A DNA stretch of 32,000 bases, from positions 330,001 through 362,000 of the forward strand of contig NZ_CP013011.1 of NCBI RefSeq assembly GCF_001412615.1, written 5' to 3'. The position numbers and the translations under genes were made by a program. Shown piece by piece: positions 1-32,000 of the stretch; within the stretch, counting starts at the first letter, position 1, and the number at the start of each line of letters is the position of its first letter. This DNA comes from Pyrodictium delaneyi. Lineage in GTDB: Archaea > Thermoproteota > Thermoprotei_A > Sulfolobales > Pyrodictiaceae. The notes beneath the pieces are model-generated. The model was given only the letters and a program-made list of their open reading frames with translations, searched no databases and was not told where the DNA came from.

Positions 1-5
1 TGGTA

Positions 6-452
6 GTGCCCGGCGCTATCGTGGCCTCTAGCCTCCGCAAACCAACAGTCTTCATTAACCCGGCTTTCCGCGACCCCGCCTGGGACTGGGCAGAGCTAGC
101 ATACAACATTGGCCACTGGCACATACTCCTCGCCGCGTGGGGCATTGTCCTCCTCCTAGCCGCGCTCGCGACACAAGAGTACACCAGGACGAGGAGAGTA
201 GCTATCCTAGGCGGGTGGCTAGCCCTAGCAGGCTTCACTGCTGCACCGGTGACCGTGAACCTCTACATGCTCGGCAACCCGCCGGAGCCCTACCAGCCAA
301 ACCCCTACGACAACATCTGGCTACGGCTCCTAGTCGAGCCCTCACTAGCAGTCATGGCGGCTGGCGTAGCACTAGCCTACCTCGCGGTCGTGTACGAGGA
401 GGCACAGGCCTCCCTCCGAGGGCTAGCACCTAGAGCCTTTGAGAAGAAATAG
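6..452 (+). CDS. Hydrophobic membrane protein of unknown function, possibly the 3' part of a gene starting upstream of the window
   Basis: The frame stays open back to base 3, so the GTG at 6 is only the first possible start. The translation has several hydrophobic helices (WHILLAAWGIVLLLAALA, VAILGGWLALAGFTAAPV, LAVMAAGVALAYLAVV). No family motif recognised. Confidence 0.5.
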   Translation: MPGAIVASSLRKPTVFINPAFRDPAWDWAELAYNIGHWHILLAAWGIVLLLAALATQEYTRTRRVAILGGWLALAGFTAAPVTVNLYMLGNPPEPYQPNPYDNIWLRLLVEPSLAVMAAGVALAYLAVVYEEAQASLRGLAPRAFEKK

Positions 453-474
453 AGGCGCGTAAACAATGGCGAGG

Positions 475-1191
475 TTACACTAGCGGTTCAGCCTCGACGC
501 GTAGTACCGTTGCCTCGCCTAGGCGTACGAGCATACCCGGCTTTAGAACTGCCCTATCTACTCTCCTGAATACCGCTTCACCGGGGTCGTAGATGTAAGT
601 GCCGTTTGTGCTACCCAGGTCCTCGAGCACCACCTTGTCGTCCTCGATGTATACTAGCGCGTGGCGCCGCGACACACTCGGGTCGGGTACTACTATGACG
701 TTTTCCAGGCTCCTGCCGAGGCTTATCCTGCCGTAGACCTCGAACTGTAGGGGGATCTTCATCCCCATGAGTTCCGTGACGGGACTATTTATGACGACTA
801 GATAGTAGCGATGCGTCCTAGGGTTGGGTGGTGCCTCTGTCCCAGCCGTTTGCTCGGCTTCACCGGCCTCGGGGCTAGGAGTCTCCGGTACTCCATGCTC
901 CGCAGTGGCAGCCTCCATACTCTCCGCTTCTCCTGGCGTTTCCGTTTCGGCCTCTACCGCCTCAGCCGCTTCTGGTGCTTGCGCTTCCGCCATCGTCCTG
1001 CCCGGCATGCCTGCTGTAGTCTCCGCCTCTGTTGCCCTGGGCTCTATATCCCGGGGCGTGCCGCATACTAGGCAGCGGTCCGCGTCATCAGGGTTCTCTG
1101 CACCGCATACACTACACTTCCAAGGCACACCAGAAGCACCAGGGGGAATATCTAGCCAGCTTGGAGGATAAGAGCGTACACACGCAACCAC
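475..1191 (-). CDS. Zinc-ribbon plus FHA-domain phosphothreonine-binding protein (ArnA-like architecture)
   Basis: N-terminal CSVCGAENPDDADRCLVCG (CxxC-x10-CxxC). An acidic Ala/Glu/Thr/Pro low-complexity linker follows. C-terminal FHA core is GRSLENVIVVPDPSVSRRHALVYIEDDKVVLEDLGSTNGTYI (G-R ... S-x-x-H ... N-G). The GTG at 1191 is the only start upstream of the zinc ribbon. Confidence 0.85.
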   Translation of the reverse strand: MVACVRSYPPSWLDIPPGASGVPWKCSVCGAENPDDADRCLVCGTPRDIEPRATEAETTAGMPGRTMAEAQAPEAAEAVEAETETPGEAESMEAATAEHGVPETPSPEAGEAEQTAGTEAPPNPRTHRYYLVVINSPVTELMGMKIPLQFEVYGRISLGRSLENVIVVPDPSVSRRHALVYIEDDKVVLEDLGSTNGTYIYDPGEAVFRRVDRAVLKPGMLVRLGEATVLRVEAEPLV

Positions 1192-1264
1192 TCAGCAGCC
1201 AGCAGCTCTGAGTTCTTTACCCTCCCGCTCCGCTGCTAACACGTGTCTACAAGGGCTCATAGCC

Positions 1265-1828
1265 GTGGAGCAGCAGAGCCGCCTTATAGTCCTCGTCTCG
1301 GGCATGCCGGGCAGCGGCAAGAGCATGTTCTCCAGTATCGCCAGGAACATGGGGATACCCGTCTACGTCATGGGCGACGTGATAAGGGAGGAGGCGCGGC
1401 GACGGGGGCTTGAGCCGACACCCGCCAACCTCAACATGATCGCGCGCCTCCTGAGAGAGGAGTATGGCCCTGCAGTAGTGGCCGAGCGTATAGCGGAGAA
1501 GCTGCGGGAGGATCCCAGCCCCGTGGTGCTCATCGATGGTGTCCGGAGCCTCGTAGAGGTCGAGGTGTTCGAGAAGCTCGGCAGAGTAGTCATAGTGGCT
1601 GTCCACGCTTCGCCCCGGACACGTTTCGAGAGGCTACGGCGGCGTGGCCGCCCAGGAGACCCCCAGACCTGGGAGGAGTTCCGGCAGCGCGACCTCACCG
1701 AGCTAGGCTTTGGCTTGGGAAGCGTCATAGCCTTAGCTGACTACATGCTGGTAAACGAGGGCCCTGCTACAGAGTTCAAGGAGAAAGCCCGGATGCTCTT
1801 AGCCGGGCTCGTAGCAGACGGAAGCTAA
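1265..1828 (+). CDS. Small archaeal P-loop nucleotide kinase (UPF0200 / adenylate- or dephospho-CoA-kinase-like)
   Basis: Walker A VSGMPGSGKS near the N-terminus, followed by MGDVIREEARRRGLEPT, typical of the small archaeal kinase family. 187 aa. Divergent from the FHA gene. Confidence 0.75.
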   Translation: MEQQSRLIVLVSGMPGSGKSMFSSIARNMGIPVYVMGDVIREEARRRGLEPTPANLNMIARLLREEYGPAVVAERIAEKLREDPSPVVLIDGVRSLVEVEVFEKLGRVVIVAVHASPRTRFERLRRRGRPGDPQTWEEFRQRDLTELGFGLGSVIALADYMLVNEGPATEFKEKARMLLAGLVADGS

Positions 1829-1886
1829 GGCTATTCCGTCAAGAGGGCTGGGAATGTAGGAAAAGGGAGGAAGAAGCAAGCTAGAG

Positions 1887-3218
1887 CTAGGCTGTTAGCG
1901 GTGAGTCGCTGGATAATGTTGAGCCCTTGGCGAGCATCTTGGGGAGGTCTTCTTCGGGGGTGCTTATTAGCCGTAGGTCGAACTTCTTCCTCAGCTCCTC
2001 GAATACGCTGGGCGTGAGGAACTCGGGGGGCTTCGGCCCTATGTATATCCCCTTTATGCCTAGGTATAGGAGTGTGTAGAGTATCGCGACAGCCTTCTGC
2101 TCCATCCAGCTCAACACTATGCTTACTGGTAGCTGGTTGAGGTCCTTTCCGAGCCTCTTTGCCAGCTCGGCTGCCAGCACTATTATCGAGTAGACGTTGT
2201 TGCACTGGCCGAAGTCCATGAACCGTGGTATACCCTCTATGGTGCCGTAGTCGCGGCGGTTGTAGCGGAACTTTCCACAAGCAGCTGTGAGTATTATCGA
2301 GTCCTTCGGCACCATCTGGGTGAGCTTCTCGTAGTAGCTCATCTTGGGGTTAGGTACGTCGCAGCCACCTATGACGAATATGTGGCGTATCTTACCCTCG
2401 TTTATTAGGTCTATCACCTTGTCTATTAGCGGAAGTACATTTGTGTGATGGAACCCAGTTACTATCTTACCATTCTCGACTCTCTTCATCTTTGGCGTTT
2501 TGAGGGCGTGCTTTATCAGATTCTCGAAATTGTAGTCGTCTATGTGCGGTACCCCCTCCAGGCCCGCGATACCCGTGGTGTAGATCCTATCAGCGTACTG
2601 TTTGAGGGGCTGCAGCACACAGTTAGTGGTGCCGAGGATTACCCCGGGGAACTCGCTAAACTCCTGCTTCTGGTAGACCCAGCTTCCTCCCCAGTTGCCG
2701 TAGAGCGCCTTGAACTCGCGGATCCTTGGATAGGAGTGTGCCGGGAGCATCTCGGAGTGCGTGTAGACCTTTATTTCGTCCTCGAGCCCCATCTCCCTGA
2801 TCTGCTTGAGTAGCTCGTATAGCGCCTTGTAGGAGTGTCCGGTGACGAGTATTCCGTGCCCCTCCTCCGTCCCTGTGGGGACCTCGACGGGTGTCGGGGC
2901 CCCAAACGTCTCAACGTATGCCTTGTCCAGTAGCTCCATAGCCTTAAGGTGCATCCTGCCAGTCTCTAGTATTAGTTCGATGAAGCGCCCTTTGTTGAAG
3001 TTCACGTTAGTCAGTGTCGAGTACAACGCCTTGGATAGGAAGAAGCCTATCTCGTCATCCTTGTAGCCCAGTTCGTAGGCGTGGTAATAGTATGCTGCTA
3101 CGCCCTTTATTCCGTAGATGAGAGCCTCCTGGAGCGAGTTGAGGTCCGGGTCTTTACCACAGACGCCTGCTATTGTACAACCGCCTGGCAAACTCATGCT
3201 GCATTGGTTACACTTCAT
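1887..3218 (-). CDS. hcp: Hybrid-cluster (prismane) protein / hydroxylamine reductase, short archaeal class
   Basis: From the internal ATG at 3218 the protein begins MKCNQCSMSLPGGCTIAGVCGK, the Cx2Cx7Cx5C N-terminal cluster motif of Hcp. At 443 aa it fits the short class. The 36 extra N-terminal codons in the track ORF (to 3326) run into the AT-rich promoter region and are not credited. Confidence 0.85.
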   Translation of the reverse strand: MKCNQCSMSLPGGCTIAGVCGKDPDLNSLQEALIYGIKGVAAYYYHAYELGYKDDEIGFFLSKALYSTLTNVNFNKGRFIELILETGRMHLKAMELLDKAYVETFGAPTPVEVPTGTEEGHGILVTGHSYKALYELLKQIREMGLEDEIKVYTHSEMLPAHSYPRIREFKALYGNWGGSWVYQKQEFSEFPGVILGTTNCVLQPLKQYADRIYTTGIAGLEGVPHIDDYNFENLIKHALKTPKMKRVENGKIVTGFHHTNVLPLIDKVIDLINEGKIRHIFVIGGCDVPNPKMSYYEKLTQMVPKDSIILTAACGKFRYNRRDYGTIEGIPRFMDFGQCNNVYSIIVLAAELAKRLGKDLNQLPVSIVLSWMEQKAVAILYTLLYLGIKGIYIGPKPPEFLTPSVFEELRKKFDLRLISTPEEDLPKMLAKGSTLSSDSPLTA

Positions 3219-3253
3219 AATTATTTTTTGACCGCTCAAGACAGCCCACCATG

Positions 3254-3269
3254 TATGACGCGTGTCATA
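3254..3269. promoter_or_regulatory. Inverted repeat TATGAC-gcgt-GTCATA in the hcp/regulator divergent intergenic region; candidate operator
   Basis: Perfect 6-bp arms with a 4-nt spacer, read directly. It lies 36-51 nt upstream of the hcp ATG (3218), between that ATG and the TATATATAAA box at 3292-3301. Confidence 0.4.
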
Positions 3270-3291
3270 TCGGCACACACGCCGACATACG

Positions 3292-3301
3292 TATATATAA
3301 A
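3292..3301 (-). promoter_or_regulatory. TATA-like box (TATATATAAA / TTTATATATA), candidate hcp promoter
   Basis: Strongest AT-only element in the 180-bp divergent region, about 75-85 nt upstream of the hcp ATG. This implies a leadered transcript starting near the inverted repeat. Confidence 0.4.
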
Positions 3302-3371
3302 TCTTTCGAAACACACTATGTATCATAATATTCTATAATATAGAAAACTGGAAAAGCCCGCAGACTCCAGG

Positions 3372-3379
3372 TATATAAG
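3372..3379 (+). promoter_or_regulatory. TATA box (TATATAAG) for the HTH regulator gene
   Basis: Centred about 23-24 nt upstream of the ATG at 3399. This is the geometry of a leaderless or near-leaderless archaeal transcript. Confidence 0.55.
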
Positions 3380-3398
3380 ACTAGCAGAGGAGTATACA

Positions 3399-3806
3399 AT
3401 GAAGATCAACGCCTTCGAATTAGCCTCCCGTTATGTCTATCCCTCGGTGAGAAGACGTCTCGTCGAGAAGCTTAGCGAGAAAGGTCTAACCCAGACAGAA
3501 ATAGCTAAGCTACTTCGCATAACTCAGTCAGCGGTTTCCCGTTATCTATCGGTAGAACGAGGCCACGCGTTAGACCTCAAGTCCTATTCAGACATAGATG
3601 AACAGCTAGAAAAATTAGCAGAAGAGATAGTTTCAAGAAAGCCCGACGAATACCACATACACTACCAACTGGTACGCATAACGCTTGAAGTACTTAGACG
3701 AGGTTATGCATGCCAGCTCCACGCCATGGTAGATCCTGGGCTTGACCCCGCGAAGTGCAGAGCATGTATAGAATTATTCAATTCTCCACAGCTAGCATCG
3801 TACTAG
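3399..3806 (+). CDS. HTH transcriptional regulator with a C-terminal Cys triad
   Basis: Helix-turn-helix LTQTEIAKLLRITQSAVSRYL. The C-terminal part carries C-x14-C-x2-C (YACQLH...AKCRACIELF). Divergently transcribed from hcp. Confidence 0.7.
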   Translation: MKINAFELASRYVYPSVRRRLVEKLSEKGLTQTEIAKLLRITQSAVSRYLSVERGHALDLKSYSDIDEQLEKLAEEIVSRKPDEYHIHYQLVRITLEVLRRGYACQLHAMVDPGLDPAKCRACIELFNSPQLASY

Positions 3807-3903
3807 GGTATAGTATCTGGCAGGATACATGTTGTTGTACAAGAATATTCTACGGGCAGAAGGAGCAACAACCACTAGAAAACAGCAGAAGCCAGCTAAC
3901 GTT

Positions 3904-4299
3904 CTACACGTGCAAAGACATACTCGATTCCAGTATACCTGTCTCTGCAGCCTGCCTCTCTAAGCCGAGAACTTCAGCTATAGTGGCTGCCAGTTTGTAT
4001 ATTGTGCTCCTAGTTTCCGGCCGTAGTATGCTGAGATCAGCGTACAGCTTCGCTGTGGCTAGATCCTCGTAGACTATCCCCGCCCTGCGATATAGCCGGA
4101 GCTCGGTCAGCACATCACGCAGAGTGTAGCCCGGAGGCTGGAGCCCCGTCTCCTCTAGATAGCGGAGGTCGTCAAGGAGCTTGTGCAGCGTTGCTGGCTC
4201 CACGGCGAGTCTTGCTAGTATGTTTAGCCTTAGCGCCTCAGCAGCTTTTTCGGCGCCGCTGCCCTCATCCATGACCGTCGACGGATAGATGACGAGCAT
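3904..4299 (-). CDS. Hypothetical protein (131 aa), possibly winged-helix-like
   Basis: Clean ORF with ATG at 4299 and an ATTATAATTA box about 22 nt upstream. No recognisable catalytic motif. The helical segment ATLHKLLDDLRYLEETG is only suggestive of a wHTH. Confidence 0.5.
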   Translation of the reverse strand: MLVIYPSTVMDEGSGAEKAAEALRLNILARLAVEPATLHKLLDDLRYLEETGLQPPGYTLRDVLTELRLYRRAGIVYEDLATAKLYADLSILRPETRSTIYKLAATIAEVLGLERQAAETGILESSMSLHV

Positions 4300-4316
4300 G
4301 CTTTACGCCACCCAGG

Positions 4317-4326
4317 ATTATAATTA
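4317..4326 (-). promoter_or_regulatory. TATA box for the 3904-4299 gene
   Basis: ATTATAATTA centred about 22 nt upstream of the ATG at 4299 (leaderless geometry). Confidence 0.5.
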
Positions 4327-4638
4327 ACGACTAATCAAGGCTAGAACCCCTAGGGCGCAATAGTCCCCGGGTATAGCGTCCAAAGATATGTAGAAGATAC
4401 ACTCACTAGCTCGTCTCCGTGGGCGGTGAGGAGCCAGGGATTATGCCTACCCACCGGGGATGACGAATCCAGCCGAGCACCGAGCCCCATATACACGGCA
4501 CGCCGAGGGTATAAGAGGCCATAGGCTCATGAACCGCTACTAGTATTATTGCGTCTCTCGGCACAGCGTCCTCTTCGCTTCTGCGACCCAGCTATAGGGG
4601 GCTACGCCGTGTAGTCCTCGGGTCTCGGGGCTGGCTCC

Positions 4639-5688
4639 GTGCCTAGCACCGGGAAGCCGAGGAGCCTAGTCCGGACGCCGGTAGCTGTTATAGCTGACTG
4701 GGACGCGGATGGCGTGACGTCAGCGGCTATGATATACTATGCCCAGTATTACCGGAAGCTGTACCCGCTCCAGGGCCGCCACGACATAGCGCTAGAGCCA
4801 GCTGGCCCCCGTGGCTTCCCCGACGCGCTCGCCAACGTGACGGCTAGCGGTAACTGCCCCGACGCCCTGGTGGTGCTCGACATCCCCCTCACGGAGAAGC
4901 TATACGAGGTGCTCAGTGGCTTCGCCAGAGAGTGCCCATCCACCAGGATAATCTATATCGACCACCACTTCTCGACGATATACATGTCGAAGCGGCTCTA
5001 CGAGCTCAGCGAGGAGGTCTACCTCGGCCACAAGCCGACAGCTGTGCTAACCTTCCAGCTACTGCGGAGCCTCGGGATACGCCATCTTACACCGAGGCTA
5101 CAAGCCTTCATGAAGGCCGTGGGTGTGCTAGAGAGGAGCAAGAAGCCCATGACTGAGGCCGAGAACCGGGTGGTCCGGCTCGCTGCAAGCATATCCAAGG
5201 CCTCCACAGTACTGCGGGACAAGGAGCTTTGGAGGAAGCTCGTCAAGTGGCTTGCTAGCCCACTACCACAAGACGCGCCAATAGACATGAATCTTGTCGA
5301 GCGCGTCCTCAAGGTTGCTGAGGAAAGCGACCGCCAGATAGAGGAGAAGGCCCGCGACCTAGCCTTCGCGGCCAAGAGGATAGGCTACATACGCTTCGTC
5401 GACGCACGGCGCAGCTGGAGTGGCCGCGGCGCGAGCGCCCTAGCCTCAAAGCTCTACAAGATGCTACGTCAACCGGTAGCCTTACTCGTACAACGCGATG
5501 ACGGTGCACTCCTACTCATAATACGTAGCCGGGGCCGCGGCGCATACCGGATGGCTATAGGACTCCTCAAGGAAGGCATAGCTGAGAACATAGGTGGTCA
5601 CGGCGGTTTAGCGGTGATAAAGCTCCAGGACAACATCGACTTGAAAGTGCTCGAAGAGAAACTTCGCCGGCTCAGTCTAAAACTCTAG
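4639..5688 (+). CDS. DHH/DHHA1-family phosphoesterase (NrnA/RecJ-like)
   Basis: VIADWDADGVTSAA (DHH motifs I-II), YIDHHFS (DHH motif III), and C-terminal GGHGGLA (DHHA1 GGGH-type motif). The GTG at 4639 must be the start because an in-frame TAG lies at 4612-4614 and motif I begins at residue ~18. Confidence 0.8.
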   Translation: MPSTGKPRSLVRTPVAVIADWDADGVTSAAMIYYAQYYRKLYPLQGRHDIALEPAGPRGFPDALANVTASGNCPDALVVLDIPLTEKLYEVLSGFARECPSTRIIYIDHHFSTIYMSKRLYELSEEVYLGHKPTAVLTFQLLRSLGIRHLTPRLQAFMKAVGVLERSKKPMTEAENRVVRLAASISKASTVLRDKELWRKLVKWLASPLPQDAPIDMNLVERVLKVAEESDRQIEEKARDLAFAAKRIGYIRFVDARRSWSGRGASALASKLYKMLRQPVALLVQRDDGALLLIIRSRGRGAYRMAIGLLKEGIAENIGGHGGLAVIKLQDNIDLKVLEEKLRRLSLKL

Positions 5689-5974
5689 GAACCATCGCCT
5701 CGTCTGTTTCTCAGCTGTCCTCGGGGATGAGGTACCCTGGGGATGCACCTCCACAGAGCCCCGCCCAGGGGCTGTGGCGACCGGACACCTCGCCGACCCC
5801 CTCCTCTACGCAACTAAATTCTAGAAGCAGTGGTAATCGTCACAGTAGGCGTCAGGTACACGTATTTCAATACACATTACTCTTCCGTCGGCTGCTACAA
5901 AATGGCGACTAAGGATTCACGTAGCCGGAACACGTCATAAGACTAAGCAAAGTTGGGGAGGACTATGGATCCTA

Positions 5975-6832
5975 TCAGCTTGGCTTTCGATCATTCGATG
6001 ATTCCTCTATGCGTATGGGCAGAGGTGCTGAGTCCCTAATATGCAGGTCTAACTGCGGGAATGGTATCTCGATACCCGCCTCTTCTAGCCTCTTCTTTAC
6101 CATTGTCTGTAGCTCTACCTTTGTTTTAAACCATACCTGTGGCGGCGCCCAGCAGCGGGCTGTGAGCACCACGGCAGAGTTAGAGTAGTCGCTGACGAAT
6201 ACCTCGGGTGCTGGGTTAACGAGGCAATAGGGGTGCTCCTCCATCATCGCGCGGAGCACTTGGATCGCCTTATCGAGGTCACTACGGTAGTGAATGCCTA
6301 TCTTTAGTTCGACGCGGCGCGCCCGGGTACGCTGGTAGTTAGTTATCAGGGCGTTGAATACCGTGGAGTTTGGTATCCTAACTATGTAGCCGTCCCACGT
6401 CCTGACCCTGGTCGAGAGAATGTTGATATCCACCACGACACCGCTCACGTTCTCCACTGTCACAGGGTCGCCTATACGGAGGGGTTGCTCTACCAGTAGG
6501 AAGATGCCGCTGATAAGGTTGGATACCGTCTGTTGCGAGGCAAGACCTACCACGAGGCCCGCGAAGCCGCCAGCTACCAGCAGGCCGGAGAGGCTTATCC
6601 CAAACGGCGATAGTGCTGAGACTATACCGAGCAACAGTATACCGTAAAACACCATATTCTCCATCGGCTTATAGACGTAGGTGGGGAGCCGAGGCTGAAG
6701 GCTTCTCCTCATAAACTGCCTTACAATGAGTGCCACGAAGATGCTTGCGATTATGACAGCTGCTGCTAGTGCTATATCGCTCGCTAGCGTCTCCCAACCA
6801 CCTGGGAGACTTAGAGTCATGTTAGGTGCCAC
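5975..6832 (-). CDS. Small-conductance mechanosensitive channel (MscS family)
   Basis: Three N-terminal TM helices, then the MscS core LISGIFLLVEQPLRIGDPVTVENVSGVVVDINILSTRVRTWDGYIVRIPNSTV. Confidence 0.85.
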   Translation of the reverse strand: MAPNMTLSLPGGWETLASDIALAAAVIIASIFVALIVRQFMRRSLQPRLPTYVYKPMENMVFYGILLLGIVSALSPFGISLSGLLVAGGFAGLVVGLASQQTVSNLISGIFLLVEQPLRIGDPVTVENVSGVVVDINILSTRVRTWDGYIVRIPNSTVFNALITNYQRTRARRVELKIGIHYRSDLDKAIQVLRAMMEEHPYCLVNPAPEVFVSDYSNSAVVLTARCWAPPQVWFKTKVELQTMVKKRLEEAGIEIPFPQLDLHIRDSAPLPIRIEESSNDRKPS

Positions 6833-6838
6833 GGTTCC

Positions 6839-7615
6839 TTACGCCCCCTCTAGCGTGACTACGAACACTTGTGGTAGCAATCCACCTGCTCGTAGGCGGG
6901 CACGTCTTGCTTCCCTCAGTCCACTCAGTGGGGGTCTCTGAGTAGCCCTTACCGATAGTCTTAGCTGGTCTACTTCTGCCTCGATTTCAGGATAGTAAAC
7001 GAAGCTGCCGTTAGTGAACAATGGGGCACCCGCCGCGTAGAAGCCTATACCAGGGACCTTGCCGGGCGAGCCACGGAATCTTACGGAGACTAGTCCTAGG
7101 CCGCCACCTGCTGTTAATTCTCGATGGCTACTAGTAACTATGGCACGGTGGTAACGACAAACCACGCCATCAACTATATCGCCGATAAGCGTGTACTTTA
7201 CCCTGAGGGGCGAGAGGTAGCCGAGCACGATACCGTTTACGTGGACCATGAACTCGTAGGGTGCTGTAGTCCAGAAGCTGCTACGCCCGCCCGGCACGAT
7301 TAGTTGCTCCTCGAACTCTATGTAGAGGCAGTTCGAGATCCTCGAAGGCCTGTTGAGCGGGGGCACCGGGTCCATGAACACACTACTACCATGGGGGACC
7401 CGCGCCTTTATACAGCCATAGTCGTCACATGCCTCGAGCGAGCCGTCACTGCCAAGTCGTGCACGTATCCTTCCGAAGGTTAGCTCGCCGCCAGGTTCTA
7501 GTACAAGCCTTGCCCCTGGCGGCGCCTCTTCCTGCAAACCGGTACCCCTTCTAGGCCCAGTACTGCTGGCTATATAGCTGCCTCTCACTACTCTACGCAT
7601 GCTAGATAGTACCAT
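6839..7615 (-). CDS. Conserved-looking hypothetical protein (258 aa), soluble and beta-rich
   Basis: Long clean ORF ending 6 nt before the MscS start, so likely co-transcribed. No motif I can name with confidence. Confidence 0.55.
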   Translation of the reverse strand: MVLSSMRRVVRGSYIASSTGPRRGTGLQEEAPPGARLVLEPGGELTFGRIRARLGSDGSLEACDDYGCIKARVPHGSSVFMDPVPPLNRPSRISNCLYIEFEEQLIVPGGRSSFWTTAPYEFMVHVNGIVLGYLSPLRVKYTLIGDIVDGVVCRYHRAIVTSSHRELTAGGGLGLVSVRFRGSPGKVPGIGFYAAGAPLFTNGSFVYYPEIEAEVDQLRLSVRATQRPPLSGLREARRARLRAGGLLPQVFVVTLEGA

Positions 7616-7794
7616 CGCCCTTATACTCCCTCCATGGAGGTGCAGTGGTCCATGCGACCCGTGTACTCATACTGCTTCTTCGCGCCACTAGGTGGGCCGC
7701 ACCTGTAACGCACTTATATACTCATGGCCCTAGGCGACTGTGTTCTCCCGGACGTCACCCCCCCACCACTACACTTTAGGAGGCTGCACGCTGC

Positions 7795-7998
7795 ATGACC
7801 AGAAGCTCTGGCCCCGTCTTTGGGCTACGCGAGGCGAGCCCTATCGGCGTAATAGGTGCAGCAGGATTAGCAATCAGTGCTGCTGGCAATATTCTCGCGG
7901 GAAGTGCCATGGGTGCCGCTCTACTAGGCTGGCTCTTCACAAGCCTAGCAAGCGATGCGCTTGCATACCGTCTTGGGGGCACCGAGTCCTACGTATAA
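7795..7998 (+). CDS. Small hydrophobic protein (67 aa), first of three tandem small membrane ORFs
   Basis: ATG preceded by AGGAGG about 12 nt upstream. Gly/Ala-rich hydrophobic stretch PIGVIGAAGLAISAAGNILAGSAMGAALLGWLF. Its stop overlaps the next ATG (TAATG). Confidence 0.35.
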   Translation: MTRSSGPVFGLREASPIGVIGAAGLAISAAGNILAGSAMGAALLGWLFTSLASDALAYRLGGTESYV

Positions 7999-8150
7999 TG
8001 TTTTCTTCAGGACTTCTATGGCTAGCCGGAATGTCAATCCTAAGGATTATAGCAGAGAATCCAGAACCTCAAACAGCACTAGCCTTCGCCGCATTGATGA
8101 TTGCCTCGGGATTCTCCGTTCATATGCATTGGGAGCGGCGCATCAGCTAG
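7998..8150 (+). CDS. Small hydrophobic protein (50 aa), second of three
   Basis: The ATG at 7998 overlaps the TAA of the upstream ORF by one base (TAATG). Two hydrophobic segments (SSGLLWLAGMSILRIIA, ALAFAALMIASGFSV). Only the 3' third of track ORF 7740-8150 is credited. Confidence 0.3.
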   Translation: MFSSGLLWLAGMSILRIIAENPEPQTALAFAALMIASGFSVHMHWERRIS

Positions 8151-8332
8151 TCGGAAAACTAGCAAGGAAAGTTTCAGTAGCGTGGCTTTCCTCAACGTTA
8201 TCAGGCTCGTCGGCCATAGTCGCTTACAGCATCAGTGATTCTCCAGCCTTACTAACAGCTGCTGGAGTACTGCTCTCCATTGGCCCTCTAGCCGAGGAAC
8301 TACTCTGGATACGTCTAGGGCTGCTACGTTAG
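8129..8332 (+). CDS. Small hydrophobic protein (about 67 aa), third of three; start uncertain (TTG at 8129)
   Basis: The third frame continues with hydrophobic segments (VAWLSSTLSGSSAIVAYSI, ALLTAAGVLLSIGPLA). The only nearby in-frame start is the TTG at 8129. Alternatively the three pieces are one frameshifted gene. Confidence 0.25.
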   Translation: MGAAHQLVGKLARKVSVAWLSSTLSGSSAIVAYSISDSPALLTAAGVLLSIGPLAEELLWIRLGLLR

Positions 8333-9840
8333 GATAAACCCACGTAACGCCCATGGGCTAGATGATGTACCTCTTCGCGTATACTATGCACTATCAGTAC
8401 TGGGACTAATATAAATGTATGAATTTCGAGCCGCCCCAGCGTCATTAGCGCCATGAGTACCAGCTTGGGCGCCATGTGTAAGTTTGCCCCGGTTATTCCC
8501 ACACTTAGTCCTACCGTGCAAAGCGCACTAGTAGCTTCAAAGAGTGCGTCTACGAGGTTTGTGCCGGGTACGAGGTGGAGTAACAGCAAGGCGCCAACGG
8601 CCTGGAGTATAGCGAAAAGAAAGAAGACGCTAGCCACTTTCACGATCTCTTCTTCACTAACTATTGTTCCGCCGACCTTCCGGGCGACATAGTAATCGGA
8701 TCCGTATATTATCCGGGCACTACTCCACTTCACCGACTTAGCCAGCACCATTACGCGGTAGAGCTTTACACCACCCGCGGTAGAGAAAGCCGAGCCACCA
8801 ACAAACATGAGGAGTACGAGTACATACTTGAGAGCCGCAGGTGCATGAGAGAGGCTGCTCACCTGGAAGCCGGTAGTAGAGAGAGCCGACACCACATAGA
8901 ACAGTATATCAAGTACAGGGAGACGCCCAGATACCAGTACTAGGCTTAGTACGAGGCCTATTGCTACAACTCCTATGTAGGCGTTTATTTCACCACTCAT
9001 CTTCCTCGGGATACCCTTGAGTAGTGCGTAGAGGTCTGCATAGTTCCATGCACCAATACTCATAGCAAGGACTGCAGCCAGGAGTACTGCTATAGCTGTG
9101 CGATAGTAGCCAAGGCTATAACTATGGCTACTAAACCCTCCCGTGGACAGCGCTGTAAGAGCGTGATATAGAGCATCGTTAGCCGGCATACCTGATACGT
9201 AGAATAGGACGGTAAAGAAGAACGTAAGGGCCACGTATAGGCCGAAAAGTGCTCTAACACTATGAGCTATGCTTGGTTCTAGTCTTTCGAATCGGCCTTC
9301 GGCGAAGCCTACTAGGTGTGCTGGGAGCCCGCCTAGCCGGGCAAACACGTAGAACATCACCACAATGCCGAAGCCGCCGAGCCATTGTGTCACAGCACGC
9401 CATGTCGTTATGACAAAGGGGAGTTCCTCTACTGAGGGTATGTATACGTTGTAGTCAGGGTCCACCGCGCCATTAAACACGCTGAGACCAGTAGTAGTAA
9501 AGCCACTAACAGACTCAAACCACGCGTCGATGAACGGGATGCCGAGGGCACAATGTATCGGTATCGCAGAGAGCAGTGGTGTTAGTATCCAGGCGAAAGC
9601 TACTAGGACTAGTGTTTCACCTATCTTTACTGGCCGTGTTGGCTTAGTGACCGTCAGCCAGATGAGAGCTATAAGAGAGTATACTAGGCTATATATTGTC
9701 AAGCAGAGGACGTATTCATCTGTTTCTCCTACTAGTAGGCTCCACACTGTCGCTAAGAGTAGTGGTGCTGCTGCAGCAACTAGGGATAAGGGCAGCATGT
9801 ACTTGACAAGAGGGTGCACAGTGAATCTAAGGCTTTTCAT
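8329..9840 (-). CDS. trkH: TrkH/KtrB-family potassium (cation) uptake transporter
   Basis: 503-aa polytopic protein with four repeated pore-loop signatures (TTGLSV, STGGFS, STTGFQ, CTVGLSVG) and FSTAGGVKLYRV. Confidence 0.85.
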   Translation of the reverse strand: MKSLRFTVHPLVKYMLPLSLVAAAAPLLLATVWSLLVGETDEYVLCLTIYSLVYSLIALIWLTVTKPTRPVKIGETLVLVAFAWILTPLLSAIPIHCALGIPFIDAWFESVSGFTTTGLSVFNGAVDPDYNVYIPSVEELPFVITTWRAVTQWLGGFGIVVMFYVFARLGGLPAHLVGFAEGRFERLEPSIAHSVRALFGLYVALTFFFTVLFYVSGMPANDALYHALTALSTGGFSSHSYSLGYYRTAIAVLLAAVLAMSIGAWNYADLYALLKGIPRKMSGEINAYIGVVAIGLVLSLVLVSGRLPVLDILFYVVSALSTTGFQVSSLSHAPAALKYVLVLLMFVGGSAFSTAGGVKLYRVMVLAKSVKWSSARIIYGSDYYVARKVGGTIVSEEEIVKVASVFFLFAILQAVGALLLLHLVPGTNLVDALFEATSALCTVGLSVGITGANLHMAPKLVLMALMTLGRLEIHTFILVPVLIVHSIREEVHHLAHGRYVGLS

Positions 9841-10037
9841 CCGGTTGTTCTTCTTACCCGTTGTTATCGCCCCAGAGTCTGCCTATCCAGACTAGGTGGA
9901 TTCACGCCCCATCCTAGAGGCTAACCATAGGGTTCCTAATACGGGTAGAGCCCTCAATGGGGGCCAGAATTGGGCCACCGGGCAGAAAATGTAAGGGATA
10001 CGTGGTTTTGCTGGAGGGTACTGCTTATCTGGTGACT

Positions 10038-11696
10038 TTATGCTGTTGCAGGTGCTAGGCTCTGCTGGGCTTGTTCTAGTAGCGCCTCAGCCTGGTCTAG
10101 CAGTATCTCGAGCCTGTCCGATATCCATCCATTCTCCGAGGCTAGATTCTTCTTTATCTCTGTAAGCTTCTGAAGAGCCTCGTCTACGTAGCTCAGAGCG
10201 GCTGAATTGTCTCCAGCAGCTAGTGCATTTCTAGCCGAGTTTACTAGCTCTCTCAGCACTGCTAGGGCGTTTGCCGTCTCTTTTTCTCCTGCTAGCCTAG
10301 CTATTCTCAGTGCAGCCGCCAGTATATGATCCGCAGCCGCTAGTGAGCCCCTCGCTGTCATGGCTGGAGCAGCCCTCGCCTCCTTTTCGACCCGGTTGAG
10401 GAGCCTCTCTACGCGGTCAAGGAGTTTCTCTACAATGTTAGCTGCTGGGCCTAGTCCAGCTAGGTTGTTTCTTACCTGCTCTAAGGCTGCACGTGTCGCG
10501 TTAACCGCTTCAAGTAGGCTATCGAGCCCTACCTTGCCGGCCATATAACTCTTCAATGCATCGGAGAGGTTAGCCAGCATTGACGCTGTGTTCCGGATAT
10601 TTTCACGCACAGTGCTGGGCACAGCCGGCCTCTCGGCAGCCTTCTCGAGAGCATTGCTTAGGCGGTCTAGGAGCCGGGCCAGCAGCGATAGGTCGTGTGC
10701 CATCATGGCGTGGCTGAGCTTCTGCCTGGCTGCAATGATCTTTGCGTCGAGGCTTGGCAGCATCCAGCGGCTCCGAAGCACCAGCGCCAGGTCGTCCTGG
10801 TCCGCCTCGCCCGCTAGTGTAGCATTCACCGCCGCCATGAGCCTCTCTAGCCGCTCTCGTAGGACCTCTATCCTCTTCTCCAGCGCTTGTGCAGCCCTGT
10901 CGAGGCCCCTGCTCCTCAGCTCTTCTGCGCGCTGCTCGAGCTGTTTCAGCCTCTCCTCCAGGATCTCTATCTTCTTCTCCAGCTTCGCCGCCACGTTACA
11001 TGCTAGAGCACGTGTCCATAGCTGATTTAGCTCCTTCGCAAGGCTGCGCGTCTCGTTCCGTAGCCCGGCTAGCTGGCTCCTTATCATGGCGAGTGTCTCG
11101 TTGGAAACGTCTCCACCGAGTAGCCCGAGTGTCTGGTTGTAGAGATTCTCAACCTTCAGCCGTAACTCCTCCGCTTTACCGGCGATCTCCTCGGCCTCTC
11201 CTGGGCTTGGCATACACGCTGTAACATTAGTGGCATTGACAGTTGCTAGTGTCAAGTTGCCTAGCCGTTCTGCCCTCACAGCTATACTGGCTAGTATCCT
11301 GAGTAACAGTCTCTCCTCGGCGAGAAGCCGCCGGACCTCGATCGCGAGTGTTGCCGGGGCCTGGGAGTACTCTCTTACAGCTTCACGTATGATACTGCCT
11401 ATTTCCCGGAATAGTTCGCCAGCAAGTCGGGCTGCATCACTCTTCTTGCCTTCGTTGAGCAGCTGTTCAACCGTGGCTACCTGCTCCTCTATGTTCGACA
11501 GTTTCTGCCATAGCGGCGAGTCGCTGGGAACACCTAGCCGCTCTAGTAGCCTCTTCGCGTTCTCTATGCTTGTCTCCAATGCTAGTACTAGCCCCGGTTC
11601 CTGTTGCGCCTTGGCTAGGGGGGCCGCTATAGGTACCAGGAGGAGGGCCAGCAAGACTATGGAGGCTAGTCTAGCACGATTCATCCTAGCTGTCAA
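10038..11696 (-). CDS. Secreted, almost entirely alpha-helical coiled-coil glycoprotein of unknown function
   Basis: Signal peptide MNRARLASIVLLALLLVPIAAPLAKA|QQ. The true start is probably the ATG at 11684 rather than the TTG at 11696. The remaining ~520 aa are Ala/Leu/Glu/Arg-rich with heptad-like repeats (e.g. LEKKIEILEERLKQLEQRAEELR, LEKRIEVLRERLERL). Nine N-x-S/T sequons. No C-terminal anchor. Confidence 0.75.
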   Translation of the reverse strand: MTARMNRARLASIVLLALLLVPIAAPLAKAQQEPGLVLALETSIENAKRLLERLGVPSDSPLWQKLSNIEEQVATVEQLLNEGKKSDAARLAGELFREIGSIIREAVREYSQAPATLAIEVRRLLAEERLLLRILASIAVRAERLGNLTLATVNATNVTACMPSPGEAEEIAGKAEELRLKVENLYNQTLGLLGGDVSNETLAMIRSQLAGLRNETRSLAKELNQLWTRALACNVAAKLEKKIEILEERLKQLEQRAEELRSRGLDRAAQALEKRIEVLRERLERLMAAVNATLAGEADQDDLALVLRSRWMLPSLDAKIIAARQKLSHAMMAHDLSLLARLLDRLSNALEKAAERPAVPSTVRENIRNTASMLANLSDALKSYMAGKVGLDSLLEAVNATRAALEQVRNNLAGLGPAANIVEKLLDRVERLLNRVEKEARAAPAMTARGSLAAADHILAAALRIARLAGEKETANALAVLRELVNSARNALAAGDNSAALSYVDEALQKLTEIKKNLASENGWISDRLEILLDQAEALLEQAQQSLAPATA

Positions 11697-11709
11697 TCCG
11701 GGCCCACCT

Positions 11710-11729
11710 CCAGGTGAAGGACCACCTGG
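11710..11729. other. Hairpin CCAGGTG-aaggac-CACCTGG in the 130-nt spacer upstream of the coiled-coil gene
   Basis: Perfect 7-bp stem read directly. A second 7-bp stem, GTTCCAG-n15-CTGGAAC, lies at 11766-11794, and GGAAC is repeated at 11790-11806. Confidence 0.4.
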
Positions 11730-11826
11730 TTGTATTCCTATTCAGAGCCGCGTTCCGTGTCCCTGGTTCCAGCACAGATTCATGAGTCTGGAACGGTGGC
11801 GGAACGCCTCCGGAAATCCCGCCGGG

Positions 11827-12309
11827 CTAGTCTTCCACGCCAGCTACATGTATTAGGAGCAGTACTAGCAGTAGGAGAGCTAGGATACGTTGCGAGTGGA
11901 TCATGCGCGCTATTAGTCGAGCTCTACGGTTCCTGTAATACCTCATCACTATACCGCTGAGCGTTAACACCAGTATGAGCGTTACAGCTGCATACTCCAC
12001 CGGTCCAGCCTTATCGATGAAAGTGTATGCGTGCCAGAGGGCCGGTATTGTTAGCACGATGTTGCCATCCATGTGTAGCTCGAGGGCAAGCCTCTGGAGC
12101 CCCGGCGGCGTGTTTACCACGAAGCGGGCCCAGCGTACAGCGACAAAACCTAGGTTCAATAGTAGGCCTAGATAGAATGCGATTTCGCCCATTGCTTCTG
12201 CGTACTCATTTTCGTACTCGTCGTACTCTCCGTACTCCTCCCAGTATTCTCCCACTTCGTCGCCATTGGCTAGAGCTGGCTTGACTAGGATAGTTGCAAA
12301 CCCTACCAT
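11827..12309 (-). CDS. Small polytopic membrane protein with an N-terminal Glu/Tyr-rich acidic segment
   Basis: MVGFATILVKPALA, then EYWEEYGEYDEYENEYAE, then about four hydrophobic helices, each with a His near one end (LELHMDG, LWHAYTF, MIHSQR, LLIHVAG). Same strand as, and upstream of, the coiled-coil gene. Confidence 0.6.
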   Translation of the reverse strand: MVGFATILVKPALANGDEVGEYWEEYGEYDEYENEYAEAMGEIAFYLGLLLNLGFVAVRWARFVVNTPPGLQRLALELHMDGNIVLTIPALWHAYTFIDKAGPVEYAAVTLILVLTLSGIVMRYYRNRRARLIARMIHSQRILALLLLVLLLIHVAGVED

Positions 12310-12521
12310 GATGAGTTAGGAGGATTAATGCTGCCCCGTATTGTTTAGTGCTCCTGTTCAACAGTACCACCGTTGTGTCTCGGAAGTGCCTTGCTGGGGC
12401 ATGTATTATCTCCTTGGTGTTATTTCTATGTTACCCTCTGGCGGGTATAGCGGAGTGCCTGGCATCGGGATTCTACTCCATGACGGCTAGGATTGGTTTC
12501 GTCCTACTACACACCTCGATT

Positions 12522-12548
12522 ATAACTAGGTTATCTAAATACTTATAA
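12522..12548 (+). promoter_or_regulatory. thi4 promoter region: inverted repeat ATAAC-tag-GTTAT abutting a TCTAAATACTTATAA TATA-like box
   Basis: Read directly. The TATA-like element is centred about 44 nt upstream of the TTG start at 12585, and the 5-bp-arm palindrome (12522-12534) sits immediately upstream of it. Confidence 0.4.
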
Positions 12549-12584
12549 CGCTGTTCTCAGTGGTGCTTTTCCGGTGCCTTCTCC

Positions 12585-13439
12585 TTGGGCATAGCTAGCT
12601 TCTACCCTGGTGAGCTTGAGAAGCAGTATAGCGAAGCAAAGCTCGCCAGGATAGCCCTCAAGGTGGCGTTGGAGAAGCTCAGCTACGCGGTCGAGGCGGA
12701 TGTAGCGATCGCGGGCGCTGGGCCGGCTGGGCTCACGCTTGCCTGGCTCCTAGCAGAGCAGGGGCTACGCGTAACCCTGGTCGAGCATAGACTGAGCACA
12801 GGTGGAGGGATGAAGGGCGGCTCAATGCTATTCCCAGTAGCACTAGTCGAGGAGGGCCTCGCCGCGGTCATCCTCGAGAAAGCTGGAGTGAGGCTACACC
12901 GTGTAGGGGAAGGCCTATACGCCATGGACCCAGTGGAGGCCGTGGCCAAGCTCACTGCCCGCGCAGTAGATGCTGGAGCCGTGATACTCCCCGGGCTCCA
13001 CGTAGAGGACCTCATAGTCCGCGGCAGTGGGAGTAATGTACGCGTCGCTGGTATCGTGGTGAACTGGGCCCCCGTTGTCGAGGCTGGCTGGCATGTAGAC
13101 CCGCTGTACATCGAGGCCCGCGCCGTGGTAGACGCTACCGGCCATGACGCGCAGCTAGCCAGGCTGCTTGAGAGGAGGCTCCCCGGTAGTCTGAAGGTCC
13201 CCGGCATGTCGAGTCTAGACGTGTGGACCGGTGAACGCCAGGTCGTGGAGCACACGGGCGAGATATTCCCGGGGCTATACGCGGCCGGCATGTCCGTGGC
13301 TGAGGTCTACAACCTGCGCCGCATGGGGCCCGTGTTCGGCGGTATGATAGCCTCTGCAGCGCGGCTCGCCGAGATGCTTGCCGAGAGGCTCGCAGGCAAG
13401 AGAATGGGCCTGGCAACGGGGGTGGCTAGGAGTGGCTAA
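12585..13439 (+). CDS. thi4: Thiamine thiazole synthase (Thi4 family)
   Basis: DVAIAGAGPAGLTLAWLLAEQGLRVTLVEHRLSTGGGMKGGSMLFP is the Thi4 dinucleotide-binding N-terminus. 284 aa. Its stop lies 7 nt before the thiC ATG. The TTG start at 12585 is inferred because there is no in-frame ATG/GTG before the GxGxxG region. Confidence 0.85.
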   Translation: MGIASFYPGELEKQYSEAKLARIALKVALEKLSYAVEADVAIAGAGPAGLTLAWLLAEQGLRVTLVEHRLSTGGGMKGGSMLFPVALVEEGLAAVILEKAGVRLHRVGEGLYAMDPVEAVAKLTARAVDAGAVILPGLHVEDLIVRGSGSNVRVAGIVVNWAPVVEAGWHVDPLYIEARAVVDATGHDAQLARLLERRLPGSLKVPGMSSLDVWTGERQVVEHTGEIFPGLYAAGMSVAEVYNLRRMGPVFGGMIASAARLAEMLAERLAGKRMGLATGVARSG

Positions 13440-13446
13440 GACGATT

Positions 13447-14808
13447 ATGCAGGTTGCTCGGGGCGGCGGGACGCCAGAGGAGCTTGAGACTCTATCCAAG
13501 CTTGAGGGTGTGCCCGTCGAGAAGCTGCGAGCCCGGCTGGCCCAGGGCAGGATAGCAGTTCTCCGCAACGTCCGCCGGCTCGGCAGAGTGAGGATCGTCG
13601 GCGTCGGGGAGGGGCTCTTCACCAAAGTCAACGTGAACATTGGGACTAGTGGCACTGTGGTCGACGTCGATATGGAGGCTGAGAAGGCCCGGATAGCAGT
13701 GCGCTACGGCAGCGACACGGTTATGGATCTCAGCATGGGCGGGCCCCTGGACGAGATACGGCGTCGCCTCATGAAGGAGGCTGAGCCCCTCCCACTAGGC
13801 ACAGTGCCGACTTACCAGGCCTGGGTCGAGGGCCTCCGACGCTACGGAGGCCTCACAATGCCCAGCGACTGGTTCATAGAGGTTGTGGAGAGGCAGCTCC
13901 GGGACGGCGTAGACTACATGACTATACATGCCGCGCTATCCCGGGAGCTCGCCGAGAAGGCGCTGAAGAGCAGCAGGGTTATACCGATAAACAGTCGCGG
14001 CGGCGCCCTCCTCGCAGCCTGGATGCTCGAGAACAGGGAGGAGAACCCCTACCGCAGGCACTGGAGCTACCTCCTAGAGCTCTTCGCCGAGTACGACGCC
14101 GTGATAAGCGTGGGCGATAGCCTCCGGCCCGGCGCCCTGGCGGACCAACACGATGAGCTACAGATCGCGGAGCTGATAGAGGCCGCGCGGCTCGTGGAGA
14201 GCGCTCGTAGGGCCGGGGTGCAGGTTATAGTTGAGGGCCCCGGCCACATGACACTCGACCAGATACCCGCCAACGTCAAGCTAATGAAGACGCTGACCAG
14301 GGGCGCCCCATACTACGTGCTAGGCCCCCTGCCGACCGACACCGCGATGGGCTACGACCACATAGCCCTAGCGATAGGCGGCGCCGTGGCGGCTGCAAGT
14401 GGCGCCGACTTCCTATGCTATGTGACGCCCGCCGAGCACCTAAGCCTGCCGACACCTGAGCAGGTCAAGGAGGGCCTCATAGCGGCGCGGATAGCAGCCC
14501 ATGCAGCCGACATAGCCAAGTATGGTGCCAGGGCAGCCCGCCGGGACGCAGAGCTAAGCCTCCTCCGGGCAAAGCTAGACTGGGAGCGTATGTGGAGCTA
14601 CGCGCCCGACCCAGAGCACGCCAAGAGGATATACCACCAGTTCCCGGCAGCCACCAAGGCCTGCAATATGTGCGGCCAGTACTGCGCCTGCATGATAATA
14701 GACCGGCTCAGCCAGAGCAGGCCAAAGCCGACGCTACAACAGCTACTAGAAAGGCTAGGAGACGGAGGCGACGCAGCACAGCTACTAGAACAGCTCACAG
14801 CACCCTAG
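13447..14808 (+). CDS. thiC: Phosphomethylpyrimidine (HMP-P) synthase ThiC
   Basis: TVMDLSMGG, YMTIHA, IVEGPGHM and the C-terminal Cys cluster CNMCGQYCAC. The ATG at 13447 (MQVARGGG...) is preferred over the track start at 13378, which overlaps the thi4 3' end. Confidence 0.9.
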   Translation: MQVARGGGTPEELETLSKLEGVPVEKLRARLAQGRIAVLRNVRRLGRVRIVGVGEGLFTKVNVNIGTSGTVVDVDMEAEKARIAVRYGSDTVMDLSMGGPLDEIRRRLMKEAEPLPLGTVPTYQAWVEGLRRYGGLTMPSDWFIEVVERQLRDGVDYMTIHAALSRELAEKALKSSRVIPINSRGGALLAAWMLENREENPYRRHWSYLLELFAEYDAVISVGDSLRPGALADQHDELQIAELIEAARLVESARRAGVQVIVEGPGHMTLDQIPANVKLMKTLTRGAPYYVLGPLPTDTAMGYDHIALAIGGAVAAASGADFLCYVTPAEHLSLPTPEQVKEGLIAARIAAHAADIAKYGARAARRDAELSLLRAKLDWERMWSYAPDPEHAKRIYHQFPAATKACNMCGQYCACMIIDRLSQSRPKPTLQQLLERLGDGGDAAQLLEQLTAP

Positions 14809-15045
14809 GCACCGGATGCACCAACTAGCCCGCCCAGCCATGAATAGCAGCCCAAGGGGGCTACAGCGGGTTTTACTCATATACTATGGCTACAGACCCT
14901 GGAGGCGCTCATCCCCTCGGTGTCGTAGAGGCTTAGGTATGTTCACGAGTTCCCGGGGACTTGTGCCCATCCTCCAGTCCTTAATAGCCTAGATAGCAGA
15001 GCGTCCCTCTGTGGAGGAACGCCGTCCTGGGAGCGGTGGAGCATT

Positions 15046-16104
15046 GTGACCAGGCTCTACTATGCACTGCTTAGCGGGCTCCACGCCTCGCTGCCCCTGG
15101 CGGAGCTCCGGGGTATACTGGAGGCCCTGGGCCACCGGTACCAAGTAGTAGAGGTGCTCGACCAGCTCGCCGTATTCAAGTGCAGCTGCGAGGAAAGCAA
15201 AGCCGTAGCGTGGAGGGCCGGACTAGTGCACGAGACCGGCAGAGTGCTAGCAGCCACGGAGGCCCGGCTAGGCGACGTCCTAGAAGCGCTAGAATACGTC
15301 GACTGGTGCAACATAGTCGGGCAGGATGATCGGGTACGGGTAGAGCTGCACCGAGTCCGCGGCTACGCCCGCAGTACGCTCCCCGACGATACAGCAAGGC
15401 GGGCGGCCCAGCGGCTTGAGGCGCTCCTCCGCCCCTGCGGCGCAGTAGCAGCTGCCAGAGAGCCGACGAAGACACTCCGGATAATAGTCACGGAGGGCGC
15501 CGCCGTCCTGGGGCTCCGGGAGGGCGTGCAGCCCAAGAAGCTGCTCGAAGAGCACCGGCCCCAGCGCCGCCCCTTCTTCCACCCCGGCAGCCTAGACCCC
15601 CGGCTCGCCCGGCTCTTCGTAAACCTCTCCCGCGCCGCCCCGCCCGGCCCCTACCTAGACCCCTTCTGCGGCACCGGCGGCTTCGCCCTAGAAGCCCAGA
15701 CCCTAGGCATACCAACGATATGCGGCGAGCTAGCAACCCGGCTAGCCGAGGGAGCACACCGGAACCTCAGAGCCTACCCGGGCGAAGCACTCACAGAGAC
15801 CCTTCAGTGGGACGCCACCAAGCTCCCTCTACGCGACGAGACAGTACAGAGCATAGGCACAGACCCACCCTACGGCAGAAGCATCTCGCTAAGAGGCAAA
15901 CCCCTCCAAACACTCCTCCAAAACTTCCTCCAAGAAGCAGCCCGAGTACTCCAGCCAGGAGCCTACCTAGCATACGCTACACCACACTGGGCAGAAGACA
16001 AGGCAATAGAATACACCGAACAAGCAGGACTACAACCCCTAGAAAAACACTACATGCGAGTACATGGAAGCCTCACACGGGTAATAATACTAGCCAGGAA
16101 GTAA
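15046..16104 (+). CDS. THUMP-domain SAM-dependent RNA methyltransferase (archaeal Trm11/Trm14-like tRNA m2G methyltransferase)
   Basis: N-terminal ~170-aa THUMP-like region, then SAM motif I LDPFCGTGGFALEA and catalytic DPPYG. Confidence 0.8.
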   Translation: MTRLYYALLSGLHASLPLAELRGILEALGHRYQVVEVLDQLAVFKCSCEESKAVAWRAGLVHETGRVLAATEARLGDVLEALEYVDWCNIVGQDDRVRVELHRVRGYARSTLPDDTARRAAQRLEALLRPCGAVAAAREPTKTLRIIVTEGAAVLGLREGVQPKKLLEEHRPQRRPFFHPGSLDPRLARLFVNLSRAAPPGPYLDPFCGTGGFALEAQTLGIPTICGELATRLAEGAHRNLRAYPGEALTETLQWDATKLPLRDETVQSIGTDPPYGRSISLRGKPLQTLLQNFLQEAARVLQPGAYLAYATPHWAEDKAIEYTEQAGLQPLEKHYMRVHGSLTRVIILARK

Positions 16105-16295
16105 AGCGGGGCAGAGAGGTAGTTAACGCCACAACCCCGAAGGACAAACAATCTTACAAGACAATTAACAGTTGTCTATAGATAAACAAGAACCTAATAA
16201 GTCACTGTAGAAGCAAAGACAAGCGCCAATAACCTATCTAGCATCGAGGTAAAAACGGTAACCTAGGATACGAGTTTCCTGAACTCTATTAAGTC

Positions 16296-16763
16296 TTACC
16301 TTTGTACAGCCTTTACTATTGCCGGGAATACGTTACCGTTCGCAGTGTATATCTTGACATTATAGCTGCTACCCGCTGTAGCACCATTTACATTAACTAT
16401 AGCTATCCACGCTTCCTCACCTGCCTTGACCACATCATTGTCGGCTGTTAGTGTACCAGCTATCGCCTCAGTTACAGCTGTAGCCTCGCTAGTATATACA
16501 TCAAAGTCACCGCTCCCGAAACTGCCTATCCCCTCAATTTCAATCTTTGTTATTGTCGCATCAGCGCTACCAGTATTGCGTACATGGATTATAGCAAAGT
16601 TTCCTGTTGCATTTATATAGCTGTCTGGATAAATTTGTAACTGCTCTGTACCTCCTGTCAGACTGCCCCACAAGCCCGTTATCCAGCCTATTACTGCCAC
16701 TGCTATAGCGACTGTCACTGCCAGGATTATGACTGTAGCTATGACAGGGCTTATACCACGCAT
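16296..16763 (-). CDS. Archaeal type IV pilin-like protein (class III signal peptide, DUF361-type N-terminus)
   Basis: From the ATG at 16763: MRG|ISPVIATVIILAVTVAIAVAVIGWI, the canonical prepilin-peptidase (PibD/FlaK-type) substrate N-terminus. A beta-rich Thr/Asn/Gly domain follows. The 17 extra codons in the track ORF are not credited. Confidence 0.75.
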   Translation of the reverse strand: MRGISPVIATVIILAVTVAIAVAVIGWITGLWGSLTGGTEQLQIYPDSYINATGNFAIIHVRNTGSADATITKIEIEGIGSFGSGDFDVYTSEATAVTEAIAGTLTADNDVVKAGEEAWIAIVNVNGATAGSSYNVKIYTANGNVFPAIVKAVQR

Positions 16764-17024
16764 CACGGTACACCCGGCCCCATGCGTCTTTCCAGCCAGA
16801 CCGGTATGTAGCATTCTTCCAAGGGTTTTTGTAGGTTAGGTCGTGGTGTTCTGGCTACACCGAATTTTTAGCATGACCTCGGCTATTCGCGCAGATATCA
16901 GCACACTTACCTTCATGATTGCAGCGCTTAGCTTTCTACTTGGCTCTTCCCGGACTATCCTTTTCCGCTAGAGGCAAGTTCAAAGTCTGCCCACACGGCT
17001 AGCCCAATACTCGGGACCTTTATT

Positions 17025-17828
17025 ATGACCAGCAAAGGTATCCCGCGTAGTCATCCCCGCTACTGGAGCCTAGTTCTCAGGGAGCAGCTGGTTGAGGCTT
17101 GGCGACACGGGATCGTGGTACCGGAGGGGCTTATCGCGCATGGCCGTGGAGAGTGCTTCGACTATTTGATCGGCGAGGAGACTCAGTGGTTTGCCCGGGA
17201 GGCAGTCCGCGCCGCTGCTGCTGCATTGTTGCTAGCACAGCACCCGGTGGTCTCTGTTAATGGCAACGCTGCTGCCTTAGCTGCTGAGGGGCTCGTGAGG
17301 CTGGCAGAGCTTCTCGATGCACCTCTTGAGGTCAACTTGTTCTACCGTACCGAGGAGAGGGCGAGGCGCATCGAGAAGCTCCTACGGAGCCTTGGTGCAC
17401 GCCGCGTGCTGGGTGTAGAGGATGCTACCGCGCGTATACCGGGGCTACCGCATCCACGGGGTAAAGTGAGCCCGGAAGGGATCCTCCGGGCAGACGTTGT
17501 GCTCGTGGCGCTGGAGGATGGCGACCGGACCGAGGCGCTCCGCCGTATGGGGAAGACAGTGATCGCTATTGATCTTAACCCGCTTAGCCGTACCGCCCGC
17601 ATGGCTAGCATAACGATAGTTGACAACATTGTCCGTGCCGTGCCGCTCCTCGTGGAAACCGTGCGAGAGCTGAAGACCCGGCCGCGCGGGGAGCTAGAGG
17701 AGATACTGAGGAACTACGACAACGACAGGGTGCTCGCTGGTGCGCTGCGCTTCATCTCCGAGAGGCTTGAAAGACTGGCGCGTGAAGGAGTAGCTATGGA
17801 TCCCTTGGCGGCTAATGGGCCTAGCTGA
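17025..17828 (+). CDS. 4-phosphopantoate--beta-alanine ligase (archaeal phosphopantothenate synthetase, CoA biosynthesis)
   Basis: HPRYWSLVLREQLV, GLIAHGRGECFDYLIGE, VVSVNGNAAAL and IAIDLNPLSRTA match my memory of the archaeal PPS (COG1701) family. Confidence 0.8.
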   Translation: MTSKGIPRSHPRYWSLVLREQLVEAWRHGIVVPEGLIAHGRGECFDYLIGEETQWFAREAVRAAAAALLLAQHPVVSVNGNAAALAAEGLVRLAELLDAPLEVNLFYRTEERARRIEKLLRSLGARRVLGVEDATARIPGLPHPRGKVSPEGILRADVVLVALEDGDRTEALRRMGKTVIAIDLNPLSRTARMASITIVDNIVRAVPLLVETVRELKTRPRGELEEILRNYDNDRVLAGALRFISERLERLAREGVAMDPLAANGPS

Positions 17829-18001
17829 GCCGAGGAGTTGTACGGTTTTGCGAAATCACTGTTTAATCATGGAGTCGATCCTTGGTGTCTCTATCATTAT
17901 TGAGGCTGCCAGTGTTACTCCCTAGGTTGTAGTGAGACACCGTGGTTTACAAAGAATATAACTCCTAGCATGACTTCCTTAGGGTTCCGGGTTATCTGGC
18001 T

Positions 18002-18502
18002 TTGGCTTCTGCTCATGTTACTGTCACGCTCCCCCGTTCGCTAGCTGAGCGGGCCCGGAGGGAGGCAGAGAAGCTCGGGCTAGGGCTGGAGGAGTACATC
18101 ATAGAGCTGCTAATGGAGGGTATTGACCCGGAGGAGAGGGCTCACGAATATGTTGTTGCTGCAGGGGAGCTGTTGGAGCAGGCCCGGGAGGAGCTAGCTA
18201 AAGGCGATGTCCGGCAGGCTGCGGAGAAGACGTGGGGGGCCGCCGCTCTATCTGTGAAAGCATACGCAGAGTACCGGTATGGGAAGAGGCTTAGGAGTCA
18301 TGGAGAATTATGGGAATATGCGCGTAGGTTGAACCGGGAGCTGGGAGACTGGGTCTACGATGCTTGGACAGCTGCTACTAGTATGCATGTATGCTTCTAC
18401 GAGGGATGGTGTAGCCGAGAAGATGTAGAGAAAGCGCTGGAACGTGTTAGAAAGCTCGTGAGCGGTGTTAAGAGGCTCATCGCTCGTGCGTCTCTGTCCT
18501 AG
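18002..18502 (+). CDS. Ribbon-helix-helix N-terminus fused to a PaREP1-family domain
   Basis: HVTVTLPRSLAERARREAEKLGLGLEEYIIELL looks like a CopG/RHH unit. AAEKTWGAAALSVKAYAE and WVYDAWTAATSMHVCFYEGW match the PaREP1 signature (EK-x-W/Y-x-AA...KA, then W..A...H...F.E). TTG start. Confidence 0.65.
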   Translation: MASAHVTVTLPRSLAERARREAEKLGLGLEEYIIELLMEGIDPEERAHEYVVAAGELLEQAREELAKGDVRQAAEKTWGAAALSVKAYAEYRYGKRLRSHGELWEYARRLNRELGDWVYDAWTAATSMHVCFYEGWCSREDVEKALERVRKLVSGVKRLIARASLS

Positions 18503-19229
18503 CAGTGTACTTGCCCCTGTCTCTCCGGTATATCTTGCTGAGCGCCTCGTATACTAGTGCTGGCTTCTCCTCCCGCTCTAGCTGGCTTAGCTCTATCTCT
18601 ACCTCGACGCGTGTCGGTGGGTGTGTGAGCACGTAGACTCGGTCGGCGTACTCTGCTACCTCGTCTAGGTTGTGATCCACTATCACTACTGTCTTGCCAT
18701 GGCGGTGCGCGATAGCCTCTACTGCTTCTAGGAGGCTGCGGCGCGAGGCGACGTCTAGGCCGGCTAGGGGCTCGTCTAGGAGGAGTATGTCTGGGTCGAG
18801 GACGAGCATCCGGGCTATTGCGGCCTTTCTCGCTGTGCCGCCGCTCACCTCGCCTGGGTACTTGTCGAGATGCTCCGTTATCCCTAGCAGCTCTGCCGCC
18901 CAGGCTACCCGCTCCTCGATTAGCTCCCGGTGTGCGCCGCGGTAGCGGAGTCCAAGGGCTATGTTGTCGCGGAGCCGTTTCCAGGGGAGGAGGAGGTTCT
19001 CCTGGAAGACTAGCAGAGCACGGCCTCTCAGCACTACTGTACCGCGGTCGGGCTCCTCGAGCCCAGCTATGATGCGTAGCAGTGTTGTCTTGCCGCAGCC
19101 GTTAGGCCCTACTATCCCTACTACCTCGGCTTGATGCGCTACGACGGTAACTCCGGCTAGTACTACTCGGTCCCCGTAACTCTTCCAGACATTCCTCGCC
19201 TCTAGCTTCACCTCGGCAGCGCTGCCCAT
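18477..19229 (-). CDS. ABC transporter ATP-binding protein (NitT/TauT nitrate/sulfonate/HMP-type family)
   Basis: Walker A GPNGCGKTT, signature-like VSGGTARKAAIA, Walker B ILLLDEP, H-loop VIVDHN. The internal ATG at 19229 (MGSAAEVKLEARNVW) is preferred and overlaps the permease stop by 22 nt. Confidence 0.85.
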   Translation of the reverse strand: MGSAAEVKLEARNVWKSYGDRVVLAGVTVVAHQAEVVGIVGPNGCGKTTLLRIIAGLEEPDRGTVVLRGRALLVFQENLLLPWKRLRDNIALGLRYRGAHRELIEERVAWAAELLGITEHLDKYPGEVSGGTARKAAIARMLVLDPDILLLDEPLAGLDVASRRSLLEAVEAIAHRHGKTVVIVDHNLDEVAEYADRVYVLTHPPTRVEVEIELSQLEREEKPALVYEALSKIYRRDRGKYTARTETHER

Positions 19230-20083
19230 CGCCGTATCCTCTCCTCCAAGTGCTCCAACACCAACTTGTCGAGAACAATCATCAGTGTTACTAGCACTAA
19301 CCCCCACGCAAAGACGCCACGAGGCTCGGCAAGGCTATAGTAGGTAGCTATCATGTAGCCTATGCCCCCACTGCTCCCGAAGGCCTCGGCTACTACGCTG
19401 ATCCGGAGCGCCGCGCCGAGCGCCGCCCTACCCGCCCCGGCTAGTGCTGGGAGGAGGCTAGGGAGCAGGAAGTCCTTGTAGAGCTTCTTCCTGTCCGCCC
19501 CGAGGAGTATTGCTAGCTCGATTAAACGAGGGTTGGCCGACTCTAGGCCAGATAATAGAGCTGAGAGCATTATCGGGAGAGCTACGAGTGCTGCCACGAG
19601 AACTGGGGGTATGGGACTTAGCACGCCGAACAACATGACTAGAACCAGCGACCAGACGAGGACCGAGACGCTCTGAAGCACAGTGTTTAACGCTCTAACA
19701 GTCTCTTTAGCTAGGGGACCTAGGGTGTAGAGGAGCCCTAGGGCTAAAGCCGTGGTGGCACCTATCAGGAATCCAGCCGCTGTACGGGCGAGCGTAAGAA
19801 CGGTATTCTCAGCTATGGTTAAAGCGCCCTCCTGCGCTAGGAAGGCAAGTGTACCAAGTACCCCTGGAACTTGGCCAGGATAGAGGATGTGGACGAGCTG
19901 CCAGAAAACCGTCAAGAGCGTTGCCGCTGTCAGCCAGCCTGCCAGAACGCTCCTCTTGCCAGAGCTGCTGGCTCGGAGCTTATATAGCCGCCTTCGCGTG
20001 CTAGCTCCCACACTGCTAGGATGTTCTCCACTATCGCTTCTGTGAGTGTTACTGACTCCTCCATTTTCACCCGCTGCCAACAA
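19208..20083 (-). CDS. ABC transporter permease (NitT/TauT family)
   Basis: Six hydrophobic helices and an EAA-type loop (ELAILLGADRKKLYKDFLLPSLLPAL). The start is uncertain: the track start overlaps the upstream SBP gene by ~150 nt, and an internal start near 19950-20010 is possible. Confidence 0.8.
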   Translation of the reverse strand: MLAAGENGGVSNTHRSDSGEHPSSVGASTRRRLYKLRASSSGKRSVLAGWLTAATLLTVFWQLVHILYPGQVPGVLGTLAFLAQEGALTIAENTVLTLARTAAGFLIGATTALALGLLYTLGPLAKETVRALNTVLQSVSVLVWSLVLVMLFGVLSPIPPVLVAALVALPIMLSALLSGLESANPRLIELAILLGADRKKLYKDFLLPSLLPALAGAGRAALGAALRISVVAEAFGSSGGIGYMIATYYSLAEPRGVFAWGLVLVTLMIVLDKLVLEHLEERIRRWAALPR

Positions 20084-20937
20084 AGCTCGGCTGCGCCCTC
20101 GCTTAATCCATACTCCTCCATGAGTATCTGTACTGCCAGGGCTTTATCCCGGTTCCACTGCTGTGCTGCCTCAGCCCGTATCTTCTGTAGTGCTTCAACT
20201 ATCCCGGGATTATCCCTAGCCCAGGAGCCCCGTGCAGCATAGACTATCATTACACCCTTTTCGCCTACATGTCCACTCCACATATCCCAAAGTTCATCGT
20301 AAGTCGCGAGTATCTCGCCACCCTCATCTACCACGAGCTTGGAGACAAAGGGCTCCCATAATACTACGGCATCCACATCACCACGGGCAAAGGCTTGAAC
20401 CAGTTGAGGTGGCGGTGAGTCTACAAGCTGTAGGCTCTTCTCAACGTCGATACCGAAGCCTGCCTTCATATAGGCTTTGAACATTGCATATGTGCCCGTA
20501 GGTTTGAACACGCCAACACGACGCCCCACAAGGTCTTCTATACGGTTTATCCCCGTCTCCGGCTTCGCTACTATTGCCTGGTTCTGGTAAAAGTCAACAG
20601 CTATAATTACCACATCATCTCCGTGTTCGCGGAGCTTTGCGACAAATTCTGCTGGAATAACTGCTACGTCTATATCGCCACGGGCAAGCGCATTAGCTAG
20701 ATCAAGTGTCTTAGTGAAATACTCTACCCGTACATCTAGTCTGTATTTTTGATCGAGTCCGAGCCTAGTTATAACGTCCAGTGTCGAAACGCCGCCACGT
20801 AGAGTACCTATCCTCACCATATTGGTAGTATCTTTACCCCAGTCGGAGTACATCAAAGCAGCTACTATGAACGCTATAGCTACTACAGCAGCTGCTATAG
20901 CGGTACTACGCTCAATTCTAGAACCACCAAGAGCCAT
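19930..20937 (-). CDS. ABC substrate-binding protein, NMT1/THI5-like (NitT/TauT family)
   Basis: N-terminal membrane anchor (STAIAAAVVAIAFIVAALM), then VRIGTLRGGVSTLDVITRLGLDQKY...GDIDVAVIPAEFV...GDVDAVVLWEPF, typical of NMT1/THI5-type periplasmic binding proteins. First gene of an SBP-permease-ATPase operon. Confidence 0.8.
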   Translation of the reverse strand: MALGGSRIERSTAIAAAVVAIAFIVAALMYSDWGKDTTNMVRIGTLRGGVSTLDVITRLGLDQKYRLDVRVEYFTKTLDLANALARGDIDVAVIPAEFVAKLREHGDDVVIIAVDFYQNQAIVAKPETGINRIEDLVGRRVGVFKPTGTYAMFKAYMKAGFGIDVEKSLQLVDSPPPQLVQAFARGDVDAVVLWEPFVSKLVVDEGGEILATYDELWDMWSGHVGEKGVMIVYAARGSWARDNPGIVEALQKIRAEAAQQWNRDKALAVQILMEEYGLSEGAAELCWQRVKMEESVTLTEAIVENILAVWELAREGGYISSEPAALARGAFWQAG

Positions 20938-21001
20938 ACATCAATCACCCAGGGATGGCCCTGCTTCAGGATACTATGCCGTCACCTACAGACTTTAAGC
21001 A

Positions 21002-21016
21002 CATTTGTAACAAATG
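21002..21016. promoter_or_regulatory. Inverted repeat CATTTGT-a-ACAAATG upstream of the NMT1-type ABC operon; candidate operator
   Basis: Perfect 7-bp arms read directly. It lies 65-79 nt upstream of the SBP ATG (20937) and just upstream of a CTTAAAG TATA-like element (20991-21000 on the coding strand). Confidence 0.4.
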
Positions 21017-21079
21017 ACACAATTACTAGAATGATTCGGAACAAAACACTAGGGAGTGAGGAGGATTGGCCTTAGCCCA

Positions 21080-21101
21080 CCCCGCCAGCCGAAGGGCGGG
21101 G
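21080..21101. other. GC hairpin CCCCGCC-agccgaag-GGCGGGG, overlapping a run of five G-tracts (21094-21121)
   Basis: Perfect 7-bp GC stem read directly, 30-50 nt beyond the stop (21131) of the DppD-like gene. No adjacent oligo-T tract, so not called a terminator. Confidence 0.35.
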
Positions 21102-21130
21102 GATGGGCGGGAAGACGGGGGCCGACCCTG

Positions 21131-22117
21131 CTAGGCTAGAGTCCTGCGTTCGCTCTTGCCACGGTGTAGCCAGCACATGGCATAGTGATTGTCTCCTACT
21201 TCGAAGTATGGCGGCTCATGTTCATGGCAGACAGGCATTGCTTGTGGGCACCTTGGGGCGAAGCGGCAGCCAGGCGGTGGGCGGCGGAGATCTGGCGGCT
21301 GGCCGGGTATGTAGGCTAGCTTCTCCTTGGGGCCGTGGAGCCTTGGGATGGCGCGTAGGAGTGCACGGGTGTAGGGGTGCTGAGGGTTGTTGTAAATCTG
21401 CTCGCTGGGCCCATACTCTACTATCTTGCCGGCATACATTACCGCTATCTTGTCTGCTAGCTCCGCGATGACGCTGAGATCGTGGCTTATGAATATGATG
21501 CTCATGCCCAACTTGTGTTTTAGGTCTTTTAGCAGGTTTAGTATCTGGGCTTGTATTATTGTGTCAAGTGCTGTAGTGGGCTCGTCTGCTATAAGTATTG
21601 GTGGGTCGAGGGCTAGCGCCATGGCTATTACTACTCTCTGCTTCTGGCCACCGCTAAGCTCGTGTGGGTAACGTTGTGCTACATCCTCGCCGAGCCCAAC
21701 CATCTCTAGTACTTCTATTACCCTGTTGTAGGCTTGCTCCTTGGTCATGCCGCGATGCACTATAAGTGGCTCGGCTATCTGCTCCCAGACCCTGTAGACG
21801 GGGTTCAACGCGTTCATGGCACCTTGGAATATCATGCTTATCTTCTGCCAGCGTATCCTAGACCTTACTTCGTCTTCACTCATACCCACAATATCTTCTC
21901 CATCTATAATTATCTCGCCTTTAGCTATTCTACCCGGTGGCGGGACTAGTCGTAGAAGCGCCCAGGCAAGCGTCGACTTGCCACAACCACTCTCGCCAGC
22001 TACACCGAGAACCTCGCCAGGTTCGAGCGTAAAGCTGACGCCGTCAACAGCACGGACGACGCCACGGAGCGTGTAATAGTGTACATGAAGATCGCGTACC
22101 TCGAGTATAGGCGGCAC
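21131..22117 (-). CDS. Oligopeptide/dipeptide ABC transporter ATP-binding protein (DppD/OppD type)
   Basis: Walker A GESGCGKST, LSGGQKQRVVIAMAL, ILIADEPTTALD, ISHDL, and the Opp-specific C-terminal domain with CRFAPRCPQAMPVCHEHEP. Confidence 0.9.
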   Translation of the reverse strand: MPPILEVRDLHVHYYTLRGVVRAVDGVSFTLEPGEVLGVAGESGCGKSTLAWALLRLVPPPGRIAKGEIIIDGEDIVGMSEDEVRSRIRWQKISMIFQGAMNALNPVYRVWEQIAEPLIVHRGMTKEQAYNRVIEVLEMVGLGEDVAQRYPHELSGGQKQRVVIAMALALDPPILIADEPTTALDTIIQAQILNLLKDLKHKLGMSIIFISHDLSVIAELADKIAVMYAGKIVEYGPSEQIYNNPQHPYTRALLRAIPRLHGPKEKLAYIPGQPPDLRRPPPGCRFAPRCPQAMPVCHEHEPPYFEVGDNHYAMCWLHRGKSERRTLA

Positions 22118-22261
22118 AGTCCTCTACCCCACTCCGGTCACAGACTGCTGGAGCCTCCCGGGCCTTAACCTCGCGATACAGTAGATATTGAATCCTCCCC
22201 GTACTCCGCGGCTCAGAACACCAGAGACACAGATAGCTCTATAATAGATACGTCTACAGCC

Positions 22262-23335
22262 GTGCTACTGTGCCATGGAGGCGTCAAAGCATTGAAGGCC
22301 AACAAGGAGGCTATAGCAGCCGGGAGCCTTACCATTGTACTGCTTTTCGGCGTTGTGAGTCTACTAGGCGATATGAGTTACGAAGGTTTCAGAAGCGTTC
22401 TACCAGTCTTCATACCTGGTGGACTAGAGCTTAGTAGTGTAGCAGGACTAGGAGAAGTAATAGCATGGAGTCTCCGCCCGGTCACTGGTCTTGTAGCCGA
22501 CCGGCTCGGAGCCTACTGGGGTTTCACAATCCTAGGATATTCCATGATACCCCTTGGGATACTCGTTGCCTCGCTTGGCGGCCCTATGCTGGTACTAGGC
22601 TACAGCATAGAGAGACTCGGTAAAGCGCTCCGAAGCCCTAGCCGCGACGCGCTCCTAGCTGGAGTCGCCGGCAAACGCCGTGGTCTAGTCTTCGGAATCC
22701 ACGAGACAATGGACCAGGTAGGCGCCATAGTAGGACCATTGATAGCCTATATTACGCTCAGCCGGGGTATGGGCCTCTGGCTCTTATCTATACCAGGTCT
22801 TCTAACAGTATTCGTGCTACTGTTTGCCCGAAGCCTTTACCCGAGGGGTGCCCGGCCTCGGCCAAAGAAGGTAGGAATACGGGAGGCCCTACATTGGAGC
22901 AAAGGAGCAGTCTTATACGTAGTTATAGCGGGAACGCTAGTAGCTAGCCCGCTCGCCGTAGAGCATGTTGCAAGGACTCTAGGCGGCGTAACTGCTAGCT
23001 CTGCTCCACTACTATATGCCGCTGCAATGCTATCTGACGCCTTTGCAGCAGTACCCCTCGGCATGCTCTACGACAGGCAACCAAAGACTGCCACATCTAT
23101 ACCAGTAGTGATGGGAGCTACTGCTGGCATAGTAGCTGTATTGCTGGGTGATACTCTAGCTGGAGCACTTGTAGCCGCCCTGCTGAGCGGCATAGCAGAA
23201 GCGGGGTTTGAAACCGTAGCCCGCGCAATGGTACGTGGGGGCGCCACGGGTTACGGATTCTATGGTCTGGCGCGTGGCGTAGCTGCAGCAGGCTCTATAG
23301 CACTATACAGTGTCGCAGCGTCTATGCTCGCGTAG
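22262..23335 (+). CDS. Major facilitator superfamily-type transporter
   Basis: 357 aa with about 10-12 hydrophobic helices, an N-terminal GDMSYEGFRS motif and a central basic loop (YPRGARPRPKKVG). Family assignment rests on topology only. Confidence 0.7.
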   Translation: MLLCHGGVKALKANKEAIAAGSLTIVLLFGVVSLLGDMSYEGFRSVLPVFIPGGLELSSVAGLGEVIAWSLRPVTGLVADRLGAYWGFTILGYSMIPLGILVASLGGPMLVLGYSIERLGKALRSPSRDALLAGVAGKRRGLVFGIHETMDQVGAIVGPLIAYITLSRGMGLWLLSIPGLLTVFVLLFARSLYPRGARPRPKKVGIREALHWSKGAVLYVVIAGTLVASPLAVEHVARTLGGVTASSAPLLYAAAMLSDAFAAVPLGMLYDRQPKTATSIPVVMGATAGIVAVLLGDTLAGALVAALLSGIAEAGFETVARAMVRGGATGYGFYGLARGVAAAGSIALYSVAASMLA

Positions 23336-23476
23336 TACTACACCATCATAGCACAATGTGCTTATCAAGAAGTGTTACATCGGCGGTAAGGATATAAATC
23401 CCAGAAAAAGACGGAAGCCGTAAGCCGGGTACATGACCACTATTATACCCTACGCAGCATGGAGGTACGATGAGCC

Positions 23477-24058
23477 ATGGTAAGCAAACGTAGGCTTCTC
23501 CTACTAGCGAGCCTCGCAATAGTAGCAGTAGCTGCTGCTGGCGTCTCAGCTAGTGTCTTCGTGTTCTACCCTGGCGATGTAACAGCCCAGTACACCGAGC
23601 CTCCAGTAAAGGTATTTCCGGGCAGCAATGCCGGGCAACGCGACCTTAATGGTGCTAGGATCAATGTCGCGATAGGAGCAAACCAGACAAGTGTATCGTT
23701 AGCGCTGCATCCGACATACCAGATAACGTACTACAAGAACATAACTTTCGTCAAGAACCTTGACACAACCAACAGTTATTACGTATGGTTTAAGACTAGC
23801 CAGCCTACGAACTTCACCGTAACCAACGCTTATCTGAAGCTCATAATAAACGACACCAGTACCGGCGATATCTATGTCCTAGACCTTACCAATAGTGGCG
23901 ACATAGTCGGCCCCATAACCCTCAATGCCGGCGCTAACCTCACTATCGACGTACAGAGCTACTATCCTGAGGGAGAAGCTTTACCAGCAGGCGTCATAAC
24001 AGCTGGTTTCGAGATCATCATAGGTACTGTAAACGAGCAACCACCAGCACCACAGTAA
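23477..24058 (+). CDS. Small secreted beta-rich glycoprotein of unknown function (candidate extracellular fibre/matrix subunit)
   Basis: Sec/SPase-I-type signal peptide MVSKRR-LLLLASLAIVAVAAAGVSA|SV. No further TM segment. The mature ~168 aa are rich in Asn/Thr/Tyr/Val with five N-x-S/T sequons (NQT, NIT, NFT, NDT, NLT). GGAGGT lies 11 nt upstream of the ATG. Confidence 0.7.
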   Translation: MVSKRRLLLLASLAIVAVAAAGVSASVFVFYPGDVTAQYTEPPVKVFPGSNAGQRDLNGARINVAIGANQTSVSLALHPTYQITYYKNITFVKNLDTTNSYYVWFKTSQPTNFTVTNAYLKLIINDTSTGDIYVLDLTNSGDIVGPITLNAGANLTIDVQSYYPEGEALPAGVITAGFEIIIGTVNEQPPAPQ

Positions 24059-24100
24059 AAGAGACAAGGAAATAGGAGCTCTAACCTCCCGTAGGGAAAA

Positions 24101-24107
24101 TTTTCTT
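24101..24107 (+). terminator. Oligo-T tract (TTTTCTT) within the palindromic GAAAATTTTC, downstream of the secreted-protein gene
   Basis: Lies about 45 nt after the stop at 24058. Archaeal termination typically uses T-runs. Confidence 0.45.
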
Positions 24108-24238
24108 CCCGAAACCAATAATCACTTTATAGAATTCATCGGTTTCTGTTGAACTGGATAGATTATTTATTCTATTGTTCTTAGGCTTTGCATGGATAAG
24201 GTATTACCGTTCTTCTATCCGAGCTAGGGTTACAGGCT

Positions 24239-25582
24239 GTGCCGAGGCTTGCTGGCGACTGGTTCATAGACTTGTTTACGGGTGAAGCTGAGAAGCTCAT
24301 AGAGTCACTACGGGGCAGGACTACTGCTAGACAAGGGCTCGGAGCCCCTCCCGCCTACTGGTGGATTCCTGGGCTTCCAGAGCCACATAGTAGTGGCGTA
24401 GTTGCTGCTGTTGACGGTGGTGGCGGGTTAGAGCCGCTGGGCGGTTTTGGAGCTGTGTACATTGCACGTGCTTATGGCTACGTGGAGGGCGGGGAGCCGG
24501 AACGGGGGCTTGAGCTACGCTTCTATCCCGTCCGGGAGCTACGGGTCCTGGATGCACTGCGGAGTTGGCTTGAGCACCGGGTGGCTGTGAGGCTCGTTTA
24601 CCGGCTACCGCCGGGTAGCGTACTATTGATGGATGGGAGTCTGTGGGCCACGGTTACTGCTGGACTTACTGCTGTTGCTAAGCTGGCTTCGCGGGGTGTA
24701 CAGAGCCTTGGCTGGGTCTATGCCGCGCTACTCAGCAGCTATATGCTCGCCGAGGTCTCTGAGCTAGTACGGTCTGCTAGGGAGCGGGGCATAACCATAG
24801 CCTATGTGTCGAAGGACCATGGGCTCCGCGCCCTAAAGGAGAAGGTGCTCCTAGAAGCTGTCGCTGAGAGGGTCCGTGCGCTCCAGCCTCTCGTCTCCCG
24901 TGCGCTAGACTACTATCCGCTCGCACTCCGTGAGCAACTCCTTGAAGCCCGGAGACTAGTGCCAAGCGAGCTCCGCGGCATATTCGACGCCGCGCTCGAC
25001 ATGAGCTACCGCGACACAGGGTTCATACAGGATACAACTGGCCCTGGACCTGGGTATAGCTGGCTCCTCCGCCTACCTCTACCCCAGAGGCTAAGCCAAG
25101 TAATCTCCCGCGGAGGATTGAAGGGACTAGTAGAGAGGGCTGCCGCTAAGGCTGAGGCGCTGCTGGCAGAGGAGCCGGAGGCCGAAGAGTTCCGCTCCCT
25201 AGCAGAGAGGCTTCCTCGGCTACTCGACGAGCTACCCGGTAGCCGGATGCTTTACGTGAGGCTCAATAGTAGCGATCACCCCTTGTTGGTAGAGCTGCCA
25301 GGAGAACCTGGCTGCTACTATTCCCCGGGCCGTGTCCTCGAAGAACCGGGCAGCATCATAGAAGAGGTTGTTGCCACCCTGCGGCGCGGGTACGCGGGCC
25401 CAGAATACTACAACATACCCCTAATAGCTGCACACATGAACGCTACTCTTTCCTCGAGTCAGTTAACTAGCTACATGAGGCTTCTCGAACAACTTGCCGC
25501 AGCCCGAGGGCTCCAGCTAAGACTAGCCCGCCGCAGCCTCATTGGCCGCAATCTTCCCCGCAGACGTCGACGACTCCTCTAG
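24239..25582 (+). CDS. nurA: NurA-family 5'-3' nuclease paralog (solitary)
   Basis: The four NurA blocks are recognisable: VAAVDGGGG, VLLMDGSLW, AYVSKDHG and YNIPLIAAHMNATLS. Compare Sulfolobus NurA FVAIDGGS, YILMDGSL, WISKVSRG and YPFPLLKAHMDVRFS, recalled from memory. 447 aa, GTG start. Confidence 0.8.
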   Translation: MPRLAGDWFIDLFTGEAEKLIESLRGRTTARQGLGAPPAYWWIPGLPEPHSSGVVAAVDGGGGLEPLGGFGAVYIARAYGYVEGGEPERGLELRFYPVRELRVLDALRSWLEHRVAVRLVYRLPPGSVLLMDGSLWATVTAGLTAVAKLASRGVQSLGWVYAALLSSYMLAEVSELVRSARERGITIAYVSKDHGLRALKEKVLLEAVAERVRALQPLVSRALDYYPLALREQLLEARRLVPSELRGIFDAALDMSYRDTGFIQDTTGPGPGYSWLLRLPLPQRLSQVISRGGLKGLVERAAAKAEALLAEEPEAEEFRSLAERLPRLLDELPGSRMLYVRLNSSDHPLLVELPGEPGCYYSPGRVLEEPGSIIEEVVATLRRGYAGPEYYNIPLIAAHMNATLSSSQLTSYMRLLEQLAAARGLQLRLARRSLIGRNLPRRRRRLL

Positions 25583-26137
25583 CACACCTGTAGCCAGTAT
25601 ATAGAGTAATGATAACACTACTAGGACCCCGGCAAGCACTAAGGCTAGCCAGGCACCCAACTCCATGAACCGCGAGGTCTCTACAACTTCTCTACCGAGG
25701 ACTATGAGCCCTGCACTCGTTCTAAGCTGGTAACTTCCTGTTAGCATATCCACACCTCTTTCGAGGAGTCTAAGTAGGGCCCGGAGTACTCCAGCAGCAA
25801 CTAGCGCTATGAGCGAAGCCGTAAACGCCGCTATAGATGCTGTCCCCGGCCGTGCATTTCTTAGCACGATATAAGCTTGTGCAAGGCCAGTCTCCAATGC
25901 TAATAAAGCGGCTGCTAGTACTGGAACGCTGTATACTCTCGCTGCCTCGAAAACCTGTACCTGAACAGGGTTACCTAGGAACCAAACATGGTACCAGAGT
26001 AGCGCTATCCTTGCCTCTACGGGGCCCCGAAGACTGTACAGCGGCTCAATAAGATATAGCACCATGACGACACCATAGAGCCAGAATATGAATGCTAAAA
26101 CTGCTGCTAGTAGTCGTGGCTGTAAGTGAAGCCTCAT
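25523..26137 (-). CDS. Polytopic membrane protein (204 aa, about 4-5 TM), unknown function
   Basis: Hydrophobic helices (LLAAVLAFIFWLYGVVMVLYLI, VPVLAAALLALETGLAQAYIVL, IAAFTASLIALVAAGVL, LGAWLALVLAGVLVVLSLLYILA). Starts 11 nt after the signal-peptidase stop. Its 3' end overlaps the convergent NurA gene by 60 nt. Confidence 0.6.
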   Translation of the reverse strand: MRLHLQPRLLAAVLAFIFWLYGVVMVLYLIEPLYSLRGPVEARIALLWYHVWFLGNPVQVQVFEAARVYSVPVLAAALLALETGLAQAYIVLRNARPGTASIAAFTASLIALVAAGVLRALLRLLERGVDMLTGSYQLRTSAGLIVLGREVVETSRFMELGAWLALVLAGVLVVLSLLYILATGVLEESSTSAGKIAANEAAAG

Positions 26138-26148
26138 GACTTAGTAAC

Positions 26149-27264
26149 TCACCTCCTACATGTGGCTGCTAGTCTAGTCTCAACGATGTCGCCACCGAGC
26201 CACTGGTAGCGAGCCACCACATAGACGCGATCGTGACCTCGTTCTAGCGGGATAGTTACTATAGACCATGGATCGACTTTAAGTGGTGTGCTCTGTAAAT
26301 TACTCTCCTCGTATCTTGTACCCGGGCCTGGGATGACATCCAAGTAGTATATTGTCGTGTTCACATCCAGGGGTACCGGATTCATGTTCTTCACGACAAT
26401 GGTTGTACAGTTGAGTTTAAGTATAGGCTTCTTCCAGGGCACTCTTATTGTATAATCCGCTAAAAGGAATCCATACGACAGCGTAGCCGTGAATGATAAT
26501 TTGTATTCTATTATACCTGTCATGAATAATTCTTGATAGAACAGCTGTGGTACGTGGACATAGACTGTATCCCCGGGCAAAAGGTAGGGTGAGCAATGAC
26601 TCGTTATACCGTCTCCAGCTACTGTGCAGTTTTGTATATCCATCAGCACCGTGTTTTCAACATTGTATTTAATTAGGACGGAACCTCTCTCGAGAGCTAT
26701 ATGTTTAAGCGTTATCATGGGCATCATCGACTCTATGGAGGACGACTGGGGCGGTATAGGTGCTAATATTGGTGCACCCAAAGTGAACACTATATAGAGT
26801 GTTACAGCAAACACTGAGGCAGCCTCCACAGCTTCAATTCCTGTAACAGCGGCACGTGCTATGTTTGTAAGCCAGTATACAGCGAGCGGAGCTATGATGG
26901 CGGCTACAGCAATGCGCGGAATACGAGCTACCACCACGTACTTCACCGCCGAGAGCGGTACAGGTTGGTCAGGTACAGGGTTAGCATCACCTTTGGTCAC
27001 CGCCATACCATCCTGGATGTCTACTAAACGATGCATAACACAGTGTGTATACCCCGTACACCATAGAACAACGTCTCCTATACGGGGCTGTTTCTTCGCG
27101 AGGATGACTAGATCGCCAAGCATATAGTTAGGTTCCATGGAGCGGCCGGCAACGACCGCCAGAGCTAGGGGTGCATCCAGAAGTCTAGCAAAGGATAGAG
27201 CTACGAATACGAGTATTATAGAAACTGTTATCAAATTCATGATGTCTCTGAATCTGCTCTCCAA
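26149..27264 (-). CDS. Type I signal peptidase (S26B, Sec11/SipW-like) fused to two TM helices and a ~200-aa extracytoplasmic C-terminal domain
   Basis: N-terminal TM, then catalytic boxes VVAGRSMEP (Ser), CVMHRLV (His) and TKGDANPVPD. Hydrophobic helices follow (IAVAAIIAPLAVYWL, ASVFAVTLYIVFTLGAPILAPI), then a beta-rich Cys-containing domain with sequons (NCT twice, NTT). The start is either the TTG at 27264 or the ATG at 27240. Confidence 0.8.
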   Translation of the reverse strand: MESRFRDIMNLITVSIILVFVALSFARLLDAPLALAVVAGRSMEPNYMLGDLVILAKKQPRIGDVVLWCTGYTHCVMHRLVDIQDGMAVTKGDANPVPDQPVPLSAVKYVVVARIPRIAVAAIIAPLAVYWLTNIARAAVTGIEAVEAASVFAVTLYIVFTLGAPILAPIPPQSSSIESMMPMITLKHIALERGSVLIKYNVENTVLMDIQNCTVAGDGITSHCSPYLLPGDTVYVHVPQLFYQELFMTGIIEYKLSFTATLSYGFLLADYTIRVPWKKPILKLNCTTIVVKNMNPVPLDVNTTIYYLDVIPGPGTRYEESNLQSTPLKVDPWSIVTIPLERGHDRVYVVARYQWLGGDIVETRLAATCRR

Positions 27265-27381
27265 GGAACGTCGAGCCCCATAGTCGTTATGACCTGGCTA
27301 TACCCGTAGTGTCAGCCCCAACTGCTGAGGGTTATAGGAGGTCAGTCTCCCAAGCCGAATCATGGAAAGATTCTGAAAATC

Positions 27382-27388
27382 AAAAAAA
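27382..27388 (-). terminator. T7 tract (A7 on the plus strand) about 45 nt downstream of the family-5 SBP stop
   Basis: On the coding (minus) strand the sequence reads TGTTTTTTTGATTTTC immediately after the SBP gene. Confidence 0.5.
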
Positions 27389-27430
27389 CAATATGAGATA
27401 ATCTTTTGTGTCCAACTTAGCTCGCTTTTG

Positions 27431-29101
27431 CTAGCCTGTGGTCTTGTAGATTATGTAGTACTGTAGCAGCATCGACGGACCAACTTTTACGCCTTCGATG
27501 TTCTTCTGTGTAACCACGTAGAGCTTGCCCTGCAATAGCGGTATGAAGGGTACGTCTTCGGCTAATATCTGCTGGACCTTCTCGTAGAGTTTGGCGCGCT
27601 CCTGCTGGTCAGTGAGTACAGCAGCCTCGTCTAGGAGCTTGTCTACCTCGGGGTTGGTATAGCCCGTGCCGGTCCACTTGTTGGCGCCGCTGTGGAGGAA
27701 TGGTGTCAGGAAGTTGTCGGGGTCTACGTAGTCTGGGTACCAGCCTAGTAGAGAGAGCATCATCTGGCCACTGCGTAGCTGCTTGACGTAGGTCGCCCAC
27801 TCGCTGCTCTTCAGCTCTACCTCTATTACGCCGGTGCGTTCTAGCTGCTCCTTGATGAGCTGTGCTAGGTCTGCCTCGGTGTCGCCATAGTGTGTTGGAG
27901 TGTACCAAAGCTCTACCTTGAGCTTATTGTTTTCGTCGTATCCAGCCTGCTTGAGTAATTGCTTAGCGAGCTCTATGTTGCCGTCACCGTACTTCTCCTT
28001 GAAGACGTCTATGTGGCTCCAGAGCCCCTTAGGCACCATGCTGTAGAGAGGCTCCATGGTCCCCATGAATACTACATCTGCTAGCTCAGTGCGATCGATG
28101 GCTGCCGCTATAGCCTGACGTACTAGCTTCTCGCTGGTAGGCTCCATCTTTGTGTTGACTACTATGTAGCGTATGAAGCTACCAGGGACCTCTATTACCT
28201 TGAACCTGTTGTCTGCCTCTAGCTCGCGGTAGTCGTTGGGCCGTAGCGTCCTCCACGCTATGTCTATTTCGCCGTTCTCGAGGGCTAGGCGGAGGGTTGT
28301 GGCATCCTTGTAGAAGCGTATTATCACTGTGGGTGTCTTTGGCTTCTCGCCGTAGTAGTAGGGATTGGCCTCAAGGATTATGTACTCGTCGCGCTTAAAT
28401 TCCTTGATGCAGTATGGCCCGGCGCCGCCCCAGGTGGCGTCGCTCACTATCTGGTCTACGGGGTACTCGGGTGATACTGGGAAGTATGGCGGCGTGGCTA
28501 CGACTGCTAGGAAGAAGCCGACAGGCTTCTTGAGCGTGAACTTGACTGTGTAGTCGTCAAGGGCCTCGACCTTCTCAACGAACTCTGTTACTAGCCAGGA
28601 GGGGTCACCTTGTAGCTTCATCACCCTTTCTATGCTGCGGACCACGTCCTGGGCCTTCACTGGGGTGCCGTCACAGAACTTTGCATCCTTGCGTAGGTGA
28701 AATATCCATACTTTGCCGTTCTCCTTGACTTCCCAGCTCTCGGCTAGGGCTGGTACTATCTTGTCGGTGCCAGGCTCATACTTTACTAGACCCTCCATTA
28801 TGTTGTTGAGAACCTCCCATGTGAAGAAGTCGTAGGCGTTAGCGGGGTCTAGGTCTGTAACCTTGTCCGTTGTGCCTATGACTATCCTCTCGGCTAGTTG
28901 CGCGGTAGGTGCTGTAGTCTCTGCAGCCTGTGTAGTTGTCTCCGTCGCTGCCGGTCCGGTCTCCGCGGGCGCTGTAGTCTCTGCTACAGTCGTCTCCGGG
29001 GCTTCTGTGGGCGCAGGTTGTCCACCGCGCAGGACTAAGGCTGCGCCTACAACGATGAGGAGTAGGACTAGACCAGCTATTATGAGCGTTGTCTTCTGCA
29101 T
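27431..29101 (-). CDS. ABC transporter substrate-binding protein, family 5 (oligopeptide/dipeptide/nickel, OppA/DppA type)
   Basis: N-terminal anchor TLIIAGLVLLLIVVGAAL and a Thr/Ala/Glu/Pro linker (APETTVAETTAPAETGPAATETTTQAAETTAPTAQ). A typical family-5 fold sequence follows (VIGTTDKVTDLDPANAYD..., WYPDYVDPDNFL). Confidence 0.9.
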   Translation of the reverse strand: MQKTTLIIAGLVLLLIVVGAALVLRGGQPAPTEAPETTVAETTAPAETGPAATETTTQAAETTAPTAQLAERIVIGTTDKVTDLDPANAYDFFTWEVLNNIMEGLVKYEPGTDKIVPALAESWEVKENGKVWIFHLRKDAKFCDGTPVKAQDVVRSIERVMKLQGDPSWLVTEFVEKVEALDDYTVKFTLKKPVGFFLAVVATPPYFPVSPEYPVDQIVSDATWGGAGPYCIKEFKRDEYIILEANPYYYGEKPKTPTVIIRFYKDATTLRLALENGEIDIAWRTLRPNDYRELEADNRFKVIEVPGSFIRYIVVNTKMEPTSEKLVRQAIAAAIDRTELADVVFMGTMEPLYSMVPKGLWSHIDVFKEKYGDGNIELAKQLLKQAGYDENNKLKVELWYTPTHYGDTEADLAQLIKEQLERTGVIEVELKSSEWATYVKQLRSGQMMLSLLGWYPDYVDPDNFLTPFLHSGANKWTGTGYTNPEVDKLLDEAAVLTDQQERAKLYEKVQQILAEDVPFIPLLQGKLYVVTQKNIEGVKVGPSMLLQYYIIYKTTG

Positions 29102-29124
29102 AATCTGCCCACCATATTCCCTAT

Positions 29125-29135
29125 TCTAAAATTTC
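29125..29135. promoter_or_regulatory. Single AT-rich TATA-like element (TCTAAAATTTC) in the 47-bp divergent spacer
   Basis: The only AT-rich element between the divergent starts at 29101 and 29149. About 29 nt from the minus-strand ATG and 19 nt from the plus-strand ATG. Confidence 0.4.
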
Positions 29136-29148
29136 TTCACGCGGGTAT

Positions 29149-31254
29149 ATGGTTACACTCGGGGATATGAAAGCCTTATCCTCAACTGGCCGGACGGGCC
29201 AGCTTCAAGGCTACGAGGATATAGTGCTGCGCCCTCACGATCATGTCCCGGGGGTGCCAGGCCTGGTGTTTGAGCAGCAAAAACCCATACCGGTCATGGT
29301 TGTGCTCCGTGGCCGTGTTGTTGTTGCCCGTGTGCCGCGTGTCGCCTCCCGCTGGCTCGGCGGTCTCCTGGTGGAGCTTGAAACCGGGGTACAAGTACAT
29401 CTTCTCATGCCTGGCGCTATTGCCCGGTGGCTGCATAGAGGGGAGAGGGTAGAGGTAAGGTTCCTCGAGGAGCCCGAACGTGTCAATGGAGTCTATGTCG
29501 CGCCGAGGGATTCCTATGAGCTGTGGAGGATCTGGGGTAGCGAGCAGAGAGAGGAGCGGGTCAAAGTCTGGCCTCCGTGGAGGCGCGAAGCTCGGCTAGA
29601 GCGGGAGAGTTTCCTCGGGGAGAGGGTCTACGAGTACCGCGTTGTAGCCCGCGAGGCCGTCACGGAGGATGATTTTCGAGAGATAGTAGGTCTCGAGCAA
29701 TATCATTATGCTAGCAGGGAGGAGGTCGTAGCGATATGGAGATGCCCTGTCTGCGGCAACTACGCTGAGGCTAACGTGCAGCCCACCTGCCCCCGTTGCG
29801 GTGTGCCGATGAAGCTCCAGGAGATACGTGGAAGCCTCCCTTCGAGCAGGTTCATGGTCCTCGAGCTGGCCTCCAGGGAGCCCTACGAGCCAAGGATAGT
29901 GGCCTATGTCCGGGTTGACACACCTATACCGTTGATGCACCGCCGCATAGTCAAGGAGGATGGAGGTGTAGAGATAGAACGGATGATAAGGGAGCGGGTG
30001 TTCCCGAAGGACTGGTTCCACCCCACATTCTGGCCCCTTGCCTACACGCGACGGGCTGAGCTGCGGAAACGGTTCCAGGAGCTAGCCGAGCTCTATGGCT
30101 CCCGCCGCATCGCTCGTGCCGTCGTGGGCGAGGAGATAGCTGAGGAGGCTCTCCGCCGCGCAAACACCGCTGCCGCGCGTATAGCACGTGTTGTGGTCCA
30201 CCCCGACTACCGTGGCGACGGGCTCGGCGTCCTAGCAGTGAAGATGGCGCTTGAATGGATACGGGAGCGCCGCATCCCAGAGATGAAGAGGAGGAAACAT
30301 GTAGTCGAGACCATAGCCCAGATGGCGCGGTTCAACCCGTTCTTCGAGAGGGCCGGGTTCCGCTACATGTGGGACACGGCTAGCGGCCGCCCTGTGCTAA
30401 TGTACCCGCTCACCGAGGAAGCTCGGAAGAGGATAGAGGAGTTCCTTGAGAAGGACCCCTATGCCCGCCGCCACGGTGGCAAACTTTTCCGTCCACGCTA
30501 TGGCGGTGTTGAGCCTCTTTCAGGGCCGATAAAGCTAGTCAACCTCACCAAGATCTACCGTAGCGAGCTAGACGTCTCCAGACTCCCACCCGAACTACAA
30601 GACGTATTGCGCGCCTTTGGCGCCGAGAGGAGGCGAGTAGAACGCTACGTGCTGCGCAACACGAGCTTCGAGATAAAGCCAGGCGAGGTAGTCGCAGTGG
30701 TAGGCGCTAGCGGCGCAGGAAAGACCACCCTGTTACGCATGATTATAGGCGCTGCGCTGGGCGCCAGGGACGAGAACTACCAGCCGAGCCAGGGCAGGGT
30801 AGAGGTGCCGAACAACGTTAAGCTCGCCGCGTTACTGCCCGGGGAGATGGAACCGGTGTTCGGCAGCGAGACTCTGCTAGAACACGTAGCCCGTAAGATA
30901 GGAGACCCAGCCGCGGCTGTAGAGATACTCAACGCCGTCGGGCTGAGCGATGCAATATTCTACCGCGCCCGGTTCGACGAGCTCTCCACTGGCCAGAAAG
31001 AGCGGGCCCGGCTAGCAAGCCTCCTCGCAGAGAGGCCCAACCTACTGGTCATAGACGAGTTTACTGCCCACCTGGATCGTCTGACAGCGCAGAGGGTTGC
31101 CCGTAAGCTGAGCAGCCTAGCACGTCGCGTAGGCATAACCCTGGTGGTCTCCACTAACCGGCCAGAAGTGCTCCAGGCGCTAGCACCGGACAAGGTGGTG
31201 CTCGTCGGCTACGGCACGGCAGTAGTAGCGGAAGAGAGGACTGGGGCCCGGTAG
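29149..31254 (+). CDS. Multidomain fusion: N-terminal domain of unknown function, zinc ribbon, GNAT acetyltransferase and a single ABC-type ATPase domain (COG2401-like)
   Basis: Zinc ribbon CPVCGNYAEANVQPTCPRCG (aa 199-217). GNAT motif A RIARVVVHPDYRGDGLGVLAV (aa ~345-365). ABC Walker A GASGAGKTT (aa 519-527), signature LSTGQKERARLA, and Walker B LLVIDEF. The usual H-loop His position reads VVSTNRPE. The start could alternatively be the ATG at 29167. Confidence 0.8.
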   Translation: MVTLGDMKALSSTGRTGQLQGYEDIVLRPHDHVPGVPGLVFEQQKPIPVMVVLRGRVVVARVPRVASRWLGGLLVELETGVQVHLLMPGAIARWLHRGERVEVRFLEEPERVNGVYVAPRDSYELWRIWGSEQREERVKVWPPWRREARLERESFLGERVYEYRVVAREAVTEDDFREIVGLEQYHYASREEVVAIWRCPVCGNYAEANVQPTCPRCGVPMKLQEIRGSLPSSRFMVLELASREPYEPRIVAYVRVDTPIPLMHRRIVKEDGGVEIERMIRERVFPKDWFHPTFWPLAYTRRAELRKRFQELAELYGSRRIARAVVGEEIAEEALRRANTAAARIARVVVHPDYRGDGLGVLAVKMALEWIRERRIPEMKRRKHVVETIAQMARFNPFFERAGFRYMWDTASGRPVLMYPLTEEARKRIEEFLEKDPYARRHGGKLFRPRYGGVEPLSGPIKLVNLTKIYRSELDVSRLPPELQDVLRAFGAERRRVERYVLRNTSFEIKPGEVVAVVGASGAGKTTLLRMIIGAALGARDENYQPSQGRVEVPNNVKLAALLPGEMEPVFGSETLLEHVARKIGDPAAAVEILNAVGLSDAIFYRARFDELSTGQKERARLASLLAERPNLLVIDEFTAHLDRLTAQRVARKLSSLARRVGITLVVSTNRPEVLQALAPDKVVLVGYGTAVVAEERTGAR

Positions 31255-31354
31255 AGCCTTCACCCCCTCCACCTTATCGCGTCTGTCCTGGGGGCTTGTC
31301 CTGGCGGAGAAGCATAGCCCGGAGAGGCTCATAGTAGTAACCGGCGTCTCCGGG

Positions 31355-32000
31355 GTGGAGCTAGCCCCGCTGTTAAAGCTGGCAGAGGAGCTTGGAGCTG
31401 CTACTGCGAAGTACGAGGAGTTCGTAGAGGAGGAGTTCAAGGCACCCATCTACCACGTAGCAGAGCTACTATTGGTTTACTATAGGCGCACTAGCGAACG
31501 GTTCGAGAAGGCCTTCAAGAAGATGCTAGACAGTCTCTCCGACAGCAAGGCCGCCGTGGTAGCAGCGCATGCTGCCTACTACCGGCGCAGCAACATCGTG
31601 GCTAGCCCACTCGCAGGGTTCATACACCGGCTAGCAGCCAGGGGCGAGGCCTCAGTAGCCATAGTGGACTACGTTGACGACTATTACCACATACTATACC
31701 GGCTCGCCGACCGGGTAGCCCGGGGCGAGACGCCAGAAGTGGCCGGGTTCCAGGTTCTAGACCCGGCTGGCCTCCTATACTGGAGGAGCACACACCACAG
31801 TATAGCCCAGCTCGCCGCGATACACGGGGCCGAGTTCTACGTCTACGCCTCCAAGCATAGTCGTGAGGGGCACCGCCGACTCCTCGCTATGCTCCTCGGC
31901 CAGGAGCCTGAAGAGGGTGGCAGCTTCCACACAGTCTACGTCTCCCACCCCATAACCAGGGTGAGAGCCCGGGCAATACGGGAGGGCAAGCCGCTAGACC
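31355..32000 (+). CDS. Hypothetical protein, 3'-truncated by the window end; not in the supplied ORF track; start uncertain
   Basis: My own translation of frame 2 is open from 31229 to the window end. It reads ...ERLIVVTGVSG-VELAPLLKLAEELGAATAKYEEFVEEEFKAPIYHVAELLLVYYRR...FHTVYVSHPITRVRARAIREGKPLD. The first canonical start is the GTG at 31355 and the next is the ATG at 31523. Confidence 0.5.
   Translation, partial: MELAPLLKLAEELGAATAKYEEFVEEEFKAPIYHVAELLLVYYRRTSERFEKAFKKMLDSLSDSKAAVVAAHAAYYRRSNIVASPLAGFIHRLAARGEASVAIVDYVDDYYHILYRLADRVARGETPEVAGFQVLDPAGLLYWRSTHHSIAQLAAIHGAEFYVYASKHSREGHRRLLAMLLGQEPEEGGSFHTVYVSHPITRVRARAIREGKPLD

Follow-up and report, generated by a model that had tools for sequence, protein, structure and literature searches.

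Does this stretch of archaeal DNA encode an extracellular fibre together with an enzyme of its own for processing the subunit? The sequence-only reading had proposed a donor-strand fibre module within 32 kb of Pyrodictium delaneyi DNA (the window), consisting of a small secreted protein, a SipW-type signal peptidase and a membrane protein. All of the module ORFs were present in the window at the coordinates given. The features are given below; the four putative flanking signals were read from the letters alone.

23392..23399, +, TATA-box-like ATATAAAT, putative promoter, ~78 nt 5' of the subunit gene
23461-23465, GGAGG, 11 nt ahead of the subunit ATG
23477..24058, +, thread-like major filament subunit precursor, 193 aa (WP_055407691.1, Pyrde_0358; profile, AF2, Foldseek)
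23477..23551, +, Sec/SPase I signal peptide, residues 1-25, predicted cleavage VSA↓S (model helix, conservation, Saci_0406 alignment)
23552..23611, +, predicted donor strand and linker, residues 26-45, SVFVFYPGDVTAQYTEPPVK (conservation, Saci_0406 alignment)
24094..24110, +, small inverted repeat with T-run GGGAAAATTTTCTTCCC, possible terminator
24239..25582, +, NurA-domain protein, 447 aa, not part of the module (PF09376, E=7e-8)
25523..26137, -, 4-TM partner of the peptidase, 204 aa (WP_055407695.1), no known family (hydrophobicity, synteny, fusion)
26149..27264, -, long, candidate dedicated signal peptidase I, 371 aa (WP_055407697.1; TIGR02228, SEC11A, synteny)
26161..26718, -, C-terminal ectodomain, residues 183-368, two Ig/FnIII-like beta-sandwiches (AF2, Foldseek)
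26764..26916, -, TM hairpin, residues 117-167, returning the chain outside (Kyte-Doolittle, AF2 helices)
26920..27168, -, S26 catalytic domain, residues 33-115, with Ser42, His78, Asp93 and Asp99 (invariant in 17 sequences)
27382..27388, -, T7 run, possible terminator

The inverted repeat lies 36 nt past the end of the subunit gene and is possibly its terminator; the T7 run possibly separates an upstream solute-binding-protein gene from the peptidase gene. The three genes had been described as visibly AT-rich. Their GC content was indeed lower (subunit 0.49, peptidase 0.47, 204-aa gene 0.52) than that of the whole window (0.557) and of the neighbours (0.54-0.61), although the difference was modest.

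Our data suggest that the locus probably specifies a surface filament system of the thread type (TasA superfamily) that has a processing enzyme of its own, and that its ancestral operon was rearranged in P. delaneyi. In the proposed mechanism, Sec would export the 193-aa pre-protein. The long peptidase would be anchored by three membrane helices with its catalytic and tandem Ig-like domains outside, and would cut after Ala25 using Ser42/His78/Asp93/Asp99. The N-terminus thus set free (SVFVFYP..PP) would be the donor strand and would complete the open beta-sheet of the next subunit by inserting into it (donor-strand complementation). The resulting filament would be thin, N-glycosylated and heat-stable, comparable to the threads of Sulfolobus or the bundling pili of Pyrobaculum. 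The translationally coupled 4-TM protein would act together with the peptidase; most likely it would serve as an accessory subunit or as a base in the membrane, presenting pre-subunits or holding on to the first, tip-like one. We infer the cleavage by the long peptidase, the polymerisation and the roles of the ectodomain and the 4-TM protein.

Related loci and the split operon

A search with the subunit found 12 loci, 10 of them informative. The long peptidase was encoded just downstream of the subunit, on the same strand and within two genes, in 10/10 informative loci; L004 and L002 likewise carry it near thread-like genes. Because the pairing was found again in every informative related locus, it is far beyond chance, and the proposal of a dedicated peptidase gained support from this conserved linkage to small secreted proteins. 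The conserved operon is directly supported, with a typical gene order of major subunit, tip-like protein, long peptidase and 4-TM protein. The tip-like gene occurs in 13 related loci, and in L012 a tip-like gene lies outside the core operon. Tip-like proteins start with A↓SVFVYYP..PP right after the signal peptide, as major subunits do (hhalign 97.3%, E=2e-11).

The P. delaneyi operon is split into two convergent units with NurA between them, and the 3' ends overlap by 60 nt. NurA fills the slot where related loci have the tip-like gene; in L002, which shares the convergent layout, this position is taken by a tip-like gene of 504 aa. No tip-like or initiator gene was found anywhere in the 32-kb window. 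These features fit a decaying remnant: an inherited four-gene operon would have lost its tip-like/initiator gene in the rearrangement that brought NurA, and the remaining genes would be idle or repurposed and would build no filament. We consider this unlikely. The three remaining genes are intact, their catalytic residues and donor-strand motif are conserved, and the subunit models at very high confidence. At least 90% identical genes were observed on independent metagenome contigs, one of which has the peptidase, the 4-TM gene and NurA together. Because L012 has its tip-like gene outside the core operon, one may also exist elsewhere in the 2-Mb P. delaneyi genome. Given the NurA interruption and the lack of a tip-like gene in the window, the thread-type system of P. 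delaneyi may lack a component or may depend on a gene at another site.

NurA itself was rejected as a module member. It is unrelated, it is absent from all 16 related loci, and its GC content is 0.60 compared to 0.47-0.52 in the module genes.

The 193-aa subunit

Scanning the whole 193-aa sequence bore out a signal peptidase I signal ending in VSA, no anchor and five N-glycosylation sequons. We observed an N-terminal hydrophobic segment with the end VSA↓SVFVFYP, exactly five N-X-S/T sequons, no second hydrophobic segment and no Cys. The AF2 model (pLDDT 94.3, pTM 0.80) placed a hydrophobic helix at residues 4-21. The subunit family comprised 102 cluster representatives; the profile and the conservation counts were made from 74 homologues. 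Ala occupied position -1 in 68/74 homologues and a small residue position +1 in 66/74. The cleavage site aligned with LVA↓D in Saci_0406, the thread subunit of Sulfolobus acidocaldarius, a protein whose mature N-terminus is visible by cryo-EM (PMC9715654). Residues 26-45 formed the best-conserved stretch of the family (V27 61/74, F28 56, V29 57, Y31 56, P32 60, P42 55, P43 59), and the profile alignment placed them on DVIYYYQGQITVGNVAPP, the donor tail of Saci_0406. Nothing in the family is better conserved (n=74) than this counterpart of the donor strand observed by experiment.

The family profile matched Saci_0406 (PDB 7PNB) at E=1.4e-12 from end to end (residues 1-199), covering both the cleavage site and the donor tail, and this thread subunit was the only PDB match of the profile. 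Foldseek with the subunit model returned 7PNB (thread), 7UEG (AbpA), and 9H8B and 9BAB (cannula-type tubes) as the only PDB matches (E<=1e-3), all four of them archaeal donor-strand filaments; 7PNB was the best (TM 0.63/0.66). The homology and fold of the subunit are directly supported, in agreement with the earlier donor-strand reading. A solute-binding, inhibitor or S-layer fold was ruled out by the same profile and Foldseek matches. Of the families named earlier for comparison, AbpA and the cannula proteins matched structurally; PF12389 (TasA/camelysin) had no match in the family. No member matched Pfam DUF1102, and TafE appeared neither in the PDB profile search nor among the Foldseek matches.

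Polymerisation of the subunit is a prediction from homology and monomer fold. The same fold could assemble differently, into strand-donating, cannula-like tubes, a calcium-dependent, AbpX-like lattice, or a non-filamentous oligomer or surface coat. The significant structural matches to 9H8B and 9BAB are consistent with this, Pyrodictium is known for cannulae and AbpX networks (10.1101/2024.12.30.630787; 10.64898/2026.01.04.697558), and some TafE homologues are predicted to be non-filamentous by AlphaFold (PMC12337348). However, TM-scores were much higher for the thread and AbpA (0.60-0.66) than for the cannula proteins (0.37-0.50), the thread subunit alone matched the sequence profile, and P. 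delaneyi is reported to be without CanX homologues (10.1101/2024.12.30.630787). We regard a different assembly as quite improbable.

The long signal peptidase and its membrane partner

The sequence of the 371-aa protein indicates that it is an archaeal signal peptidase I with intact catalytic residues. TIGR02228 (archaeal signal peptidase I) matched residues 6-107 only (64.2 bits, cut-off 51.85), human SEC11A was a further match in the PDB, and the SipW model NF046067 matched weakly (19 bits, cut-off 190). Ser42, His78-Arg79, Gly92-Asp93-x-Asn95 and Asp99 were invariant in 17 aligned peptidase sequences, as expected of the intact Ser, His and GDAN boxes noted before. Cys69 and Cys75 were invariant in 13/13 long forms; P182 and N293 were also invariant.

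The extension consists, as had been described, of two TM helices and a Cys- and sequon-containing, beta-rich outer domain. The helices (~117-138 and ~143-167) were hydrophobic segments on the Kyte-Doolittle scale in 13/13 long forms and had low pLDDT in the AF2 model (whole-model pLDDT 71.9, 5-sequence alignment); one long SPase I from a haloarchaeon likewise carries two TM helices behind its catalytic domain. The ectodomain (pLDDT ~80-90) contains Cys213/224/286/369 and three sequons, with a conserved Cys pair and an NPN motif. Foldseek matched it to tandem FnIII/Ig modules (transglutaminase C-barrels, cytokine receptors, Vibrio cholerae RbmA) at E ~1e-4 to 1e-5, which are generic matches. 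The peptidase's intact catalytic residues and its architecture are directly supported.

The 204-aa gene starts 11 nt 3' of the peptidase gene, and its product has four hydrophobic segments, within the four to five suggested earlier. It had no match in Pfam or NCBIfam, DUF5305 included. In L002, L005, L006, L009, L011, L013, L014 and L015 the gene of a 4-TM homologue comes immediately after the long peptidase gene or overlaps it, and L012 pairs the two as well (9 loci in all). In L010 and L017 the 4-TM protein is fused to the tip-like subunit (hhalign 97.4%, E=1e-11), joined by a fifth TM and a GA↓SVFAYY site. This directly observed fusion supports a direct role of the 4-TM protein, which together with the peptidase extension may form an assembly or anchoring platform.

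That the long enzyme is instead a general housekeeping signal peptidase I beside an abundant secreted substrate, its C-terminal domain and the 4-TM protein being general accessory parts comparable to eukaryotic SPC subunits, would fit the TIGR02228 and SEC11A matches and the generic SPase I assumed in the AbpA and thread papers (PMC9245690, PMC9715654), but is very improbable, given that all long forms recovered with enough flanking sequence (L002, L004, L006, L007, L009-L015, L017) adjoin a thread-like gene, that the homology search gave only 7 matches in 5.8 billion proteins, unlike a universal housekeeping enzyme, that S. acidocaldarius makes threads with no such gene at the locus, that two genomes encode the 4-TM partner as a fusion with a filament subunit, and that another SPase I beside abpX in P. 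abyssi and an AbpX homologue in P. delaneyi (10.1101/2024.12.30.630787) suggest several SPase I genes per Pyrodictium genome.

Relation to known filament systems

The closest known system is the S. acidocaldarius thread (Saci_0406; PDB 7PNB, 8RZL; PMC9715654). Both subunits are of similar size, come from Thermoproteota, and carry an aromatic-rich donor tail and a PP motif directly behind a Sec/SPase I signal. Five glycans are modelled on Saci_0406 (PMC9715654), and N-glycosylation is predicted here from the five sequons. The donor motif is VFVYYP in the P. delaneyi family and VIYYYQ in Saci_0406. The mature N-terminal residue in the family is Ser/Gly/Ala (n=74), not the Asp (Asp24 in the thread) that is kept in all published thread homologues and is part of a proposed isopeptide bond (PMC9715654); the Asn57 region of Saci_0406 could not be aligned confidently. 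Because the characterised thread locus has no peptidase and no such 4-TM protein, threads can be made without them. Its accessory genes are unrelated: neither the tip-like protein nor the peptidase ectodomain nor the 4-TM protein showed likeness to Saci_0404, 0407/0408 or a 266-aa membrane protein. The AbpA bundling pili of Pyrobaculum calidifontis (PDB 7UEG; PMC9245690) were the second-best structural match (E=1.8e-6, TM 0.60/0.64), with no sequence-level match in the profile search. Besides a larger TapA-like protein, their operon encodes several 4-TM proteins whose role is not known, and the published analysis found no dedicated peptidase nearby (PMC9245690).

The pairing of a TasA-superfamily fibre with a dedicated SPase I (SipW, TafD, AbpX) is already a published principle. 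In Bacillus subtilis tapA-sipW-tasA, an ER/archaeal-type (Ser-His) S26 peptidase is likewise encoded with a strand-donating jelly-roll subunit, and a larger accessory/initiator protein has the same signal type, as the tip-like protein does in related loci. SipW processes TasA and TapA (PMC9245690), and unlike the P. delaneyi system it is without a tandem Ig-like ectodomain and a 4-TM partner. Haloarchaeal Tat-fimbriae (tafA-G) and the Sec-dependent DUF1102 clusters of Thermococcales/Archaeoglobales follow the same logic, with major and minor strand-donating subunits and a larger tip protein (PMC11821415, PMC12337348). By description, TafD resembles the long peptidase as a dedicated SPase I that has additional TM helices and an Ig-like ectodomain at its C-terminus; knock-out cells neither process TafA nor form fimbriae (PMC11821415). 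The 4-TM partner is comparable to a further membrane protein that is proposed to help the peptidase. In contrast, the subunit here is thread/AbpA-like, not TafE-like, export is by Sec rather than Tat, the peptidase has 3 TM helices compared to 4 in TafD, and the partner is a ~200-aa 4-TM protein without DUF5305. Desulfurococcales/Pyrodictiaceae are absent from the published TafE survey. The system, earlier called uncharacterised, is thus a relative of published filaments, but a thread-like clade with its own peptidase and 4-TM partner appears to be undescribed so far. Its genes are candidate parts of the machinery by which thread-like filaments are built.

Pyrodictium abyssi AbpX is from the same genus, a TasA-superfamily fibril subunit with an adjacent dedicated TIGR02228-type SPase I, and forms calcium-dependent lattices (10.64898/2026.01.04.697558). 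It is another locus and protein, with WP_055409108.1, not WP_055407691.1, as its P. delaneyi homologue. Among distant peptidase relatives, P0026 adjoins a PF12389 protein, and a Haloarcula plasmid SPase is in an operon with a protein annotated as having a SipW-dependent-type signal peptide. P0027-P0029 look like AbpX-type peptidases, the type described with ten TM helices (10.64898/2026.01.04.697558).

The secreted 193-aa protein is a thread/AbpA-like jelly-roll

The small secreted protein read from the sequence was recovered as a 193-aa ORF at 23477-24058, with a single N-terminal hydrophobic segment that ends VSA↓SVFVFYP (the arrow marks the inferred cleavage site), five N-X-S/T sequons and no Cys. 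The genes at issue are:

23477-24058, forward strand (+): thread-like subunit, 193 aa, WP_055407691.1 (ORF)
24239-25582, forward strand (+): NurA-domain nuclease gene, 447 aa (PF09376, E = 7e-8)
25523-26137, reverse strand (-): 4-TM protein, 204 aa, with four hydrophobic segments (ORF, 11 nt downstream of the peptidase gene)
26149-27264, reverse strand (-): long signal peptidase I (SPase I), 371 aa (TIGR02228 and SEC11A matches)

The subunit, peptidase and 4-TM genes had been described as visibly AT-rich. Their GC content (0.47-0.52) is indeed below the window mean (0.557), but the effect is modest.

Used alone, the 193-aa sequence matched no curated family (Pfam, NCBIfam) and did not match the Sulfolobus acidocaldarius thread subunit Saci_0406 (7PNB) in a PDB search. 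An exhaustive HMMER search gave a family of 102 cluster representatives, nearly all 175-210 aa long. We observed that a 74-member family profile matched Saci_0406 (7PNB_A; E = 1.4e-12, 51 bits, profile 1-184 against residues 1-199), and a second thread entry, 8RZL, was matched likewise. The Saci_0406 match spans the full length, so that signal peptide, N-terminal tail and cleavage site are all covered. The sequence-only reading had suggested a donor-strand fibre, and homology to a thread subunit is now found by family profile.

The UniRef label “DUF1102 domain-containing” was not reproduced with current Pfam models: PF06510 matched neither the window subunit (E ≤ 1) nor any of the 74 family members (E ≤ 0.01). 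TasA/camelysin (PF12389) likewise matched 0 of 74 members, and the relation to TasA/camelysin is at the level of superfamily or fold only, as described in 10.64898/2026.01.04.697558. For residues 70-154, the second jelly-roll of the STIV A223 penton came up as a marginal match (E about 2e-3), the entries PDB 4IL7, 3J31 and 6BO3 and Pfam PF21881 being matched below threshold in single-sequence searches of Pfam, NCBIfam and PDB. A viral origin was rejected, as a viral structural search returned only weak, generic jelly-rolls.

The AlphaFold2 model of the subunit, built on the family alignment, reached pLDDT 94.3 and pTM 0.80. The thread structure 7PNB ranked first in Foldseek (E = 9.8e-8, TM 0.63/0.66), and comparison with the Pyrobaculum bundling pilin AbpA (7UEG) gave TM 0.60/0.64. 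The only PDB matches at E ≤ 1e-3 were 7PNB, 7UEG and the cannula-type tubes 9H8B and 9BAB, all archaeal filaments built by donor-strand complementation; weak matches to chaperone-usher pilins ranked below these four. The subunit adopts a thread/AbpA-like jelly-roll, and both its tail and its cleavage site are conserved.

In the alignment with Saci_0406, the hydrophobic N-terminus is matched and VSA↓S falls on LVA↓D; the cleavage site was predicted from this alignment together with the -3/-1 rule. In the thread structure, the mature protein begins directly after the SPase I site, its first residues serve as the donor strand, and a proposed isopeptide bond is formed by the newly exposed alpha-amino group (PMC9715654). 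The best-conserved part of the subunit family is A↓SVFVYYP, followed by PP about nine residues on; the family motif VFVYYP reads VFVFYP in the window protein. The published thread signature (N-terminal Asp, YYY, the first seven mature residues identical among homologues) is not found in the subunit family. At position +1 (n = 74), we tallied Ser in 31 sequences, Gly in 19 and Ala in 16, with no Asp among the tallied residues. Asn57 of Saci_0406, the proposed isopeptide acceptor, is an insertion relative to the family; the adjoining position is Asn in 33/74 sequences and Ala in the window protein. Near this region the family keeps N51 (68/74) and D56 (63/74).

A signal peptidase with a tandem Ig-like domain predicted to face outward

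The 371-aa protein is an S26 signal peptidase with intact catalytic boxes, as had been read from the sequence, and belongs to the Ser-His (ER/archaeal) type. It matched TIGR02228 (archaeal signal peptidase I) at 64.2 bits (curated cut-off 51.85) over residues 6-107 only, and matched human SEC11A in the PDB. Ser42, Met43, Pro45, His78, Arg79, Gly92, Asp93, Asn95 and Asp99 are invariant in 17 sequences, among them the S42, H78, D93 and D99 of the catalytic boxes. Two Cys of the catalytic domain and, in the C-terminal part, Pro182 and Asn293 are also invariant in the 13 long forms.

The extension proceeds as claimed, with two further hydrophobic helices and a beta-rich domain of ~190 aa that holds four Cys and three sequons. 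In every long form TM1 precedes the catalytic domain, which a TM hairpin follows; with this order, the catalytic and C-terminal domains should both face outward. The structure model, which rests on a five-sequence alignment, has a pLDDT of 71.9 overall and 80-90 over residues 183-368, which form two beta-sandwiches. In the PDB this region matched tandem Ig/FnIII modules of a generic kind, among them RbmA, a biofilm scaffold of Vibrio. The peptidase combines intact catalytic residues with a tandem Ig-like domain predicted to face outward.

Plasmid searches with the peptidase gave two matches only, both haloarchaeal and both to the catalytic core. The Haloarcula plasmid SPase has four TM helices, and the catalytic core alone is common to it and the window peptidase. 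Its Haloarcula halophila plasmid locus (NZ_CP119561.1, 278689-287357) holds an operon with this 4-TM signal peptidase I, a protein annotated with a SipW-dependent-type signal peptide, two vWA-domain proteins, two hypothetical secreted proteins and a 517-aa extremely acidic Asp/Ser/Gly-rich protein. This operon may be another fibre/matrix module on a megaplasmid.

Pairing with TasA-type substrates extends to distant relatives of the peptidase: a bacterial long SPase (P0026) comes after a PF12389 protein, and the Haloarcula enzyme shares its operon with the protein annotated with a SipW-dependent-type signal. On an apparently bacterial Logan contig (SRR8550535_533592; locus L021, 5447-7020), a 182-aa PF12389 protein is followed 5 nt on by a 339-aa signal peptidase I, which also has a C-terminal extension. 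Three further relatives (P0027, P0028 and P0029 in alignment A4) have a multi-TM region of about 300 aa before the signal peptidase I domain, and are probably the ten-TM SPase I class described beside abpX (10.64898/2026.01.04.697558).

Linked inheritance of the four module genes

We scanned one genome per species with the conserved block of the subunit (7-sequence alignment) and obtained 12 loci from Desulfurococcales, Acidilobaceae, Zestosphaera, Ignisphaera and Sulfolobales MAGs, which we annotated with our own profiles. Two of the 12 stop before anything downstream of the subunit gene is visible. The linkage of the long peptidase to small secreted proteins, proposed from the window, recurred in 10/10 informative loci: in each, a peptidase of like architecture (364-390 aa) is encoded just downstream of the subunit gene, on the same strand. 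Contigs from other look-ups fit the pattern (L002, L003, L004 and L005), with the peptidase-subunit linkage also present in L002 and L004. Eight loci, including the metagenome locus L004, show the arrangement major subunit, tip-like protein (320-500 aa), long peptidase and 4-TM protein, with the contigs of L004 and L007 ending inside the peptidase gene. In three loci the peptidase directly follows the major subunit. Inheritance of the subunit, tip-like, peptidase and 4-TM genes is joint.

Similarity between the tip-like and major subunits (hhalign 97.3%, E = 2e-11) is confined to the signal peptide, the first strands and the A↓SVFVYYP..PP motif. On the strength of these shared parts, the tip-like proteins are likely substrates of the same enzyme and strand donors of the same kind.

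The 11-nt gap between the peptidase gene and a multi-TM gene was borne out, the 204-aa product having four hydrophobic segments and no known family (Pfam, NCBIfam). Peptidase and 4-TM genes overlap or abut in every locus that has both. In L010 (10718-12859, 713 aa) and L017 (10657-12939, 760 aa), the 4-TM domain is fused to a tip-like domain through a fifth hydrophobic segment followed by GA↓SVFAYY..PPP; across the two proteins, the internal cleavage/donor motif reads A↓SVF(A/V)Y. The 4-TM part of the fusion matched the family of the window 204-aa protein (hhalign 97.4%, E = 1e-11), and the tip part matched the tip-like proteins (99.8%, E = 2e-28). These fusions independently support assigning the 4-TM protein to the filament system, and imply either internal cleavage by the adjoining peptidase or a membrane-anchored filament base.

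The P. delaneyi copy is rearranged and has no local tip-like gene. Its module is split into two convergent units, with the subunit and NurA genes on the forward strand and the peptidase and 4-TM genes on the reverse. Locus L002 has the same convergent layout, with a 504-aa tip-like gene in place of the 447-aa NurA-domain gene. No tip-like ORF was found in the 32-kb window by hmmsearch --max at E ≤ 50 or by motif regex. P. delaneyi may carry a tip-like gene at another place in its genome, L012 being a case in which that gene sits outside the core operon. The NurA gene (GC 0.60) overlaps the convergent 4-TM gene by 60 nt at its 3′ end. None of the related loci contains it and its GC content is higher; for these reasons we excluded it from the module and treat it as an interloper. 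It stands alone, with no HerA, Mre11 or Rad50 partner nearby.

Other features of this region were recorded. A 701-aa unusual fusion (29149-31254, forward strand) combines a zinc-ribbon-like region (residues ~190-225), a GNAT acetyltransferase (~330-405) and a C-terminal ABC-type ATPase (502-640). A PaREP1-family gene lies at about 18002-18502 (4526-5026 in the fetched locus L001). A marked low-GC stretch (0.44) around 16.0-16.6 kb adjoins a GC-rich one (0.68) at 15.2-15.8 kb. A tyrosine integrase gene lies just past the 3′ end of the window (L001 19103-20512).

A putative thread-type filament system and its relation to known systems

We consider it likely that these genes encode a thread-type filament system with its own processing peptidase. 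Fold, homology and conserved linkage all support the sequence-only interpretation of a donor-strand fibre with a SipW-type peptidase. The long peptidase would cleave both secreted proteins, the subunit and the tip-like protein, after the conserved Ala, and the freed N-terminal strand would insert into the next subunit and so build up a glycosylated filament. Positioning of substrates, or anchoring of the first subunit, would fall to the ectodomain and the 4-TM protein.

A stronger reading, which we hold to be improbable, is that the 4-TM protein and the long peptidase, tandem Ig-like ectodomain included, are jointly the missing assembly machine of thread-type filaments. Signal cleavage would be mechanically coupled to handover of the strand to the acceptor groove of the previous, membrane-held subunit, with strand exchange triggered by a protease, as it is in bacterial type V pili. 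The 4-TM protein would be the base that first presents the tip-like initiator, as the L010 and L017 fusions suggest. If true, this would be chaperone- and usher-free yet enzyme-gated polymerisation in archaea. The thread paper stated that the assembly machinery was unknown and left the neighbouring genes uninterpreted (PMC9715654).

For the likelier reading, a thread-type system with its own peptidase, the result is unsurprising in principle after the 2022-2026 literature, and its value lies in concrete candidates for thread-type assembly machinery. The module is clean and conserved, with four genes: major subunit, tip-like subunit, long SPase I with ectodomain, and 4-TM partner. For the membrane assembly of archaeal threads, bundling pili and cannulae, the module offers testable hypotheses on specific proteins. 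The small, Cys-free and presumably hyperthermostable and self-assembling subunits are also of interest as materials.

The kind of system is already known. Threads, AbpA, CanA, Tafi, AbpX and TasA have been published as one superfamily, often with a co-located SPase I, the co-location being unreported for threads (10.64898/2026.01.04.697558). The present thread-like clade, distinguished by its long peptidase and 4-TM partner, seems to be a variant not described before. With this clade, the rule that TasA-superfamily fibres have signal peptidases of their own (SipW, TafD, AbpX-SPase) reaches the thread branch as well as Desulfurococcales/Pyrodictiaceae.

In function, the nearest analogue is the tafi system of haloarchaea, together with its Sec-dependent relatives in Thermococcales/Archaeoglobales. 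TafD, the SPase I dedicated to that system, carries additional TM helices and a C-terminal Ig-like ectodomain, and processing depends on it (PMC11821415). Compared by description, TafD has four TM helices with the peptidase and Ig-like domains outside, whereas the window peptidase has three, no C-terminal anchor and two Ig/FnIII-like sandwiches. The tafi subunits are TafE-like and the peptidase partner is a DUF5305 protein, whereas the window subunit is thread-like. DUF5305 (TafG) gave no match in the 204-aa protein (Pfam) or in the other cluster proteins scanned. We rejected TafE family identity for the subunit, given no TafE match in the PDB profile and Foldseek searches and the absence of the taxon from the published TafE survey, which includes neither Desulfurococcales nor Pyrodictiaceae. 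Identity with the P. abyssi AbpX/SPase I locus was rejected by accession: the P. delaneyi AbpX homologue has another accession, so that locus is a different one. For P. delaneyi, a species without cannula genes, the module suggests a second filament of the strand-donation kind in addition to AbpX.

Unlike the module, the S. acidocaldarius thread locus has no peptidase (three loci fetched). Its accessory proteins (276 aa = Saci_0407/0408, 266 aa and 442 aa) have no homologues in the module, with hhalign probabilities all below 7%. HMM and profile-profile comparisons of these loci with the peptidase, ectodomain, 4-TM and tip-like proteins showed no similarity, and Saci_0407/0408, split or fused depending on the strain, was rejected as the Sulfolobus counterpart of the peptidase or its ectodomain. 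The conserved neighbourhood with saci_0405, 0407 and 0408 was not found in the P. delaneyi-type module. The mature N-terminal Asp of published thread homologues is replaced by Ser, Gly or Ala in the subunit family. A Sulfolobus locus without a peptidase, unlike accessory proteins and the replaced Asp together argue that the subunit clade is a sister clade of the threads and not the same system.

Downstream of Saci_0406/0405, the 442-aa S. acidocaldarius protein (L019 8168-9496) has a signal peptide and then SASVYYFFQAQLIF, which resembles the thread donor tail. It showed no hhalign similarity to the tip-like proteins of the peptidase-linked clade. Its tail makes the protein a possible tip or anchor that donates a strand in the Sulfolobus thread.

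Follow-up and report, generated by a model that had tools for sequence, protein, structure and literature searches.

We identified a gene in Pyrodictium delaneyi whose product we interpret, with a probability of roughly 0.55, as a soluble ATP-gated acyltransferase acting on nucleic-acid bases. What the analysis shows is its domain architecture, the conserved motifs, the homology to a defence-island family and the gene contexts; its dimerization, acyl donor, target atom and substrate are what we infer. The gene lies on the forward strand of the window (the whole stretch of 32,000 nucleotides that was analyzed), where it is a stand-alone, vertically inherited chromosomal copy. A nucleic-acid target is favored because the defence-island and terminase contexts of relatives, a link to ASCH domains and a published prediction all point there, with DNA slightly favored over RNA. 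The sister-family homology and the island, provirus and ASCH contexts are new here; the family name and the prediction of acylation by a GNAT and ABC pair were already known.

Gene structure and domain architecture

The reading frame is open for 701 aa (29149-31254, +) and combines one ABC ATPase domain with a GNAT domain and a zinc ribbon. A protein of 701 aa had been proposed in the preliminary description, and the open frame does have that length. However, the start is probably the GTG at 29266, because homologs and the genome's own gene call of 662 aa begin near V40, giving a probable CDS at 29266..31254 (+) of 662 aa that ends with TAG. The 39 codons of the in-frame extension (29149..29265, +) are unconserved within the genus, including in congeners with 90-91% identity, and are probably untranslated. 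This segment is probably the 5' region together with promoter space shared with a divergent solute-binding protein (SBP) gene. A promoter and terminator scan was uninformative, being built on bacterial consensus sequences for an archaeal host. The gene is present in single copy, and its G+C content (~0.60) is close to that of neighboring genes with no sign of a genomic island. The protein is basic (pI 9.7) and has no hydrophobic segment (maximum Kyte-Doolittle 19-residue mean 1.3). The AlphaFold2 model of the span 29266..31254 has a mean pLDDT of 91.0 and a pTM of 0.87. Residues are numbered below in the 701-aa frame unless stated otherwise.

What had been described as an unknown N-terminal domain of 190 aa is in fact ~105 aa long (29293..29610, +; residues ~49-154), with the GNAT domain beginning near residue 158. 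Modeled on its own with confidence (pLDDT 90.4), it is predicted to form an OB-like beta-barrel with the order b1-b2-b3-helix-b4-b5 plus hairpins. Its structural neighbors are almost all OB folds (RPA, SSB, Teb1, PriB, S1, CSD, IF1, AspRS-N) and are dominated by ssDNA/RNA binders, but these matches are weak (Z 5.5-6.9, where values <7 are in the noise range of the aligner; Foldseek E >= 3.9e-3). A phmmer search with this domain gave matches confined to proteins of the GNAT-ABC family.

The GNAT acyl-CoA transferase domain (29614..30468, +; residues ~156-440) contains two insertions. The central region had been called a canonical GNAT, and this is borne out by Pfam Acetyltransf_1, with a score of 25.6 bits (cut-off 20.7). 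Each of the 74 aligned family members is matched by Acetyltransf_1 and Acetyltransf_7. The model supplied the positions of strand b1 and helix a1 (YRVVAREA...LEQYHYAS). Motif A (RIARVVVHPDYRGDGLG; 30178..30228, +; residues 344-360), the acyl-CoA pyrophosphate-binding loop, sits in the model between strand 303-311 and helix 320-335, which corresponds to the b4-a3 loop, and its R355, G358 and G360 are invariant (74/74 members). The zinc ribbon was earlier given the spacing CxxC-x12-CxxC; it reads CPVC-x11-CPRC (29743..29799, +; C199, C202, C214 and C217) and lies inside the GNAT domain, between helix a1 and strand b2. All 74 members have C199 and C214, and 71/74 have C202; the fourth ligand varies (His in 32, Cys in 22 and Asp in 19 of the 74). 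The other insertion consists of two long helices (30052..30159, +; residues ~302-337; model helices 263-277 and 280-298 in the 662-aa numbering).

In the ESM Atlas, 199 residues of the GNAT region aligned with a GNAT cluster (TM 0.59 by query, 0.79 by target), both structures being predicted models. Two plain GNAT clusters (TM 0.54-0.59) ranked above the TmcA/NAT10 clusters (TM 0.47-0.50) and DruA/Mom (TM 0.47 by query, 0.73 by target).

The ABC-type ATPase domain (30529..31251, +; residues ~461-701) was assigned from ABC_tran, which matches residues 502-640 with E 2.7e-19 (70.6 bits against a cut-off of 25) and is found in 74/74 members, and from its fold, with VIA-align Z scores of 20-22 to many nucleotide-binding domains (NBDs), transporter and soluble alike. 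A full-length fold search was dominated by this domain. The Walker A, LSTGQ and Walker B motifs and the Asn at the H-loop noted beforehand were all confirmed, and the Q-loop Gln was additionally found to be absent. Walker A (GASGAGKT; 30703..30726, +; K525 in 74/74), the signature LSTGQ (30982..30996, +; S613 and Q616), and Walker B with the D-loop AHLD (31042..31077, +; Walker B LLVIDEF at 31042-31062, with D636 and the catalytic Glu637) are invariant in all 74 members. At the Q-loop position (LLPGEMEP; 30832..30855, +), located by aligning the protein with two transporter ATPases encoded in the window, Pro564 replaces Gln in 73/74 members and is followed by a conserved Gly-Glu (E566 in 69/74). 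The H-loop position (VVSTNRPE; 31144..31167, +) has Asn670 in place of His; Asn occurs in 67/74 members and His in 7/74, including the divergent P0124-P0127. ABC ATPases usually have a Q-loop Gln and an H-loop His, although membership of the superfamily does not depend on them. ATP is bound between Walker A and the opposite signature motif in all ABC proteins, and since the invariant signature and D-loop work only in trans, an ATP-sandwich dimer is probably under selection.

Family distribution and genomic context

The fusion is genuine and conserved rather than a frameshift artefact, being carried by more than 80 loci, with 56-90% identity in >80 hyperthermophile genomes. Its distribution is patchy (24/401 Thermoproteota genomes); the copies of G022 and G198 are disrupted, and the G340 and G376 matches each have one in-frame stop. 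Five homologs with 67-80% identity (P0005, P0006, P0055, P0059 and P0106) bear the JGI name 'ABC-type ATPase with predicted acetyltransferase domain', which we take to be the name of COG2401, and the earlier assignment to that group stands on this correspondence. NCBI names homologs 'GNAT family N-acetyltransferase' or 'ABC transporter-related protein'. To our knowledge no member of the family has been experimentally characterized, and a literature search on COG2401 or an archaeal ABC-type ATPase with an acetyltransferase domain found no paper.

Neighbors of the gene change between lineages across 81 loci. There is stable synteny with AGOG, creatininase-family and Maf genes across 13 Desulfurococcaceae loci, and also at 6 Pyrodictiaceae loci. 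The divergent neighbor here encodes a family-5 extracellular SBP (27431..29101, -; SBP_bac_5 E 1.8e-99). We rejected it as a partner because the adjacency is unconserved in relatives; at other Pyrodictiaceae loci the -1 gene is PterinBD-DUF4346, not an SBP. The downstream ORF (31229..32000 and past the window edge, +), whose full genomic length is ~407-438 aa and whose C-terminus weakly resembles nucleoside 2-deoxyribosyltransferases, had been singled out as a possible conserved neighbor. It adjoins the gene in only 6/81 loci, all from Pyrodictiaceae, and was likewise rejected, being elsewhere unlinked and present also in families with no detected GNAT-ABC gene. No ASCH, nuclease, helicase or other nucleic-acid gene forms an operon with the GNAT-ABC gene in the window, which counts against our main reading, and the window holds no DrmA/B/C/E or HerA-like genes. 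Across the 81 archaeal loci we found no conserved defence-island partner, with BLAST giving scattered helicase- or HerA-like ORFs in five loci, and PADLOC returned only generic ABC matches to the query (e.g., mad3, mad8, AriA).

Profile alignment (hhalign) to a sister family (A4) gave a probability of 100% and E 1.3e-78 over columns 34-651, reaching from inside the N-domain, where per-column confidence is low, through almost all of the ABC domain. Motif A is conserved in the sister family, the zinc-ribbon insertion is absent and the helical insertion falls in an alignment gap. Forty-two of 64 sister-family loci lie in DISARM-like or HerA-like islands, the former marked by DrmE_C (5e-51), a DEAD helicase, MZB/DUF1998 and PLD. 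Methyltransferase motifs were almost absent from the islands in a crude motif scan of +/-6 kb. Two partners in the HerA-like islands, c7 and c8, have no PDB sequence relatives, and c8 is not NurA-like. Domain-swapped relatives, with the ABC domain preceding GNAT, are encoded directly 3' of TerL in archaeal proviruses that also carry a capsid gene. The sister proteins appear to be the marking module of methylase-poor DISARM-like or HerA-like islands and of tailed archaeal viruses. The high conservation and housekeeping synteny of the archaeal gene are unlike those of typical defence genes, suggesting that its function may have diverged from that of its island relatives.

A second link to nucleic acids comes from ASCH domains. 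Family member P0127 has a C-terminal ASCH fusion (28.9 bits against a cut-off of 21.2), and at least 10 loci, spread over roughly four lineages, have an ASCH-like gene directly upstream of GNAT-ABC. The ASCH-like family occurs in 22/24 enzyme-bearing genomes versus 99/377 others, counts drawn from related and not independent genomes, and is far more widespread than the enzyme. In Pyrodictium delaneyi, ASCH and ASCH-like genes are not adjacent but are encoded elsewhere in the genome (G000 1703085 and 148896). ASCH was not found beside or fused to the sampled metagenomic sister-family proteins (narrow HMM; hhalign with the whole profile), nor in the C-terminal extension of their 800-900-aa forms (hhalign). 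Escherichia coli YqfB reportedly deacetylates N4-acetylcytidine. The title of a bioRxiv paper attributes N4-acetylcytidine deacetylation to EOLA1, and operons combining GNAT and PUA-like (EVE, ASCH) proteins are predicted to act on nucleic-acid bases (PMC7641849).

Proposed function and alternative readings

We hypothesize that the protein works through four modules, an OB-like barrel, a GNAT domain with its inserted zinc ribbon, a linker and one ABC ATPase domain. Two copies would sandwich ATP, with Walker A of one facing LSTGQ of the other, and so close a homodimeric clamp. Once closed, the clamp would bring the GNAT active site, together with the OB domain and the zinc ribbon, onto nucleic acid, and GNAT would then acylate an exocyclic base amine, our best guess being N4 of cytosine, with acetyl-CoA as the simplest donor. 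Slow ATP hydrolysis, with no Q-loop Gln and Asn at the H-loop, may then reset the clamp. Hints that nucleic acid is bound come from the OB topology of the N-domain, the basic pI, the TmcA/NAT10 and DruA/Mom neighbors of the GNAT region and the weak PF13718 matches. The preliminary description envisaged an ATP-gated acetyltransferase of RNA or protein. An ATP-gated acyltransferase still fits, but DNA is at least as likely a target as RNA, and protein is less likely given the DISARM- or HerA-like, terminase and ASCH contexts and the published prediction. More speculatively, and on balance improbably, in hyperthermophilic archaea the enzyme could be a domesticated, constitutive writer of an N4-acetylcytosine-type acyl mark on genomic DNA or RNA, a mark that the co-occurring ASCH protein would read or erase. 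The enzyme would in that case be an 'orphan' counterpart of the methylase-less DISARM-like marking module.

A cytidine acetyltransferase of tRNA or rRNA resembling TmcA/Nat10, with an ABC ATPase in place of the helicase motor, is possible though doubtful. TmcA/NAT10 clusters are among the ESM Atlas neighbors of the GNAT region, PF13718 gives weak matches, the ASCH linkage recalls the deacetylases YqfB and EOLA1, the OB-like domain is as close to tRNA/RNA binders as to ssDNA binders, and 57-90% identity across orders is typical of translation-apparatus enzymes. However, the genome already has three TmcA/Nat10-type genes, full-length homologs occur in DNA-directed defence islands with relatives beside viral terminases, and no THUMP, PUA or Tan1-like RNA-modification partner is conserved alongside at the 81 loci. 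The published prediction, as relayed in PMC7824862, is also of DNA. We consider it quite unlikely that the enzyme is instead a protein N-acetyltransferase (e.g., of chromatin or ribosomal proteins) with the ABC domain as an ATP-dependent switch or substrate clamp. Most GNATs with generic Acetyltransf_1/7 matches do act on proteins or small molecules, the best PDB sequence matches of the GNAT core are small protein/drug N-acetyltransferases (E 0.03-0.1), and protein binding is within the repertoire of OB-like barrels and zinc ribbons. Yet there is no conserved protein partner gene, the ASCH fusion and neighborhood and the defence-island and terminase contexts indicate nucleic acid, and the named multi-domain ESM Atlas neighbors of the GNAT region, TmcA/NAT10 and DruA/Mom, modify nucleic acids.

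Homologs carried by viruses and by DISARM-like or HerA-like islands, the patchy distribution and the disrupted or stop-bearing copies would also suit a stand-alone conflict gene (defence or toxin) rather than a housekeeping modifier. Its ABC sensor would, upon infection, trigger a GNAT effector acetylating, for example, aminoacyl-tRNA or invader nucleic acid; ABC ATPases are sensors in PARIS- and Gabija-type systems (PMC12839542). Single copy, a G+C content equal to the surroundings, housekeeping synteny at the 13 Desulfurococcaceae and 6 Pyrodictiaceae loci, 57-90% identity across families where defence genes evolve fast, only scattered island-type matches in five of the 81 loci and the generic PADLOC result make this reading very unlikely. 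An ATPase subunit of an ABC transporter, perhaps serving the adjoining SBP and bearing a regulatory GNAT extension, is close to refuted. The fold is transporter-like (Z ~22 to many importer NBDs), the divergent neighbor is a family-5 SBP gene and homologs go by 'ABC transporter ATP-binding protein' in some databases, but soluble MCR component A2, PhnK, ABCE1 and ABCF fit the fold equally well. No permease gene is adjacent in the window or at the 81 related loci, so the earlier remark that no permease is nearby extends to those loci, which are not transporter operons; the remark that the protein has no membrane domain also holds. Moreover, relatives do not share the SBP gene as a neighbor, 73/74 members have Pro in place of the Q-loop Gln through which ABC ATPases touch the coupling helices of a permease, and the NMT1-type transporter at 18477-20937 of the window has its own separate ATPase.

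The GNAT-ABC family is widespread, with one computational prediction, of DNA-base acylation, in print since 2013. Its archaeal branch, unusually well conserved, single-copy, free of partner genes and drawn from organisms with thermostable proteins, is a convenient entry for biochemistry and structure. If our main reading is true, the enzyme would be a new ATP-dependent nucleic-acid acyltransferase and would explain how methylase-poor DISARM-like and HerA-like islands mark their own DNA and how terminase-adjacent viral copies act on viral DNA. A domesticated writer would amount to a pathway of nucleic-acid modification so far undescribed for archaea. Should the target be a protein or small molecule, the published DNA-base prediction would need revision.

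Comparison with known systems

The closest relatives are the COG2401-type homologs of Pyrolobus fumarii 1A and Aeropyrum pernix K1, which share 71-73% identity over the full length and the same domain order and motifs. There is no essential difference, apart from the spurious 39-codon upstream extension of the raw ORF.

TmcA/Nat10 enzymes, which acetylate N4 of cytidine in tRNA and rRNA, also fuse an NTPase to GNAT, and the GNAT parts show weak structural and HMM affinity. In this respect the analogy drawn initially holds. PF13718 (GNAT_acetyltr_2) scores 13.3-15.2 bits on the query, below its threshold of 24.6, gives weak matches in 53/74 members (best E 0.0057), and in this genome matches only the three TmcA paralogs and the GNAT-ABC protein. 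The analogy fails for the motor and the family: PF05127 (RecD-like helicase) and PF08351 (TmcA_N) are missing from the best 25 of 40 Pfam families at E <= 1 and from the 25 families that match the 74 members most often, PF13718 is sub-threshold, and three TmcA proteins are already encoded. TmcA/Nat10 combines TmcA_N, a RecD-like helicase, GNAT_acetyltr_2 and a tRNA-binding domain, whereas the motor here would be a dimerizing ABC clamp, the domain order differs, and TmcA_N and the tRNA-binding domain are missing. The GNAT-ABC protein is not a TmcA/Nat10 member.

Mom of phage Mu and DruA belong to a family of GNAT-fold enzymes that acylate DNA bases, their setting being the conflict between virus and host, but they lack the ABC ATPase, OB domain and zinc ribbon. 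The query has no significant sequence match to them, and PADLOC gave no DruA match at E <= 0.01. Soluble ABCE1, ABCF/EttA, MCR component A2 and PhnK/PhnL resemble the ABC domain in having a transporter-like NBD without a membrane partner (Z 19-22; PDB sequence match to EttA, E 5e-21). In those, the NBDs come as a tandem pair or pair with a heterodimer partner, and the Q-loop Gln and H-loop His are retained; the GNAT-ABC protein has a single NBD in which both residues are replaced.

The nearest functional precedent is the GNAT+ABC module of Iyer et al. (NAR 2013), which is predicted to acyl-modify a DNA base according to the passage citing it in Iyer et al. 2021 (PMC7824862). As in that module, GNAT is coupled to an ABC ATPase here, and the island and terminase contexts of homologs are as expected for DNA marking. 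Compared with the module as outlined there, the archaeal branch stands alone, without restriction or defence partners and with housekeeping-like conservation, and is distinguished by the zinc-ribbon and helical insertions in its GNAT domain.

The GNAT-ABC gene and its product

The GNAT-ABC gene occupies window positions 29149-31254 (+) as one uninterrupted 701-codon ORF and is single-copy in the 2.02-Mb Pyrodictium delaneyi genome, where the remaining matches cover the ABC part alone. Codons 1-39 of this frame are unconserved, even against 90-91% identical congeners. The homologs start where V40 lies, as does the 662-aa gene called in this genome, which points to GTG 29266 as the most likely translation start; ATG 29296 is a further candidate. 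Starting at GTG 29266 widens the spacer to the divergent solute-binding-protein gene from 47 bp to ~164 bp. The G+C content of the gene resembles its surroundings, and the protein is basic (pI 9.7).

The preliminary description read this frame as a fusion of a zinc ribbon, a GNAT acetyltransferase and a single ABC ATPase domain, and that architecture holds. Acetyltransf_1 scores 25.6 bits against a Pfam gathering score of 20.7, ABC_tran matches residues 502-640 of the 701-aa frame (E 2.7e-19), and both models match all 74 aligned family members. Every aligned member keeps GNAT motif A, Walker A, LSTGQ, Walker B (catalytic Glu included) and the D-loop unchanged. The motifs of the ATP sandwich are all conserved, and the Q-loop and H-loop are degenerate: Pro564 aligns with the Q-loop Gln of ordinary nucleotide-binding domains and is Pro in 73/74 members, and the Asn reported earlier at the H-loop position is present in 67/74, with His in 7/74 including the divergent homologs P0124-P0127. 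The zinc ribbon is also present, with CxxC-x11-CxxC spacing rather than the x12 first given; three of its Cys are conserved, and His, Cys or Asp, each able to bind metal, takes the fourth ligand position. No hydrophobic segment was found in the protein. Overall this is a soluble enzyme in which an OB-like domain precedes a GNAT domain bearing the zinc ribbon, followed by an ABC domain.

An AlphaFold2 model built on the 74-sequence alignment was confident over the full length (pLDDT 91.0, pTM 0.87). In it, the GNAT fold starts near residue 158 with b1 (YRVVAREA) and a1, ending in the invariant LEQYHYAS, and carries the zinc ribbon and a two-helix hairpin as insertions, in agreement with the earlier assignment of the central region. 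The N-domain, previously taken as ~190 residues of no known type, is instead ~105 residues that were modelled confidently alone (pLDDT 90.4) with OB topology: b1-b2-b3, a short helix, b4-b5, then extra hairpins. Its structural neighbours are nearly all OB folds (RPA, SSB, Teb1, PriB, S1, cold-shock, IF1, the AspRS anticodon-binding domain and TiaS). These matches score only Z 5.5-6.9 with Foldseek E of at least 3.9e-3, so we call the domain OB-like and count it as weak evidence.

Family distribution and gene neighbourhood

The GNAT-ABC proteins form a genuine, narrow family. A search of 5.8 billion proteins recovered full-length homologs (620-696 aa, 64-90% identical), the nearest named relatives being Pyrodictiaceae, Pyrolobus and Aeropyrum. 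An exhaustive HMMER pass with residues 40-480 against 1.84 billion representatives yielded no more than about ten full-length clusters at 50% identity, and there the N-domain was confined to proteins of this family. Among 401 sampled Thermoproteota genomes, 24 have a full-length match; the matches in genomes G340 and G376 contain one in-frame stop each. The gene is disrupted, split or with stop codons, in the congener G022 (G022:C1:342900-344211) and in another genome of the same order (G198:C1:735910-737396). Another 80 loci represent Pyrodictiaceae, Desulfurococcales, Acidilobaceae, Thermoproteales and Thermofilaceae, along with a few Thermococcus MAGs and further MAGs from hot environments. 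Several close homologs bear the JGI name 'ABC-type ATPase with predicted acetyltransferase domain', which we, like the preliminary description, take to be the name of COG2401.

Clustering of ORFs from 81 loci revealed only lineage-specific synteny around the gene. A creatininase-family gene lies directly upstream in 13 Desulfurococcaceae loci, most of which also have AGOG upstream and Maf plus a radical-SAM gene downstream, and a flavin reductase is downstream in 12 loci. The window's downstream ORF (31229-32000, equivalent to L004:6230-7546 in the locus set), put forward earlier as a possible conserved neighbour, recurs in only six Pyrodictiaceae loci; it is unlinked elsewhere and present in families where the GNAT-ABC enzyme was not found, and is therefore no conserved partner. 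Its C-terminus is weakly nucleoside-2-deoxyribosyltransferase-like (E 1.2e-3), and ERLIVVTGVSG, apparently a first strand and glycine loop, precedes its first ATG/GTG/TTG at 31355. Close downstream in the same locus, 3.7 kb beyond the GNAT-ABC gene, is an AMP-forming acetyl-CoA synthetase gene (L004:9960-11966), unconserved in other loci. The window also holds a 447-aa NurA-domain paralog (24239-25582) with no HerA, Mre11 or Rad50 gene nearby. At the archaeal loci L038 and L074 a HerA-like gene sits just downstream of the GNAT-ABC gene; going by gene sizes, our guess is a HerA-Mre11-Rad50 repair operon.

Could the enzyme be a transporter component? Its ABC domain fits transporter and soluble nucleotide-binding domains equally (Z 20-22), and the window contains a complete NMT1-type ABC importer (18477-20937), adjoined by a lone OppF-type ATPase (21131-22117). 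That importer has its own ATPase (18477-19307) alongside its permease (19208-20083) and binding protein (19930-20937), the adjacency of the divergent solute-binding-protein gene to the GNAT-ABC gene is unconserved in relatives, and a permease gene adjoins the latter at none of the 81 loci. A transporter role is therefore close to excluded, in line with the preliminary description, which had noted the lack of a membrane domain and of an adjacent permease gene.

An association with ASCH proteins is found in several forms. One family member, P0127 (765 aa), ends in an ASCH domain that scores above the Pfam cut-off, and an ASCH or ASCH-like gene of 134-152 aa sits immediately upstream at L018, L020, L021, L023, L028, L096, L097, L107, L108 and L112, loci spanning roughly four lineages. 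The upstream ASCH-like genes include two subtypes (L096:9568-9969; L097:3323-3724; L107:7742-8197; L108:1179-1610; L112:9479-9922). The ASCH-like profile matches 22/24 genomes with the GNAT-ABC enzyme versus 99/377 others, related genomes being non-independent samples, and gives no match in G022, which has a broken GNAT-ABC gene. In P. delaneyi the ASCH genes are at other genomic sites than the GNAT-ABC gene, an ASCH-like one being at G000 148896. The ASCH-like family extends far beyond the enzyme, and we treat the link as supporting evidence, not proof. GNAT-EVE operons nearly always include an ASCH protein and are predicted to act on modified nucleic acid (Bell et al., PMC7641849), and, according to a 2026 preprint, free N4-acetylcytidine is deacetylated by the ASCH protein EOLA1.

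Relatives in defence islands and proviruses

The GNAT core, marked by the shared motifs (F/Y)HY, RIARVVVHP(D/E)(Y/F)RG.GLG and M(A/S)RY(N/H)PFFE.AG, is joined to an ABC domain in both orders. A profile of 27 same-order relatives, a sister family, aligns with the archaeal profile at 100% probability (E 1.3e-78). The alignment begins within the N-domain, with low confidence over its first stretch, and extends almost to the end of the ABC domain. ASCH fusions did not turn up in the sampled sister-family proteins. The sister family lacks the zinc ribbon and helical insert, whereas the archaeal enzyme has both. We recovered 64 metagenomic sister-family loci: 24 lie in DISARM-like islands (DrmE_C 5e-51, a ~1000-aa DEAD/Helicase_C protein, MZB/DUF1998 and PLD), 18 adjoin a HerA-like ATPase plus unknown and PLD/ParE-like genes, and 16 of the remaining 22 span less than 5.1 kb. 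Full-length homologs of ~600-670 aa in these two island types fall among L141-L209 (e.g., L174, L180, L156, L197), the DISARM-like ones surrounded by DrmE, a DrmA-like helicase, DUF1998/MZB and PLD. By a crude motif scan, DNA-methyltransferase signatures were almost absent within 6 kb in either type.

Swapped-order (ABC->GNAT) relatives of ~485 aa match viral PHROGs 11143 and 886. In Thermoproteota head-tailed proviruses (L137:5696-8759; L140:4671-7681; L139:5975-9219) their genes directly follow the terminase large-subunit gene, overlapping its stop, with a major capsid gene near. Such contexts might suggest that the archaeal enzyme is itself a conflict effector. We consider this less likely; defence-island partner genes are conserved neighbours at none of the 81 archaeal loci, BLAST finding a few scattered helicase- and HerA-like ORFs in five.

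Predicted reaction and comparison with TmcA/Nat10

We favour, at slightly better than even odds (about 0.55), a GNAT-ABC enzyme that acylates nucleic acid; acetylation of protein is less likely. ATP would drive two copies together as a homodimeric clamp with slow ATP hydrolysis, and this clamp would hold a nucleic-acid base at the GNAT site to be acylated. Given the ASCH link and the leads towards TmcA, the simplest guess is acetylation of cytosine N4. A DNA target is favoured by the homologs' contexts in defence islands and beside terminases, and by the prediction of Iyer et al. (PMC7824862, citing NAR 2013) that GNAT plus ABC ATPase proteins carry out acyl modification of a DNA base. RNA is favoured by the archaeal branch itself, with its housekeeping-like conservation and its stable synteny. 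The family is already catalogued, and its published function is a prediction.

An ESM Atlas structural search with residues 155-470 placed small GNATs at the top (TM 0.54-0.59), followed by TmcA/NAT10-type clusters (TM 0.47-0.50); the DruA/Mom family reached TM 0.47 by query and 0.73 by target. The TmcA-type GNAT model PF13718 matches 53/74 members weakly (best E 0.0057) and stays below threshold; in the P. delaneyi genome it matches only the GNAT-ABC enzyme and three genuine TmcA/Nat10 paralogs. The latter (GNAT_acetyltr_2; G000:C1:1689955-1690458, 1220299-1220754 and 1953571-1954005, in open frames of 892, 754 and 721 aa) are an unusually high number for one genome. We regard the TmcA and Mom affinities of the GNAT domain as leads, not membership. 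The GNAT-ABC enzyme has neither the helicase nor the TmcA_N domain of TmcA/Nat10, and the comparison drawn earlier with TmcA/Nat10 is an analogy. The finding as first described is correct as an observation and reasonable as an interpretation.
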